This document shows positions 1-64,000 of a stretch of DNA of 64,000 nucleotides, piece after piece. The stretch's first letter is position 1, and the number at the start of each line of letters is the position of its first letter. The notes beneath the pieces are model-generated. The model did no database searches, was not told the origin of the DNA, and saw nothing but the letters and a program-made list of their open reading frames with translations. The stretch covers positions 320,001-384,000 of the forward strand of contig OY970061.1 in NCBI GenBank assembly GCA_963705255.1, given 5' to 3'. The stretch is from an uncultured Methanoregulaceae archaeon. GTDB lineage: Archaea; Halobacteriota; Methanomicrobia; Methanomicrobiales; Methanospirillaceae. Both the position numbers and the translations under genes were made by a program.

Positions 1-356
1 GATGCGAATTCAAACGCAATGTCCTTGTGGGCGAATGTCCCACCATACCGCCCGGGTTTTGCAACAATTCCCCGGGCCCGGGTCTTTTCAACCCACTGGC
101 GGGCAGTCAGGATAAAACTGTGCAGGCCGGCCTGTTTTCTAATCCCATCGAATTCGATGGGATTAAAATCCGGGTTATTGAGCTGTTCCCAGATCCCAAG
201 GAATTCGATGGTATTCCGGTTCCGGAGCCAGTTCTGGATCAGGTAATCGGTCCTTTCCGGATCCTTGTACCGGGCAATATCCGTGATGCAGATAAAATCC
301 TCGTTGCCCTCAACAACAACAGTTACCTCTCGTTCAAGAACATTGATCTTTTTCAT
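1..356 (-). CDS. KilA-N domain protein (3' part outside window)
   Basis: Hand translation from ATG 356: MKKINVLEREV...FICITDIARYK...LIQNWLRNRNTIEFLGIWE...GRYGGTFAHKDIAFEFA, the typical KilA-N signature. Not in the ORF track because it runs off the edge. Confidence 0.9.
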   Translation of the reverse strand, partial: MKKINVLEREVTVVVEGNEDFICITDIARYKDPERTDYLIQNWLRNRNTIEFLGIWEQLNNPDFNPIEFDGIRKQAGLHSFILTARQWVEKTRARGIVAKPGRYGGTFAHKDIAFEFA

Positions 357-754
357 GATTCTCCCCCGGTCCCCATTCACCAACATGCCGTTATCGTATG
401 AATAATGCCTTTTTATCTCAGGATAAAAAGGGGCTGTGCGGGGCGTGAAACTGGAGCGGGCGAGTGAGTGCAACCGGCACTGGTTCGTAGTTCGGGGAGG
501 TCCTGATGGTGCGGTTTGTTCCCATGGTTGATTGTATCCCCGCCCAATACTACCTCGGTGCCTGGTGAAAATAATCCGGATACATGTGGATGTGAAAAAA
601 ACCCGGAGCGGTCACCCCCGGCTGTAAACTTTGTTCCGATCCGGAACCGTGTCGCTCATCAGGGACTTCGCCAGACACCAGGACGTTGGGGGATTTTTCG
701 TCGGAGATCCCCCACCTTTTCAGGGTACTCTCCTGTCCCTTGCGGGAAGCAAGA

Positions 755-900
755 GTAGTTAGAAGAATCTGATGATTCTTCTCATCCTCTCATAACCTAA
801 CGGCCATGAGAGTACCCCCAAAATAACCCCTCGAAGAATCTGGTCCAGATTCGGTCGAAGACCTGATGGTCTCCTCCTGCTTCTGGTCTTATGACCCTCA
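755..900 (-). repeat. Two copies of dispersed GAAGA/TCTTC hairpin element (family B)
   Basis: Minus strand: gagaagaatc-atca-gattcttc (755-783) and ggtc-ataa-gacc...ggaggagacc-atca-ggtcttcgacc (853-900). Confidence 0.6.
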
Positions 901-1517
901 TCATTCTCAAGCCCCCTTCCTGATGGAACGGGGCACTCTACGGGCTCCGATTCCCTGTTTTTCCGGAAACAGGGGAAGTAATTCCGGAAAATGAGACAGT
1001 AATTCATGTATTTCCGGTCATTTTTACTCCTGAAACCATGAGGCGCCATTTGGGTGTATTTGGACGATGAAAAAGGAGGGGGACGGGTTTTGGCCTTTCT
1101 TTGCATATTTTCGGGAACAGAACGCGTTTAAAGGCTTGTACCAAAGGCTCTCCTTCCTCTGGCCCCGCCCCCACCCCCTTCAGCCCGGGGCGGCCTGAGA
1201 TACTCCATCCAAACAGCTCCAAACAGGCCGGTTTTTCTCCTCGCAAAACCTCCCGTTTCCCCATCAGAGGTTAAATCAGGATTTCCCGGAAAACCCTGGC
1301 TGAAAATCCCTGAAACAGGCCGGTCGGATATTCAATAACGAAGCAATCCAGGGTCATTCTGGACCCGGATGAGCATCTGAAGATGTGTATCCCCCTGAGC
1401 CCGCTTTATACCATTACACAATAATAGTAATCTCATGCCCATGCCCCCCGACACCGCCCCCACCGGCCACGCCAGCCCGGGAAAACTATATTCTCTTGCG
1501 GGAATAATGATGGTACA

Positions 1518-1724
1518 ATGAATGAAATCCAGTACGTGTATGACGCTGGTGGCCACAAGAAAAGCGTCATAGTTCCCGTTGAACTCTGGGAGCGGACACT
1601 TCAGGTGCAGAACCCCAGGATTGCACCCTGCAACCCACAGGAGTATTACGGGATATACCGTAACAGGATCAAAAACCCACAGGAAGTAGCGCGAGCCCTC
1701 CGGAGCGAGTGGAACCGCGGATGA
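1518..1724 (+). CDS. Putative antitoxin (VapB-like)
   Basis: 68 aa, IQYVYDAGGHKKSVIVPVELWE N-terminus; stop overlaps the PIN gene start (ATGA). Confidence 0.75.
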   Translation: MNEIQYVYDAGGHKKSVIVPVELWERTLQVQNPRIAPCNPQEYYGIYRNRIKNPQEVARALRSEWNRG

Positions 1725-2113
1725 CCTCGTATCTTATCGATACCAATATTCTCATCTATTATCTTGCAGGAGCAATTCCCGATGAGGAGAGACCGGTTAT
1801 CGATCGGATTCTCCGGGAATCTTTTAACATATCGATCATCACCCGGATCGAACTTCTCGGCTGGAAAGAACATACTCCCGAAGGGCTTGCCAAAGCACGG
1901 AGTCTTCTTGATTGTGCCCGGTGCCTGCCTCTGGCTGATACCCTTGCGGAGAAAACGATTGAACTTCGCACAATGGTAAACATCTCGCTTCCCGATGCAG
2001 TTATTGCCGCTTCGGCTTTGTCACTGGATGCAACGCTCGTTACCCGGAACGAGCGGGATTTTGATCAGGTGCCTGATCTGGAAATTTACAATCCGTTTCA
2101 TAAGACATCCTGA
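1721..2113 (+). CDS. vapC: VapC/PIN-domain toxin
   Basis: YLIDTNILIY...ITRIELL...LPDAVIAASAL...LVTRNERDF PIN motifs. Confidence 0.92.
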   Translation: MTSYLIDTNILIYYLAGAIPDEERPVIDRILRESFNISIITRIELLGWKEHTPEGLAKARSLLDCARCLPLADTLAEKTIELRTMVNISLPDAVIAASALSLDATLVTRNERDFDQVPDLEIYNPFHKTS

Positions 2114-2137
2114 GTGCAACCCCCAATCCAACGCATC

Positions 2138-2213
2138 GTGATCGCCGGCGGTTGCCAAACGCCACGCGATCGCCCGGTGTTTGCTGCCCCTTCGCAAGTA
2201 CAAAGTTAAGGCC
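2138..2213. repeat. GC-rich dispersed repeat (family A), core copy
   Basis: gatcgccggcggttgccaaacg...gcgatcgcccgg.gtttgctgcccc..cgcaagtacaa.g.taaggcc, near-identical to 7722-7797 and 10731-10808. Confidence 0.85.
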
Positions 2214-2405
2214 CATGCCCCCCGCCACACCGGCCCCCCGTCCGGTCCCGCGACATCGACGATCCATGCAACATCCGGGGCCGTTCCGCGGATGCCGGCG
2301 TCAAGCCCTTTCAGGTCCGAGTAATCGAACATGAACCGGTAGAATTCCGCGATCATGTCGGGACGGGTGATCCCGTCGCCCGTATGTGTGGTAATGCCCG
2401 CGTTG

Positions 2406-3701
2406 TCATCGGCTCCCGCTCACGAGCAGCCATTTCCAGAGCGGAATGCAGGTAATTTCCCCGTCCTTTGCCTCGTAATCCTTTGTCAGGACCAGGAGCT
2501 CCTTTATTTTCCCCTCAAAATCTTTGGCAAATTCCCGCAGGCCTTCATATTCACGGTCGGGAATGGTATCGCTGTAACAGACATTGATTGCGGTTAGCCT
2601 GTTGTCATTTGACGTGACGACAAAATCCACTTCACGGGCCCCCTTCCAGTAATACGGCGTCAGGCCGGACCGCATCAGTTCCACAAAGACGAGGTTCTCG
2701 GAGAGTTTTCCCTCGTCTTCGGAGAACCGGAACGAGACCGCGTTGCGGAGCCCGGTGTCGATGCAGTAGATCTTTTTGTTCTGTCGTGCCTGGGCCGGCA
2801 GCGAGTACGCGAATGCCTGCACCTCAAAGAGGATCCTGGCTATGCCGGCAAAGTGGATATAGTCCCTGACCGTGTCGATATCGGTCCCCAGCATCTCATT
2901 AAGGCGGCGGTACCAGTACGGGGAGGCGATGTTCGTGAAGAGATAGTAAAGGAGAGCGGCGAGAGCTTTCTGGTTCCGTACCACGTTCGTCCGGACAATA
3001 TCCCGGTACACGATACTGTCGTAGTATGCCCTGAGATAATCCTGCTTCGTGCGTTCATCCCGCTGGAGTACGACAACGGGAAAACCGCCCTCATGGAGAT
3101 ATTGCCGGAGGTGTGTCGTGATCTCGTATTTTTGTGCCGCACGCGTGGCGGCATCTTTTGGCGGGACGATGTCATGGAACCGGAGGTACTCGGCAAAATC
3201 CAGCGGGAAGACCGGGACGGAGAGGTACCGGCCCGAGAGCAGGGTGGAGACCTGAGAGTCGAGGAGGTACGAGGAGGAGCCGGACAGGATGATTTTGCAG
3301 TGTTTGCGGTCGTAGAGCGATCTGACCTCCCGCTCCCAGTTTTCCACGGCCTGGACCTCGTCAAAGACAAGGTAGATGGTGCCTTTGGCTGCAATCTCCC
3401 TGCGGTACGTGTCGACGGCTTCGGAAAGCGCGTTCTTCCGGCCCGCGACCTCCGGCTCGTCGCAGTTGACAAAGAGGATGTTTTTGGCCGGCACTTTGTT
3501 CGTGGTGATGAGGAGCCGGATGGTCTGGTAGAGCAGGGTGGTCTTTCCCGAGCGGCGGACCCCGCTGAGCACGATGATCTCCCCCGTTTTGAGGTACCGC
3601 CGGATCGTTGCGAGGTACTTCTGCCGCTCCCTGCCGGTATCGAACGGCTGGCCGCTCCACCAGGGGTTCTGGCCTGCGAGGATCTCGAAGAGCGTTGTCA
3701 C
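2406..3701 (-). CDS. AAA+ ATPase (AAA_14 + DUF4143, C-terminal nuclease-like fold)
   Basis: Walker A GVRRSGKT, Walker B VFDEVQ, GGFP, KKIYCIDTGL, ENLV, EVDF. Confidence 0.92.
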   Translation of the reverse strand: MTTLFEILAGQNPWWSGQPFDTGRERQKYLATIRRYLKTGEIIVLSGVRRSGKTTLLYQTIRLLITTNKVPAKNILFVNCDEPEVAGRKNALSEAVDTYRREIAAKGTIYLVFDEVQAVENWEREVRSLYDRKHCKIILSGSSSYLLDSQVSTLLSGRYLSVPVFPLDFAEYLRFHDIVPPKDAATRAAQKYEITTHLRQYLHEGGFPVVVLQRDERTKQDYLRAYYDSIVYRDIVRTNVVRNQKALAALLYYLFTNIASPYWYRRLNEMLGTDIDTVRDYIHFAGIARILFEVQAFAYSLPAQARQNKKIYCIDTGLRNAVSFRFSEDEGKLSENLVFVELMRSGLTPYYWKGAREVDFVVTSNDNRLTAINVCYSDTIPDREYEGLREFAKDFEGKIKELLVLTKDYEAKDGEITCIPLWKWLLVSGSR

Positions 3702-3708
3702 AGTAATG

Positions 3709-3792
3709 TGTAGGGTTATACCCCTCCATAAATGTTTGGTTGTGATGGGTTATAACCCTACATTTTCCGTTGATTGTGATGGGTTGTAACCT
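3709..3792. promoter_or_regulatory. Three palindromic GGGTTATAACCC-like boxes at 34-bp spacing upstream of the ATPase
   Basis: gggttatacccc (3713), gggttataaccc (3747), gggttgtaacct (3781); also a perfect 12-bp inverted repeat 3709-3720/3751-3762. Confidence 0.65.
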
Positions 3793-3800
3793 GACACGTT

Positions 3801-4323
3801 TTACCATGACAAATCCAGGTTCCAGCACTCTTCCAGGATCGGATCGCCCCAGGCATTATTCTCCCGCGTCTCCGTGATCTGGAATCCTTTCCCCGCATAA
3901 AGATGCCGGGCAGCCATGAGGGTACTGAACGTCCAGAGAAACACCCGCCCGTACCTCTTCTCTTTACAGAATTCGACTGCCATATCGAGGAGTGTATGTC
4001 CTGCACCCAGACCTCTCACCCCGGGTTCCAGGAAAAAAAACCGCAGTTGTGCTGTCGCCCCGTCCCCATGGGCAATAGCAACGCACCCCGACGGGACCCC
4101 GTTATGTTCAAGAATATACATGCAGTTCCGGGTGTGGTCAAACTGGTTTACAAAATCATGTACTCCACCGGTGAGGTAAGCCTTCCATATTTCAGAGGTG
4201 AACCCGTATTCCGATGCATACAATACCAGCTGGCGGGATATGACAAAGTCCACGTCGCTCTCCCGGAACGATCTGATGGTGATATCCGGGTCGCCCGGCG
4301 GGCTGTCGTTGTACGGTGTTCAT
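3801..4323 (-). CDS. GNAT family N-acetyltransferase (frameshift near start)
   Basis: AQLRFFFLEPGVRGLGAG...AARHLYAGKGF. The frame extends upstream (ITIRSFRESDVD) to an out-of-frame ATG at 4323. Confidence 0.85.
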
Positions 4324-4731
4324 AGCTTTATGGATCCTGGCATATTCACCAGGGTCCGTCAAAAGTCATCAGGCGTTGCACCCGATAACCGTTTCCCTTT
4401 TCAAATAGTGGCTTTCCGGTTTTCCTCCGGCCCGCGGGCCCGGTATCTGCCCTTCATCTGTCCAGCCATCCGGATCCGCCAGGAGATCTTCTGCCGTTCC
4501 CGGTGGATGCGGTCCTTAAAACCGGATCAGCAGTAGCAACCAAGTTGCCATCGGGCGTATCCGTTACCCGGGTTAGGCATCAGAAAAGCCCTGGCAGGTC
4601 ACCTTCTGTACGGCATGTACCGGAGGAAAAATACCGTATAAGAGGATCAAGGCGACAAGAAAATAGAAAACGTAATTCCTTTTTTCATCGGCATGTTGTC
4701 TCCCCCCATCCATCCGTCACAAGAAGAGGGG

Positions 4732-5496
4732 TCATTTCGGGTACTCGACTCCGGGGTACGTCACCACCGGTGGGTGAACGGGAGGCGTGACGATGGTGAC
4801 TCCCGGGGGGAATTGTATCGTAAACAGGGAATCATTGAGATCCGGATTCACGGTAATGTTCCGATAATCGATCGATTCCGAATTCGTATCGTTATCATAA
4901 AATACCTGCATTTTCACCGGATTCGATGTCGAAACATCCACCCAGATTAAAGCGTCCGAGAATGCATATATGCTGTTATACTTCACAGCAAATTCGCCGG
5001 GACTTCTCGGCCGCATCTCCAGTATACAAAACGTTTTTCCATCCTTATTCTCGCAGGATTTTGTGATTATCTCTGAATCACCGGCAATTTTGTCGGTCAT
5101 CTTCCAGTAATCACCATCAGCCCAGGAGGTCCCGTTTATCCAGTCCTGCTGATCGATGGCCATCTCCATTACCTGGTTTGCTGCAGGCAGGTAATGGAAC
5201 GTCTGGTTTTCCCGGATAATTATTATCGTTCCTGCACCGTATTTCGGGGATTTCTGGAATTCAATCCGTAATTTGTCGGGATATTTCATGCTGATGGTAA
5301 AGACATCCGTCTCGTTTTCTATCCCTGCATACGTTCTTGTTACCTCGGCCGTATAACTCCTGATGGTATGAGCGTGCCGGAAGAAATCCGCTGCAATATT
5401 TTTTCCCGTATCGGAATTGACAGGATTCTCCATGCACCCTGAGAAACAAGATGCGATTAAAAGTATTAAAAAAAATAAAAATATTTTCTCATCCAT
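4732..5496 (-). CDS. LolA-like lipoprotein (lipoprotein-sorting fold)
   Basis: Lipobox-like FSGC; KYPDKLRIE, WVDVSTSNPVK, NITVNPDLNDSLFTIQFPPG. Confidence 0.8.
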   Translation of the reverse strand: MDEKIFLFFLILLIASCFSGCMENPVNSDTGKNIAADFFRHAHTIRSYTAEVTRTYAGIENETDVFTISMKYPDKLRIEFQKSPKYGAGTIIIIRENQTFHYLPAANQVMEMAIDQQDWINGTSWADGDYWKMTDKIAGDSEIITKSCENKDGKTFCILEMRPRSPGEFAVKYNSIYAFSDALIWVDVSTSNPVKMQVFYDNDTNSESIDYRNITVNPDLNDSLFTIQFPPGVTIVTPPVHPPVVTYPGVEYPK

Positions 5497-5668
5497 CAAT
5501 CGAGCTCCTTTTCTGGTATTAAGCGACTCCGGATCCGCATTCGTGGGTTGTGACGATTCGTCCGCTGCTCCCACCTAGGGTAACACTAATATTCGGGCCC
5601 GGAGTGGGGCTGCTCTTGTTATGATATAATTTTCAGATTCGTGAATACATGTGTGAACATCAGATTTG

Positions 5669-6700
5669 TTAAACCCGTGTTGGTGTTGTTGCAACCGGTG
5701 GAACCGGTGTGGATTCTTCGTCAATCAACTGATTTCCGGATCGATTCATGGACATTGTTGATGTCTGATTTGTTACATTCGTGTCGGAGTTGTTCCAATT
5801 TGTGGAAACGATGGTGATATCGGGCGTAGTTTGATCCAGTTTCTCCATTGATATACCATCAGAGGACGGGTTTTTCATTGCATCCACAACCAGAGGGAAT
5901 GACTCCGGATCGAATGGTGTGACAGCATAGTAGATCCAGACCGGTTTTATCGAGGGGCTCTTATCCTCCGAATTCCATGCATCGGACAGCTGGTATCCGA
6001 GCGTAATGCCCGCGATCTTTGTGCCTTCCGGGAGCGGACCCTGCAATTGCCGCATAGTGTTATGGTTCTGGAGCTTTTCATAGCCCTGTTCTGCCGATAT
6101 GACCGGCACTTCGCCATTGTATTTGTAGCTCGGCCAGGCCTTCACAATGGTGTCGATCTCCCCGTTCTCTCCAAGACCAAGATTGATCGTTGAACCAATG
6201 ACCGGCGATCCATTGAGAATCTGGATATACCTTACCTGGGTCATCCAGGGGTAATTCTCTTCGGTAGTCTTCGTTGTCAAATTGTACTTTGCTTGGTATC
6301 GTGGTACGGCATCGATCAGCTGTGCATCCTTTGGCAATCCACCGTATTTCAGAAGTGCTTTTTCTGCAAGAGCCGGGGCCTGTGCAGCAGAAGGAATACT
6401 GTTCTTCGGGCTCATGACAATCTTGTCATTACCCTCCTGAACGAGTTCGATGGATGTGATGGTATAGTTCGGGGCGGTGGCGGGAGCTTCTGGAAACGCT
6501 GTCGCAAGAGTAAGTGTTCCGGTTGTCCCCTGGATTTCCGGTATTCCCTTGGTATCATCAAATTTTACCTGACCCGGGGATCCTGTAAAGGAATGAATTC
6601 CCAATTCAGCGGCTCCAATGATCGCAACGCTGCATGCAATTACAATGCCGATAATTATCCAACGTTTATCAAATGCGGCCATGTCCATCACGTCCTCCAT
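5669..6700 (-). CDS. Membrane-anchored exported protein, PepSY/YycI-like repeats (putative peptidase partner)
   Basis: N-terminal TM helix; VISAEQGYEKL...ITLGY...IKPVWIY motif; start overlaps the stop of the upstream gene. Confidence 0.7.
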   Translation of the reverse strand: MEDVMDMAAFDKRWIIIGIVIACSVAIIGAAELGIHSFTGSPGQVKFDDTKGIPEIQGTTGTLTLATAFPEAPATAPNYTITSIELVQEGNDKIVMSPKNSIPSAAQAPALAEKALLKYGGLPKDAQLIDAVPRYQAKYNLTTKTTEENYPWMTQVRYIQILNGSPVIGSTINLGLGENGEIDTIVKAWPSYKYNGEVPVISAEQGYEKLQNHNTMRQLQGPLPEGTKIAGITLGYQLSDAWNSEDKSPSIKPVWIYYAVTPFDPESFPLVVDAMKNPSSDGISMEKLDQTTPDITIVSTNWNNSDTNVTNQTSTMSMNRSGNQLIDEESTPVPPVATTPTRV

Positions 6701-7425
6701 TCTGCTACGTAAATTGTGTTGTCATCGATCAGTTCACTGCCGGCAACCGTTCCCTGCCCGGGCAGATGGTCATTGTTCAACTGGTCTTGGGTATCGAATA
6801 TGACCCGGGTAAGTGTATTATCGCCCGCTAATACAGTCTGAGTGGCTCGCTGCCATGAATATGCTATTGTGTAGTCATTGTCAATGCAATTCTGTAAAAA
6901 CCTTGATGGGAGATTTGCATTGGCATTCTTAATAGATCCAAACCCGAGGATCCCGTGGGAGAATTTTAGTGCTCCTCCCCACTGGTTATCGAGCAGGGAC
7001 CAGCAGGTATCCAGCACAACCCACTTGTTGGCAGAAATCAGGCTGGTTCCCCATTTTTTATAGACCTCTGCCGAAGTGAGGGATCCTGTTGGCCAGTTGC
7101 TGTACTGGACAATCCCGACCTGGTTTGCATAGTCACCATGACCAAAATGATAGTGGAGATCTGCATCATTGAGTGCTCCGCCATTCGTAGCAAAGTCCGT
7201 GTCATCGACATTGGCATTCGTCTCATAAAACCGCTGTGTCCACCCTTGGCCTGTCAGCCAGTTATACACATAAGCGTGGCTGTTGGTTCCATAGGGATAG
7301 AGACTTGTCAGGGTATTATAATTCTCGACGTTGGTCATCGAGAATTGGTATGCTGACGCGGGCATTGCGATTGCGCACAATGTCACAAGTGCCAGCAATA
7401 TAATACTGGTATTCCTTTCGAGCAT
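6688..7425 (-). CDS. Secreted DUF6345-like protein with caspase/gingipain-type His-Gly...Cys motifs
   Basis: Signal peptide ...IAMPASA; DADLHYHFGHG and KWVVLDTCWSL. Confidence 0.75.
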   Translation of the reverse strand: MLERNTSIILLALVTLCAIAMPASAYQFSMTNVENYNTLTSLYPYGTNSHAYVYNWLTGQGWTQRFYETNANVDDTDFATNGGALNDADLHYHFGHGDYANQVGIVQYSNWPTGSLTSAEVYKKWGTSLISANKWVVLDTCWSLLDNQWGGALKFSHGILGFGSIKNANANLPSRFLQNCIDNDYTIAYSWQRATQTVLAGDNTLTRVIFDTQDQLNNDHLPGQGTVAGSELIDDNTIYVAEWRT

Positions 7426-7448
7426 TTTCGTCCATCTCCTTTTGCAGT

Positions 7449-7710
7449 TACGCTTCGCTCGAAGGCACGGGAAAACCTTCATAGGAACGGAAGATAATGA
7501 TCACATGCCTACGGGCGGGACCGGGTTCAGCCGCAATTTGACCTGAGGCGGACCCGTCCTTTCTTTTCGGGACAACCCCCGGCTGTCCGCAATGAGCGAT
7601 TTATAATTTGTGCATTTATTCTTTCTAACGCATTCATCTACAGGTCGAAGTGCTGAAAAACAAATGAAAAATTACGGAGCGAAAAAATGCAAATAGAATT
7701 ACCAGAATCA
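7449..7710 (-). promoter_or_regulatory. Conserved promoter + structured 5' leader, copy 1
   Basis: Homologous to 10457-10710 and 17293-17553; TATA-like TTATAAAT at 7606-7599; stems; AGGAG before the ATG. Confidence 0.85.
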
Positions 7711-7721
7711 GGCTGAATTTT

Positions 7722-7965
7722 GCGATCGCCGGCGGTTGCCAAACGGTTGGCGATCGCCCGGAGTTTGCTGCCCCCTCGCAAGTACAAGGCTAAGGCCTTC
7801 CGCTCCGGCACCGGCCCCGGGCTTGGCACGCGAATCACCGGCGCCCGGCACCCCCCGGGCCACGATACTGCCCCCGGCCCCGTCCGGCACTACACTCTGT
7901 GGCATTCCCCGCCAACCCCGCACTCCGGCCACCCCCCACCGCCCGCGAACGAAGGGGGTGGGCAT
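7722..7965. repeat. GC-rich dispersed repeat (family A), long copy
   Basis: GCGATCGCC...GGCGATCGC hairpin; distal part 7888-7965 is highly similar to 11767-11845. Confidence 0.85.
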
Positions 7966-8134
7966 CCCTCCCTCAGGCAGGAGCCAGGCCCCGACCGCCC
8001 CTGCAAGAACAGGCCAGGCATCCCGGCTCCAGCACTAACCCGAATATCCAAAAAGAGTGAATACTCGGTTAACCAAAATTTATTTACCTAACCGCCCAGC
8101 CCTAGCCTCAGAAAATTCAACCGGCCCGACCGCT

Positions 8135-8410
8135 CACGCTCAAAATTTTTCAAATCCGACAGGTCATCAGACCTGGAGAAGGAGAAGAAACCTTCAGGTT
8201 TCTTCGGACACGACCCCCACTACCCACACTCAAAATTTTTCAAACGCCTCTCGATCGCGATTGCGAGCGTGAAAAATCTCCATGGGAAACAAAGGTCGTT
8301 CAGACGTGAATGGTCTCCGGATTTGTGGGACGATCGCATTTGAAAAAAATAAATTGCGATCTGGATCGCGTTCAAAATTTTTTCATCGCGATCATGATCG
8401 CGATCGATCA
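8135..8410. repeat. Intergenic mosaic: family B hairpin (8160-8209), two cac.ctcaaaatttttcaaa boxes, clustered GATCGCGAT motifs
   Basis: caggtc-atca-gacctg then ggagaagaaacc-ttca-ggtttcttc; direct repeat at 8135 and 8226. Confidence 0.55.
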
Positions 8411-8635
8411 AAGTTAAACAGATCCTAGACAACGGGGCGAGCGACCCCAGCTGGTACCAGTTCCTTGGTGGTACTACCCCCTTCCGGAATGCCCCCTGTA
8501 TATTAGTGCAGATCCGGACTCATGCAAAATACCCGTGATGGGTATCTTACCCGGCCGGAGCACCTGACCTGTCACGGGTTGTTTACCCATCACAGGTTAC
8601 ATGACCCGCATCGCCTAGCCCCTCCCGAAGAGTCT

Positions 8636-9217
8636 TCATCGTATGTCAATCGCAATCCGGCTCACATTCCCGGCAACCGGGTCGAGATCGAACCGGACGA
8701 ATATCTCCGTCGAATTCACACGCTGGTATCCGTAGAGCGCCGGGGGATACGCAACGGTCTCGTTCTTCCGGAGCGGCCGCTCCTGACCGGAAATGCCAAT
8801 GAGGCCCCCGCCGGATCTGAGAAATTCCCTGACACAAATGTCATCAAGTGCGATTTTCACCAGCCTTGTACGATCGGCACCGGGATAATTCACCGGGATT
8901 GCGGTATAATCCGCAGATTTGGGATTGTCAGGATTGCTGATTGTGTAGGTTTCAGGAGGAGCCGGCAATTCTTTAACCGATCCCGGTTTCGCAGGAATCT
9001 GTGTCAGTATTGGTGGACAGGAAGAGCTGGCAGCAGGGATACCGGGTGTGGGTGGTACCGGGGAGGTCTGGATCACGGTGGGCGTTATGAGGATATCCGG
9101 ACCGGTAGGTGACGGGGTGGTTCCAGCCGGTGTTGTCGAATGAACTGTGTTGTTTGCACATCCGGTGATACCAACGATAAAAAAAAGGAAGATAATGGGA
9201 AGGAATACCTGCCGCAA
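8636..9217 (-). CDS. Hypothetical lipoprotein with Pro/Thr-rich linker
   Basis: Lipobox-like ITGC; starts 12 bp after the stop of the secreted protein gene. Confidence 0.8.
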   Translation of the reverse strand: MRQVFLPIIFLFFIVGITGCANNTVHSTTPAGTTPSPTGPDILITPTVIQTSPVPPTPGIPAASSSCPPILTQIPAKPGSVKELPAPPETYTISNPDNPKSADYTAIPVNYPGADRTRLVKIALDDICVREFLRSGGGLIGISGQERPLRKNETVAYPPALYGYQRVNSTEIFVRFDLDPVAGNVSRIAIDIR

Positions 9218-9229
9218 ATCTGTTCACCC

Positions 9230-10438
9230 CTAATTTGCTGTATCCAGCCTGACAACACTTGGATTTGTAAGTATTTCTACATTCAGCTGGGTCAGAGGAG
9301 CGGACGGGAAAATATAGCGTTTCAGAACGATGGGCTCCGTCTGGCCGCTCGACTGGTATACCATATTGGTAAACAGGGTATCACCGGGCACATCATTATC
9401 GCTGGTGATATTCTTTCCTTCGAGTGCCATGCTTTCTTCCAGACTCGTGCTTGAGGGTGATGACATCCAGGTCGTAGTCAGGCTCGTCGAACTCCCGGCT
9501 GTGGTATCATAGGTCGTGATGTACCATGCCTGCGTGGAGGAACTCCACTGCATCTGTCCTCTGATCGTATGGCCGGTGGAGACCGTTATTCGCGTGCTGT
9601 GGAAACTGTTTGTCCCTCTTACTGCCCAGCTGGCGATATCCCAATAATATCCGGTATCGATGTTATTCCATTCCAGTACCGGCTGGATGATCGCACGGTA
9701 TGCCGGATAATCTTCGATCGAGTTAAAGAGGAATATCGTCTTTGCAGCGGATCCGGTACCCGACCTAGAAACAGGAGATGCAGGGACATTCCAGTAACCA
9801 TCAAACAAGGTAAGCGGCAGGGAAGTTGTTGTACGGTCGTAGGCGTATTCGATCCAACCATAGAATGGAGTGGTCAGAGGAACGACACTTGACGTTGAGA
9901 CTTGATCTACCAGGGATTGTCCTTTGGCATCTGAATTCGTAAAGGCATCTTCATTAATCACAGTACAGATAACTTGGTTTTCGTAAATGACAAATGTCTT
10001 TTTCCCATTATCCGTGATGAATGCACCCGAAGGCACTTCAAAGACGTGAGACGCAGGGGAAGGGCCTTTCGGTGTGTTGATTATGCCGGAAGCTTTGTCA
10101 TTCACTTCGAAAATCTGTTTTCCTTTCTTATCGAAAACGCGTGTGATACCATCGTTCGAATGGTGAATAACAGCACCTGAAGGGACAGAGAATTTACCAT
10201 CGCCCTGATGGGTGATAACGGAAGATTCCCTGTCATCATTTGTCAAAAGGAATTCGCCGTTCATGACACCGGGCGTTTTTGAATAATCAAACTGAAGTGA
10301 TGGAATGGGAATTTTTTCCAGTTCAGCCAGCTTCCCGGGTTCTGGGATGGAAGACCCGTCAGCGCTCACCAGCGGTACCATCGCCATCGCTGCCAGCAGC
10401 AGTGCCAGCAGGACGACGCTCCATGTGCGTAGTTGCAT
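9230..10438 (-). CDS. Secreted protein: propeptide + putative glutamic peptidase (G1/eqolisin-like) domain
   Basis: Signal LLALLLAAMAMVPLVSA; beta-rich C-terminal domain with WNVP, IIQPVLEW and ALEG (candidate Gln/Glu dyad). Fold is inferred. Confidence 0.7.
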   Translation of the reverse strand: MQLRTWSVVLLALLLAAMAMVPLVSADGSSIPEPGKLAELEKIPIPSLQFDYSKTPGVMNGEFLLTNDDRESSVITHQGDGKFSVPSGAVIHHSNDGITRVFDKKGKQIFEVNDKASGIINTPKGPSPASHVFEVPSGAFITDNGKKTFVIYENQVICTVINEDAFTNSDAKGQSLVDQVSTSSVVPLTTPFYGWIEYAYDRTTTSLPLTLFDGYWNVPASPVSRSGTGSAAKTIFLFNSIEDYPAYRAIIQPVLEWNNIDTGYYWDIASWAVRGTNSFHSTRITVSTGHTIRGQMQWSSSTQAWYITTYDTTAGSSTSLTTTWMSSPSSTSLEESMALEGKNITSDNDVPGDTLFTNMVYQSSGQTEPIVLKRYIFPSAPLTQLNVEILTNPSVVRLDTAN

Positions 10439-10456
10439 TTCTTATACCTCCTTTCA

Positions 10457-10710
10457 TACGCTACGCTCGCAAGGCACGGGAAAACCTTCATAGGATCGGA
10501 AGATAATGATCTCATGCCTACGGGCGGGACCGGGTCCAACGAAGTTCGTCGCTTGGTGGACCCGTCCTTTCTTTTCGGGACAACCCCCGGCTGTCCACGT
10601 ATGAGCGATTTATATTTCGTATATTTATTCTTTCTAGCCCATTCATCTACCGGTCAGGTTACAAAAAAACAAATGAAAAATTACTGAACGACAAAACGCA
10701 AATAGAATTA
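10457..10710 (-). promoter_or_regulatory. Conserved promoter + structured 5' leader, copy 2
   Basis: BRE/TATA-like CGAAA-TATAAAT at 10619-10608; SD GGAGGT before ATG 10438. Confidence 0.85.
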
Positions 10711-10730
10711 TCTGAATTTGTTCAATTCTT

Positions 10731-10808
10731 GCGTTCGCCGGCTGATCCCAAACGGTTGGCGATCGCCCGGAGTTTGCTGCCCCCCCTTGCAAGTACAAGG
10801 CTGAGGCC
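10731..10808. repeat. Family A repeat core copy
   Basis: ccaaacggttggcgatcgcccggagtttgctgccccc identical to the 7722 copy. Confidence 0.85.
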
Positions 10809-10886
10809 CGTCCGACCCGGCACCGCCACCGGGCTGTATGTGTCCGTTCTTCGAACCACCAGAAAAAAGTTGATTAAATGTTTGAT

Positions 10887-11240
10887 TCACAGGATTTTGG
10901 ATTTCTCATGTTCAATTATAACGGCAATTTCTTTCTTCAACACCGGGATCTTGTGCTCAATGATATCCCAGAGGATCTCCAGGTCAACACCGAAATACCC
11001 GTGGATCAGGGTATCCCGGAATCCGGCAACAGATTTCCAGTCTGTAGCAGGAAACTGTGACTTCAGATCATCGCTTAAGTTCTTGACGGCTTCGCCGATG
11101 ACCTCGAAATTGCGAACAACCGCATCGACCCGCATCCGATCGTTTTTAAACTCCCCGAATGTCAGGTCACCAACATACGACAGGATATTCCCGACAACCT
11201 CCGAAATATCATTGAGATAGAGCAGCTGGGACCTATGCAT
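10887..11240 (-). CDS. HepT-like (DUF86) HEPN RNase toxin
   Basis: AVVRNFEVIGEA...RDTLIHGY (R-x4-H-x-Y). Confidence 0.92.
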   Translation of the reverse strand: MHRSQLLYLNDISEVVGNILSYVGDLTFGEFKNDRMRVDAVVRNFEVIGEAVKNLSDDLKSQFPATDWKSVAGFRDTLIHGYFGVDLEILWDIIEHKIPVLKKEIAVIIEHEKSKIL

Positions 11241-11517
11241 AGACAACGTCCTGCAGGATGGGATCGCGGATGAGGGGTTTGAGGGCAGCATCCGTCACCA
11301 GATCAACTTTCCGTTTGAAGAGGTCTTCGAGATAGAATTTTGTTCCCATAAAATTATCAAAGGTTTTTTTGCCATTCTGGAATGTGACGAGGATATCCAC
11401 ATCGCTGTCCATCCGCTCCTCTCCGCGTGCGAACGAGCCGAAGATGCCGATCTTCGCGACACCGAACCGGGCCTTCAGTTCCGGTTCATGCTGTCGGAGG
11501 AGTGCGAGTACGTCCAT
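11233..11517 (-). CDS. MNT minimal nucleotidyltransferase antitoxin
   Basis: GIFGSFARGEERMDSDVDILV...KVDLV; overlaps the HEPN gene. Confidence 0.92.
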   Translation of the reverse strand: MDVLALLRQHEPELKARFGVAKIGIFGSFARGEERMDSDVDILVTFQNGKKTFDNFMGTKFYLEDLFKRKVDLVTDAALKPLIRDPILQDVVYA

Positions 11518-11629
11518 ACAATTCCTGTATGTGAGTGGTTGGTCTGTTCTTATTATTAATGCATTGACGATGCAGAGATTTTTATTCATGGAGTTTTCCA
11601 ATTTCTTCAGCCCCCGGTTCATTAGCCAC

Positions 11630-11845
11630 GCGATCACCGGCTCGTGCCAAATGGCCGTGCATTCACCGGCCCTGGCTGCCCCTTGCAAGAACCGGCCCAG
11701 GCCCCGTTTGCCCCATCATCGGCTCCCGGCCCCGCCACGCGATCTCCGGCCCGGCACCCACCCGGCCACTACTCTCAGTGGCATTCCCCACCTCCCCCGC
11801 ACTCCGGCCACCCCCCGCCGCCCGCGAACAAAGGGGGTGGGCATG
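11630..11845. repeat. Family A repeat, diverged long copy between the divergent TA pairs
   Basis: gcgatcaccggctcgtgccaaa...gtggcattcccc...gcactccggccacccccc...cccgcgaac.aagggggtgggcat. Confidence 0.75.
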
Positions 11846-11961
11846 TATCAGCACGAGCCATGGCCCCGCCGGTTCAGAATTCTGCCAGGGCTCCCCCCTT
11901 GACATTGACCACACCCTTATTGTACTGGAATCACCAAACACCATACTAAGAACGTGAACGC

Positions 11962-12285
11962 ATGCCCGAACTCGTCACACCGCTCAGGCAAAAAAGTCCT
12001 GTCATAAAAAAACTGGAAGCAGCAGCCCCGGCTATCCGCTCGCAGTTCGGAGTAACCAGGATCGGCATCTTCGGCTCGTTCGCCCGCGGCGAGCAGACCC
12101 GGAAGAGCGATGTGGACGTGCTCGTGGATTTTGCCGAAGGGTATGCAACCCTGAAAAACTTTGTCGGGCTTGCCGATCGCCTTGAAGCGCTCTTCAGGCG
12201 GAAAGTGGATCTCATCACGGTCGAGGGGGTTGACAAGTATATCCGCCCGGGAGTCGAGGCTGAGGTGATCTGGGTTGAAGGATGA
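11962..12285 (+). CDS. MNT minimal nucleotidyltransferase antitoxin
   Basis: GIFGSFARGEQTRKSDVDVLV...KVDLIT. Confidence 0.92.
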   Translation: MPELVTPLRQKSPVIKKLEAAAPAIRSQFGVTRIGIFGSFARGEQTRKSDVDVLVDFAEGYATLKNFVGLADRLEALFRRKVDLITVEGVDKYIRPGVEAEVIWVEG

Positions 12286-12625
12286 CACGGTCTACCTCCG
12301 CCACATCCTTGACGAGATCCTTTTCCTGAAACGGATATCGCACGACCGGACTCTTGACGAGCTCATCAATGATGACTATTTTGCTCATGCGGTCCGGAGC
12401 GCGATCGAAGTAATCGGGGAAGCAGCAAAAAACGTACCCGACCGGATCAAAAAAGAAAGCCCGGAAATACCGTGGCGGGAGATGGCAGCACTTCGCAACC
12501 GGATCATTCACGGCTATTTCAGGATCGATTATTCCATTGTCTGGAATGTGATCGTCCAGGATCTCCCGGAGATTGAACCAAAAATTTCTGCACTTCTCCA
12601 GAGACTGGATGGCAGATCCGGATAA
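12275..12625 (+). CDS. HepT-like (DUF86) HEPN RNase toxin
   Basis: EVIGEAAK...IPWREMAALRNRIIHGY. Confidence 0.92.
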   Translation: MKDDTVYLRHILDEILFLKRISHDRTLDELINDDYFAHAVRSAIEVIGEAAKNVPDRIKKESPEIPWREMAALRNRIIHGYFRIDYSIVWNVIVQDLPEIEPKISALLQRLDGRSG

Positions 12626-12711
12626 CCGGGATGTGCTTCCGGAATGAATACAACATGTATTCAATTGAGTAAAAATGTATTCACCGGCAGGTCCGGGAAA
12701 GAGGAGGGAAG

Positions 12712-13362
12712 ATGCCAGAGAAATTTCATACCGAACTGAACCGGTTGAAAGAGGACATGCTGGACCTGGCCCGCTTTTCCAGGAATATGCTGTGCGACTC
12801 ACTCAAAGCCCTGACAACGGAAGATATCGAAGCAGCAAAGGAGGTCGCATCCCGTAAACGACATATCCAGGAGACGATGATCGAGCTCGAGGAACGGACA
12901 TACCAGCTGATTGCCCTCTACCAGCCGATGGCAAAGGATATGCGGGAGATCGCCTGCATGCTCAAGATCATCTCTTCGGCAGAACGGATCGGGAGATACG
13001 GCAAGGATATTGCAAACATGGTCAAGCGTGTCAAGGGCCAGCCCGAGTTTGTCCAGCCGCTCCCGATCGTCCATATGGCCGGGCTGGTTGAAGCGATGAT
13101 CAATGATGCCATCCGTGCGTTTGAAACCGAGAGCACCGGGCCCATCAAGGATTTCTCGACGCGCGACGATACCGTTGACTCGTTGTGGCATTCGATCCTC
13201 CGGGAGACGCTCACCTTCATGATGGAGAACCCGAAGACGATCACCCGGGGGACCTATTATGTCATGGTCGCACGGTATCTCGAACGGTCGGGCGACCATG
13301 CCTGCAAGATGGCAGAGAACGTCAATTACCTGGTGACCGGGGAACGGATCGAGATCAGATAA
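12712..13362 (+). CDS. phoU: Phosphate signalling protein PhoU
   Basis: YQPMAKDMR, ERIGRY, DDTVD, RYLERSGDHACKMAE. Confidence 0.93.
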   Translation: MPEKFHTELNRLKEDMLDLARFSRNMLCDSLKALTTEDIEAAKEVASRKRHIQETMIELEERTYQLIALYQPMAKDMREIACMLKIISSAERIGRYGKDIANMVKRVKGQPEFVQPLPIVHMAGLVEAMINDAIRAFETESTGPIKDFSTRDDTVDSLWHSILRETLTFMMENPKTITRGTYYVMVARYLERSGDHACKMAENVNYLVTGERIEIR

Positions 13363-13959
13363 TCCTTTACGTGCTTTGAAACCCGCTGGGAACCTCGTGC
13401 AGCCTGCATCGCAGACTTCAGTTTCTGCTCCAGCACTTCGCGGGGCGGGAGATCGGTAAGGTATTCAGAGACATGAATCCCGGATTTGTCGAGTTGCAGG
13501 AGACGGATCTGTTTCTGGTCCGCACCAGCACAAAGGATCAATCCAAGAGGTTGTTCCTCGCACGCTTCTTTCTCGTTCTGCTCAAGCAACCGGAGGTACA
13601 GTTCCATCTGTCCCTTGTATGCCCCATGATTAACAGTAGGATCGGGGTCCTCGATTCCAACATAGACTTCTTTTATCCGTGCAAGAACAATTCGCTCAGC
13701 GCAGCTGATTTTTGGATCATGCCGGGCTCCAGGAGCACAAGGCTCCAGAGTTGTAAAAAGAATGGAATTGTCCAGTAGGTTGCCCTGGTTTTTTCTTTCC
13801 AGGAGAGTATATTCCGCGTGATCACCATCGCGCGCCGCGATATGCCGCTTCAGTAGTACCGTCCGCTTTGTAAACAACCGCTCCTACTAATGGAGCCTCT
13901 TTGCCGTCCCGACGAGGCTCGTGCTCCGTATCTTTCATGGCGGAGATTGCCATCTCCAT
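13326..13959 (-). pseudogene. Chimeric remnant: Zn deaminase domain joined to the C-terminus of a YhcG/DUF1016 nuclease
   Basis: PLVGAVV (other frame), HAE...TTLEPC...C, IEDPDP, then YKGQMELYL...PLGLILC...IHVSEYLTDLP; frameshift near 13835. Confidence 0.75.
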
Positions 13960-14013
13960 CAGGGGATTTTTCACAAATCCACCTCCGTCATATTTTCGAA
14001 TTGAAATGGTGCA

Positions 14014-15854
14014 TCAATTCCCCTTCCTCCGCATGATTATTATACCGGCACATGCCCCTCCAATAATGGCGAGCCAGATTGAAATCGGCGTGGTTTGAGG
14101 GGTTGCCAACTTCTCATAAGAAATGACCTGAGTTCTTTCAGGTTCGGAATTCGTTGCATTACCCTCCCTGTTGAAGTAGTAAACATGCTTCAGAGATGTG
14201 GCGGCGAGATAGTTCCCCTCTCCTGATAGCTTCAGCCCTGTCATCCATTCGGGACTTGAATACTGCCAGAGTGGTTTTCCGGTGCTGTTAAATAAAACGA
14301 TTTTGTCGGAAATCCCTGCACCAGTAAATTGACCATCGCTTGAGAGGGAAATACTGGTAATCCATTCGTTATTCGTATGAGTCAGGGGATTGATATTCTC
14401 ATAACGCCACTCAGGCAATCCGGTCCGGTTGAATACGCTAAGATAGTATTGTGAACCTGCGGCAGCATGGTTTCCATCTGATGAGACAGAAACTGATTTA
14501 AATTGAGGTCCGCTGGTAAAATTCCATTGAGTCCGACCATCCCGGGAAAATACGAACAGTGTATGGTCGTCAATCACCGCATCAAGTTCTCCATCGTTTG
14601 AAACCCCGATTCCCGCAACAGCAGTTTCTACGGGGGATGTGAACAAGACAGTGCCATCATTGTCAATAACAGAAATCTTTCCCGGTATGCCCCGGTATCC
14701 TGCTACCACGCACGTGGACCCGTCTCCCGATACACTCATTAAACCGACCGGTTCTGAAAGATTGACCTTCGCTACGACAATTCCCTCTTTATTAATGATG
14801 GAAAGATCATTGTCCCACGAAGCGTACACATAATTTCCATCATCCGATGTCGCGATCGCCCGTAAAGTTCCATCGGGTATGAATTTCCAGATGATCGATC
14901 CGTTCCGATCGAATCGTATGATACTGCTCACGCTCTGCGGAGGACTCGGGGAGTCATAATAATATGCAGCCGTGACAAGACTTCCGTCGTTGGTGATTTT
15001 GACGTACCCGACAGGCTTTCCTGGCACCTGGTATGTCCAGAGGATGGCTCCACTGTTGTCATAAAGCCTGACAATTCCCATGTCGGATCCTGCCACAACA
15101 TAGTGCCCGTCATCAGAACACGAAGCTTAAAACACCTCCAAAGCCCAAGGAGTCTGACCAGATCGGTAGCGGAGACGTCGTTGAATTCGATCCATTACGA
15201 TAGATAGTAATGTTCCTCTTGAGAGATAACTCCCAGTACGGGTAGTAGTCCAGCTGCCCTCCTACCGGAGGATTGGTGTCGATGGGGAATGGACCTGCTT
15301 CGTATCCGGAAGTTGTTCGCAGTATAGTCACTGAACTTGGGATTGACTCCCCATCTCCCGGAACCTCAAGAGAAAACTCTGAATCACGAATAGAGTACCC
15401 CTTTGAAATTCCGTCGATGTATACTTCAGCTCCGTCTTCAGGCCAGTGTATGACATATCTTCGGGTCGAAGAATTTGACTGAGAATCGGGCTGCCGGATC
15501 TGGATCAGCTGAGGGTATACATCCTGGAATCCTCCGGACGGTGAGGAGGCGGGGAGGGTATCGGAGAAAACGGTGGTATTTCCAATAACAATGGAGTACT
15601 GATGTTCTTTAGATAAGATCCGGTCGTTTGCAGCAACAGTGAGAGCATTTTTTTCAATATTGCCTACAAAAATGTCATCGATATACACGCAGTACCTCTC
15701 CGTTCACCGGCCAGTGGATGATATAGTATCCCGTTACATTGGCGGAAGAACTGGAAATTCCTGATTGTGTATTTGTTCCCATTGCCCCCGAAATAAGTAT
15801 ACCGAACAAAAAAGAAATGAAAAATACCAGAATCCAGAATTTTGTTTTTTTCAT
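14014..15854 (-). CDS. Exported PEGA-like + WD40/PQQ beta-propeller protein with C-terminal anchor (two frameshifts)
   Basis: Signal MKKTKFWILVFF at 15854; frames join near 15690 and 15115; repeated SxDGxY...W blades; C-terminal TM + RRK. Confidence 0.75.
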
Positions 15855-15908
15855 TTGCTACTCCTTTATTTTTTATTGTAATATGTTTTTACAAAAAAAG
15901 TTGAATGC

Positions 15909-17276
15909 CTATAGGCGATAAATGAAGCTCGCCGATGGCTGGAAATCTTCCCAATAAACATTGTTCGATGCTGAGTCTGAGTAATATACTTTTTGTACAC
16001 CATTCCGTGAATCAAAACCATAACACGCTCTTGCGTGACCACTTGGCTTTGTCGGATTTATGTGTCCCGGGAGAGTAACGGTTTTCAAGGGGTACCCAAA
16101 TCCAATACTATTGGAAATTTCATAATAATACGGATTTCTTGACTGACGACCCCACGGACCAACGCCAATTCCTCCATTTAAATAGTCAGAATAATACTGG
16201 AATTCAGCATCTGCTGAGGGTGCCCCGGCATAGCCACTGAGATTAACCACTCCCATCTTTGTTGCTATCTGATTTGGAGTCTTTCCCTGTGAGATGATTC
16301 CTTTTATCCGGTAATATTCTGTCATTGACCAGGCAGCGAAAATCATGCACCAGTCTCTTGCTCCCTGATACTGGACCAGCTGAGGGCTTAGAACTCCATA
16401 GTTTGAGGAGGCAGCAAACCCTGACAAAATTGTGGTTTTTAACGATTCGGAGTTTTCATTTGAGGTTCCAAGATTGATGCTGATTTTCTGTGCGTTCATT
16501 TTTTCAGCAATTTTCAGGGCTGTAATTTTGTCAGTTACTTTGTTTATCCGGTCATTTTCTTTGTTCCAGAGCCCAATCCCCGATTGAGTATTTGCCTGAG
16601 GGATTGTGTCATAGTAGGAAAATTCTCTCTCCTTGCCTTGGGGAATTTCCTGATAATCTTTGAATATCGCATCAATCACAATTTTTTTGTTTTCCTTAGT
16701 TTGTGGATTCGTCAGTTCCGCCAGTAGTGCAAGATACGGACTATCGTAGCAGATCAATTTTGTAGACTGAATGGTGTATCCCGTGAAATTTGTCTTCACA
16801 ATTTCATTTGCCTTCATCACAAGACCGGGAACATCAATTTCCTGTGGCGAACTCGTCCCGACATATTTTATCGGCGAGCCAAGGACTTTACTTGCTGCAA
16901 CCCTGATCTTTCCGATTTTCTCACCATTTTTCTCGATCCAGAATTGGTAGAAAATTCTCTCTCCATTTAAGTCATAAATGGTGAGTGGTTCCGGATTGAG
17001 ATTTGCACCATCCCAATTGATAGAATCCCCCATAGTTTTCAGGGTGATTGTCTCGGCAAGCGATTCTGTCGCAAAATTCGTCGCAGTCTCAACTGAGATG
17101 TAATTTGCTGAAATCGATTCTTTTGAGACTGGCGGATTTATTACGGCCGAAGAAAGTGGGTCAGCCACTACAGCATTTTTGTTATATGTATCCGCACTCA
17201 CTATCGGTACCATCGCCATCGCTGCCAGCAGAAGTGCCAGCAGGACGACGCCAAATTTCAGTATTTTCATTTTCAC
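15909..17276 (-). CDS. Secreted protein: propeptide + papain-like (C39-like) peptidase domain
   Basis: Signal LLALLLAAMAMVPIVSA; YQGARDWC, GHARACYGFD, VYYSDS (Gln, Cys, His, Asp). Confidence 0.78.
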   Translation of the reverse strand: MKMKILKFGVVLLALLLAAMAMVPIVSADTYNKNAVVADPLSSAVINPPVSKESISANYISVETATNFATESLAETITLKTMGDSINWDGANLNPEPLTIYDLNGERIFYQFWIEKNGEKIGKIRVAASKVLGSPIKYVGTSSPQEIDVPGLVMKANEIVKTNFTGYTIQSTKLICYDSPYLALLAELTNPQTKENKKIVIDAIFKDYQEIPQGKEREFSYYDTIPQANTQSGIGLWNKENDRINKVTDKITALKIAEKMNAQKISINLGTSNENSESLKTTILSGFAASSNYGVLSPQLVQYQGARDWCMIFAAWSMTEYYRIKGIISQGKTPNQIATKMGVVNLSGYAGAPSADAEFQYYSDYLNGGIGVGPWGRQSRNPYYYEISNSIGFGYPLKTVTLPGHINPTKPSGHARACYGFDSRNGVQKVYYSDSASNNVYWEDFQPSASFIYRL

Positions 17277-17292
17277 TTCCTCCTTTTTTCGA

Positions 17293-17553
17293 TACGCTCC
17301 GCTCGGAAGGCACGGGATAAAATTTCATTTGGGAGAGGGAATTGTCACGCGCCTACGGGCGGGACCGGGTCTAACGAAGTTCGTCGCTTGGTGGACCCGT
17401 CCTTTCTTTTCGGGACAACCCCCGGCTGTCCACGTATGAGCGATTTATATTTCGTATATTTATTCTTTCTAGCCCAATCATCTACCGATCAGGTTACAAA
17501 AAAACAAATGAAAAATTACTGAACGACAAAACGCAAATAGAATTACCAGAATC
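17293..17553 (-). promoter_or_regulatory. Conserved promoter + structured 5' leader, copy 3
   Basis: Nearly identical to copy 2 from gcctacgggcggga to aatagaatta; gene-proximal loop diverged but closing stem kept. Confidence 0.85.
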
Positions 17554-17565
17554 TGCTGAATTCCT

Positions 17566-17640
17566 GCGATCACCGGCTCGTGCCAAACAGCCGTGCATGA
17601 ACCGGCATCCGGCTGCCTCCTGCGAGTACCCCCGGGCCCC
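17566..17640. repeat. Family A repeat, diverged copy
   Basis: gcgatcaccggctcgtgccaaa identical to the start of the 11630 copy; ggctgc..cctgcgagtac is echoed at ~19928. Confidence 0.7.
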
Positions 17641-17684
17641 CGACACCCGGCAACTCAAAAGGATGATAACCAGAATAAAAAAAC

Positions 17685-17930
17685 CTATTGCCTGACGCAG
17701 AAGTGCCCGATGACGAGACTGTGCTTCGTATAGAGTTCGCAGGCCGGACAATAGCAGTTCAGCTCTTTCGGTGACGGGGCCGATGTTGTTCCGCGTGCGC
17801 AGAAGAGTGCGTCGGGCTGATATCGCTCAAGGGAATTATGTTTGTAGGTCGGGCATGCCCTGCAGGTATTCCTGCAGATCTGCCGGTTCTCTTCCGTATC
17901 CTCCACAATAGTCGTGTCGGTTTTCATCAT
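17685..17930 (-). CDS. Small Cys-rich protein (DUF2769-like)
   Basis: CRACPTY...LFCARG...CYCPAC...FC. Confidence 0.8.
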   Translation of the reverse strand: MMKTDTTIVEDTEENRQICRNTCRACPTYKHNSLERYQPDALFCARGTTSAPSPKELNCYCPACELYTKHSLVIGHFCVRQ

Positions 17931-18068
17931 AATGAGTGGATAGTGCGATGATGGATAATAGGCTTCTTGTAGATCGTTCCGGTTTTTACGGGAAAAAATC
18001 CTGGCCGCTCATTATCCTTCCGCCCTCCGGCTCCTGCCGAACGCTCCGCTCTCCGGAGACCGGATGCC

Positions 18069-19724
18069 TCACCTCCCTGTTGCAAAATCATCCCCGCAGA
18101 TCTCGCACCCCCGCAGGAGCACCTGGTCTTTCTTGCTGTTGTACCGGTAGATCGTCACCCCCTTGCATCCGAGCGACCGGGCGAGCAGGAAGATCCTGCT
18201 GATCTCATCCGCATCGGCATGTTCGGGTAAATTAACGGTCTTCGAGACAGCATTGTCGACATGCTTCTGGAAGACCGCCTGCATCCGGATGTGGTGATCC
18301 GCCGAGATCTCGGGGGCGGTCTTGTAGAGCTCCTTCACGACCTCGGGAACCGGCGAGGAAGCAAGGGTGCCTGTCCGGTTTACCTGTGCAAGGATATCCG
18401 TACCGCTGCTAAGGGACTGGAGGTATTTCTTCAGGAGGGGATGGAAGAGGGGCAGCACCCAGGTGCCCATCCGCCGGGTGCTGGCAAGGGAGAAGAGCGG
18501 CTCTATCCCGCTGCTGGTATCGGCGATGAGGTGGAGCGAGCCCGTAGGTGCGATGGTCGTCACGGTGGCGTTGCGCATCGGGTTGGTGTAAATGCTCTTC
18601 TCAATCGCAGGAAACGAGCCCTTCTCCTCCCCCAGTTCCCGGGAGGTCTCCTGTGCCTCGCGGGCGATGAGCGCCATCGTGCGGTCGGCAAAGGCGAGCG
18701 CCTCTTTCGATTCGTACGGGATCTCCATGAGGATGAAGGCATCGGCAAGCCCCATGATGCCGAGTCCGATCTTCCGGGTGAGGAGGGTCCTCTCCCGGAT
18801 CTCGGGCACAGGGAATTTGTTCACATCGATAACGGCGTCGAGGAACTTCACTCCCTGGCGGGTAACCGTCCGCAGGAGGTCCTCGTCCAGGTTCCCGCGG
18901 GCGATGCAGCGGGAGAGGTTGATGCTCCCGAGGTTGCAGCTCTCGAACGGGAAGAGCGGCTGCTCCCCGCAGGGGTTCGTTGCGTCCATGGTCCCGAGGC
19001 CCGGCACGGTATTCTTTTCGTTGATGACGTCGAGGAAGAGGACCCCGGGATCTCCGGTCTGCCACGCCGCAGAGCAGAGCGCATTCCAGAGTTCGCGGGC
19101 ATCGATGCTCTTTTTCACCGAACCGTCCCGGGGATTGATGAGATCGTACTGCAGGCCGCGCTCGAGGCATGCGAAAAAATGTGCATCGAATCCGACGGAG
19201 ATGTTGAAGTTGTCCAGTCCGCCCTGGTTCTTGGCATTGATAAATGCCAGGATATCCGGGTGGGAACTGTTGAGCACCGCCATATTTGCCCCCCTCCGTT
19301 TCCCCCCCTGTTTGATGGCATTCGTTGCCTCGTCAAAGACGCGGATGAACGGGAGCGGGCCGCTTGCGACACCCGATGTCGAAGCTACCGGATCGCCGGC
19401 GGGACGGATACGGCCGAACGAGAACCCGGTACCTCCGCCGCTCTGGTGGATCTGTGCCATGGTAGCAAGGGTGGAAAAAATTCCCTGGAGGGAGTCTTCC
19501 ACAGGTAACACAAAACAGGCAGAGAGCTGGCCGCCGGCTGTTCCGGCATTCATCAGGGTAGGGGAGTTGGGTATGAACAGCAGTTCTTCCATGATATGAA
19601 GGAAATCCTTCGATCCAGGAGTATCGATTGCATCTGCCACACGGCGGAAAAGTTCGTCGGGAGTTTCGTCCGGAAGAAGGTACCGGTATTCAAGGAGTGC
19701 TTCTGCGACAGGGGTCAGATCCAT
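18069..19724 (-). CDS. nrdJ: Adenosylcobalamin-dependent ribonucleotide reductase (class II), compact
   Basis: PNSPTLMNAG, QLSACFV, RRGANM, TNPCGEQ, SCNLGS, TIAPTG, SKTVN, C-terminal CEIC. Confidence 0.95.
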   Translation of the reverse strand: MDLTPVAEALLEYRYLLPDETPDELFRRVADAIDTPGSKDFLHIMEELLFIPNSPTLMNAGTAGGQLSACFVLPVEDSLQGIFSTLATMAQIHQSGGGTGFSFGRIRPAGDPVASTSGVASGPLPFIRVFDEATNAIKQGGKRRGANMAVLNSSHPDILAFINAKNQGGLDNFNISVGFDAHFFACLERGLQYDLINPRDGSVKKSIDARELWNALCSAAWQTGDPGVLFLDVINEKNTVPGLGTMDATNPCGEQPLFPFESCNLGSINLSRCIARGNLDEDLLRTVTRQGVKFLDAVIDVNKFPVPEIRERTLLTRKIGLGIMGLADAFILMEIPYESKEALAFADRTMALIAREAQETSRELGEEKGSFPAIEKSIYTNPMRNATVTTIAPTGSLHLIADTSSGIEPLFSLASTRRMGTWVLPLFHPLLKKYLQSLSSGTDILAQVNRTGTLASSPVPEVVKELYKTAPEISADHHIRMQAVFQKHVDNAVSKTVNLPEHADADEISRIFLLARSLGCKGVTIYRYNSKKDQVLLRGCEICGDDFATGR

Positions 19725-20216
19725 AAAGCCACTAGGTGCCCGTGTTAACGTAATGGCATATATAGTATTGGTTCATGGTAAGCGCTATCTTCTTGCCTTG
19801 CGAAATTCCCGGAAAAATCTTTCCACAAAACTTTTTCCGGAACATTTTCTGCGAATTCAAAAAAAAAAAAACGGCCCATCGCTTATCCTCCACACCGGCC
19901 AGCCGGGGCGCCACCGTCGCGGCACACGGCTGCACCCCCTGCGAGTACAGGCCGGGCCCCCGGCTAAAAAAAGAATTTACGTATTCAGGGGCGACTCGTT
20001 CATGCCAAGGAAATTGAGTGCATTCTCCCCGTACTCGACAGGTGCATACTGGGATCTGACATGCGGGAGCCCCTTGAACCGCACGAGCCATGATCCATTG
20101 ATCTGCCCGGCCATCCGGCACCGGAGCTGATACAGCCGGAACGGACAAGAGGAACTGCCTCGTCCGTCAGCCTTATGCTCCGGCGAACAGCATTGGATAG
20201 AAGATGTGGATAGAAG

Positions 20217-20771
20217 ATGGCTGATAAAAAGTATGAATCATTGATGATTGAGAATATCGTTGCATCCGGCGTGATCGCCGAGTCCATAGATCTCGCTGAG
20301 TTCTCAAAAAATGTCGGGAACTGCGAACTCAACAAGAAACGGTTTCCCGGTGCGGTATACCGGATCCCGGATCCCAGGATCGCGTGCCTGGTCTTCTCGT
20401 CGGGCAAGATAGTCCTCACCGGCATCCGCAACCACCAGGCGCTTGCTGACGGACTTGCCATTCTCGTCAGCTCGTTAAAAAAGGCGGGTATTGAACCTCT
20501 CAAAGAGCCCAGAGTTGCGATCACCAATATGGTCTGTTCATACAATCTCGGGAGATACATCAATATCAACAAGTTGAGCGTCACGCTCAATCTCGAAAAT
20601 ATCGAGTACGAACCCGAACAGTTTCCCGGGCTGGTATACCGGATCAAAGATCCCAAGATCGTCGTCCTTATCTTCTCTTCGGGAAAGATCATTCTCACGG
20701 GTGGCAAGAACCTGAAAGACATCAAGAAGGGGCTTGATATCCTCGAAGAGAAGCTCGCGAGCGTCCTGTAA
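20217..20771 (+). CDS. tbp: TATA-box binding protein
   Basis: IENIVAS...FPGAVYR...FSSGKIVLTG and second repeat YEPEQFPGLVYR...FSSGKIILTG. Confidence 0.97.
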   Translation: MADKKYESLMIENIVASGVIAESIDLAEFSKNVGNCELNKKRFPGAVYRIPDPRIACLVFSSGKIVLTGIRNHQALADGLAILVSSLKKAGIEPLKEPRVAITNMVCSYNLGRYININKLSVTLNLENIEYEPEQFPGLVYRIKDPKIVVLIFSSGKIILTGGKNLKDIKKGLDILEEKLASVL

Positions 20772-21007
20772 AAGAGGACATATTTTTTGGCTTTGTCGAT
20801 GCGGCAAAGACTGCATGGCAGTATGCCGGCAGCGGTTGCTGTAGTGCGGGCAGGATCCACGCCTCGCACGTGCACGACGCCGTCTGTTTCCTGTATAACC
20901 TGCGGGAGTCACGCGATGTACCCTGCCGCAGGAAACGCCATGAATCACGATACTCAAATCAGAACCGTTCATAAAAACCATTAACCATTCAGCGCACGTG
21001 TAAGAAA

Positions 21008-21234
21008 ATGGTGATACTCCTGGAAAGACAGCCCGTGAAGTCCCGTATCCTGCGCTCCGTGGGATATGATGCCACCACAAAAATCCTGGAGATCGAATTC
21101 CAGACAGGACTTGTGTACCAGTATTCGGGCGTCCCTCCGAAAGTCTACAAGGATCTTATGAGCTCCGATGCGATTGGAAAATACTTTTCCGAGAAGATCC
21201 GAAACGGTTCCACACAAAACCGGTGGTCAGATAA
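21008..21234 (+). CDS. KTSC domain protein (frameshift near end)
   Basis: RQPVKSRILRSVGYD...LEIEF...YQYSGVP..VY..LM...IGKYF; likely true stop at 21232-21234 in another frame. Confidence 0.85.
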
Positions 21235-21425
21235 CTATCATTCCCAAAAGGACCCGCATGACAGCCTTGGCCAGCCCCCGTCCGGCGCGTCGCATGAGTT
21301 GAGCCCCGCTCCTCCCCCGCCGGCCAGCCGGGGCTCCAGCCTGCCCGGTGCACGGGACATCCCCGGCATCGATTCCCATCTCACGGGTACCCGGGAAGAA
21401 TGTGGCGGTGGGCCGGTCCGGCATT

Positions 21426-23192
21426 CTAATCGATCCTCTGAATCCTCCCGTCAACCGTCACGTTCACCGGTTGCGGCAACGACCCCACATAGGTAACAAG
21501 TGAATCGACATCGACCGGCCCGTAGGTCGTGTTCGTTCCTTCCTCAAACGTCGTGTACCCGTCACCGCCCATGGCAAGGTACCCGACCGTGGAAACGGTG
21601 TAGCTCGCATTTGCGTCCAGCGGGACACCGTGTATCGTTACCGCAGTCACCTTGCTGCCTGCAGGTTTTGCTGCATCATAGGTATACACAAGTCCCGAGA
21701 CGACGAGATTGCTCGGGGGGAGCGGTTGCTGCCACTGCTGTTCAAGGGCCTGCCGGATCTGAATACCTGACAGGGTCATTGACAGGACCGTCCCGGCCAG
21801 GCTGGGCAGCATACAGGTCGTTCCAGGTAATAGTTCCCCGTGACAGGTCTGAAAAAATGTCGGCGGAAGTATCAAATCCCACGTCTGTATTCATCGCGGC
21901 CCGCTCCCCGTCCGCAACCAGATCTCCCATCGCCGATTCCCCGGCACGGTCCTGGTCCCGGGTAATATTCAGGGCGGCAACGCCGATCGTCCGGTTCTCG
22001 ACCGGAGCAACGGCATTCTGGGCCGCTGCAAGGAGCGCAGCGGCAGCGGGATCCGGGCTGGTGACGGGAGGCTGGTCCGCATATGCCGGGATAATCCGTG
22101 CGGATTTCCCCACGATCTCCCCGCTCGCCCTGTCGATGGTGAGATCGACATCTGCATACCCCCTGCTGTACATGTACGCCTGCGTGACGAGCACGGGTTT
22201 TCCGCCGGCATTGGCCAGGTAGGCGTTGGTAAACTCATGGGTATGGGCGGACAGCACGACGTCGACAGCCGGGTCGAGCCGGGGAATAATTGCGGTCACC
22301 CGCCCGCTCACGTTTCCGTTCGCCCGCGTGGGGCCGTCATAAGGAGTCTGGTTCCCGCCTTCGTGAAGCAGGACAATGATCGCATGCACACCCTGTTTCT
22401 GAATCTCCGGAATATACCGGTTTATGGAATCGGCTTCGTCGAGAAAGGTCACCCCTTCGACATTGGCAGCGTTCGTGAGCTGGGGGGTGGTCATCGTATC
22501 TGCACCGATGAACGCAATCGTCACCCCGCTGACATTTCGCAGGGTATAGGGCGGGAGGACGGGAGTGTTGTTGGCTGTCCAGACCACATTTGCGCAGACA
22601 TAGCCGATTCTCGTGCCGGGTACGGATCGACGAGGTGGGTGATATTCGTCGCCCCATCCCCCCCGTTTATCTTTCTCATCAGTTCCGGTATCCCGTTATT
22701 GAACTCCTGGTTGCCCAGCGTTGCAACCATATTACAGGAGACATTCGGGGAGTTCGATCCGACGGTACAGTACTGGTTTGCAAAGCTGTTGAAGAACAGC
22801 ATCGTCGGCTCGTCAAGGAGCAGCCCGGATACGGGAGGCGATGACCCGACCACATCCCCGGGCAGGGCGATGATGGTGCCATCTGCATTCCCGGACGCCA
22901 TCGCCGATTTGAGGTAGGAGGCCAGTACCGGGGCACCCCCGACGGGGCGGTTGTTCAGGGTCTGCCCCGGGGGCATGTGCCCGTGGAAATCGTTTACCGC
23001 GAGAATTTTTACATGGACGGTCGCGTTGGTATGCGGTGCCTGGGCAGGCCCGGAAAGATACCCTGAAAGGAAAATCGGTGCCAGTATGAGAACACAGAGA
23101 ACGCAGAACCCCAGGAGAATCTGTAGCTTGATCGGGATCCTGTCCCACCGGAAGTCGGGTGCCATGATACTGAATCTTTTGTATGCGATCAT
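21426..23192 (-). CDS. Bifunctional metallophosphatase/5'-nucleotidase, membrane-anchored (two frameshifts)
   Basis: VNDFHG, PGD, LGNQEF, LLHEG, SAHTH, GESAMGDLVAD, ALEQQW, YLAMGGDGY across three ORFs. Confidence 0.9.
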
Positions 23193-23652
23193 TTAATTGT
23201 TGAGTTTCCCGGTGAACAGACGGGGGGATACTGTCTGTGGATCCTCTGGATGTTCGTAGTGTCCGACCAGCTGCCGAATTCCCTGCAGAAAAGCCGTATG
23301 CGCTCTGTCCCATCGAGGGAACTCAGGCGGGATCTTCCTTGTGCGCTACCGGGCCCGGTCATCGTGTACCCGGCGATTCTTCCCGCCATCAACCGGGCTT
23401 TTCGTGCTGCCTCCTCCTCCCCGTACGGCTTAACTGGCAGTGCGACAGGACTCCCCTTCATCCTGCGATCGCATGCGTCGACCCTCACCCTTCCCGCACT
23501 CTGCCTGAGCCCCGCCCAGCTCGTACCACGCCTGCCCGGGTGGCCCCGCGGCCCGTTTTTTCCAATGCGTGCACCTGAAAAAATCCCGGCCCTCGGGAAC
23601 CCGTGATTTTCCGGATCGTTGTTGTTTTCAGGATGCGTAAAAAAAGTGCCGC

Positions 23653-25194
23653 CTAATACCCGCTCTTCACCGTCGGGGTCTCATTGATGTCGAGGTACCG
23701 GCCCCCGTCCCGGGTATACTGTGGCCAGGTCACCGTCATCCCGCCATTCGGGTCCCCTGTCTTTGCGAACCGGGTCCAGAGATCCACGAGGTTGTCCCCC
23801 ACCGACGGATCCGATTTGATCCCGGGCAGGCTGAACAACAGGAGGGTCTCGCTGCCATGGAATGCCCCGTTGGGCTGCCCGGGCAGGACATAGGAGTACC
23901 GGTAGAGGTACGAGCTCCGGTTCAGGTCTGCCATCGATCCGGCCGCAAACTTCGCGGAGTCGGAAAAGTCGTAGCGAGTCATGATCTGGGCCAGGCGGAG
24001 CTGGACCTCCTGCGTTGAATTGGCAGGATACTTTGCAAGAACCGCATCCGCATCCTTCCCGAACTGGTTCCGGATAAATGTCACGTACTCCGGAACGGTC
24101 ATGTTCGCGTTCGCGGAGAGCGTGGTCCCGTCGTTGGCGTTCGTCCCGATCATCAGGGGGACCGGGTTCTCGCGGTGGAGACCGAACAGGGCGTCCACGG
24201 AGTCAGGAAGGATCCACCCGTCGATAGTCGGCTCGAAATGGAGGGTGTGGGTGAGATTCCATGAGGTTGACGGCCATGGCATTGCATTGATCAGATCCCC
24301 GACACTCCTGTTTCGCATCTGTGCAATCGCATCCGGGCCCGGATACCCGAGGCTCGTCGCGTACGCTTCTCCAATCTGTTCGGCGTCGGCTTTTGAATGG
24401 ACGTTGTCGATCGTCGGCCCGTTCGCCCAGAAGGGGCCGCTCTCGACAATTGCCTGCCGGTAGAGCCCCCTGCTCTGCGGGCTGACAAGATGGATGAGGA
24501 CGCTCTCCCCTCCAGCCGACTGCCCGAAGATAGTCACCCGTGACGGGTCGCCGCCGAACGCCCCGATGTTCCGCTGGACCCACTGCAGGGCCGCAACCTG
24601 GTCGAGGATACCGTAATTGCCCGAGCTGTTGTGCGGGGACTCGTTGTCCAGCTGGGGATGGGCAAGGAAGCCGAGAGCGCCCATGCGGTAATTGGTCGTA
24701 ACGACGATAACCCCTTTCTCTGCAAGGGTGGTCCCGTTATAGACCGCCATCGTGCCAAACGGAGTGACCTGCCCAAATGCCCCGCCATAGAAGAAGACCA
24801 TGACCGGCAGCCTGTCACCAGGACCCCGTGCGGGAGTCCAGACATTGAGGTACAGGCAGTCCTCGCTCATGTTGGGAACGTAGGATCCGGTGACCGGCTG
24901 GGGGCAGGTCGCTGAATACTCCCTCGTCTCCTTCACACCTTCCCATGGCGTAATGGGTGCGGGCGGTCTCCACCGCAGGTTGCCGGTCGGGGGAGCCGCG
25001 AACGGGATGCCGAGGTAGACCCGGAGCCCGTTCTGCTGTATTCCCGAAACCGAGCCGGCGTCAGTCTTCACAATGCCGGATTCGTTCACAACACCGGATG
25101 CCGGTTCCTTCTGGGCACACCCGGCAAGGAAAGAAAAACCGATGAGGACCAGGCAGATTACCAGAACACAACTTGTCAGCTTGTACGTTTGCAT
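23653..25194 (-). CDS. Carboxylesterase type B lipoprotein
   Basis: LAGC; GIPFAAPP, SEDCLYLNVW, FGQSAGG, FHGSE. Confidence 0.95.
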   Translation of the reverse strand: MQTYKLTSCVLVICLVLIGFSFLAGCAQKEPASGVVNESGIVKTDAGSVSGIQQNGLRVYLGIPFAAPPTGNLRWRPPAPITPWEGVKETREYSATCPQPVTGSYVPNMSEDCLYLNVWTPARGPGDRLPVMVFFYGGAFGQVTPFGTMAVYNGTTLAEKGVIVVTTNYRMGALGFLAHPQLDNESPHNSSGNYGILDQVAALQWVQRNIGAFGGDPSRVTIFGQSAGGESVLIHLVSPQSRGLYRQAIVESGPFWANGPTIDNVHSKADAEQIGEAYATSLGYPGPDAIAQMRNRSVGDLINAMPWPSTSWNLTHTLHFEPTIDGWILPDSVDALFGLHRENPVPLMIGTNANDGTTLSANANMTVPEYVTFIRNQFGKDADAVLAKYPANSTQEVQLRLAQIMTRYDFSDSAKFAAGSMADLNRSSYLYRYSYVLPGQPNGAFHGSETLLLFSLPGIKSDPSVGDNLVDLWTRFAKTGDPNGGMTVTWPQYTRDGGRYLDINETPTVKSGY

Positions 25195-25587
25195 ACGATT
25201 GCATCCTTTCCTGTTTTCAGAATGGAAGAGCCGGGTGTTCGAAGGAGGGAGGGCGGTTTTTCCGGATCCCGCTGCACCTTCTCATCCAAAAATAACCAGA
25301 GACGTTTTTGTGAATATTCCATTGGAATACCTTTAACGCTATGTATCTGCCGGTATCCGATAACCCGTCCCTTCGCCTGCCCTCTCCACAATCGATCGCG
25401 TTCGAAGAATCCTGATGGATTCTTCTCGAGCTCTTACTCCCCCAGGGGAGTAATCGCACGCCCAAACGCCCCCCGCTCACCGGCCCACGACTGCACCGCC
25501 ATGCGGGACCCGGGCGGACCGCTGAGCCGGGAAAATGCGATCCGGGAGGCCTCTGCCACGATCCGGAGCCTGTCCGAACGCGAATTT

Positions 25588-26284
25588 TTAATCAACGTAC
25601 GTGAATTCCGGATACGCTGCAGGTTCTTTTCCCCGGATGAAGATCCCGGCATGGTACAGGACCTGTCGAGGAATTGCCAAATGGCGGGATCCCTTCGTAA
25701 TCATGCCAGCGGGAGAGGAACTCCTGCCTCGGGATCACCCCGCGGGTTCCGAGCATGGCCGGGTCCTCGAAGTATACGTTGCTGCTGTCAAGCCCGATCA
25801 CCACCATGTAGTGCCCATCCTCCCAGGTATCGTTCCATGAGATGTTTACTCCGCCGGGATCCCGCCATGCCTGGCATGTGATGATCACCGGGACGCTATC
25901 GGCCAACGACAGCTCCAGATCGCTCAGCGTGAGGTTTGTCCGCAGTTCAGCCTCCAGGCCGTGAGCCCGGGCAACCCGGACGATGGACTCCGGGGGAGTA
26001 CCACTCGCTTCGCTGGTGTTCAGTTCCTGCATGAGCACGCCCTCCCGCAGATCGATTCCCCAGTAACTGAAGACGGCCTGGAGGGATGCAGCCCCGCAGG
26101 AATATGACTGGCTCTGCCGGACATCCGGGACCTGGCTTAAGAGACCGGGGACCGTTGCCGATCCTGGTACGGTCTGGTTGGGCATGACCTGCGGGGGAGC
26201 GGAATTCTGCACGCAACCGGTTGAAACGATGATCCCCGCGAGGAGGACAAGGGACAGGATGAGCAGAGGGAGAGACCTGTGCAT
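25588..26284 (-). CDS. C39 family peptidase lipoprotein (frameshift near C-terminus)
   Basis: STGC; RQSQSYSCGAA, GHYMVVIG, FEDP. Confidence 0.88.
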
Positions 26285-26541
26285 GGCAACACCGTGATTC
26301 AGAGTGGATTGTCCCGGAACCATTTATGGTTTTATGTGTCTGTCGAAAAGAGAAGGGGCTCTCGATTGGTGTGATCTCCCTGATCTGTCCGGTTTTTTCC
26401 GCACGGAAAATCCACCAAGCCGGTCCCGGCATCAGCCCGCCTTTCCCAGTTCTCCCGGGGATCCCGGTAACAAGCGTATTAACAGAACAAGGCAGTAGTT
26501 ATACCGGAATACCTGCGGGTTGACGGAAAGGACACAATCTC

Positions 26542-27528
26542 ATGACGGTCGCATTGCACATCCAGAACCTGACACGGCGCTTCAACGACCTGGTCGCCGT
26601 CGACGATATATCATTTGACATCAATCGGGGAGAGATCTTCGGCCTGCTGGGGCCCAATGGCGCCGGGAAGACGACCACCCTCTCGATGCTCGCCACCATG
26701 CTCACCCCCACGTCCGGTTCGGCGACGGTCAATGGCATCGATATCGGGCAGGACCCGGACGGGGTCAGGAAAGCCATCGGCATCGTCTTCCAGGACCAGA
26801 GCCTTGACGAGGAACTGACGGCCTGGGAGAACATGGATTTCCATGGCCGGCTCTACCGGATCCCGGCAGAGACCAGGAAAGAACGGATCACGGAGCTCCT
26901 CCTGCTGGTGGAACTCAACGACCGCAGGGACGACATCGTCAAGACGTTCTCCGGCGGGATGAGGAGGCGCCTTGAGATCGCCCGCGGCCTTCTCCACCAC
27001 CCCTCGGTCCTCTTCCTCGACGAACCGACGCTCGGCCTCGATCCCCAGACCCGCAATCACCTCTGGAACTACATCGATGCGCTCGCCAGGGAGAAAGGGA
27101 TCACGATTATCCTCACCACGCATTACATGGAGGAAGCGGACCGGTTGTGCAACCGGGTCGCCATCATCGATCACGGCAGGATCATCGCCATCGACACGCC
27201 GGAAAATCTCAAGGACGGCCTCGGGGGGGACCTGGTGACCATCCGGTCACCGGAGCCGGCTGCCGCGGCCGAAGCCCTCAAAGAACCCTGGGTCGTCCGG
27301 GTGGAAACCCATAACGATGAGGTGACCGTCAGCCTGAAGAATGCCGACCAGTTCGTCAGCACCATCGTCACCCTCCTGAACAAGCGGCAGGTCCCCATCA
27401 CATCGATCGCGATCCACAAGCCGACACTCGAGGATGTCTTCCTCTCCTTCACCGGGAAGACCATCCGGGAACAGGAAGCGGACCACAAGGAGACCATGCG
27501 CACCTACCAGCGGATGATGAGGCACTGA
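26542..27528 (+). CDS. ABC transporter ATP-binding protein (DrrA-like)
   Basis: GPNGAGKTT, FSGGMRRR, FLDEPT, TTH. Confidence 0.96.
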   Translation: MTVALHIQNLTRRFNDLVAVDDISFDINRGEIFGLLGPNGAGKTTTLSMLATMLTPTSGSATVNGIDIGQDPDGVRKAIGIVFQDQSLDEELTAWENMDFHGRLYRIPAETRKERITELLLLVELNDRRDDIVKTFSGGMRRRLEIARGLLHHPSVLFLDEPTLGLDPQTRNHLWNYIDALAREKGITIILTTHYMEEADRLCNRVAIIDHGRIIAIDTPENLKDGLGGDLVTIRSPEPAAAAEALKEPWVVRVETHNDEVTVSLKNADQFVSTIVTLLNKRQVPITSIAIHKPTLEDVFLSFTGKTIREQEADHKETMRTYQRMMRH

Positions 27529-27530
27529 CC

Positions 27531-28280
27531 ATGGACATCATCTATACCATCTGGCTCCGGAACATGAAGCGCTACATCCGCTCAAAAAGCCGTATCATCG
27601 GCAGCATCAGCATGCCGCTCTTCTTCCTGCTCTTCCTCGGCTTCGGCATGAACTCCGTAGTACAGCTTCCCGGGCTCGGCGGCAATTATATCGTCTTCCT
27701 GATGCCGGGCATGGTCGCGATGAGCGTCATGTTCACCTCAGTCTTCTCCGGCATCCAGGTCATCTGGGACAAGCAGTTCGGATTTTTAAAGGAGACCCTC
27801 GTCGCACCGGTCTCGCGGCTGGAGATCATGCTGGGCCAGACCGCCGGCGGGGCGACGACGGCTGTCCTCCAGGGATTCATGATCCTCGTCATCTCCCTCT
27901 TCATCGGCCTCCATGTCTCGAGCGTGGCCGGTTTCCTTGTCGCACTCCTGTTCATGGTACTGATCGGCATCTCGTTCACGGCTTTTGGTATCGCCATCGC
28001 GTCAAGGATGGAGGACATGACCGGTTTCCAGCTGATCATGAACTTTGTCATCTTCCCGATATTCGGCCTGTCCGGGGCCCTCTTCCCCATCAGCTCGCTG
28101 CCCCCGTGGATAACGCCGGTCATCCTCATCGATCCCCTGACCTATGGCGTGGAAGGGATCCGGTATGGCCTGACCGGGGTATCCCAGATCAACCCCGGGG
28201 TCTGCCTCGCGGTGATCGGTGGTTTTGCCCTGGCAATGACGGCAGCCGGGGCGTACCTCTTCAGGAAGATCAGGATATAA
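27531..28280 (+). CDS. ABC-2 type permease
   Basis: About six TM helices; GFLKETLVAPVSR, SGALFP, DPLTYGV. Confidence 0.95.
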   Translation: MDIIYTIWLRNMKRYIRSKSRIIGSISMPLFFLLFLGFGMNSVVQLPGLGGNYIVFLMPGMVAMSVMFTSVFSGIQVIWDKQFGFLKETLVAPVSRLEIMLGQTAGGATTAVLQGFMILVISLFIGLHVSSVAGFLVALLFMVLIGISFTAFGIAIASRMEDMTGFQLIMNFVIFPIFGLSGALFPISSLPPWITPVILIDPLTYGVEGIRYGLTGVSQINPGVCLAVIGGFALAMTAAGAYLFRKIRI

Positions 28281-28489
28281 CCGGGAGAGCGATGGATCCG
28301 GGGACCCCCGGAACTGCCCCTCCCCCCACTTACCCCAGCCCATTCCGGTGATCGATCGCCCGCCCATGAGTGTCTATTAGCATCAATCATCGGAACCCGC
28401 CCGGTGCTGGCTCCAACCGGACGGGCAGCCACCAGCGGCCACGGATTCACCGCCGACCGGTGGCCAGCTCCCCGCAGGGAGGGTCCTGT

Positions 28490-28801
28490 TCAGTCACCCA
28501 TCGTGATCGATCGCGTTGACAGGACTTCGTAGATCTTCAGTTCCGTCGGGGCCGCGTGCCATGGTGCGGTCTTTGCAAAAAATTCCTGCATGTGGAGCCG
28601 GGCGAGATGGTAATCGAGGTGGCGCCGGCTCTCCCACTCTTCGAGAAAATGCACTATCCCGGGAGAGGACGCATCAACAACCAGTTCGTACCGGGTGCAG
28701 CCTTCCTCGCTGCGGACCATTGGTATGATCTTCTGTACTTCCCTGATATACTCTCCGCGCCGTTCCGGCACAAGGGTACATCGTGCATCAACAAGTATCA
28801 T
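28490..28801 (-). CDS. ABM family (putative quinol monooxygenase)
   Basis: VRSEEGCTRYEL...FLEEWES...HL...H. Confidence 0.88.
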   Translation of the reverse strand: MILVDARCTLVPERRGEYIREVQKIIPMVRSEEGCTRYELVVDASSPGIVHFLEEWESRRHLDYHLARLHMQEFFAKTAPWHAAPTELKIYEVLSTRSITMGD

Positions 28802-29179
28802 ACATCTCCATCTCTCCGGGCGGTTATCGCAGGGATATCCGGCCCTCTTTTCGTTTTCTTTGGACACTCTCTGATCACGTCTCCCCCTCATTTAACCCTT
28901 GCTACCGTCCCCTTCAGATCAGACGGGGGAGAAAGGCCCCGTCGGGGGCCGCCAGGGAGAACAACCCGGCGGGGCGCCACCGCCGGCCGGATCCGGTAAG
29001 CATGGGAGTTGGTATACCGATGATATGCCCGATTCTTCCTGATCTTCTCTTTGTCGAAGAACGCATCCGTATTCTTCTCCGGCCTGCTATCCGTCGGGCA
29101 GTGGCCGTTCCCGGGAGTCGTTCTATCCTTTGACGGGTAGCGTAAGAATTATCTGCAATGGGATCCAGAGCAACCGCAC

Positions 29180-29860
29180 ATGGGAGAGATCATCGATGAT
29201 CCCCGCTCCGGGAACGAAGCTGATGTCTTTTCCGACCGCCACGATGCGGGAAGACGGCTGGGAGCGTTGATAAAAACACTTCCCGCCATCCGCAACCCGC
29301 TGGTCCTCGCAATCCCGGCAGGGGGCGTGCCGATCGGTAAGGAAGTCGCCGCGGCGCTTGGCGCACCGCTCTCGCTTGCGATCGTGAGAAAGATCCGGAT
29401 CCCCGGCAGCACTGAATCAGGATTCGGGGCGGTGACCTGGGACGGTCAGGTACTGATCAACGAACGGCTGCGTGCTGCCCTCGGCCTTTCGGCGCCTGAA
29501 GTCGATGAGGCGATCGCTGCCACGCAGAAAAATGTTCGGGAGCGGGTTGCCCGGTTTACCGGGGGGAGGACGGTTCCGGCACCTGCGGGAAAGACAGTCA
29601 TCCTGACCGATGACGGTCTTGCATCGGGGTTCACGATGCTCGCCGCGGTAAAGAGCATCCGGCTCCAGGAACCTGCCCGCATCCTTGTCGCCGTTCCCAC
29701 GGCATCCGCGTCCTCCGCCGAGATGGTCTCCCGGCAGGTGGATCGCCTGGTCTGCCTGAACATCCGGAGCGGCCGCATGTTTGCGGTTGCCGAGGCATAC
29801 GAAGAGTGGTATGACCTGGATGACCGGGAAGTTCTTGCAGAACTGGCAGGTATTCCATGA
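29180..29860 (+). CDS. Phosphoribosyltransferase family protein
   Basis: FSDRHDAGRRL, IPAGGVP, VILTDDGLASGFT. Confidence 0.92.
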   Translation: MGEIIDDPRSGNEADVFSDRHDAGRRLGALIKTLPAIRNPLVLAIPAGGVPIGKEVAAALGAPLSLAIVRKIRIPGSTESGFGAVTWDGQVLINERLRAALGLSAPEVDEAIAATQKNVRERVARFTGGRTVPAPAGKTVILTDDGLASGFTMLAAVKSIRLQEPARILVAVPTASASSAEMVSRQVDRLVCLNIRSGRMFAVAEAYEEWYDLDDREVLAELAGIP

Positions 29861-29903
29861 ACCGGGTACTCGCCGGATGGTACCGGCAGGGGGGTCTCCG
29901 GAA

Positions 29904-30534
29904 ATGAACGTCCTGTACGGGAACATTCCGGCCGAGCTTGCCGGGCTGGACCGCTGGGTTGTATGGCAGTACGAAGAGCGGAACGGTACCGATGACCAAG
30001 CCGCCGTATGTCCCGGTACCGGGGAAGAAACGTCACGCCCTTGTCAATGTCCGCTCAACATGGGGCACGTTCGAGCAGGCAAAAAATACCCTTGAATCCG
30101 GTGGTTTTGACGGGATCGGGTTTGTTCTCGGGGAAGGAATATTCGGTATCGATTTCGATCATGCAGACGATGCTATGGTACAGGAAGCACTGTCCCTTGG
30201 TTCCTATACCGAGTGGAGCCCGTCCGGTCACGGGGTGCACGTGATCGGGCGTTCCCGGTTCGTGCTGAAAGGCAGGAAGAAAGGATCCGTTGAACTCTAC
30301 ATGAAGGGACGGTACTTTACGGTCACCGGCTCGCTCGTATCCGGTTCCCCTGCCACCCTCCGGGAAATTCCCCCCGGTCAGATGACTGACTTCTTCCGGC
30401 GGCATTTTGAGGACGTGCCGGCCCCGGCCGGAACGATGATACCGGCTGAAGGGGTCTGGGGAGGGGTGATCCGGATTGGATGGTTCTCTCCCCCGGTCGG
30501 ACACGTGACAGTTTTTTTACCCCGCTCATCATAG
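29904..30534 (+). CDS. Stand-alone primase-polymerase (NrS-1-like) domain, frameshift near 29990
   Basis: NIPAEL...RWVVW, TKPPY, STWGTF, DGIGFVL, GIDFDH, YTEWSPSGHGVH, VELY..GRYFTVTG. Confidence 0.8.
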
Positions 30535-30758
30535 CTGCGGAGCGGATGAACCGGACCGCGGCCACTCCGCGGTACATGGATCCATACAGGACCTTGCAGG
30601 GCTGACGGGACATGACCTGCCCGGTGCACACCCGGAGCGATCCCTCTAGAGACTGATGCGTTTGGCATATGCAATTATCCGGACGTTTCCGGGAACCAGG
30701 CAGTGCGACCTCCGGACCAATACTCAACATTAAATCCTCTGAAACGAATCTTGGATCA

Positions 30759-31535
30759 ATGGAGTATCAGTCACACCCGATCGAGCGGCAGAAGAAACTG
30801 GCGGTCCTGATTGACGCGGACAACGCCCAGGCAAGCATCATCAAGAACCTGCTGGACGAGGTTGCCAAGTACGGCGTGGCGTCTGTGAAGAGGATCTACG
30901 GCAACTGGACCACGTCCCAGCTCCTGCCCTGGAAAGATGTCCTCCTCTCGAACTCCATCATCCCGATCCAGCAGTTCAGCTACACGACGAAGAAGAACGC
31001 CACGGACAGCGCGCTCATCATCGACGCGATGGACCTGCTCCACGCGGGAACCCTGGACGGCTTCTGCCTGGTATCGAGCGACAGCGACTTCACCCGCCTC
31101 GCCTCGCGAATCCGGGAGTCCGGCCTGATGGTCTACGGGTTCGGGGAGAAGAAGACCCCCAAGGCATTCGTGGACGCGTGCGACAAGTTCATCTACACGG
31201 AGATCCTGCGGCCCACGGAACCGGCCGGGACCGCCGCCCCCGTGTACCAGGATGTCTCCGTATTCAAAGACATGAAGAAAGACCAGGGGTTCCTGAAACT
31301 GCTCATGAACAGTGTTGAGGATTCATCGGACGAGGACGGCTGGGCCGAACTGGGGCTGGTCGGGCAGAACATCCAGAAGAAGAGCCCGGAATTTGACTCG
31401 CGGAACTATGGGTTTAAGAAACTCTTCGACCTCATCCGGTCCCTGGACCTGTTCGAGATCGACGAACGGCAGTCGAAGGACCAGGTCGGAAAGATCATCT
31501 ATATCCGGGGACGGCTGAAAAAACCGAGGAAATAA
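30759..31535 (+). CDS. NYN domain protein with C-terminal OST-HTH/LOTUS
   Basis: LAVLIDADN, KNATDSALIIDAMD, SSDSDFT, FDSRNYGFKKL. Confidence 0.93.
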   Translation: MEYQSHPIERQKKLAVLIDADNAQASIIKNLLDEVAKYGVASVKRIYGNWTTSQLLPWKDVLLSNSIIPIQQFSYTTKKNATDSALIIDAMDLLHAGTLDGFCLVSSDSDFTRLASRIRESGLMVYGFGEKKTPKAFVDACDKFIYTEILRPTEPAGTAAPVYQDVSVFKDMKKDQGFLKLLMNSVEDSSDEDGWAELGLVGQNIQKKSPEFDSRNYGFKKLFDLIRSLDLFEIDERQSKDQVGKIIYIRGRLKKPRK

Positions 31536-31671
31536 CCCGGGATGTACCTCTTTTCAAATCTAAATCTTTTCTCAAAAGATTATTCCATTGAAAAATTATG
31601 CTTTCGTATTTTTTTACAATCAAACCACTAATAAGTTAAATCGCATAAATATTGATTAAAGTCAATGAATT

Positions 31672-32257
31672 TTATTGAATTTTAATTCTTTTCATGATTT
31701 CTTTAATTTCGTTTATAATTTGACTATTTTTTTCATCCGGAGATAATTTTTCAATATATGTATCAACAATTTTGTGTAAGTTACACTTTTCTTCCGCTGA
31801 AGCCCATTCTTGAATGTAAGAAATCGCCTTAAGATCCCATTTCACCTGTTCAGGATTATTACCAGATGCATTCATCTGACCTATTAATGAGGCTACTTTT
31901 TCAGCAAAAATTGAGATTAGCTAGCGAGTTTACCAACTCATCGGTATTGTTTACCAACTTATCGGTATTGTTTACCAACTTATCGGTATTGTTTACCAAC
32001 TTATCGGTATTGTTTACCAACTTATCGGTATTGTTTACCAACTTATCGGTATTGTAAGAAATCAAAAGGGCATCAGCTGCTATTACCGTTCCAATAGTAC
32101 CGATGACAATTGACATTTTGTCAATTTGTGTAAGTGAAGTATTGAAAAAAACGTAGTCAATCAATAAAGCAGCAAATGCGAAAAGTAAAAGGAGGATGCC
32201 AACAATGAGCGGAACCTTCCAAAATTTTGATAATCGCTCAACTTCCGTCGTTTTCAT
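31672..32257 (-). CDS. AT-rich membrane protein with heptad repeat (probably one gene split by a frameshift)
   Basis: Two TM segments then (NTDKLVN)x6; downstream helical ORF 31672-31875. Confidence 0.55.
31930..32055. repeat. 21-bp tandem repeat x6
   Basis: Unit ttaccaacttatcggtattgt; first copy has one substitution. Confidence 0.97.
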
Positions 32258-32505
32258 ATTTTTGTATGTGTCAGGGTAACATTATAAAATATTGAATTTA
32301 GTGTTCTGTAGAACACACATGAACAGATTGAGTTCACCTCGGAACTTGAAAATCGTCCAGTTATGAGGGTTCCCCGCCTCAGGGCCTCTTCGAGGCACGG
32401 CGGGGTAATGGGTTGAACCGCCGCGGGGGCGCCCCGTCGGGGGCGGCGGCGTTCATCGCAATGATAAAAGAGGGTTTATCTCCTGTGCTTTTGTGGCCCG
32501 CGTCC

Positions 32506-34149
32506 CTAATAGTCACCCATTCCCGGTGGCATCCCGCCCATCCCGCCCGGTGGCATACCCCCGGCAGGCCCTGCTGCCTTTGACGATGCGATGACATCGT
32601 CGATGCGGAGGATCATGACCGCAACCTCGGCAGCGCTCATGATCGCCTGCGTCTTCACCCGCAGGGGTTCGACGACGCCCGCCTTGAGCATGTCGACCGG
32701 TTTCCCCTCGTAGACATCGAGCCCGAACGTCCTGTGGCCGGCTTCATGCGCAGCCCGGATCGCCACGATCATATCGATGGGATCGAGCCCGGCATTCTCG
32801 GCAATGGAACGCGGGATGATCTCGAGCGCCGACGCAAACGCCTCGATCGCGAGCTGGTTACGCCCCCCGACAGTTGACGCATGGCTCCGCAGCTGGAGCG
32901 AGAGCTCGGTCTCGGGGGCCCCGCCCCCGGCGACAATTTTTGTATCCTTGACGACATCGCTGACTACCATCAGCGCGTCATGCATGCCGCGTTCGAGTTC
33001 GTCGATCACGTGCTCTGAACCGCCCCGGATGATGATCGAGACCGCCTTGGGGTTTTTGCATCCCGAGACATAGATCATCTCCTGGCCGGAGAGCTTCTTC
33101 TCCTCCACGTGGCCGGCAGTCCCGAGATCACCGGCGGTGATGGCGTCGATGCTGTTGACAACCGCTGCACCGGTGGCCCGCGCAAGGTTCTCGATATCGC
33201 TCTTCTTGACCCTGCGGGCGGCAAAGATGCCGGCTTTTGCGAGGTAGTGCTGGGCAGTGTCGTCGATACCCTTCTGGCAGAACACGACGGTTGCACCGCT
33301 GGCTGCGATCTTGTCTGCCATGGTGTGGACCATCTGCTCGTCCTCGTCGACGAATGCCTGCACCTGGTCGGGGCGGGAGATGTTGATCTTCGCGTTGACC
33401 TCCGTCTTTTTGTACTCGAGCGCCGCGTTGAGGAGGAGGACTTTTGCATTCTTCACGACCCGGGGCATCCCCGGGTGTGCCCGTTCCTTGTCGATGACCA
33501 TGCCTTCGATAATCTCGGTATCCTCCACTTTTCCACCGACTTTCTTCTGCACGTTCACGTGCCCGATATCCACCGTCCCGTCAGGATCGGCCACCATCAT
33601 GACCGCACGGACGACAATACCGCAGAGCAGGCCCTTGTACGCCTCTGCACCCTTGCCGCTGATCGCCGTCTCCGCAACGTGGGTCAGCATGGCACCGTCG
33701 GTCGGTTTCACGCTGATGGCAATAGCCGAAAGGATCTCCAGTGCTTTTGCCGCGGCCTGCTGGTATCCTTCGGCAATAACCGTCGGGTGGACCTTCCGGC
33801 TGAGCAGGCTTTCCGCTTTCGTCAGGAGTTCTCCTGCAATGACGACTGCCGAGGTGGTCCCGTCGCCGACTTCGTCGTCCTGGGTCTTGGCGATCTCGAC
33901 CATCATCTTGGCTGCCGGGTGCTCGATGTCCATCTGCTTGAGGATGGTGGCGCCGTCATTGGTGATGACGATATCGCCCATCCCGTCGATGAGCATCTTG
34001 TCCATGCCTTTTGGCCCGAGGGTCGAACGGACTGCGTTTGCCACCGCCTTCGCAGCGGCAATGTTGCTGTTCTGGGCTTCCTGCCCGCGGTTCCGTGTCG
34101 TTCCCTGCCTCAGAATTATAATAGGCTGTCCGCCCAGTTGTTGTGACAT
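32506..34149 (-). CDS. ths: Thermosome subunit (group II chaperonin)
   Basis: [28 protein letters not shown]-rich tail. Confidence 0.97.
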
Positions 34150-34553
34150 TTCATTCCCTTTTTTATTCCTGTTGTTCATATCCCGGCAAAGCCGTTCATA
34201 CGTCTTGTCCCGCCTGCATCGCGGGCCGGGGTCCGGGTACTCCGGATCCATGAACGGGCCTTGTACCGTGCATCAACCGCCGGAGATTACGCCCTCCGGG
34301 GACCGTGCCCGGTTCGTGAAAACGCCAATCAGCCCGGCCGGGCTGATCCGGGAGCATTTCATCACCATGTCGTGATGGGCTACCATTGCTTCGTGGCATC
34401 ATATGTCTATCTATGGTGGAGGAGGATCTCCGGCCACCGGGGCAACGGGTCGTGGACCGGCCCGGACTCCGGGAACGATCCACCGGATTTCCGGTCTGCC
34501 CGAAGGAAGGGCAGTCATTAATATCCCGGAAAGAAGAGGAGGATCCTGTATGT

Positions 34554-35117
34554 ATGAGTACCTGCGATCTGAAATGGGGCTCGATTACGGCCTCGGGTCT
34601 CCTCGAGCTTCTGATCGGAATTGCAGCGTTTCTCTTCCCCCGCCATGCCATCGGCCTCATCGTCACGTTCACCGTAGTCGTCATCCTTGTCCTCGCCGGC
34701 ACTCTCATTGCCGAGGGGTTGTTCATGGAGGGCAGAGGAATGTCGAAGTGGGTGGTTGCCGGCATCGGCGTGGTGGGGATTCTCCTCGCTCTTGTTGCCC
34801 TGATGTACCCGCAATGGATCGTCGTGACCGCCGGTGTCCTCATCGGTATCTGTCTCATTGTCTTCGGCTGCCTGATGATCCTTGCCGCGGCCACCATCAT
34901 ATTCGATTTCTTTGTCAGGAACATTGTTGCGTTCTCTTCGTTCTTTGCCGTCATGCTCGGGGCCTATTTTGTGGTTGTACCGGAGAACAGCCTGTACATC
35001 TTCACCTTGACTGTCGGGACGTTTCTTATCCTCTACGGGGTTGTCCGGATGGTGTACGGTATCCGCCTGAGAGAATGGCAGAAGACCTGCCCGGCATCGT
35101 ATCGCCAGCAGAGGTAA
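34554..35117 (+). CDS. HdeD/DUF308-like membrane protein
   Basis: About six TM helices with G-L-LELLIG...P repeats. Confidence 0.75.
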   Translation: MSTCDLKWGSITASGLLELLIGIAAFLFPRHAIGLIVTFTVVVILVLAGTLIAEGLFMEGRGMSKWVVAGIGVVGILLALVALMYPQWIVVTAGVLIGICLIVFGCLMILAAATIIFDFFVRNIVAFSSFFAVMLGAYFVVVPENSLYIFTLTVGTFLILYGVVRMVYGIRLREWQKTCPASYRQQR

Positions 35118-35172
35118 TGTTCTGGTTCAGGAGAAATTATCAGATACCACAGGATTTTTCTCCTGTGCATCC

Positions 35173-37720
35173 TCATTCGTTCGCATTTTTACCGGTTGAA
35201 ACCCGGTATCCGCCTTTCGGGACCCGCATCTCGAACCGTGCACCCCGGCCCGGTTCACCGGTTTCGCAGATGGTGATCCCGGTCATGGAAAGAATTTCCC
35301 GGGCCAGGAAAAGGCCAAGGCCGGTATTTTTGCCGTATCCCTGCCGGAATATCTCCTCTTTCTCCTGTGCCGGAATACCGTTCCCGTCATCCTCCCACAG
35401 GATGGTCAGCCCGTCAGGAGATTCGCGGGCCGAGACCCGGATCGTTGTTGCATCTTTCCCGTGCCGCAGCGTATTGTCGAGGAGATTGAAAAAGATCTTC
35501 TCAAGGATCGGATCTGCATACACCTTAAGGCCGTCGACATCTGCCTGCAGGGTTACTTCACGGGGGACGCGGGAGCGGGGGAGGACCCGGGTGAGATCCT
35601 GCCACCGGGGTTCGGTGGAGTCCGAGATCCTGGTAGATCCTGGTAAACTCGATATGCTCGCCGATCGACCGTGTATTGGATTCCAGGATTCCAATTATCT
35701 CCTTCATCTTTGGATCGAGCGGCTCCTGTTGTACCAGCTCGAGGTAACCTGAAATTACCATCACCTTGTTGAGGATATCGTGGCGGGTGATGCTGTTCAG
35801 GAGATTGAGTTGCCTGTTTGCAGCCCGCAGCGCCTCCTCGGTCCTCTTCCGCCCGGAAATATCGCGGGCCACCACCTGGATAGCCGGTCTTCCCTGGAAC
35901 ATCGTGCTGGTCGCGATTACTTCCACGTCGACCGCTGTCCCGTCAAGGCAGCGGAACCGTTCCTCGACCAGGGGGACCGCTGTTCCCGGGGATGCCGACA
36001 TCGTCCTGATCCGTTCGCTCACAAGAGTGAAAAATGCCGGATCAACAAAATCAAGGGTAGCCCGTCCGACCATCTCCGCAGGGCTCTTTGCTTTCACCAG
36101 TCTTGCGGCGGCATCGTTGGCAAAAACGACCGATCGTTCCTGGTGAATGACGACCGCATCAAAGGATTGCGTGATAAGCCGGCGGTACCGCTCCTCGCTC
36201 TCCCGCAGTTCTTCTTCAGCACGTTTCCTGTCGGTGATATCGCGCATCTGGACGATCCGTTGCGGTTTTCCCTGCCACACTATGGAAGTGGATGACGTCT
36301 CACCAGAGAACCGTGTCCCGTCTTTTTTGTAGCCGACAACATCGATCGTGCCTTTGCTTCCATTCTTATTCCAGCAGGAGATCGCATCGCAGGATTCTGC
36401 GGTCAGCATGAATTCAAACCCGTTCCGGCCTATGATCTCTTCGGGCCGGTATCCGAACAATTCGGCAAACCGCCTGTTGCAGTCACTGATGACGCCCCTG
36501 TCGTGGATCATTATTCCTTCCAGGGCGCCATCGGACAGGGTCCGGAACCTCCTCTCGCTCTCCCGGAGCCGTTCCTCCATCTCGTACCGGGCTGTCACGT
36601 CCCTGACCGAGATGATATTGGCCGGCTCTCCCCTGTACGCGATCCTGTTCCCGATGATCTCGACATACAATTTTCTTCCCCGTGCAGTGATCGCAGAGTA
36701 GGTCCGGGTGGTGCCGCTCCGGCCCGGGCTGATGGCAAAAAAATCGCACCGGGCAGCATCCAGTGAATCCGGTGCAACAGTTTCAAATACGGTCGACGGG
36801 AGGCGACCAGACGAGTCGTCGACTTCGAGCATATCGAGGCACGCATGATTTGCGGTGAGGATCCGCCCTTCGAGATCGGTGATGAGGATCCCGTCCAGTG
36901 ACGATTCCGCAAGGATCTGGTACCGCTCCTCGCTCTCCCGCAGTGAATCTTCCATCTGTTTTCTACGGGTAATGTCGCGGGCGAATGCGAAACTGTAATC
37001 TTTGCCATCCTTTGAGACATGATTGGCCATTATTTCCACATCGACGATTGTTCCGTCCTTGTGCCGGTGCCGTGTCATGAAAATGTTCGTTTTTCTCTCT
37101 TTGAGGATCATCCTGGATCTTGCCAGCATTTCCGGAGTAAAATCCGGGTCGAGGTCAAAGACCGTCATGGCAAGGAACTCGTCCCGCGAGTACCCGGTAT
37201 TCCGGCAGGCCGAATCGTTCACGTACAGGATCTTTCCTTCAGAATCCAGCCAGAAGACCTGGTCGGAGGCCCAGTCCACCGAGGCCTTGAGGAGCCTGAG
37301 CTGGGATTCGTTGTCCCTCAGCTCTTTTATCGCCTTCCTTCGCTCGACCGCTTTTCTGATCTTATGGGCAAGTTCGGCGAACTGAGCGCTGGGATCACCG
37401 CCCTTCTGGAGATAGAAATCGGCCCCGTTGTCGATCGCTTCGATCACGATCTCCTCGCGTCCCTTTCCCGTGAAGAGAATGAACGGGATGTCCCCGAACC
37501 GCGACCGGACTTCTTTTAAGAATGCTATACCGTCCATCTCTGCCATCTGGTAATCGGACACGACGGCATCGTATGACGTGTTCTGCATTTTTTCCAGCGC
37601 ATCGGGTGCTGAATTCGTGGTTCCGATCGTAAAATCTCCGCTCTCTTCAAGATAGGTCCTGCACAGATCCAGAAGCAGTTCTTCGTCATCTACGTAAAGG
37701 ACGGAATACATCGAACACAT
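35173..37720 (-). CDS. Hybrid REC-(PAS)x4 histidine kinase (frameshift near 35610)
   Basis: VLYVDDE, DYQM, four PAS domains, ITRHDILN; HATPase NLLDN, DDGNG, GLGL in the next frame. Confidence 0.92.
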
Positions 37721-37992
37721 CGGGAATATCCTGCTTTAGAGAGGTGGGGATTGATAGTTGAATAACTATTCGAAAAAAACTGATTTCCCTGTCTCCCTTA
37801 CCAATAATCCCCCGAAACGCTCGTTGCCCGTCCCGGTTTCCCCCCTCGCAAACCGGTTACTCTCCGTGAGCAGCCTTATCCCGGCCTCCAACCAGGGCGG
37901 GGACCCCACTCCCGGCACGCCCCGGAGCCCCCGGACGTTCCCTTTCCTTATTTATGATCGGAGATCCATTGATCGTTGTTAGAGGAAAAGGG

Positions 37993-38694
37993 ATGGCTGA
38001 TCAGGAGACCGTTCCCTGCCAGGTGTGCCGGGAACAGAAGAGACGGAACGAAGTCGTGCCCGCGGGATCGATCCCCGAATCGATCGCCGGCGTAATCCGG
38101 AGGGAATATCCCGCGTGGTCGCGGGAAGGCTACATCTGCGGCACCGACCTGAACCGCTTCAGGGCGCAATATATCAGGGAGATCCTGGAGAGGGAGAAAG
38201 ACGAGCTCTCCTCGCTGGAAGAGACGATCGAACGGAGCATGAAAGACCACGAGCTCACGGCAAAAAATGTCAATATCGAATTTGACCGGCAGCTGAGTTT
38301 CGGGGACCGTGTCTCCGACCGGCTCGCCGATTTCGCCGGGAGCTGGACATTCATCACCATATTCACTGGTGTCTTTCTCGTATGGATTGCGATAAACACC
38401 ATCGTCCTCGTGTTGAGGCCGTTCGACCCGTACCCGTTCATCCTCCTCAACCTCGTCCTCTCGGCCCTTGCTGCCATCCAGGCCCCCGTCATCATCATGA
38501 GCCAGAACCGGCAGGAGGAACGGGACCGGATGAATGCCGAGCACGATTACGAGGTGAACCTCAATGCCGAGATGGAGATCCACCAGCTGCACAAAAAGAT
38601 CGATCACCTCCTCATCAACCAGGGGGAGCGGCTCCTGGAGATCCAGAGGATCCAGGTGGAGCTGATGGAAGACCTGGCCAGAAGGACCGGGTAA
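37993..38694 (+). CDS. DUF1003 membrane protein
   Basis: DFAGSWTF, FDPYPFILLNL, QAPVIIMSQNRQ. Confidence 0.92.
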   Translation: MADQETVPCQVCREQKRRNEVVPAGSIPESIAGVIRREYPAWSREGYICGTDLNRFRAQYIREILEREKDELSSLEETIERSMKDHELTAKNVNIEFDRQLSFGDRVSDRLADFAGSWTFITIFTGVFLVWIAINTIVLVLRPFDPYPFILLNLVLSALAAIQAPVIIMSQNRQEERDRMNAEHDYEVNLNAEMEIHQLHKKIDHLLINQGERLLEIQRIQVELMEDLARRTG

Positions 38695-39026
38695 GGCCGG
38701 AGGTATCTTCACCGGATCTCCGGTCAGAATGGACATCTCCTGTCCTCCCGCCCGGATACGGCTGTCTCTGATCCTGCCCTGTACCGGATGCCGAAACGGA
38801 GAACGGTGTCCCGGGCAGGGGGGCCCGGGCTGACCCCCGCTGTTTCCCCCGTCGTTGGGACGAGAGAACTACCCTCTTCATCGGATGGCAGACCGGTGCA
38901 CGGAGGCCCGGTCATGCATCGCCTCTTCCTTCACGCGGGGGAAACCGCAACCACCCTTCGTTCATTCCTCTCACTCATATGAACGAATTTTTATGCGATG
39001 ACCTGCAATCCCTACTGGAGTGAGAA

Positions 39027-39365
39027 ATGAGAAAAACGTCCGATCTGGTAGATGAGATGCTTGCCGAAGCAAAAAAAGCCTGGCTTGTCGCAATTGCTGT
39101 CGGGTTTGAAAGCGAGACAAAATTTGTATTCAGTTCGCAAAAACACCCGCTTGAAGAACTGAATCAGTTCGTAAAGGAAGGGGGATCCCCCATAGGACTG
39201 CTGCGGTTCGATAAAGAGGATTCAACAGTCCAGGGGTCATACCGCCCGTTCGAGGAATATGCGGGTGAGGAATGGGTAACGAAATATCTTGCCGGCCTCC
39301 TGGAGAATACCGGGGAGATCATCGGGTTAAGCCGGCAGAAACAAAGTATCCCTGAGGCTTCCTGA
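39027..39365 (+). CDS. Hypothetical protein
   Basis: GGAGTGA SD, protein-like composition, 112 aa. Confidence 0.75.
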   Translation: MRKTSDLVDEMLAEAKKAWLVAIAVGFESETKFVFSSQKHPLEELNQFVKEGGSPIGLLRFDKEDSTVQGSYRPFEEYAGEEWVTKYLAGLLENTGEIIGLSRQKQSIPEAS

Positions 39366-39529
39366 TACCCATCCTCAACCTCTGCAATGGTTTCTGGATA
39401 CGTTTTCAGGATTTTTTTCCTGCAGTCTCCCGTCCGGCGCCCCGCCGGAATTATGGTCGGAAGGGGTGCATTTTTCCCGGCAGGGCGGCGGGTCGATTAG
39501 AAATTTTTTGGCGGGAGCATTTTTCCGGA

Positions 39530-39953
39530 TCAGAGCGGCCACCTGCATTCCCGCCCGCTCTTTTTCAGGGCCCTGCAGCGGTTGAAGTAGGTCTCGCCCC
39601 AGATCCACGGCTGGTAGGTGCAGCACATCTCGGGTTTCATCTGGTGGATCCCGCAGAGGTACCGCTCTTTTGCCACGCGGCGCAGGAACGGGCAGACCGT
39701 GACGTACTCCCCCGTGTCGGGGTTGCGCATCTCGACAGCGACAACATTCCCGAGGTCTTCTGCCCGGAGCCCGGCACAGTTGACCGGGGTGCCCGTCTCC
39801 ATGAACGCGACGAACCAGCGCAGGATATCCGTCCGTCCCTGCTCCATCCAGACGTACACGTTCGGGTACTGTCGGCGTAATACCGGGGCCGAAGATCCGG
39901 CAGCAGAGCCCGCACTGCTCGCAGGGCCCGTCTTCCGTTATCTGGTCATCCAT
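39530..39953 (-). CDS. YkgJ family cysteine-cluster protein (frameshift near 39868)
   Basis: CEQCGLCC, then CPFL, CGIHQMKPEMCCTYQP. Confidence 0.85.
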
Positions 39954-40010
39954 GGGTTCCCATCCACTATTCATCCGGCATCTGGATAATGGTTTGCCGG
40001 TACGCCGCCC

Positions 40011-40507
40011 GAAGAACGCTTCCACCTCATTCCCGGTCTCTTCTCCTCCGCGGGCCCGGCGATCCAGTCGAAGAACGCTTCCGCTTCATTCCCGGTCTCT
40101 TCTCCTCCGCGGGCCCGGCGATCCAGTCGAAGAACGCTTCCGCTTCATTCCCGGTCTCTTCTCCTCCGCGGGCCCGGTGATCCAGTCGAAGAACGCTTCC
40201 GCTTCATTCCCGGTCTCTTCTCCTCCGCGGGCCCGGTGATCCAGTCGAAGAACGCTTTTGCCTCATTCCCGGTCTCTTCTCCTCCGCGGGCCCGGTGATC
40301 CAGTCGAAGAACGCTTCCACCTCATTCCCGGTCTCTTCTCCTCCGCGGGCCCGGCGATCCAGTCGAAGAACGCTTCCGCTTCATTCCCGGTCTCTTCTCC
40401 TCCGCGGGCCCGGTGATCCAGTCGAAGAACGCTTTTGCCTCATTCCCGGTCTCTCCTCCTCCGCGGGCCCGGCGATCCAGTCGAAGAACGCTTCCGCGTT
40501 CTTCTCC
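40011..40507. repeat. 59-bp tandem array, 8 full units plus a terminal hairpin unit
   Basis: Unit gaagaacgcttccgcttcattcccggtctcttctcctccgcgggcccggYgatccagtc starting at 40011, 40070, 40129 ... 40424; partial unit at 40483. Confidence 0.97.
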
Positions 40508-40599
40508 GGCTCTCACTCCCCTTCGGGGAGTGATTCGCCAATGCAAGAATTTATACGGTATCGGAAACGCAATCTGGATCAGGACATCGGTGAAGGACC

Positions 40600-41742
40600 A
40601 TGCTCTACAGGAAGATGAACAAGGCAGCACCGGGACTCTCCATCCTCGGGTTCGGGTGCATGAGGCTACCTACGACGGAGGACGGGAAGATTGACGAGGA
40701 GCAGGCAACCGGGATGCTCCGCTACGCGATCGATCATGGCGTGAATTATGTCGATACCGCGTATCCCTACCACAACGGCGAGAGCGAACCGTTCGTCGGG
40801 CGTGCGCTCGGCGGCGGGTACCGCGAGAAGGTGCACCTCGCGACCAAGCTCCCGAGCTGGCTGGTCAGGTCCCGGGAAGACATGGACCGGTATCTCGATG
40901 AGCAGCTCGCCCGGCTCAAGACCCGGACCATCGATTTTTACCTCGTGCACGGGCTCAACCGCCCGTTCTGGGAGAACCTCTCGGCGCTCGGGGTCACGGA
41001 CTTCCTTAACGATGCGATCGCCGACGGGCGGATCCGCCATGCCGGGTTCTCGTTCCACGACAACACGGCGCTCTTCAAGGAGATCGTAGACGGGTACGAC
41101 TGGACGTTTGCCCAGATTCAGTACAATTTCATGGACGAGCACTACCAGGCGGGGACGGAGGGGCTGGAATACGCGGCGAAGAGAGGGCTCGGCATCGTGG
41201 TGATGGAGCCGATCCGGGGCGGCCTGCTGGCACGGAACCTCTCGGGTATCAGAGAGATCTGGCAGAAGGCGAATATCCGGCGCACGCCCGCAGAATGGGC
41301 GCTCCGCTGGGTCTGGAACCACCCGGAAGTGACCGTCGTCCTCTCCGGCATGTCGGCACCGGAGCAGGTCCGGCAGAATGTCGCCCTCGCCGAATGCGGC
41401 TTTGCGGGTTCGCTGAGCAGAGCGGAGCTCTCCCTGTTCGGGAAGGTCAGAAAAGAGCTGGAGAAACGGATCCTGATCCCCTGCACCGGGTGCAAGTACT
41501 GCGTGCCCTGCCCGCACGGTGTGAGCATCCCGGAGTGCTTCGAGATGTTCAACCGCGGGCACATCTACGAGGATGAGGAACAGACAAAGCAGTACTATTC
41601 GATGTTCCTCGGCGGTTTCTTCGACGGCACCCCCCATTTCGCTTCGCTCTGCCAGGAGTGCGGGGAATGCGAGGAGAAATGCCCCCAGAGCCTCCCGATC
41701 CGCGAGAACCTCAAAAAAGTAGGGGAGTATTTCGGGAAATGA
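40600..41742 (+). CDS. Aldo/keto reductase with C-terminal 4Fe-4S dicluster
   Basis: LGFGCMRLP, DTAYPY, ATKLP, CTGCKYCVPCP, CQECGECEEKCP. Confidence 0.95.
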   Translation: MLYRKMNKAAPGLSILGFGCMRLPTTEDGKIDEEQATGMLRYAIDHGVNYVDTAYPYHNGESEPFVGRALGGGYREKVHLATKLPSWLVRSREDMDRYLDEQLARLKTRTIDFYLVHGLNRPFWENLSALGVTDFLNDAIADGRIRHAGFSFHDNTALFKEIVDGYDWTFAQIQYNFMDEHYQAGTEGLEYAAKRGLGIVVMEPIRGGLLARNLSGIREIWQKANIRRTPAEWALRWVWNHPEVTVVLSGMSAPEQVRQNVALAECGFAGSLSRAELSLFGKVRKELEKRILIPCTGCKYCVPCPHGVSIPECFEMFNRGHIYEDEEQTKQYYSMFLGGFFDGTPHFASLCQECGECEEKCPQSLPIRENLKKVGEYFGK

Positions 41743-41993
41743 TATGCGGTTTTGATCCGACTGCCCGTTCGTCCGGAGGGGGTCGCCGATAAAGTCCTTT
41801 ATGGTGCCGGAGCCGCACCGGAATTCGTTGCCGGACCGAGTGCGGTCGTTGTATCGTGCCTGTGTCCGATTTTTGATACCGGGCGCTTTCGGGACGCTGT
41901 ATCTGTCCGGGAATACGGGCGATATGATTTTAATGATATAAAGGCTATCCATCAACAGGGACATTATCTGACAATCGATGGAGGGTTTTTATT

Positions 41994-42356
41994 ATGGTTA
42001 CAGTTCTGGTCATTGACGATTCGTCATTTCAGCGGAAAATTCTTGACGGCATCCTGACTGAAAGCGGATACAAGGTCATTCATTCCGAAAACGGAAAAGA
42101 CGGAATCGAACGGGTGGAAAAGGAACAGCCGGATCTCATCATCACGGACCTTCTCATGCCGGTACATGACGGTTACTGGGTACTTGAACAGTTGAATGCC
42201 AGGGGATGCACCACGCCCGTTATTATCGTTACTTCTGATATCCAGAAGACTACCGAGAAGCGGTGCAGGGATCTTGGTGTCGCGGCATTCATGAATAAAC
42301 CGGTTGAAAAGAACCAGGTGATCTCGACGGTCAAGGACGCGCTCAAGAGGTCGTGA
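41994..42356 (+). CDS. Single-domain response regulator (CheY-like)
   Basis: VIDD, DLLMP, T, KP. Confidence 0.93.
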   Translation: MVTVLVIDDSSFQRKILDGILTESGYKVIHSENGKDGIERVEKEQPDLIITDLLMPVHDGYWVLEQLNARGCTTPVIIVTSDIQKTTEKRCRDLGVAAFMNKPVEKNQVISTVKDALKRS

Positions 42357-42967
42357 TTCGGATGGATATCGATAAGGAATCGCTTGACGCAATAACGGAA
42401 ATCATCAACATCGGCGTAGGGCGATCGGCATCCCTCCTGAATCAGATGACCAATTCCAATATCCGGCTCAGGGTTCCGAAAATTTTCGTGATCCGGTTCA
42501 AAGACCTTGCGGATACGAACGCAAGTCTCTTTGGCGGGGAAGTGCTGTCAACGGTCATGCTGGAGTTCCAGGGAAATTTTTCCGGAGTGACCGCAATCCT
42601 GTTCCCTCCCGAGAGTGCGGCCGCCCTCGTGACGCTCCTTTCCGGTGAGAATGACCCCGTGGCTGAGATGGACGCGATCCGGGTGGAAACCCTCAAGGAA
42701 GTGGGGAACATCATCATCAACTCAGTCATGGGCTCGATATCAAATGTGCTTTCACAGCACCTCTCCTTTACCCTTCCGGTATATTACGAGGGAAAACTCT
42801 CATCGATTACCGCGACCCGTCATACGATTGAGGATGACGATTATGTCATCGTTGCCCACACCCAGTTCCTGATAGAATCGAGGAACATTGAAGGGAAAAT
42901 TCTTCTGCTGCTCGAGGTAGGGTCTCTGGAGCATCTTGTTGAGAGCATCCAGGGAGCGTACATTTAG
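42353..42967 (+). CDS. cheC: CheC-like phosphatase
   Basis: EIINIG and EVGNII (E-x-x-N motifs). Confidence 0.88.
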   Translation: MIRMDIDKESLDAITEIINIGVGRSASLLNQMTNSNIRLRVPKIFVIRFKDLADTNASLFGGEVLSTVMLEFQGNFSGVTAILFPPESAAALVTLLSGENDPVAEMDAIRVETLKEVGNIIINSVMGSISNVLSQHLSFTLPVYYEGKLSSITATRHTIEDDDYVIVAHTQFLIESRNIEGKILLLLEVGSLEHLVESIQGAYI

Positions 42968-42977
42968 AGGATTTTTC

Positions 42978-44117
42978 ATGAGAGGTCCGGCAATAAGCGC
43001 TGAATGTCTCCCCCTGTTTGATCAGCTTCCGTTCGGGCTCATCCTTCTGCGAAAAGATTTATCGATCCGTTTCTGGAACCGGTTCCTTGAGGAATGGACC
43101 GGCATAAAAAAAGAGGATATCGAAGGAAAAAACCTTATTGAGCAGTATCCCGAGCTCAATCAGGCATCGGTCATCGCGCGGTTTCCCGAGGTGTTCGATG
43201 GGGGGTCGCCGGTCTTTTTATCTTCCCAGTTTCACCCCCACCTCATCCCGTCTTCGCTCCCTGACGGCACCCAGCGGGTCCAGAAAGGATCCGTTATACC
43301 TGTCTGTTTCGAAAACGAGATACATGCAATTCTGGTTATTGAAGATGTCACGGATCTTTTCAGGCAGGTTACCGCGTACCGGAAGATGCGGGATATAGCC
43401 AAGCAGGAACTCGCGGACCGGAAGGAAGCAGAGGAAGCTCTCAGGATAGCAAATACCAAGCTGAGCCTCTTTTCTGATATAACGCTCCTTGACATCAAGA
43501 ACCAGCTTGCCATATCCATGGGTTTCGTCTCTCTCATCGACAAGGTTCGCGACAATCAGGTCGCGATCAGTTCGACTACCTCACGGATCAAGGATCAGCT
43601 GGCAAATATTGAAAAATCCATTGAGCTGATGCGGGAATATGAGAAGCTGGGAATGCAGCCGCCCCGCTGGTATGCGATGGAGGAGGTGCTCATGCATTCC
43701 TCTCTGCTCGCACAGTTTTTCAAAACGGACGCAGATCCGTCGATTGCAGGTCTGGAGATCTTCAGCGCCCCGCTTTTCGAACATGTCCTCGCCAATCTCC
43801 TGGAGAATGCGCAGGAGCACGGGAAGACCGTCACCCGGCTGAAGATCTCGTTCCGGATCGATCATGAATCCGGGATTCTTTCTCTGGAGGATGACGGGAA
43901 CGGTGTGCCCGGTGACCGGAAAAAAGCCATCTTCATGAAAGGATATGGGAAAAAGACAAGACTCGGGCTCTATGTTTCACGCGAGATCCTTGCCATGACC
44001 GGCATCACGATAGAAGAGACGGGAGAGGAAGGAAAAGGGGCCAGGTTCGAGATCAGGATACCGGAGGGAGGATACCGGTTCGCTCCCGCTTCCACGTGCA
44101 AAACCCGGATGGAGTGA
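42978..44117 (+). CDS. PAS + histidine kinase-like protein lacking the H-box His
   Basis: PAS; ITLLDIKNQL in place of ITRHD; NLLENA, DDGNG, LGL, GARF. Confidence 0.88.
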   Translation: MRGPAISAECLPLFDQLPFGLILLRKDLSIRFWNRFLEEWTGIKKEDIEGKNLIEQYPELNQASVIARFPEVFDGGSPVFLSSQFHPHLIPSSLPDGTQRVQKGSVIPVCFENEIHAILVIEDVTDLFRQVTAYRKMRDIAKQELADRKEAEEALRIANTKLSLFSDITLLDIKNQLAISMGFVSLIDKVRDNQVAISSTTSRIKDQLANIEKSIELMREYEKLGMQPPRWYAMEEVLMHSSLLAQFFKTDADPSIAGLEIFSAPLFEHVLANLLENAQEHGKTVTRLKISFRIDHESGILSLEDDGNGVPGDRKKAIFMKGYGKKTRLGLYVSREILAMTGITIEETGEEGKGARFEIRIPEGGYRFAPASTCKTRME

Positions 44118-44294
44118 TCCCCGCGTCATGTCCATCCGGTGACGCGGAGACAATCAGGATTATTCTGGAGAGATCCCCGGGGTTCAACGGTTTGGGCCGG
44201 TCATCGCCAGGGCTGCGGCCGTTCTATGCCACCTGTCTGCTAACATAGCTTCAACATGTCAGCCATCATCGATAGTACGTACGTAGTTGGTTGA

Positions 44295-44636
44295 ATGAGT
44301 GGTTTTCATAAGAAAAATAATGAAGCAGCAGTGGATCTGAATGCAGTGAACCCCGATGGCACTCCCGTAGCACGCGTGCGGCTGCCCAAGAAATGGAACA
44401 GAGAGCAGTTCGCCCTTGCCGAGACGATGCTGGGGGCAAACCATATCCGGGTCCAGTGCATGGACGGGGTCACCCGCATGGGGAGGATCAAGGGAAAGAT
44501 CAAGAAACGGGCCTGGATAAGGGAAGGCGACACCGTGCTCGTCATACCTTGGAGTTTCCAGGACGAAAAGTGCGATATTATTTACCGGTACCTCAAACCG
44601 CAGACAGACTGGCTGCGGAAAAACCGGTACCTCTAA
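44295..44636 (+). CDS. eif1a: Translation initiation factor aIF-1A
   Basis: MLGANHIRVQCMDGVTRMGRIKGKIKKRAWIREGD...PWSFQDEKCDIIYRY. Confidence 0.96.
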   Translation: MSGFHKKNNEAAVDLNAVNPDGTPVARVRLPKKWNREQFALAETMLGANHIRVQCMDGVTRMGRIKGKIKKRAWIREGDTVLVIPWSFQDEKCDIIYRYLKPQTDWLRKNRYL

Positions 44637-44654
44637 CGGGTATTTTTTTGTGCG

Positions 44655-44798
44655 TCGAGTCCGTCAGGACGAGACGGGGAGAAGAACGAAGTTCTTCGAC
44701 TACCGAGCTGTAAGCTGGCCTGGAGAGGATCTGAGGTCTTCGGCATTTCGAGTTCATCAGAACGAGACGAGGAGAAGACCGCAGGTCTTCGACTGCCG
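44655..44798 (+). repeat. Cluster of three family B hairpin elements between convergent genes
   Basis: gtcc-gtca-ggac...ggagaagaac-gaa-gttcttcgact; ggagaggatc-tga-ggtcttc; gttc-atca-gaac...ggagaagacc-gca-ggtcttcgact. Confidence 0.8.
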
Positions 44799-44854
44799 GA
44801 ATCCGGGCAGATCCCATCGGTCCCCCAACCCCGGTTGTGTTTAAAAAAACATTG

Positions 44855-45670
44855 TCAAATATTCGGAATGCTCCCCCCCTGGACCTGGAAGGAATTGAAC
44901 ATATCCTCTGCAGTGTTGAAATACTCCTCATATTGATCCACCTCTCCGGAATAAGGTTTGTGTGCATGGAAGATCAGGACAAACGCTGTGTTGTTGATGA
45001 TCGTATATGCCCGCAGAACCCTGATATCGGTGGTATCCGTTGTCAGGTGATAGCCGAGCCGGTCGGCCAGCTGGCCTGACAACTCGACCCTTGCATAGGG
45101 AGCCGTGACTTCGATGGGATAATTGGTTGCGATCCATGCGACGTCCTTGGTATAGTACTGATCGAGTTTCGTTGTGGAGGGAGTGGGATCGACTTCTACG
45201 TGCATCTCTGTTCTCACGTTCACGCAGCGTGCTTCAATGCACCGGGTGATCCCCGGGGAATAAAACTCCACGACATCAATTTTTGACTCAAACCCCGGTG
45301 GTGAGGCAGGATCCGATGGGTTTGCCACGGGTGCATCGTTCATCTGCCAGTCAGACGGATAATTGATACTGAAACTATAGACCGGATTTGTATACGTGAG
45401 ATACGAAGTCGCCGGTTGCGGGGAAGGAACTGCCTGCCCCGGTGAGGTTCCCGCCGCGACCGTTGCGGTATATACGGGGATCGTTGTCTGGGTTTCTGTT
45501 GTCGCGGGCTCCGCAGGGGTTGCAGGTGTCAGTACCGGTGTGGTTTGAGCCGGGGCGGCATTCTGTGCAGGACCGCCCTGCTGCATGCACGCCGCCGTTA
45601 ATAACAGGGCACACAGAATCGCGATGAGGGTGACTATCATTCTGTTTGAGAGATGGGATGACAATTCCAT
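44855..45670 (-). CDS. PsbP-like exported lipoprotein
   Basis: TAAC lipobox-like; YTNPVYSFSINYPSDW; MFNSF. Confidence 0.78.
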   Translation of the reverse strand: MELSSHLSNRMIVTLIAILCALLLTAACMQQGGPAQNAAPAQTTPVLTPATPAEPATTETQTTIPVYTATVAAGTSPGQAVPSPQPATSYLTYTNPVYSFSINYPSDWQMNDAPVANPSDPASPPGFESKIDVVEFYSPGITRCIEARCVNVRTEMHVEVDPTPSTTKLDQYYTKDVAWIATNYPIEVTAPYARVELSGQLADRLGYHLTTDTTDIRVLRAYTIINNTAFVLIFHAHKPYSGEVDQYEEYFNTAEDMFNSFQVQGGSIPNI

Positions 45671-46086
45671 AGTATTCTGTCATTATGCTGACACGTATAA
45701 AAATTGGCTCTTCTCTGTTTCGCGGGGGTAAATCCATGCTATCCAATAAAGAAAACGGGTTTCTTCTCATGTTCGTGTAATCATACATCAATTGAATATC
45801 CCCAGAATTGGGTTCAGAATTGCCTATAGGACATTATTCGCGAGATGCGATACCATCATATCCACGGGTTTGGAGGCTGATCCTCCATCAATTCAACGTT
45901 GATTTAAGAGGAGTTACCAACACAGAACAGCGATGAGCCGAAAGATGAGATAAGTTGTGGATGGAATACTATCAGAGTACCCAAAAATGCCCGCCCGGCA
46001 CGATATCGCCGTCAGCCTCTTTCATTCTGCGGTCCCGGTCGCCGATTTCCACGCTACATTCTCTCCTTTGCCCTGGTGCCGGGTAT

Positions 46087-46503
46087 CTAGTGATTTCCGA
46101 TTCCTCCTTTCTTGAGGAGATAATACCCCGAGCAGAGAACGAAGATGATCGCGGCAGTCCCGAACATATTCAACGGGTTCGCGGTGCCGGCATCCAGCAG
46201 GATGACTCCCCGGGCAACTGCGATGATCGCAATTTCTATCACGATCTCGACATGGATCACCTTTTCGTTGATGTAGGCCGATATCGTTGCCAGGAGCTCC
46301 ACACCTATCAGGACCAGAAGGAAATACCCGAAAATATCCAACAGTTCATGATTCTGAAGAAGAAACGGGGTGTTTACAAAAAGGGCTACATATAAAATGT
46401 ACGCGAGTTCGCCTATCGAGAATGCGACAATGATCGCGAAGAGGACGATGAGGATGAGATACACGATCTTCTCGTATTTTTTCAGAATATCGGTAAGGTC
46501 CAT
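46087..46503 (-). CDS. PsiE-like membrane protein
   Basis: LLVLIGVELL...IAIIAVARGVI. Confidence 0.85.
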   Translation of the reverse strand: MDLTDILKKYEKIVYLILIVLFAIIVAFSIGELAYILYVALFVNTPFLLQNHELLDIFGYFLLVLIGVELLATISAYINEKVIHVEIVIEIAIIAVARGVILLDAGTANPLNMFGTAAIIFVLCSGYYLLKKGGIGNH

Positions 46504-46880
46504 AGTAGCATTTGATCAAACCATTGATTTATAGGCTCTGAAAAAAACTCCGGCTCATGCAGTGTTCCTGTGGACCCCCGGAACGGCCCATCGCAGACAG
46601 GAGACGCCACAACGACGGAGCCGGTGACTCCCGTGCTGCCGTCGCGTTCCTCCCTTCCGCCCCTTCCTGCAATCCCTGCTTTTGGACCTACATTCATTGT
46701 TCCTGTTGCCGGAAAGAGGCGGTAATCCAGGTTTTTTCCTGCAGGAACGGAATTTTCGTATCCGGTCCGGGGCCCGAAACGGACTGACAGCGTGATTCAC
46801 ACGGATCGAAAGGCTGCTAACAACCATTCCGCGGAGCCGCGGGGAGCTCTGCCGCGTGATCGGTGAAAAAAGAAGGAGAG

Positions 46881-48057
46881 TTACTGTTTCTTATTCCCGG
46901 ACAGGACCGCTGCCCCGCAGATCCCGATCGCCACCAGGGCGGCAAACCCGGTGAGCCCGGCCTTTGTTGTCGGCGGGACGGTTGTCGGGGTGACCGTTGT
47001 CGGGACGTTTGCCGGGTTGACGGTCGCCCCCGGTGCGGCAGGCTGGAGAAGAGCGTTCACCTCTACGGTCTGGCCGGGAGCCACGGAGACCTGCAGGGAA
47101 TACGGCTGGTAACCGGAAGTAATCACGGTGATCGTGTGCCGGGTGTTTGCAAGGACATTGGAAAACTGCGTGCTCCCGATGCTGTCCCGTACCCCGACGT
47201 TCGCGTCACACTGTGCGCCGTCAAGGCATACCGTGCCGCCGCCCGGGGTTACAAAGACCTGGATGTTGCCGGTCGGGTTGATGAGCGGCTGGAGGACCGC
47301 ATTCACTTCATTGACCTGATCCGGTTGGTACGTAGACCTCGGTGGTGAACGGCTGATAACCGTTTTCCGCAACGGTGATCGTGTGGTAGCCATTCGCTGA
47401 CACGCCGCTGTACTGGTAACTTCCCGTGCCGGACGCCGTTCCCACGCCGGCCTGGCACTGGCCGCTGTCAAGGCAGATCGTCCCCCCGCCCGGGGTGATG
47501 TAGACCTGGAGACTGCCGGTCGCAGGCTGGGGCTTCTGGAGGACTGCATTGACTACGGTGGTCTCCTGCGCGATCACCATAACGTTCTCGTAATCGGTCT
47601 GGTACCCGGGTGAAGAGATGGTGAGCGAGTGGTAGGTACCATCGGAAAGCCAGTCGAAGGTCGCCGGGGTCGTCTGGCAGTTTCCGCCGTCAACACACGC
47701 GGTGGCGCCGGAGGGGGTCGAGTAGAGCTGGATGCTGCCCGTTGTGACCGGAACCGGCTGCAGGTAGGCATTGACCACATCGGTTGCCTGTGCAGTCACC
47801 AGGACGTTCTCCGTGTACGTCTGGTACCCGTTCAGGTAGATGGTGACGGTGTGATAGGTGTTCGAGGTCAGCCCGTCGAAAGTCGCCGGGGTATACTGGC
47901 AGTTTCCGCCATCCACGCATGCGTAAGCGCTCGTGGGTGTGGAGTATACCTGGATGCCGCCGGGCGGTGCGAGTGCGGCCGCCGGTACGGTTATAAGGCT
48001 TATGAGGATCAGTGCGGCGAGCGCCGCAAAAAATATATGACGTTGCTGGATTGTCAT
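46881..48057 (-). CDS. Multi-PEGA surface protein with C-terminal anchor (frameshift near 47310)
   Basis: Four repeats (YSTP.GA.ACVDG...TP...H..TI...GYQ), Thr-rich linker, TM + KK. Confidence 0.88.
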
Positions 48058-48307
48058 AATGCAAATGTGGTGAGAGAACGGGGATAAGGGTTTTGGAGCC
48101 TGATGGGACCGTTACGGTCTCTTTGGTGAAGAGCAGGCAGAATACGACCCGATAGAATTTCTCCTGAGGGGTATCCGGGATAATGGTTCCATCTGCCTTT
48201 TTCAGGGCCTGGAGAACCAGAGATGAACCGATCGGGTTCACCCCGGAACTATGAAAATCGTTCAGGTACGAGAGCTCCCCGCCTCAGGCCCTCTCCAAGG
48301 AGGCATC

Positions 48308-48358
48308 GTCGCTTCAGCGAGGATTGGCTGGAGAAGAATCCGCAAGGATTCTTCGACT
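48308..48358 (+). repeat. Family B hairpin element
   Basis: tcgc-ttca-gcga ... ggagaagaatcc-gcaa-ggattcttcgact. Confidence 0.75.
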
Positions 48359-48484
48359 TGCTTCATCCTGTACAGATGAAACAGAGGAAGTTTGGAAAAA
48401 CTTCCTCTGGTGGAATCTCGTGAAAGATGAGGCACGGCAGGGCAGGGAGGTTGAACCGCAGGGAAATGGAGACGGGCCCGGAGT

Positions 48485-49591
48485 TCACCGGCAGGTGGTA
48501 TCGATGGATATCACGGCAACCGCGGTGACAGCCTCTCCTTCCTGGTCGAATATGGGGTACAGCTTCCGGAGGAACGATTTGCCGTTGCGGGTATACGTAT
48601 CTTCAAAGGCCTCACGGGTTTCGATGACCTGCCTGAGGTGATCGGTGAAGATCCGGGTCTCCTCGGGGGTGTGGAACTCACTGTAGTGCCGCATCTTGTA
48701 TGCGTCCCCGTTGACGGCGATACGGCGCTTGTGGTGCGTGTTCATGAACAGGTACCGCCCTTCCGGGTCGACCGTGTAAATGGAATCCTGGGTAGCTTCC
48801 ACAAGGATGCTGTAGTTCTCGTCCGCGAACCGCAGCGCTTCTTCTATCTTTTTCCGGCCTGTCGCTTCGGCCGATATGACGGTGACGGCAAACACCCGCT
48901 CGAGCGTCTCGTTCCGGACCGGGCTCAGCCGCCTGATAAACCAGCGGCCTTCCCGCTTGTACTCGTCCTGCACGGACTTGCCGGACTCGATGCTCTCCTT
49001 AACCGATCGCGCAAACCTCTCCGTCTCTGCCTTCGTATGGAAGTCCGCATAGTCGCGCCCTTCGTAGTTGCCATCCGTTATCCCGAGACGGCGCTGATGG
49101 TAGGCGTTCATGAAGAGATACCGGCAGTTCTTGTCCACCAAGTAGATGGAGTCGTCGATTGCTTCGACGATGGTCCGGTGGTTGATCTCGGAGCGGATGA
49201 GCGCGTCCTCCACGCGCTTGCGCCTCACGGCCTGATGCACCATGTTGCGGAGTTCGGCGTACTGGGTGACCGGGTCTCCGCTCTTCTGGAGATAGAAGTC
49301 GGCCCCGGTGTTCAGCGCTTTGATGACGATCTCTTCCCGGCTCTTGCCGGTAAAGATGATGAACGGCTTGTCGATCGCGCGTTTCATGAACTCTGTAAGG
49401 AACTCTATCCCGTCCATGCCACGCATCTGGTAATCGGAGACGACCGCATCGTACTTCCGTTCCTTGAGCAGGACAAGGGCTTCCTCGGCGGATGCCGCGG
49501 TATCGACAAGAAGGTCTCCATCTTTTTCAAGAAAAAGGCGGGCGATCTCGAGCAGATCCGGCTGATCGTCAACGAGAAGGATCTTTATCAT
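48485..49591 (-). CDS. Response regulator REC-PAS-PAS
   Basis: ILLVDD, SDYQM, GADFYLQK, two PAS domains, no output domain. Confidence 0.92.
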   Translation of the reverse strand: MIKILLVDDQPDLLEIARLFLEKDGDLLVDTAASAEEALVLLKERKYDAVVSDYQMRGMDGIEFLTEFMKRAIDKPFIIFTGKSREEIVIKALNTGADFYLQKSGDPVTQYAELRNMVHQAVRRKRVEDALIRSEINHRTIVEAIDDSIYLVDKNCRYLFMNAYHQRRLGITDGNYEGRDYADFHTKAETERFARSVKESIESGKSVQDEYKREGRWFIRRLSPVRNETLERVFAVTVISAEATGRKKIEEALRFADENYSILVEATQDSIYTVDPEGRYLFMNTHHKRRIAVNGDAYKMRHYSEFHTPEETRIFTDHLRQVIETREAFEDTYTRNGKSFLRKLYPIFDQEGEAVTAVAVISIDTTCR

Positions 49592-49807
49592 GGCGGTCTT
49601 ATCCTGACCCGGTTCCGGGAGTTGTCCGGTCGGGAACCGGGTGCTGTCTGAACCCATCAGGCCGACGGATTTTAATTCTATCCGGACAGCTTAATTCCGG
49701 CTTGCTATACACACCCAAATTATTTAATCCTATTATATTGTGGCCCGGCTCAGGAACAGGTCTGACCAGGATCCCGGAGCAAGGTTCGCCGTGAGATATG
49801 AGCAGGT

Positions 49808-51529
49808 GTGTTTATACCTGACGGTACCCTAATGACTTCTCTGATGAGGGATCCGATCGAAATTACGCCGCCTGGCCAGAAGCTCTTTGTTGTTTTTATC
49901 GCTACCTTTGCCACCATGTCGGTGTATGAATCCGTCAGCCCGTTTGTTATTACAACCGTCCCGGACTGGCGGTCCAATCTCCTGACGATCGTATTTACGA
50001 GTGTTGTGGCCGTCATCATCGCCTTCTTTCCCCTCAGCTCATTCCACAGGCAGTACGAACGGTCTCTTGCCGAGATGGAAAAACGCACGGCCCTTGAGCG
50101 CGAGTTACGGCAGAACGAGATCAAGTTCCGGGAGATGTTCAATCATGCCAATGACGCAGTACTCATCCATGAGATCTCCCCCGCCGGGCCCGGGCGGTTC
50201 ATCGAAGTCAACGACCAGGCGTGCCGCATGCTGGGGTATACCCGTGAAGAGCTGCTCCGGTTGCGTGTTCAGGATATCGATGCTCCCGAACAGCAGGAGA
50301 ATGTGTCCGCCATCAAGGAGAAACTCTTCAGGGAGAAGAACCTCATCTTCCGCGCCGAGCACCTGACCAAAGACCGTCGCAGGATCCCGGTGGAGGTGAG
50401 CAACCGGCTGATCGAACTCGACGGGCAGACCGTCGTCATGTCCATTGTGCGGGACATTGCCGAATGCAGGTCGGCAGAGGAGGCACTCCGGGAGAGCGAG
50501 ATAAAATTCCGCGGGATCTTCGATGCTGCAAACGACGGCATCCAGTTCCACGATGTCCTGGAGGACGGGAGTCCCGGGCAGTTTATCGACGTGAACGATG
50601 TCGCCTGCAGGATGGTCGGGTATACCCGCAACGAGATGCTCACCATGAGCCCGCTCGAGATTACCACCGGCTACCACAACCGCCCGCTTCCGGAGATCCT
50701 CCGTGAACTCAGCCAGGGACATGCCACCTTCGAGACCGAGCACCGGAGGAAAGACGGGACCACCGTACCGGTCGAGATCAATGCGCACACCATCCTTTAC
50801 CAGGGTAAGAAGCGGGTGATCTCCATTGTCCGCGACATCACCGAGAGGAAACGGACTCAGGACGCGCTGCTCCTCTCCAACCGGAAGCTCAACCTCCTCT
50901 CGAGCATCACCCGCCACGATATCCGCAACCAGATCACCGCGCTCCAGGCCTACATCGAGTTGTCGAAGGAGTCCGTGACCGATCCGGTCGAGCTCGCCCG
51001 CATCGGCCATGAGTTCCGGATCGCGGAGAAGATCCGTTCCCAGATCGAATTCACCGCCGATTACGAAAACCTCGGGGTGACGTCCCCGGTCTGGCAGGAG
51101 ATCTGCGGGATTGTCACTACTGCCGTGGCGGCGCTCCCGATGGGCGGCGTACGCCTCGACATCAGGCAGGACGGGCTCGAAGTGTTCGGGGATCCTCTTC
51201 TGGAAAAGGTATTTTATAACCTGATCGACAATGCCCTGCGATATGGCGGGGAGCGGCTGACAACCCTCCGGATCGCATCGCGGGAAAACGATGGCGGGCT
51301 TGTCATATCCTTCCACGACGACGGCATGGGGATCCCCGATGCCGACAAGGACCTCCTCTTTACCAAGGGGTTCGGAAAGAACACCGGCCTCGGCCTCTTC
51401 CTCTCCCGGGAGATCCTGTCCATTACCGGCATAACGATCACCGAGAACGGCGTGCCCGGCACAGGGGCCCGTTTCGAGATCACGGTGCCGAAAGGCGCCT
51501 ACCGGTTTTCAGGAAAAACGGACGCCTGA
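49808..51529 (+). CDS. Membrane PAS-PAS histidine kinase
   Basis: Two TM, two PAS, ITRHDIRNQ, NLIDNA, DDGMG, GLGL. Confidence 0.94.
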   Translation: MFIPDGTLMTSLMRDPIEITPPGQKLFVVFIATFATMSVYESVSPFVITTVPDWRSNLLTIVFTSVVAVIIAFFPLSSFHRQYERSLAEMEKRTALERELRQNEIKFREMFNHANDAVLIHEISPAGPGRFIEVNDQACRMLGYTREELLRLRVQDIDAPEQQENVSAIKEKLFREKNLIFRAEHLTKDRRRIPVEVSNRLIELDGQTVVMSIVRDIAECRSAEEALRESEIKFRGIFDAANDGIQFHDVLEDGSPGQFIDVNDVACRMVGYTRNEMLTMSPLEITTGYHNRPLPEILRELSQGHATFETEHRRKDGTTVPVEINAHTILYQGKKRVISIVRDITERKRTQDALLLSNRKLNLLSSITRHDIRNQITALQAYIELSKESVTDPVELARIGHEFRIAEKIRSQIEFTADYENLGVTSPVWQEICGIVTTAVAALPMGGVRLDIRQDGLEVFGDPLLEKVFYNLIDNALRYGGERLTTLRIASRENDGGLVISFHDDGMGIPDADKDLLFTKGFGKNTGLGLFLSREILSITGITITENGVPGTGARFEITVPKGAYRFSGKTDA

Positions 51530-51554
51530 TCCGGAAGTGCACGGCTTCCGGGCC

Positions 51555-52957
51555 TTACGTACTCTCGCCGTTCTCCCGGTACCGTTTTCCGGCAATTTTT
51601 TTCAGTTCGAACAGGGAGTCCGCCTCTTCGGCCGAAAGGATCCCTTTTTCCACGGCAAGGTCGCGGACGGCACGCCGTTTTTCCATGGACTCGCGGGCGA
51701 TCTCTGCAGCCCGCAGGTAGCCGATCTCCGGGGTGAGCAGGGTGGCCAGGATAGGATTCGCACCGGCGTCGGCCCTCATCCGGCCCTCGTGCGCAACGAT
51801 CCCGTCGATGCATCGACGGGAAAAAACCGGAAGATAATTGGTGAAGAGGGAGAGGGACTCCAGGATATTGTGCACCATGACCGGCGTCATGACATTCAGC
51901 TCAAACTGGCCTGCCTGGGCTGCGAGCGCGACCGTAGTGTCATGCCCTATCACCTCGAAGGCAAGCATGTCCACGCATTCCGCCATCACGGGGTTCACCT
52001 TCCCCGGCATGATCGACGAGCCGGGCTGCACTGCGGGGAGGGTGATCTCGTCGAGGCCGGCTGTCGGCCCCGAGCTCATCAGCCTGAGGTCGTTTGCTAT
52101 CCGGATCAGTTCCAGTGCGAGTCCCCTCAGGGCGCCCGAGAAGGCGGCCATCTGGGACCGGCTCTGCAGGGCCTCGAAGCTGTTCCGTGCCGGCGTGAGT
52201 TCAAGCAACGTGAGGAGCGAGAGGGTCCGGATCACGGTAGCCCGGAACTGCGGATGGGCTCCCTCGCCGGTGCCGGTCGCGGTACCCCCGATTGCAACCT
52301 CGAGGAGGTCGTCCCTCCTCTCCCGGATCAACCCCCGGCCCGGCGAATGGCAGCGGCATAGGCGTGAAATTCGTCCCCGAGGGTGACCGGGAGGGCGTCC
52401 ATCAGATGGGTTCTTCCGGTCTTCGGGAGGAAGGCAAACTCGTCACCTTTCCGGGCAAGCGCCGCAGAAAGGCGGTCCAGCTCGCTGATGAGCCGGTCGG
52501 CATCGGTGATGATGGCAAGGTGGGAAGCGGTCGGGAACGTATCATTGGTCGACTGCGCCAGGTTGACATGGTCGTTGGGACTGATGTATTCGTAATCGCC
52601 TTTCCGGTGGCCGAGGATCTCGAGCGCACGGTTGGCGATCACCTCGTTCACGTTCATGTTGAAGGAAGTACCTGCCCCGGCCTGGTAGATGTCGACCGGG
52701 AACTGGTCGGCAAATCTGCCGGACATCAGTTCTTCCGAGGCGTGAACGATTGCCTCACCCCGCTCCCGGTCAAGGATGCCGAGTTCCATGTTTGCGAGCG
52801 CTGCCGCCTTCTTGATGACCGCGTAGGCCCGGACCAGTTCCGGGCGTTCGCGCCTCCCGCTGACCGGGAAGTTCTCCGCAGCCCTCAGGGTCTGGATGCC
52901 GTAATACACCCCGGAGGGTACATCGCGGGTACCGAGTGAATCGCGTTCCTGCCTCAT
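51555..52957 (-). CDS. aspA: Aspartate ammonia-lyase / class II fumarase family (frameshift near 52330)
   Basis: ERDSLG, GAGTSFNMNVNEV, STNDTFPT, KTGRTHLMDA, GSSIMPGKVNP. Confidence 0.9.
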
Positions 52958-53236
52958 CGTTCTCTCACACAACCTTCTCCAGCCTGTCCTGTTCCTGAAC
53001 ATATCCCCGGAACCCAGATAAGGGTTGGTACGGGAGAGATCGCAGCAACGGCCTCCGGTACCGGCTGTTTTTCATGATCAGGTGCATGCTGACCGTCGGC
53101 AAAATCCCCGGCCGTAAGCGGACAGATACCGATCTCCCGTTCTCCCCGGATCCAAAAGAGGCCCGGGTCCATAACCACCGGGTATGAGATAATCAAATGC
53201 CGGGAAAATAGCCGCCGCCATTCTTTGTAAAGCGCG

Positions 53237-54772
53237 TCAGTCTGCTTTCTCATACCGGGGCAATGACAGGGTGAAAGCAGTGCCGGCACCCGGTTCGCTC
53301 GTGACCGTGATATCCCCGTTGAGCAGTTCTGCCATCTTTTTTGCAACCGGCAGGCTGATCCCGACGAACCCGAACTTTTCCAGGAGCTTGGACTCATCCG
53401 TGACAAAGAATGGCTTGAAGAGATCCGGTATGACCTCCTGCGGGATGACTGCCCTCCTGTTTCTGATGGTGAAATGGTGATATTTTTCATTATCGTGCTG
53501 GGTGATCTCGATGTGTGCAGGTCCTGCGGAATAGCGGATCACGCTGAAGACCAGGCTCTGGACGATCAGGTAAAAATATTCGCTGTCCGTGACTATCTTC
53601 AGATCTTCGGGAATCTCGACGTCAATCGCGATATCGCTGGAGCATTTGAGCACGGAGATATAGGCATTGAGAAGATCCTTTGGCGAGGTCTGGCGGTACT
53701 GGGGTTTGAACCGGGGCAGCATCTGTTCCGGGCCGTACCCCATGTCACTCAGTTTGATGATATGCCCGATCATCTCACGCATCTTATCGGCATTTTCCGA
53801 ACACTTTTTCAGGAGGGAGCAGGCTTCTGCATTCAGGCCGTACGCATCCGGATCGTCGAGGATCATGTGCAGGTACCCCATGACCGGCTGGAGGGGGGTG
53901 CGCAGTTCGTGGGCGGTAAGGATAAAAAATTCCCGTTTCCGGGTCAGCTCGTGCCGGAGGTCCTCTTCAATCTTGCGCAGCTCGGTGATATCGAGCAGGG
54001 AATAGATCCTCCGCAGCGTTCCGGGGATCATGTCCAGGATCACGTAGATATTCCTTATACTGCCCCCGCGGTCCTTGAGCCGGAACTCGTAATGCCGGGG
54101 CAGGGTACCCGCGTTCTTCCGGACCAGATCGTGGAACTCCATCACCATCCCGAGGTCGTCCCTGACAATGAAGGGCAACAGGGTGAACACCTCGCAGAGT
54201 TCCTCTCTGGGGTAGCCGACCAGTTTCTCAAATTCGGAGTTGACAAGGAAGATGGTCAGGTCGTCATCCACGATAGCCATGGCGGTGCCCGAGCTCTCGA
54301 AGATAGCACGGTACAGGGTCTCGGACTGGATCAGGCTCTCTTCTGTGCGTCTCCGGTCCTCCTCGATATCTAGGGTCGAGCCAATGGTATCCAGCACCCG
54401 TTTCTCCTGCTCGTTGAGATCCACGTACGAGAAGCTCCTGAGCGCCGCTTCCTCGGTCTCGTAGAAGATGAAGATCCGGTTGAAACCCGCGAGGAAGAGG
54501 ATCTCCTGGACCCGGGGATTCAGGCAGGCTATCTTCAGCGTCCCCTGCTTTTTTTTCATCTTCCGCAGGCAGACAAGCATCACGCGGAGACCCGAACTGC
54601 TGATATACTGTACACCCGCGAGGTTGAGTATAATCTGGAGGCTGCCGGAGTCGACGAGCTGCCTCAGCACAGCATCCAGTTCGGCGGACGTGTTGGAGTC
54701 CAGCCTCCCCAACAGGTACACGACGTCAGCAGTGTCTGCTTTTTTCTGGCAGATCTCCAGGACCGCGGGCAT
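53237..54772 (-). CDS. STAS-PAS-histidine kinase fusion
   Basis: GRLDS...YISSSGLR (STAS), PAS, AHELRTPL, HATPase-like C-terminus. Confidence 0.9.
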   Translation of the reverse strand: MPAVLEICQKKADTADVVYLLGRLDSNTSAELDAVLRQLVDSGSLQIILNLAGVQYISSSGLRVMLVCLRKMKKKQGTLKIACLNPRVQEILFLAGFNRIFIFYETEEAALRSFSYVDLNEQEKRVLDTIGSTLDIEEDRRRTEESLIQSETLYRAIFESSGTAMAIVDDDLTIFLVNSEFEKLVGYPREELCEVFTLLPFIVRDDLGMVMEFHDLVRKNAGTLPRHYEFRLKDRGGSIRNIYVILDMIPGTLRRIYSLLDITELRKIEEDLRHELTRKREFFILTAHELRTPLQPVMGYLHMILDDPDAYGLNAEACSLLKKCSENADKMREMIGHIIKLSDMGYGPEQMLPRFKPQYRQTSPKDLLNAYISVLKCSSDIAIDVEIPEDLKIVTDSEYFYLIVQSLVFSVIRYSAGPAHIEITQHDNEKYHHFTIRNRRAVIPQEVIPDLFKPFFVTDESKLLEKFGFVGISLPVAKKMAELLNGDITVTSEPGAGTAFTLSLPRYEKAD

Positions 54773-55186
54773 TACCGGTTAATTCATTTGAGGTACTACA
54801 TAACCGTTAGGAAAAAGATCGGGAACGGAACGGTACCCGTACTGATCCCGCGGATCACCGACCTTTCCGGCGGCAGTTGTAGCGATAAACCGGCCATCCC
54901 GGCCCTCACCTCCCGTCCGGATAATCCACTGGACGGCAGTTGCCGGTAGTGCAACGAGATTCGGTTGCAACTGTCGTACCCCTTTTTTCCTGCAGGAAAC
55001 CACAGGTCGTTCCCATCATTCTATACGCCATGAGCGCGTATAGTAATAAAATCATACGCGGTTCTGGCACCAGTGCCAGCCGGATGAAGGACACCTTTGT
55101 TCCTCTCTTCTGCAAAACCCTTCGTGTGGAGAGTACCTGATGCCCGAAAAGAGCGGCACCGTGTGAAAAACGAGAACGATACGTCA

Positions 55187-55435
55187 ATGACATTACATTT
55201 CGAAAAACCTGAAATTCCGGGTACGAGGAGCGGGTATGTGATCCGGTTCTCCTGCCCGCTGTGCGCTGCCGAGAATGTTATCATCAACAAAACCCCGCGG
55301 GATCATTTCAAGGAATCCCGGATTGCACCGTGTACGCAGTGCAGGAAACGGTTTACCGTGGTAACCCCTCACCTGAACCAGAGACCGGGATACTCCCCGC
55401 TCCCCCCCTATGCCGGAGGTAAGGCACCGCGATAA
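55187..55435 (+). CDS. Small zinc-ribbon protein
   Basis: CPLC...CTQC. Confidence 0.65.
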   Translation: MTLHFEKPEIPGTRSGYVIRFSCPLCAAENVIINKTPRDHFKESRIAPCTQCRKRFTVVTPHLNQRPGYSPLPPYAGGKAPR

Positions 55436-55664
55436 ATTCCCGGCCTTTCGGACACCAACGGGATGCGTTCCCCGGTTTCATCATTTCCGGTGTACGACTT
55501 CCCCCCCGTGGGTTGTAAGGGGTTACCGTACTTGTGATCCAGGCCTGATATTTCAGCTCTTCCCATGATGCCTGTTCGTACCCGGCAGCTCCGTCCGTGC
55601 CGGATTAACCCTCTCCTTCTGGTGCTAAGCATTGATTTATCTGCAGGCAGCGGGAGTATAGACT

Positions 55665-55943
55665 ATGTCACCGCGACACGGACCCAGACCGGATCCCCGC
55701 AATCCGCAGTCCCATCTCGGGTCAAATCCCAGCCAGGACAAGGAGCGTCATGAGGAAGAGGACCGGCACCACCCCATGGATCACCTGCATCCCCACCCGG
55801 CCCATCACCCGCAGGCCAAACCGGCCCTCCAGCCCCGGCATAACGCACATTCCCATCCCCATGGCGATGAGTTGCCGGCCCATACCAATCCCCCCGGACC
55901 CATCAAGCCCTCCAAGAAGGTGACCAGGACCGGGAAATCCTGA
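55665..55943 (+). CDS. His/Pro-rich disordered small protein
   Basis: GGGAGT SD-like before ATG; many His residues in 92 aa. Confidence 0.5.
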   Translation: MSPRHGPRPDPRNPQSHLGSNPSQDKERHEEEDRHHPMDHLHPHPAHHPQAKPALQPRHNAHSHPHGDELPAHTNPPGPIKPSKKVTRTGKS

Positions 55944-56067
55944 TGCCGGGATCTCCTGCCATGGGCCGCATTCTGCATGGCTGCAGGATGAAATTTTTCC
56001 CGGTTTTCAATGTGCAAAAAAGAAGTATCCGACAACACCGTTGCGGAAATAAGAGAAAGGGTTACCC

Positions 56068-56400
56068 ATGTTACGACCAGAAGATGTTGAAACGATCCTG
56101 ACAACACACGATCTCTCGGTGTTTCTCAGGGATTTGGTGCGGAAAGAAGATCGCGATCTGAAAATTGATATTGACTATGAATCCGGTGAATTGTTCATCG
56201 ATTGCCCGGGCTTTTCCTATGGTCTCTCCGTGACCGCCGATCCCTTCGGTGTCTGGGTGATCAGCGAGATGATCTCGCAGGACAATGACGGGGTTTTTAC
56301 CCAGAGCGGGAACCTCCACAGGACTGAGAGGACCATGACCGTGCTCAGGGCCGTTGCCAGCTGGATTGTGGATATCGAAGAGAGTGCGCGAAAGGGTTGA
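56068..56400 (+). CDS. Hypothetical protein
   Basis: Protein-like acidic ORF, 110 aa. Confidence 0.75.
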   Translation: MLRPEDVETILTTHDLSVFLRDLVRKEDRDLKIDIDYESGELFIDCPGFSYGLSVTADPFGVWVISEMISQDNDGVFTQSGNLHRTERTMTVLRAVASWIVDIEESARKG

Positions 56401-56807
56401 AGACAGTATCCGTTTTTCAGGAAAGGCTGGCGGGTTCCGGAGGGAACCCTCCTTTCAAAGGAAAGGAGATCCGATAAGTACCTGCCCGTGAGGGCTGTTT
56501 CTGCAGGGGCGTCCCGGGGGATCGTGAATTATCTCCGTGGCGGGTTATGAGGCGGGACGGGTCGTTTTTCTATTCATCTTTCCTGCGATCTTACGCAATA
56601 CCCGGCCAGAAGAACCAGACAAGGCATACACCCGCGAGTGCAGCACAGGTCCGGAACCACCACTTCGTCCAGACCGGGCGAGCTTCCATGAAATCATAGC
56701 TGCGCGAATTCCGCTCGCCTCTTTCCAGCAGCCATTCCAGCCAGGTCACGGCAGGGTCCTGCAGGGAATACGCCGGCCGCTGTCCGCCGGGCCGGTCGCG
56801 GGGAACA

Positions 56808-57107
56808 TCAGAGCAGACCCCGGGCCTCATCAATAAGTTCTATCGTGTAGCGGTGGGGATAATCGCATTTCCTGAAAGGAGATGTTCCCATGATATAGAA
56901 CCCGAAACGGGGTTCGCGGATACGGTTGGTATAGAGAAAATTCAGCATGGCGCTGATCGATTGGGAGGATTTTCTTGACAGGTTAAGAAACAGGGCAATT
57001 TCGCGTGACGTTACCGCAGCCCGGGTAATTTTCTTCCGGAGCAGATAGCTACAGATAAGGTGGGCGCACTGGTACCGCCGCGTCGAATCTGTCCGCATAT
57101 GTCCCAT
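56808..57107 (-). CDS. Small basic, possible winged-helix protein
   Basis: AGGAGA SD; VTSREIA..L...SISAML.FL pattern. Confidence 0.65.
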   Translation of the reverse strand: MGHMRTDSTRRYQCAHLICSYLLRKKITRAAVTSREIALFLNLSRKSSQSISAMLNFLYTNRIREPRFGFYIMGTSPFRKCDYPHRYTIELIDEARGLL

Positions 57108-57180
57108 GTCTGTCTCCTTTTTTTATTGCTGATGCCTCATTTGGTTCTTCTGCGGATATAGCTGCGTATTGTGGGCAATT

Positions 57181-57364
57181 TTTGAAAATTGCCACCAACT
57201 GATCTGACAATTATTTTTTATTGCCGCAGCCGGAACTGGTAATTGAGCATGAAAATGCTATGAGCATTTTCAGCAACGTGCATGAAAGTCATGCTGACTT
57301 CATGCCCGTATTTTAAAATTCCCACCAACCGATCCGGGAATTATTTTTTATTGTCACTTCCGGA
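57181..57364. repeat. 54-bp imperfect direct repeat (57181, 57311) flanking two palindromes
   Basis: ttt.aaaatt.ccaccaac.gatc.g..aattattttttattg; gaaaatgct-atg-agcattttc lies between the copies. Confidence 0.7.
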
Positions 57365-57640
57365 CCCGGGACAAGAACAGGCAGCAGGGTTTCAGAACCC
57401 GGAGCATCGCGACAATCCAATAGGCGAAGGCGACACATCAGGCTGCAGCGGTTCGACGTCCCTTCCGGCATGAGTCGCATGCGCAAATATTCCGATTCCG
57501 GAAAAGATCGTTATCCGTATGTGGCGGCTCAGATGAAGGCGGCCCGAAAAAAGATTACCGTACCTATTGGGATCATTTTTTTGAGGTTAAAGAGAATCAC
57601 GTTGATGTTGATTTTCCTGAATTGGACCAGTATTTTCCAG

Positions 57641-58003
57641 TTAAGAGATTTTCTCCGATGAGGATCCATCTTCGCCTGACAGGGCATGCACTGCCTCAGG
57701 AACCGAGGGAACTAGCTGGAAGATCTGGTTAAATCCGGTGATCCTCAGGATCCTGTCGGTAAACCCGTTCGTGCTCTCCACGAGAATGAGGCGGGTTCCG
57801 TGTGTCCGGAGTCCGCGGTTGAATTCGAGCAGCCCCCGGAGCGCGCTGCTGTTGATATATTCCACGTGAAGCAGGTCGAGGACAACCGGCATATCCGGAA
57901 AGTCGTGGCAGGCCACTTCCAGTTTCTGGGCATCATTCGAATCCATCCCGCCGGTTATGGCCAGGATCAGCACGCCACTGACAACATTGGTTGAAATCTC
58001 CAT
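57641..58003 (-). CDS. Stand-alone STAS domain protein
   Basis: GGMDS, VVLDL..VEYINSSALR, ILRITGF. Confidence 0.88.
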   Translation of the reverse strand: MEISTNVVSGVLILAITGGMDSNDAQKLEVACHDFPDMPVVLDLLHVEYINSSALRGLLEFNRGLRTHGTRLILVESTNGFTDRILRITGFNQIFQLVPSVPEAVHALSGEDGSSSEKIS

Positions 58004-58559
58004 ATCATTCCCCCGATTGCTCCGGATATCCGTCATGTGTCGCCAGGCCAGACCCTGCTGCCTGAGGGAACGTATACGATCCGTTCTTCGTTTCCCCCTT
58101 GATGTTTCGATACCCGGGATCGCTCCCTGGTGTCGTGCGTTCGCTTTTCAGCCCGGATCTGCTCTGTCGTGTACCAGACTTGAATAAGATATCATATAAA
58201 GGCTGTGGAGAATCCCTCAAAACCCGGAAACAGCGATTCCAGGTCAATGATATCACGATGTACGTGCTCCGGGAGTATCTCTCAGTCTCCGGGAAGGGAA
58301 GCAGGCAGGGAAGACGATCCCCATGGCAGTACTGCCCGTCATGGGGCATGCTGTCGCCGGATCGATCGGTACGGTAACGATCTTCTCTTTTCCGTTCCCT
58401 CTGGTTTTTTCGTAACGGGAGGTCCTGCAAACATTGTTACAGTTTCAAAAACTTGGACATATCTTTATCAACAGGATTCTCCATAAGGGTATCCGGTAGC
58501 TGTCCCTTGAACTTCATACTCTCTGAAAGTTCCGAGCTGCCACAGATCGATTTGGAGGC

Positions 58560-58754
58560 ATGAACATGAGTAAAGTAGTAGCAGGCATATTGTTGCTTTT
58601 AACTGGACTTGCTCTGGTAGCTGGCGGGTATACGAGTCTCGGTACGCTCTATGCAACCGGTATCAGTCTTATAATTGCGGGTATCTTGATCATTATCCTG
58701 GCAATTAAGATGGCCATGGCAATGAAATGTGAAACAAAAACCCCAGCCAAGTAA
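58560..58754 (+). CDS. Small two-TM membrane protein
   Basis: GGAGG SD, two hydrophobic helices, T-tract after the stop. Confidence 0.75.
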   Translation: MNMSKVVAGILLLLTGLALVAGGYTSLGTLYATGISLIIAGILIIILAIKMAMAMKCETKTPAK

Positions 58755-59387
58755 TCTTTTTTTAGCGAATCCGCGCCACGCACCAGTGCTGGTGCAAACA
58801 ACAAAAGACAACGCACCGGAACCCAGAAATTAACGATGTACGTCCCGGCCGGCGAACCTTTGATTATTCAAAACCAATTGCGATCATACGTGCGTCCACT
58901 TTCACCCTGCCTTCAGCTCAGTTTCATCCACTCATTCAAACGAATACTGACCGATGGATTGCCTTTACACTTCATGCCTGGTATCTTGTCATCGATGTCA
59001 ACACGAATGGACGTATATGGGGTCACGGCTCGCCAGTCTGGAACGATCACGGAAGCCGGTCCACGTCCAGTGTCCTCGATGTCACAACCGGGTAAAGATG
59101 GATGTAAAGAATGCTGCATGACTAAAAATCTTTTAGGGTTACCCGACTAAAAAAGGACGCTGTTAGGTTTAGGCTCCTTTTTCTGAAAGACGTACTCATC
59201 ATATGTCGAAATTCCCATTGCAATCAGACTGAACACCATTGCCCGTCTCTCCGCTTCGCCCGTCTGTTCTCAACTCCCTGCCAGTACAGCCGGGATGATG
59301 CCGGTCCAATGTCCGGCCGGACTGCCGGGAGATGTCATGAGGGGTAGGAACCCTTCCCCCCAATCCATACCGCCCCTCCCGGCCCGT

Positions 59388-61788
<2,401 letters not shown>

Positions 61789-61811
61789 TTAGTTCGAATT
61801 TACCTAACTAA
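61789..61811. promoter_or_regulatory. Putative MarR operator at the lon start
   Basis: TTAGTTCGA-ATTTA-CCTAACTAA. Confidence 0.7.
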
Positions 61812-61828
61812 AGTCCAGGACAAAAAAA

Positions 61829-62248
61829 TTACCTGACTTTCTGCAGGATCCCGATCAGGAGACCCATCTCGTGTTCATCCAGTGAATCCATCATTCGTTC
61901 AATCACCCTGCGCAGGGCAGCCTGTTCGGCGTGTGCAATCTTCTGCCCTTTCTCGGTCAGGCGAATGTACAGGATCCTCCCGTCATCGGGACAGCGTTCC
62001 CGGTACACGCACTCCATCCGAACAAACCGGTTGATCATCTCGGTGATCGTGGGTTTTGAGTTCCGGGTGATCTCAGCAAGCCTGCTGAAGGTGACTTCCC
62101 CCTCTTCATCGATGGTCTTCAGATAAGCGATCTGCCTCACCGTCATATCCGATAATCCGCATTCGGAGAAGATAGTACAGGAGCATTCGTTCCTGATCCT
62201 GAGCAGGTTTTCAACCACTTCGAACAGATCCTCCTCACGTGCCACCAT
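61829..62248 (-). CDS. MarR family regulator
   Basis: TVRQIAYL, SKPTITEMINRF, DDGR...IRLTEKG. Confidence 0.93.
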   Translation of the reverse strand: MVAREEDLFEVVENLLRIRNECSCTIFSECGLSDMTVRQIAYLKTIDEEGEVTFSRLAEITRNSKPTITEMINRFVRMECVYRERCPDDGRILYIRLTEKGQKIAHAEQAALRRVIERMMDSLDEHEMGLLIGILQKVR

Positions 62249-62262
62249 ACTCCGATCCTTTG

Positions 62263-62289
62263 TTAGTTAGGTTTTGCCTAATTATAAAA
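62263..62289 (-). promoter_or_regulatory. TATA box with overlapping putative MarR operator
   Basis: TTAGTTAGG-TTTTG-CCTAATTAT (62263-62285) overlapping minus-strand TTTTATAA. Confidence 0.75.
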
Positions 62290-62385
62290 GTAATGATCCG
62301 GGAATCCCGGCTCTGACGCGGTCCCAGGAGTGGTTGCCGGTATGAAACGCCCCCTGCTGGAGTGGAGGAGAATTTCTTTTCCTTA

Positions 62386-63297
62386 TCAGGTCCCATACGA
62401 AAGGAACGTGAGGACGATGCTGGCAAATGCATCGGGATACTGGTACATCACGCCATGTCCGCCACCCCGCATCCTGACGACCCATGACTGGGGCACTTTT
62501 CCGGCTATGATAAGTGAGTTGCCGGGAGGAGTAAGGAGATCCTGGTCGCCCGTTATCAGCAGGAGCGGCTGCTCCATATCCGGGAGCCGGGAGTAAGAAC
62601 CGTTCCATGTCATCATCGCCGTGTACTGGCGTCTGACATTCTCTGCAGGGCTCATCGATGTGACGTTCGGGAAGTATTTTGAAGGGTCAGGGTTTTCTTT
62701 CAGCCATACCGGGGGGAACATCTCCTTAAAGAGCCTTTCACCCCGCTCTCTGTCGGTACCCGTGGTGTTCTGGATGGACTCCAGATCCTGCGGCGCGGGT
62801 GAGAGTGCTTCCTTTCCCCCGGGGTCTCCGGCATACAGAATGAGTTTATCCACTTTTTCCGGATAATCGAGCGTTAATTCCTGTGCGATATTCGTACCCA
62901 TGGAGAAACCCATGACATCCGCTTTTTCGATCTTCAGCGCATCCATGAGACCAGCGGTGTCATCAGCAAAAAGCCGGATGGAATATTCTTTGTCCGAGGA
63001 TGTCGTATGGCCCATTCCCCGGTTATCGAAGATGATGACCCGATACTGTTCTGCGAGCTGGTTCACCACGCGGGGGTCCCAGAGATCCATGGTCCCTGAA
63101 TAGCCCATGATCAGGACAAGAGGTTCGCCGGATCCGACTTCCTTGTAGGCGATGGTGATGTCACCAACGGGTACCGTTTTCATTTCAGCCCTGGTTATGT
63201 CTGCTTGTGGCGATGCATGTGTGCATCCGGCACCAGCGAGGAAAAGCGCACATATAAGCACAACCTGCACACTCATGACCATGGTCTTTGGAATCAT
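62386..63297 (-). CDS. Alpha/beta hydrolase lipoprotein
   Basis: GAGC; FDNRGMG, GFSMG, GDQD, GGGHG. Confidence 0.93.
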   Translation of the reverse strand: MIPKTMVMSVQVVLICALFLAGAGCTHASPQADITRAEMKTVPVGDITIAYKEVGSGEPLVLIMGYSGTMDLWDPRVVNQLAEQYRVIIFDNRGMGHTTSSDKEYSIRLFADDTAGLMDALKIEKADVMGFSMGTNIAQELTLDYPEKVDKLILYAGDPGGKEALSPAPQDLESIQNTTGTDRERGERLFKEMFPPVWLKENPDPSKYFPNVTSMSPAENVRRQYTAMMTWNGSYSRLPDMEQPLLLITGDQDLLTPPGNSLIIAGKVPQSWVVRMRGGGHGVMYQYPDAFASIVLTFLSYGT

Positions 63298-63369
63298 GAA
63301 CTCTCTGATGAACCCTTTTGATGGGATCGTTTAAAAGAATACTGAGAGGTCATCAGGGTGGAGCGCGGC

Positions 63370-63457
63370 AGTTGAAGATCTCCGATCTTCTCCACCTCTC
63401 CTTACGGTTCGGCAGTCATAGATCTCCGATCTTCCTGGCTTCGCCTTACGGTTCGGG
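63370..63457 (-). repeat. Two tandem family B hairpin elements
   Basis: Minus strand: ccgaaccgtaagg...ggaagatc-gga-gatctatgactgccgaaccgtaagg...ggagaagatc-gga-gatcttcaact. Confidence 0.7.
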
Positions 63458-63766
63458 CATTCCCACAAAGCGCTGGCGTTTCGCGGTTGAACAATTCCGG
63501 AACGGACGGAGGCCGGTTCGGGAGAGAAGTGGAGGACCGGAGTCTGGACAGGGTGTGGATCTATCCAGGGTATCCCGCGCCATTCTGGTTTCAGGCATCC
63601 GCTGCCCGCCAGTGCCGGAAACCGGGCCCCCGTTTCCGTCATCCCGCGATGATCTTGTTTCTGCCCGGTGAACCGGTGCAGGAAATGAATGCGGGTGGCA
63701 TGCCGGAGTGGTACCCGCGACCATGACTATTTATATCTCTACCAGATTATACAGTCAGATTGCTCT

Positions 63767-64000
63767 ATGCCCCCCATGTATCGCGTTCTCTATGTCGATG
63801 ACGAGCCCGCCCTGCTCGATATTACCAAACGGTTCCTGGAGAAGACCGGGCTTTTTTCTGTCGACTGCGTACTCTCGGGGAGCGAAGCCCTCGGCCGGAT
63901 CGCTGCCGGGCACTATGACGCAGTAGTCGCGGATTACCAGATGCCGGGGATGAACGGGATCACCCTGTTAAAGAAGGTGCGTGAAACCGATACGTCGCTC
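63767..64000 (+). CDS. Receiver-domain protein (5' part only)
   Basis: RVLYVDDEPALL...DAVVADYQMPGMNGI. Confidence 0.9.
   Translation, partial: MPPMYRVLYVDDEPALLDITKRFLEKTGLFSVDCVLSGSEALGRIAAGHYDAVVADYQMPGMNGITLLKKVRETDTSL

Follow-up and report, generated by a model that had tools for sequence, protein, structure and literature searches.

The window analysed here, a stretch of 64,000 nt from GenBank assembly GCA_963705255.1 (contig OY970061.1, positions 320,001–384,000 of the forward strand), contains three minus-strand units that share a block of ~300–400 nt comprising a TATA promoter, a ~150-nt leader with three hairpins, a Shine-Dalgarno site and a signal peptide (Table 1). A repeat search of the window found a 249-nt block in three copies, at 10505–10753 (the reference), 7496–7744 (71%) and 17340–17588 (92%), and a 96-nt repeat spanning the Shine-Dalgarno site and signal peptide at 10359–10454 and 17191–17286 (81%). 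Three-way alignment of the units, from ~300 nt upstream into the signal peptide, gave a mean column identity of 80%. Beyond the signal peptide the mature parts of the three lead proteins are unrelated, falling into separate BLAST clusters. The common layout with its conserved upstream block, the coordinates of the lead genes and their unrelatedness had all been proposed in an initial annotation of this DNA, and were borne out. The “family A repeat” that it described is present at the units, but does not constitute a dispersed repeat family, having only 3–4 copies in the genome and forming the distal part of the cassette upstream block. Two HepT/MNT pairs, recognised with Pfam, are situated between cassettes 2 and 3, in agreement with the toxin-antitoxin surroundings that had been suggested.

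Table 1. Coordinates of the three cassettes and their context in the window
Feature	Position	Strand	Basis and remarks
Partner 1b, lipobox protein, weakly LolA-like	4732..5574	-	Probable start near 5496; Pfam LolA_like 2.6e-6, 27.7 bits, below cut-off 30
Partner 1a, N-terminal TM anchor and YycI/FTP(PepSY)-like ectodomain	5669..6700	-	Homologues carry PF09648 and PF07504; overlaps lead-1 stop by 13 nt
Lead 1, signal peptide and DUF6345 domain, caspase-like (clan CD) fold	6688..7425	-	Pfam DUF6345 E 4.7e-11; AF2 pLDDT 91.5; VIA; invariant His96-Gly97, Cys141
Cassette 1 upstream block	7426..7830	-	Distal conserved part with palindromic element, TATA-like box, ~150-nt three-hairpin leader; covariance-model match 7452-7598
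Partner 2, lipobox lipoprotein, 193 aa	8636..9217	-	12 nt after lead 2
Lead 2	9230..10438	-	Signal peptide, N-terminal beta domain (~45-162, pro-domain-like), disordered linker, C-terminal G1 (eqolisin)-fold domain 191-402
Cassette 2 upstream block with leader	10439..10830	-	Covariance-model match 10460-10606
Two HepT/MNT toxin-antitoxin pairs (context, outside cassettes)	10887..12625	.	Pfam HepT-like 1e-28 and 2e-26; NTP_transf_2 1e-16 and 3e-14
Partner 3, three ORFs	14014..15854	-	15675-15854 N-terminal TM; 15113-15688 PEGA-like; 14014-15096 beta-propeller, C-terminal TM
Lead 3, signal peptide, N-terminal region, Peptidase_C39_2 (papain-fold) domain	15909..17276	-	Pfam 27.8 bits, cut-off 24; likely ATG at 17270
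Cassette 3 upstream block with leader	17277..17620	-	Covariance-model match 17296-17441

The leader has a TATA-like box ~25 nt upstream and a Shine-Dalgarno site and ATG 20–45 nt downstream, and a conserved, covarying structure between promoter and start codon, as found here, is the mark of a cis-regulatory structured leader. Compensatory changes altering both sides were seen for 35 of 37 pairs among 77 matches, with 90.9% of alignment cells paired compared to 39–52% when partners were slid, and with none of 500 shuffles attaining the observed values; the alignment was fitted to the covariance model, and these counts therefore lean towards the model. Covariation over three helices implies selection on RNA structure and not on the promoter alone. 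The leader is a real, structured element, and it is lineage-wide. Across the window it gave no match at the gathering threshold to the 4227 families of Rfam 15, nor any at E values up to 1 over seven leader loci. This candidate new RNA motif, with many natural variants and clearly linked genes, is the kind of material from which a search for a ligand or binding protein usually starts. In the genome the consensus signal peptide is present three times only, always behind a leader.

This genome carries eight leader copies and relatives up to 20 per genome, often in arrays. Among the genomes surveyed, the leader was confined to the window's own family (relatives named Methanoregula), being present in 16 of 36 genomes of the same genus versus none of 24 from five other families of the order, and a family-wide draw recovered it from 20 of 30 genomes of the genus and 8 of 120 of other genera. 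A search of relatives with tabulation of the downstream genes, as the initial annotation had advised, covered 112 leader copies, whose first genes form 34 clusters. Proteins with a hydrophobic N-terminus, putatively exported and in ~30 families, follow 95 of these copies. All recognised enzyme domains in this cargo are peptidase or transglutaminase-like (Pfam C39_2, reprolysin M12, DUF6345 and Transglut_core), and the only non-enzyme Pfam matches are PKD and sub-threshold PepSY. As 57 of the 95 proteins have no recognised fold, the term proteases may cover only part of the cargo.

A conserved two-gene operon of small, non-secreted ORFs, unforeseen in the initial annotation, stands behind 15 of the 112 leader copies and four of the eight in this genome; the leader is therefore not specific to exported enzymes. 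One alternative is that the leader is part of a repeated small-ORF element (an integrated plasmid or a virus-like element) whose own early operon it serves, the cassettes being accessory genes carried or seeded by this element and their spread reflecting the mobility of the element instead of a host regulon. Two leader copies at distant sites do share ~2.8 kb at 92–97% identity, small-ORF operons adjoin signal-peptide cassettes in several genomes, the islands with leader copies contain PIN, DUF3800, PDDEXK, Schlafen/AlbA_2 and HepT/MNT genes, and the distribution within the genus is patchy, all of which would fit such an element. Its ORFs, however, gave no integrase, capsid, terminase or replication match in Pfam or PHROGs, the 2.9-kb element is unmatched in phage and plasmid collections, the 20-nt first hairpin of the leader has no exact match in IMG/VR, and the three cassettes of the window have no small-ORF operon alongside, making this origin very unlikely.

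Lead 1 matches the Pfam DUF6345 model with 43 bits (cut-off 26.9). Its predicted structure (residues 21–225) gave VIA Z scores of 14–16.7 across CHAT, MALT1, caspases, metacaspase and RgpB (SAVED-CHAT 16.7, MALT1 15.5, caspase-8/9 ~15, RgpB 14.9), which places it in the caspase-hemoglobinase alpha/beta fold, at a sequence identity to clan CD structures of only 6–12%. His96, Gly97 and Cys141 do not vary across 27 sequences and are put in the active site by inference, not by superposition. The caspase/gingipain fold first guessed for this gene thus agrees with the model. Clan CD proteins (caspases, MALT1, metacaspases, gingipain R and CHAT proteases) share the fold and the His-Gly and Cys motifs; lead 1, in contrast, is filed in Pfam as DUF6345 only, is a small, single-domain and putatively secreted form, and is paired with a YycI/FTP-like membrane protein instead of being regulated by a pro-domain, SAVED or TPR module.

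That membrane protein, partner 1a, itself matches Pfam FTP below the cut-off (E 0.0035), and a YycI/FTP-like gene comes next after DUF6345 in nine of nine loci (4/4 and 5/5). Co-folding, which covered the single pair of lead 1 and partner 1a, gave an ipSAE of 0.92 (0.92, 0.92 and 0.91 in three runs) versus 0.00 for the best of three controls, these being other than non-cognate lead/partner pairs; of 157 solved complexes 116 attain this score, as do 2 of 215 mismatched pairs, counts that apply approximately here, since we supplied our own alignments. The runs agree in at least 90% of contacts, and partner 1a has a pLDDT of at least 84. The predicted interface includes lead 1 residues 95–99 and 139–142, and with them the invariant His96 and Cys141, so partner 1a is predicted to cover the catalytic loops. 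It would represent a candidate new mode of inhibition, a YycI/PepSY-like membrane protein covering a caspase-like active site, but a partner placed on an active site could also be a substrate or a maturation factor. PepSY/FTP domains are in-cis propeptide inhibitors of M4/M36 metallopeptidases; the likeness lies in the PF09648 and PF07504 domains of the partner 1a homologues and in the predicted cover of the catalytic loops, whereas here the domain resides in a protein of its own, anchored in the membrane and paired with a cysteine protease. The PepSY/YycI-like and LolA-like partners originally named for this cassette fared differently: the YycI/FTP assignment holds in homologues, with an N-terminal TM segment, but the LolA_like match of partner 1b is weak and below the cut-off, and a LolA-like third gene was seen beside DUF6345 in none of five related loci.

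The model of lead 2 (AF2 pLDDT 84) found 2ifw with Foldseek (E 4.5e-9) and gave VIA Z scores of 18.3 (2ifr), 18.1 (2ifw) and 17.6 (1s2b), compared to ~11 for generic jelly rolls. The C-terminal domain can be superposed along its full length on scytalidoglutamic peptidase (rmsd 2.7 Å, 184 residues) and has the two-sheet beta-sandwich of the eqolisin fold. Gln252 and Glu340 are invariant in 33 close relatives and in 40 diverse relatives, where they are among only four invariant columns, and the Gln-Glu chemistry anticipated for this gene is consistent with these results. The residues are 88 positions apart, within the 81–95 tabulated for G1 peptidases (PMC3009609), and are proposed as the catalytic dyad from invariance and spacing, not from residue-level superposition. 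Lead 2 resembles MEROPS G1 (eqolisins; scytalidoglutamic and aspergilloglutamic peptidases; Pfam Peptidase_A4) in fold and, putatively, in this residue pair.

There are differences, however, as neither lead 2 nor its 33 close relatives match the Peptidase_A4 Pfam model, even at E 10, and lead 2 has no direct sequence match in the PDB. The link is transitive, with three of 44 distant relatives matching Peptidase_A4 (P0232 with 23.4 bits, cut-off 22.3). The ~120-residue N-terminal beta domain and linker are nearer to the layout of the neprosin zymogen (7zva aligned over 66–402). The host is presumably a neutral or mildly acidic freshwater methanogen lineage, and the G1 sources we take to be an acid-secreting fungus or a thermoacidophile. 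The G1-like superfamily of lead 2 contains ~900 representative clusters with almost no Pfam coverage. Partner 2 has the lipobox expected of the lipoprotein described for this cassette; it matched no family and has no detectable relatives among the other partners.

On the basis of an above-cut-off model match and the Cys/His/Asp triad, lead 3 is a Peptidase_C39_2 protein; Cys310, His414 and Asp434 are invariant in a 10-sequence alignment, there are weak papain-family profile matches, and the papain/C39 assignment proposed earlier is retained. The three ORFs that follow look like one gene split by two frameshifts. From the PEGA/beta-propeller partner initially reported, the propeller is supported by Pfam (PQQ_2, 4.6e-11) and has homologues encoded by the second genes of two further C39 cassettes (E 1e-44 and 1e-9), but the PEGA-like repeats were seen by eye only. 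Across the lineage the leader is linked to a large set of enzymes, putatively exported and from four protease classes, two of which, DUF6345 and the G1-like superfamily, are effectively uncharacterised.

By a crude heuristic count, 37 of 45 second genes encode an N-terminal hydrophobic segment. Lead families and partner families co-occur, and partners track the lead family, with conservation that is uneven between families: a detectable common partner family was found in only two of four for the lead-2 family, and at least two partner families are in use in C39 cassettes. These linkage counts partly reflect shared descent, since kin are not independent.

The best explanation overall, and one that we hold to be probable, is that the cassettes are small operons in which a common promoter-leader-signal-peptide module is joined to unrelated exported enzymes and anchored binding partners. 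Each unit would be transcribed, from a presumed start site, under a common archaeal TATA promoter with the ~150-nt three-hairpin 5′ leader RNA, joined in frame to a Sec-type signal peptide that the units likewise share, and the module would have been recombined onto ~30 unrelated exported-protein families in the window's family. Its cargo in the window would comprise the DUF6345 protein as a caspase-like cysteine protease, a divergent glutamic peptidase of G1 type whose N-terminus resembles a pro-domain, and a C39-like papain-fold protease. The next gene in each unit would encode an enzyme-binding extracellular protein, specific to the family and anchored in the membrane. The partner would most likely be a tethered inhibitor or latency (immunity-like) factor, because the YycI/PepSY-like partner is predicted to lie on the His and Cys loops of the DUF6345 protein, and it would protect the producer's own surface or retain the enzyme until release. 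The shared leader would place all cassettes and the small-ORF operon under one signal, and the cassettes may be a co-regulated toolkit acting on other cells, such as other microbes, or on the cell surface.

The cassettes could instead represent an ordinary paralogous surface-protein family, whose strong promoter, 5′ UTR and signal peptide were carried, through duplication and gene conversion, to unrelated operons for the envelope or for nutrient acquisition. The near-identical DNA running through the signal peptide is as expected from gene conversion, and a protease signature is absent from many cargo families. PKD fusions, which are typical of archaeal surface proteins, are also present in DUF6345 relatives. 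In such a family the leader would be a stability or translation element without a shared signal, and indeed a helix pairing its 5′ flank with the ribosome-binding region, sequestering the latter, was unsupported (cognate -12.98 versus non-cognate -12.79 kcal/mol; 1450 of 5000 permutations at least as good); the covariation, on the other hand, implies selection on structure. The second genes would be anchors, chaperones or complex subunits holding housekeeping enzymes at the S-layer, with no immunity or antagonism logic. Membrane-anchored partners fit docking as well as inhibition, yet the predicted interface of partner 1a is on the catalytic His and Cys and not on a distal docking surface, and copy numbers that range from 0 to 20 among the species of a single genus, with the copies arrayed next to toxin-antitoxin and defence-type genes, are unlike housekeeping. 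We regard a surface-protein family of this kind as unlikely.

Extending the preferred explanation of operons with enzymes and binding partners, the leader may define a new regulon, a reading that is possible but doubtful. The RNA, a new class of structured leader, would sense one signal or bind one protein, for which the product of the small-ORF operon, with its own copy of the leader, is a possible candidate, and so switch on up to 20 exported protease-inhibitor pairs of four or more catalytic classes. Such a regulon would be the archaeal equivalent of effector-immunity systems, operating with Sec-secreted enzymes and with extracellular inhibitors tethered to the membrane, and would serve in interference competition or in predation on neighbours in methanogenic communities. 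Very little is known of the ways in which methanogens interact with neighbouring microbes or antagonise them, or about archaeal secretion control, and the locus is a defined, testable system.

The layout of an effector followed by a lipoprotein had been likened to polymorphic toxin/immunity loci. Set against the description of such loci in PMC3482391, the cassettes are alike in having variable enzymatic cargo after a conserved 5′ part, a family-specific small gene directly downstream, arrays, a patchy distribution and toxin-antitoxin neighbours. What is conserved here, however, consists of a promoter, RNA leader and signal peptide, whereas toxin loci conserve an N-terminal trafficking or filament domain belonging to the toxin polypeptide itself; each cargo is a complete, putatively secreted enzyme and not a C-terminal toxin tip; and the partners are predicted to be extracellular and anchored, unlike cytoplasmic immunity proteins. 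Membership by a conserved N-terminal trafficking domain was rejected, as only the ~25-residue signal peptide is shared and the mature parts fall into 34 clusters; a family-specific gene does lie downstream, with one pair predicted to bind, as a putative counterpart of an immunity gene, and the comparison is one of analogy only.

Operons sharing a promoter, leader and export signal, with unrelated protease-like enzymes and their own anchored partners, have not been described before. There is a likeness to the ospE/ospF/elp genes of Borrelia, with their “upstream homology box”, and the vlp genes of Mycoplasma, in which a shared upstream region and leader peptide precede unrelated mature proteins. 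These are bacterial surface lipoproteins in antigenic variation or host interaction and, to our knowledge, have neither a covarying structured leader nor cognate partner genes. In both settings, recombination has presumably placed unrelated mature domains behind a conserved promoter, 5′ region and signal peptide, and the promoter-leader-signal-peptide module of the cassettes could be put to practical use for expressing and secreting proteins in methanogens.

The three minus-strand cassettes in the window are probably best read as co-regulated operons for exported hydrolases with tethered partners, united by a recombining module. On this reading, a module of promoter, leader and signal peptide would join the operons, whose products would be Sec-exported hydrolases, many of them proteases, and the membrane-tethered extracellular binding partner in each operon would act as an inhibitor, latency or immunity factor. 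The first gene of each cassette (leads 1–3; see table) lies where the initial annotation had placed it, and the upstream block claimed there was recovered in a repeat search of the window as a 249-nt repeat, together with a 96-nt repeat that in cassettes 2 and 3 covers the signal peptide and the ribosome-binding site. A three-way alignment of the 520 nt preceding each lead gene had a mean column identity of 80%, with conservation spanning from about −300 to inside the signal peptide. Past the signal peptide the leads are unrelated, as had been proposed, their mature parts falling into separate BLAST clusters. The "family A repeat" named in that annotation is indeed found upstream, but the 2.6-Mb genome has only 3–4 copies, which makes it the distal portion of the same block and not a dispersed repeat family. 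The suggested toxin-antitoxin neighborhood was also recovered, as two HepT/MNT pairs between cassettes 2 and 3. A GC-rich palindromic element of ~40 nt, GCGATCGCC...GGCGATCGC-like, lies ~130 nt upstream of each leader in the window and once beside a HepT/MNT pair, and could be an operator or terminator.

Coordinates of the cassettes, their upstream elements and related loci (window coordinates unless a contig or locus is named)
Feature	Coordinates	Strand	Remarks
Lead 1	6688-7425	-	DUF6345
Lead 2	9230-10438	-	C-terminal domain at 9233-9871
Lead 3	15909-17276	-	Peptidase_C39_2
Cassette 1 partner	5669-6700	-	YycI/FTP-like
Cassette 1 third gene	4732-5574	-	LolA-like
Cassette 2 partner	8636-9217	-	lipoprotein
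Cassette 3 downstream ORFs	14014-15854	-	TM stub, PEGA-like repeats, beta-propeller with C-terminal TM
249-nt block copies	7496-7744; 10505-10753; 17340-17588		71-92% identity, repeat search
Single-stranded leader stretch (example)	10505-10520		between hairpins 2 and 3
Palindromic element	7722-7762; 10731-10771; 11630-11670; 17566-17606		
Small-ORF operon copies	G000:C1 (this genome's contig) near 1757606, 2057933, 2456456, 2467582		loci L004-L008, L078-L080
Deaminase/YhcG ORF	13326-13877	-	
Full-length YhcG gene	L079:6894-7985		second island
PPC domain proteins	L079:9243-9686; G000:C1:1757137-1757478	-	divergent from leader

Eight copies of the block occur in the genome, and in alignment they read, 5' to 3', as a TATA-like box, a core of ~146 nt forming three hairpins, and a Shine-Dalgarno sequence and ATG 20–45 nt beyond. 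Rfam gave no matches to this leader, whether at the gathering threshold or with E relaxed to 1. A covariance model built from seven leader copies matched 77 times in the fetched loci; paired cells made up 90.9% of this alignment, compared with 39–52% when the 3' partners were slid, and 35 of 37 pairs had changes on both sides, with none of 500 shuffles attaining the observed values. The alignment was fitted to the covariance model, which biases these counts in its favor; nevertheless, the contrast with the slid controls and the variety of pair types point to an RNA structure under selection. RNAalifold recovered a single helix from 43 full leaders, because the MAFFT alignment supplied to it was poor. 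The leader is a candidate new RNA motif. Its most conserved part among 43 divergent copies is the single-stranded CCCGCCCGUAGGCAUG between hairpins 2 and 3, which would suit a putative ligand or protein binding site. Two further candidates were rejected. Duplex energies for a helix closing the leader over the ribosome-binding site, calculated for pairing of the 5' flank of the leader with the ribosome-binding region, averaged −12.98 kcal/mol for cognate and −12.79 kcal/mol for non-cognate combinations, and 1450 of 5000 permutations were equal or better. As for a conserved leader peptide, "MKVFPCL", its frame is altered by an indel in cassette 3, the small-ORF copies stop after 8 codons, and the region covaries as a helix.

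The covariance model was positive in 16 of 36 genomes of the same genus and in none of 24 from five other families of the order. In a family-wide draw, 20 of 30 genomes of the genus were positive, as were 8 of 120 from other genera (6 of 18 genera), with up to 20 matches per genome and frequent arrays at 3–5 kb spacing. The search of related genomes that the initial annotation had proposed, with downstream genes tabulated, covered 112 pooled leader matches, drawn from 19 other genomes as well as this one. The first ORF had a hydrophobic N-terminus behind 95 of the 112 leaders, and a near-invariant LLALLLAAMAMVP core was present in 74 of these 95; 15 leaders precede a small-ORF operon and two precede something else. 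The consensus signal peptide occurs three times in this genome, each time behind a leader; promoter, leader and signal peptide therefore move as one module.

The small-ORF operon is conserved and has the same promoter and leader before two genes for small, basic, non-secreted proteins, first a "MPKSKSVTEGGIPLYLLP..." protein of 89–120 aa and then one of ~130 aa. Among the 15 pooled copies, 12 are of the "MPKSK..." type and three of a second type, with the same second small gene in both. In several genomes this operon adjoins signal-peptide cassettes. Its products had no matches in Pfam, PHROGs or the Atlas, and IMG/VR had no exact match to the leader's 20-nt first hairpin. The leader might be a property of a mobile small-ORF element with the cassettes as its cargo, as two copies have ~2.8 kb in common and the surrounding islands hold defense-type genes; yet no mobility genes were detected on the element with Pfam or PHROGs, nor any matches in phage, plasmid and viral collections, and we consider this account improbable. 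The small-ORF proteins may regulate the leader, or else the operon may mark a mobile element.

The first genes behind the 112 leaders fall into 34 clusters. Pfam identified Peptidase_C39_2 in 9 of 54 and 6 of 35 scanned cargo proteins, reprolysin-type M12 (three), DUF6345 (two and the window's), Transglut_core (one) and PKD/PepSY, and no further families. By cluster count, with the lead-2 family included, 38 of the 95 cargo proteins are peptidase-like and the remaining 57 have no recognized fold. Relatives of the cassette proteins bear the name Methanoregula in source records. Sheath proteins were rejected as an account of multi-copy secreted proteins, since Methanoregula lacks them according to PMC11576556.

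The window's own cassette enzymes belong to, or resemble, the known clans CD, G1 and CA, in line with the folds first suggested for them. Lead 1 is a DUF6345 protein in Pfam, and its structure, predicted from lead 1 and 26 relatives (pLDDT 91.5), is caspase-like, matching SAVED-CHAT (Z 16.7, rmsd 3.0, 184 aligned) as well as MALT1, caspases, metacaspase 9 and gingipain RgpB (Z 14–15.5); His96-Gly97 and Cys141 are invariant, which is consistent with a His-Cys enzyme. Lead 3 scores above the Peptidase_C39_2 cut-off, and Cys310, His414 and Asp434, invariant in 10 family members, would form its papain/C39 triad. Single-sequence searches of the PDB returned no matches for leads 1 and 3.

Lead 2 had no direct sequence matches in Pfam or the PDB and so fell outside the Peptidase_A4 family model. 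Its predicted structure (pLDDT 84) has a beta domain at the N-terminus and, beyond a disordered linker, a C-terminal domain, which superposes end to end on scytalidoglutamic peptidase (Z 18.3, rmsd 2.7, 184 aligned) and also matches neprosin (Z 16.8), both well over generic jelly rolls (Z ~11). A scan of 1.84 billion representatives found 900 relatives of this domain at E up to 0.001; Peptidase_A4 was reached by 3 of 44 scanned distant relatives, a single one of which exceeded the curated cut-off. An alignment of 40 diverse members has just four invariant columns, Gln252 and Glu340 among them, and these two are 88 residues apart, inside the 81–95 tabulated for G1 enzymes in PMC3009609. Given the fold match, the distant Peptidase_A4 links, the invariant residues and their spacing, lead 2 is read as a putative, divergent glutamic peptidase of the G1 type that may be a zymogen. 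The domain, seen in lead 2 and in proteins P0112–P0257, defines a very large, almost uncurated G1-like superfamily of 900 representative clusters, in whose members it is joined with TIG, PKD, cohesin, Kelch, fn3 and Por_Secre_tail domains.

Under a crude hydrophobicity criterion, an N-terminal membrane segment is predicted for the products of 37 of 45 second genes. DUF6345 was paired with the YycI/FTP-like family in all four cassettes, C39-like leads had one partner family in four cassettes and a beta-propeller family in two and the window's, and several further lead families each had their own. At five more DUF6345 loci in other assemblies the YycI/FTP-like gene was directly downstream in all five and the leader upstream in four, while the LolA-like third gene was found in none. 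Each lead and its partner form one inherited unit, with the leader module common to different units, although linkage among relatives partly reflects descent. When mature lead 1 was co-folded with the ectodomain of its partner, ipSAE was 0.92, 0.92 and 0.91, whereas the best of three controls scored 0.00; among solved complexes 116 of 157 attain this mark, and among mismatched pairs 2 of 215, counts that are rough because our own alignments were used. Contact agreement between runs was at least 90% and partner pLDDT at least 84. The confident interface takes in lead-1 residues 95–99 and 139–142, the loops with His96 and Cys141, and the C-terminal strand of lead 1 pairs with partner residues 134–142. 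The model supports binding between the two, and an inhibitor role for the partner would fit best, though the partner may instead be substrate-like or act in maturation. The alternative in which ordinary envelope operons have acquired a strong module for expression and secretion, with the partners as anchors or chaperones, seems rather unlikely.

The cassette-2 lipoprotein has no detectable relatives, with no usable match in the ESM Atlas. Both parts of the PEGA/beta-propeller partner described for cassette 3 are present; the three ORFs resemble a single gene broken by two frameshifts, one near 15688 and the other near 15100. These could reflect decay or assembly error: the genome, although a single contig, reaches only 89.5% in marker-gene completeness, so that assembly may have introduced indels.

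The cassette layout resembles effector-immunity loci, as had been proposed; the gene arrangement agrees, whereas the shared N-terminal domain that defines such loci is missing. The Borrelia UHB and Mycoplasma vlp families, with a common upstream region and signal peptide, may offer an analogy. Targeted searches of PMC and bioRxiv full text yielded no account of the leader, DUF6345 function or the cassette system, and titles or abstracts on polymorphic toxins and immunity in archaea or methanogens mention no such system. A 2019 mBio paper by Makarova et al. reportedly deals with archaeal polymorphic toxins and may bear on novelty.

Several other genes were observed in and around these islands. 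Within the window, one ORF matches a deaminase model (Inv-AAD/dCMP_cyt_deam, residues 15–89) and, further on, the C-terminal portion of a PDDEXK nuclease, YhcG (79–153), and looks like a chimeric remnant or odd fusion; a second island holds a full-length YhcG gene. Small secreted PPC (pre-peptidase C-terminal) domain proteins are transcribed divergently from two leader copies, and in one island a winged-helix regulator lies just past the PPC protein.
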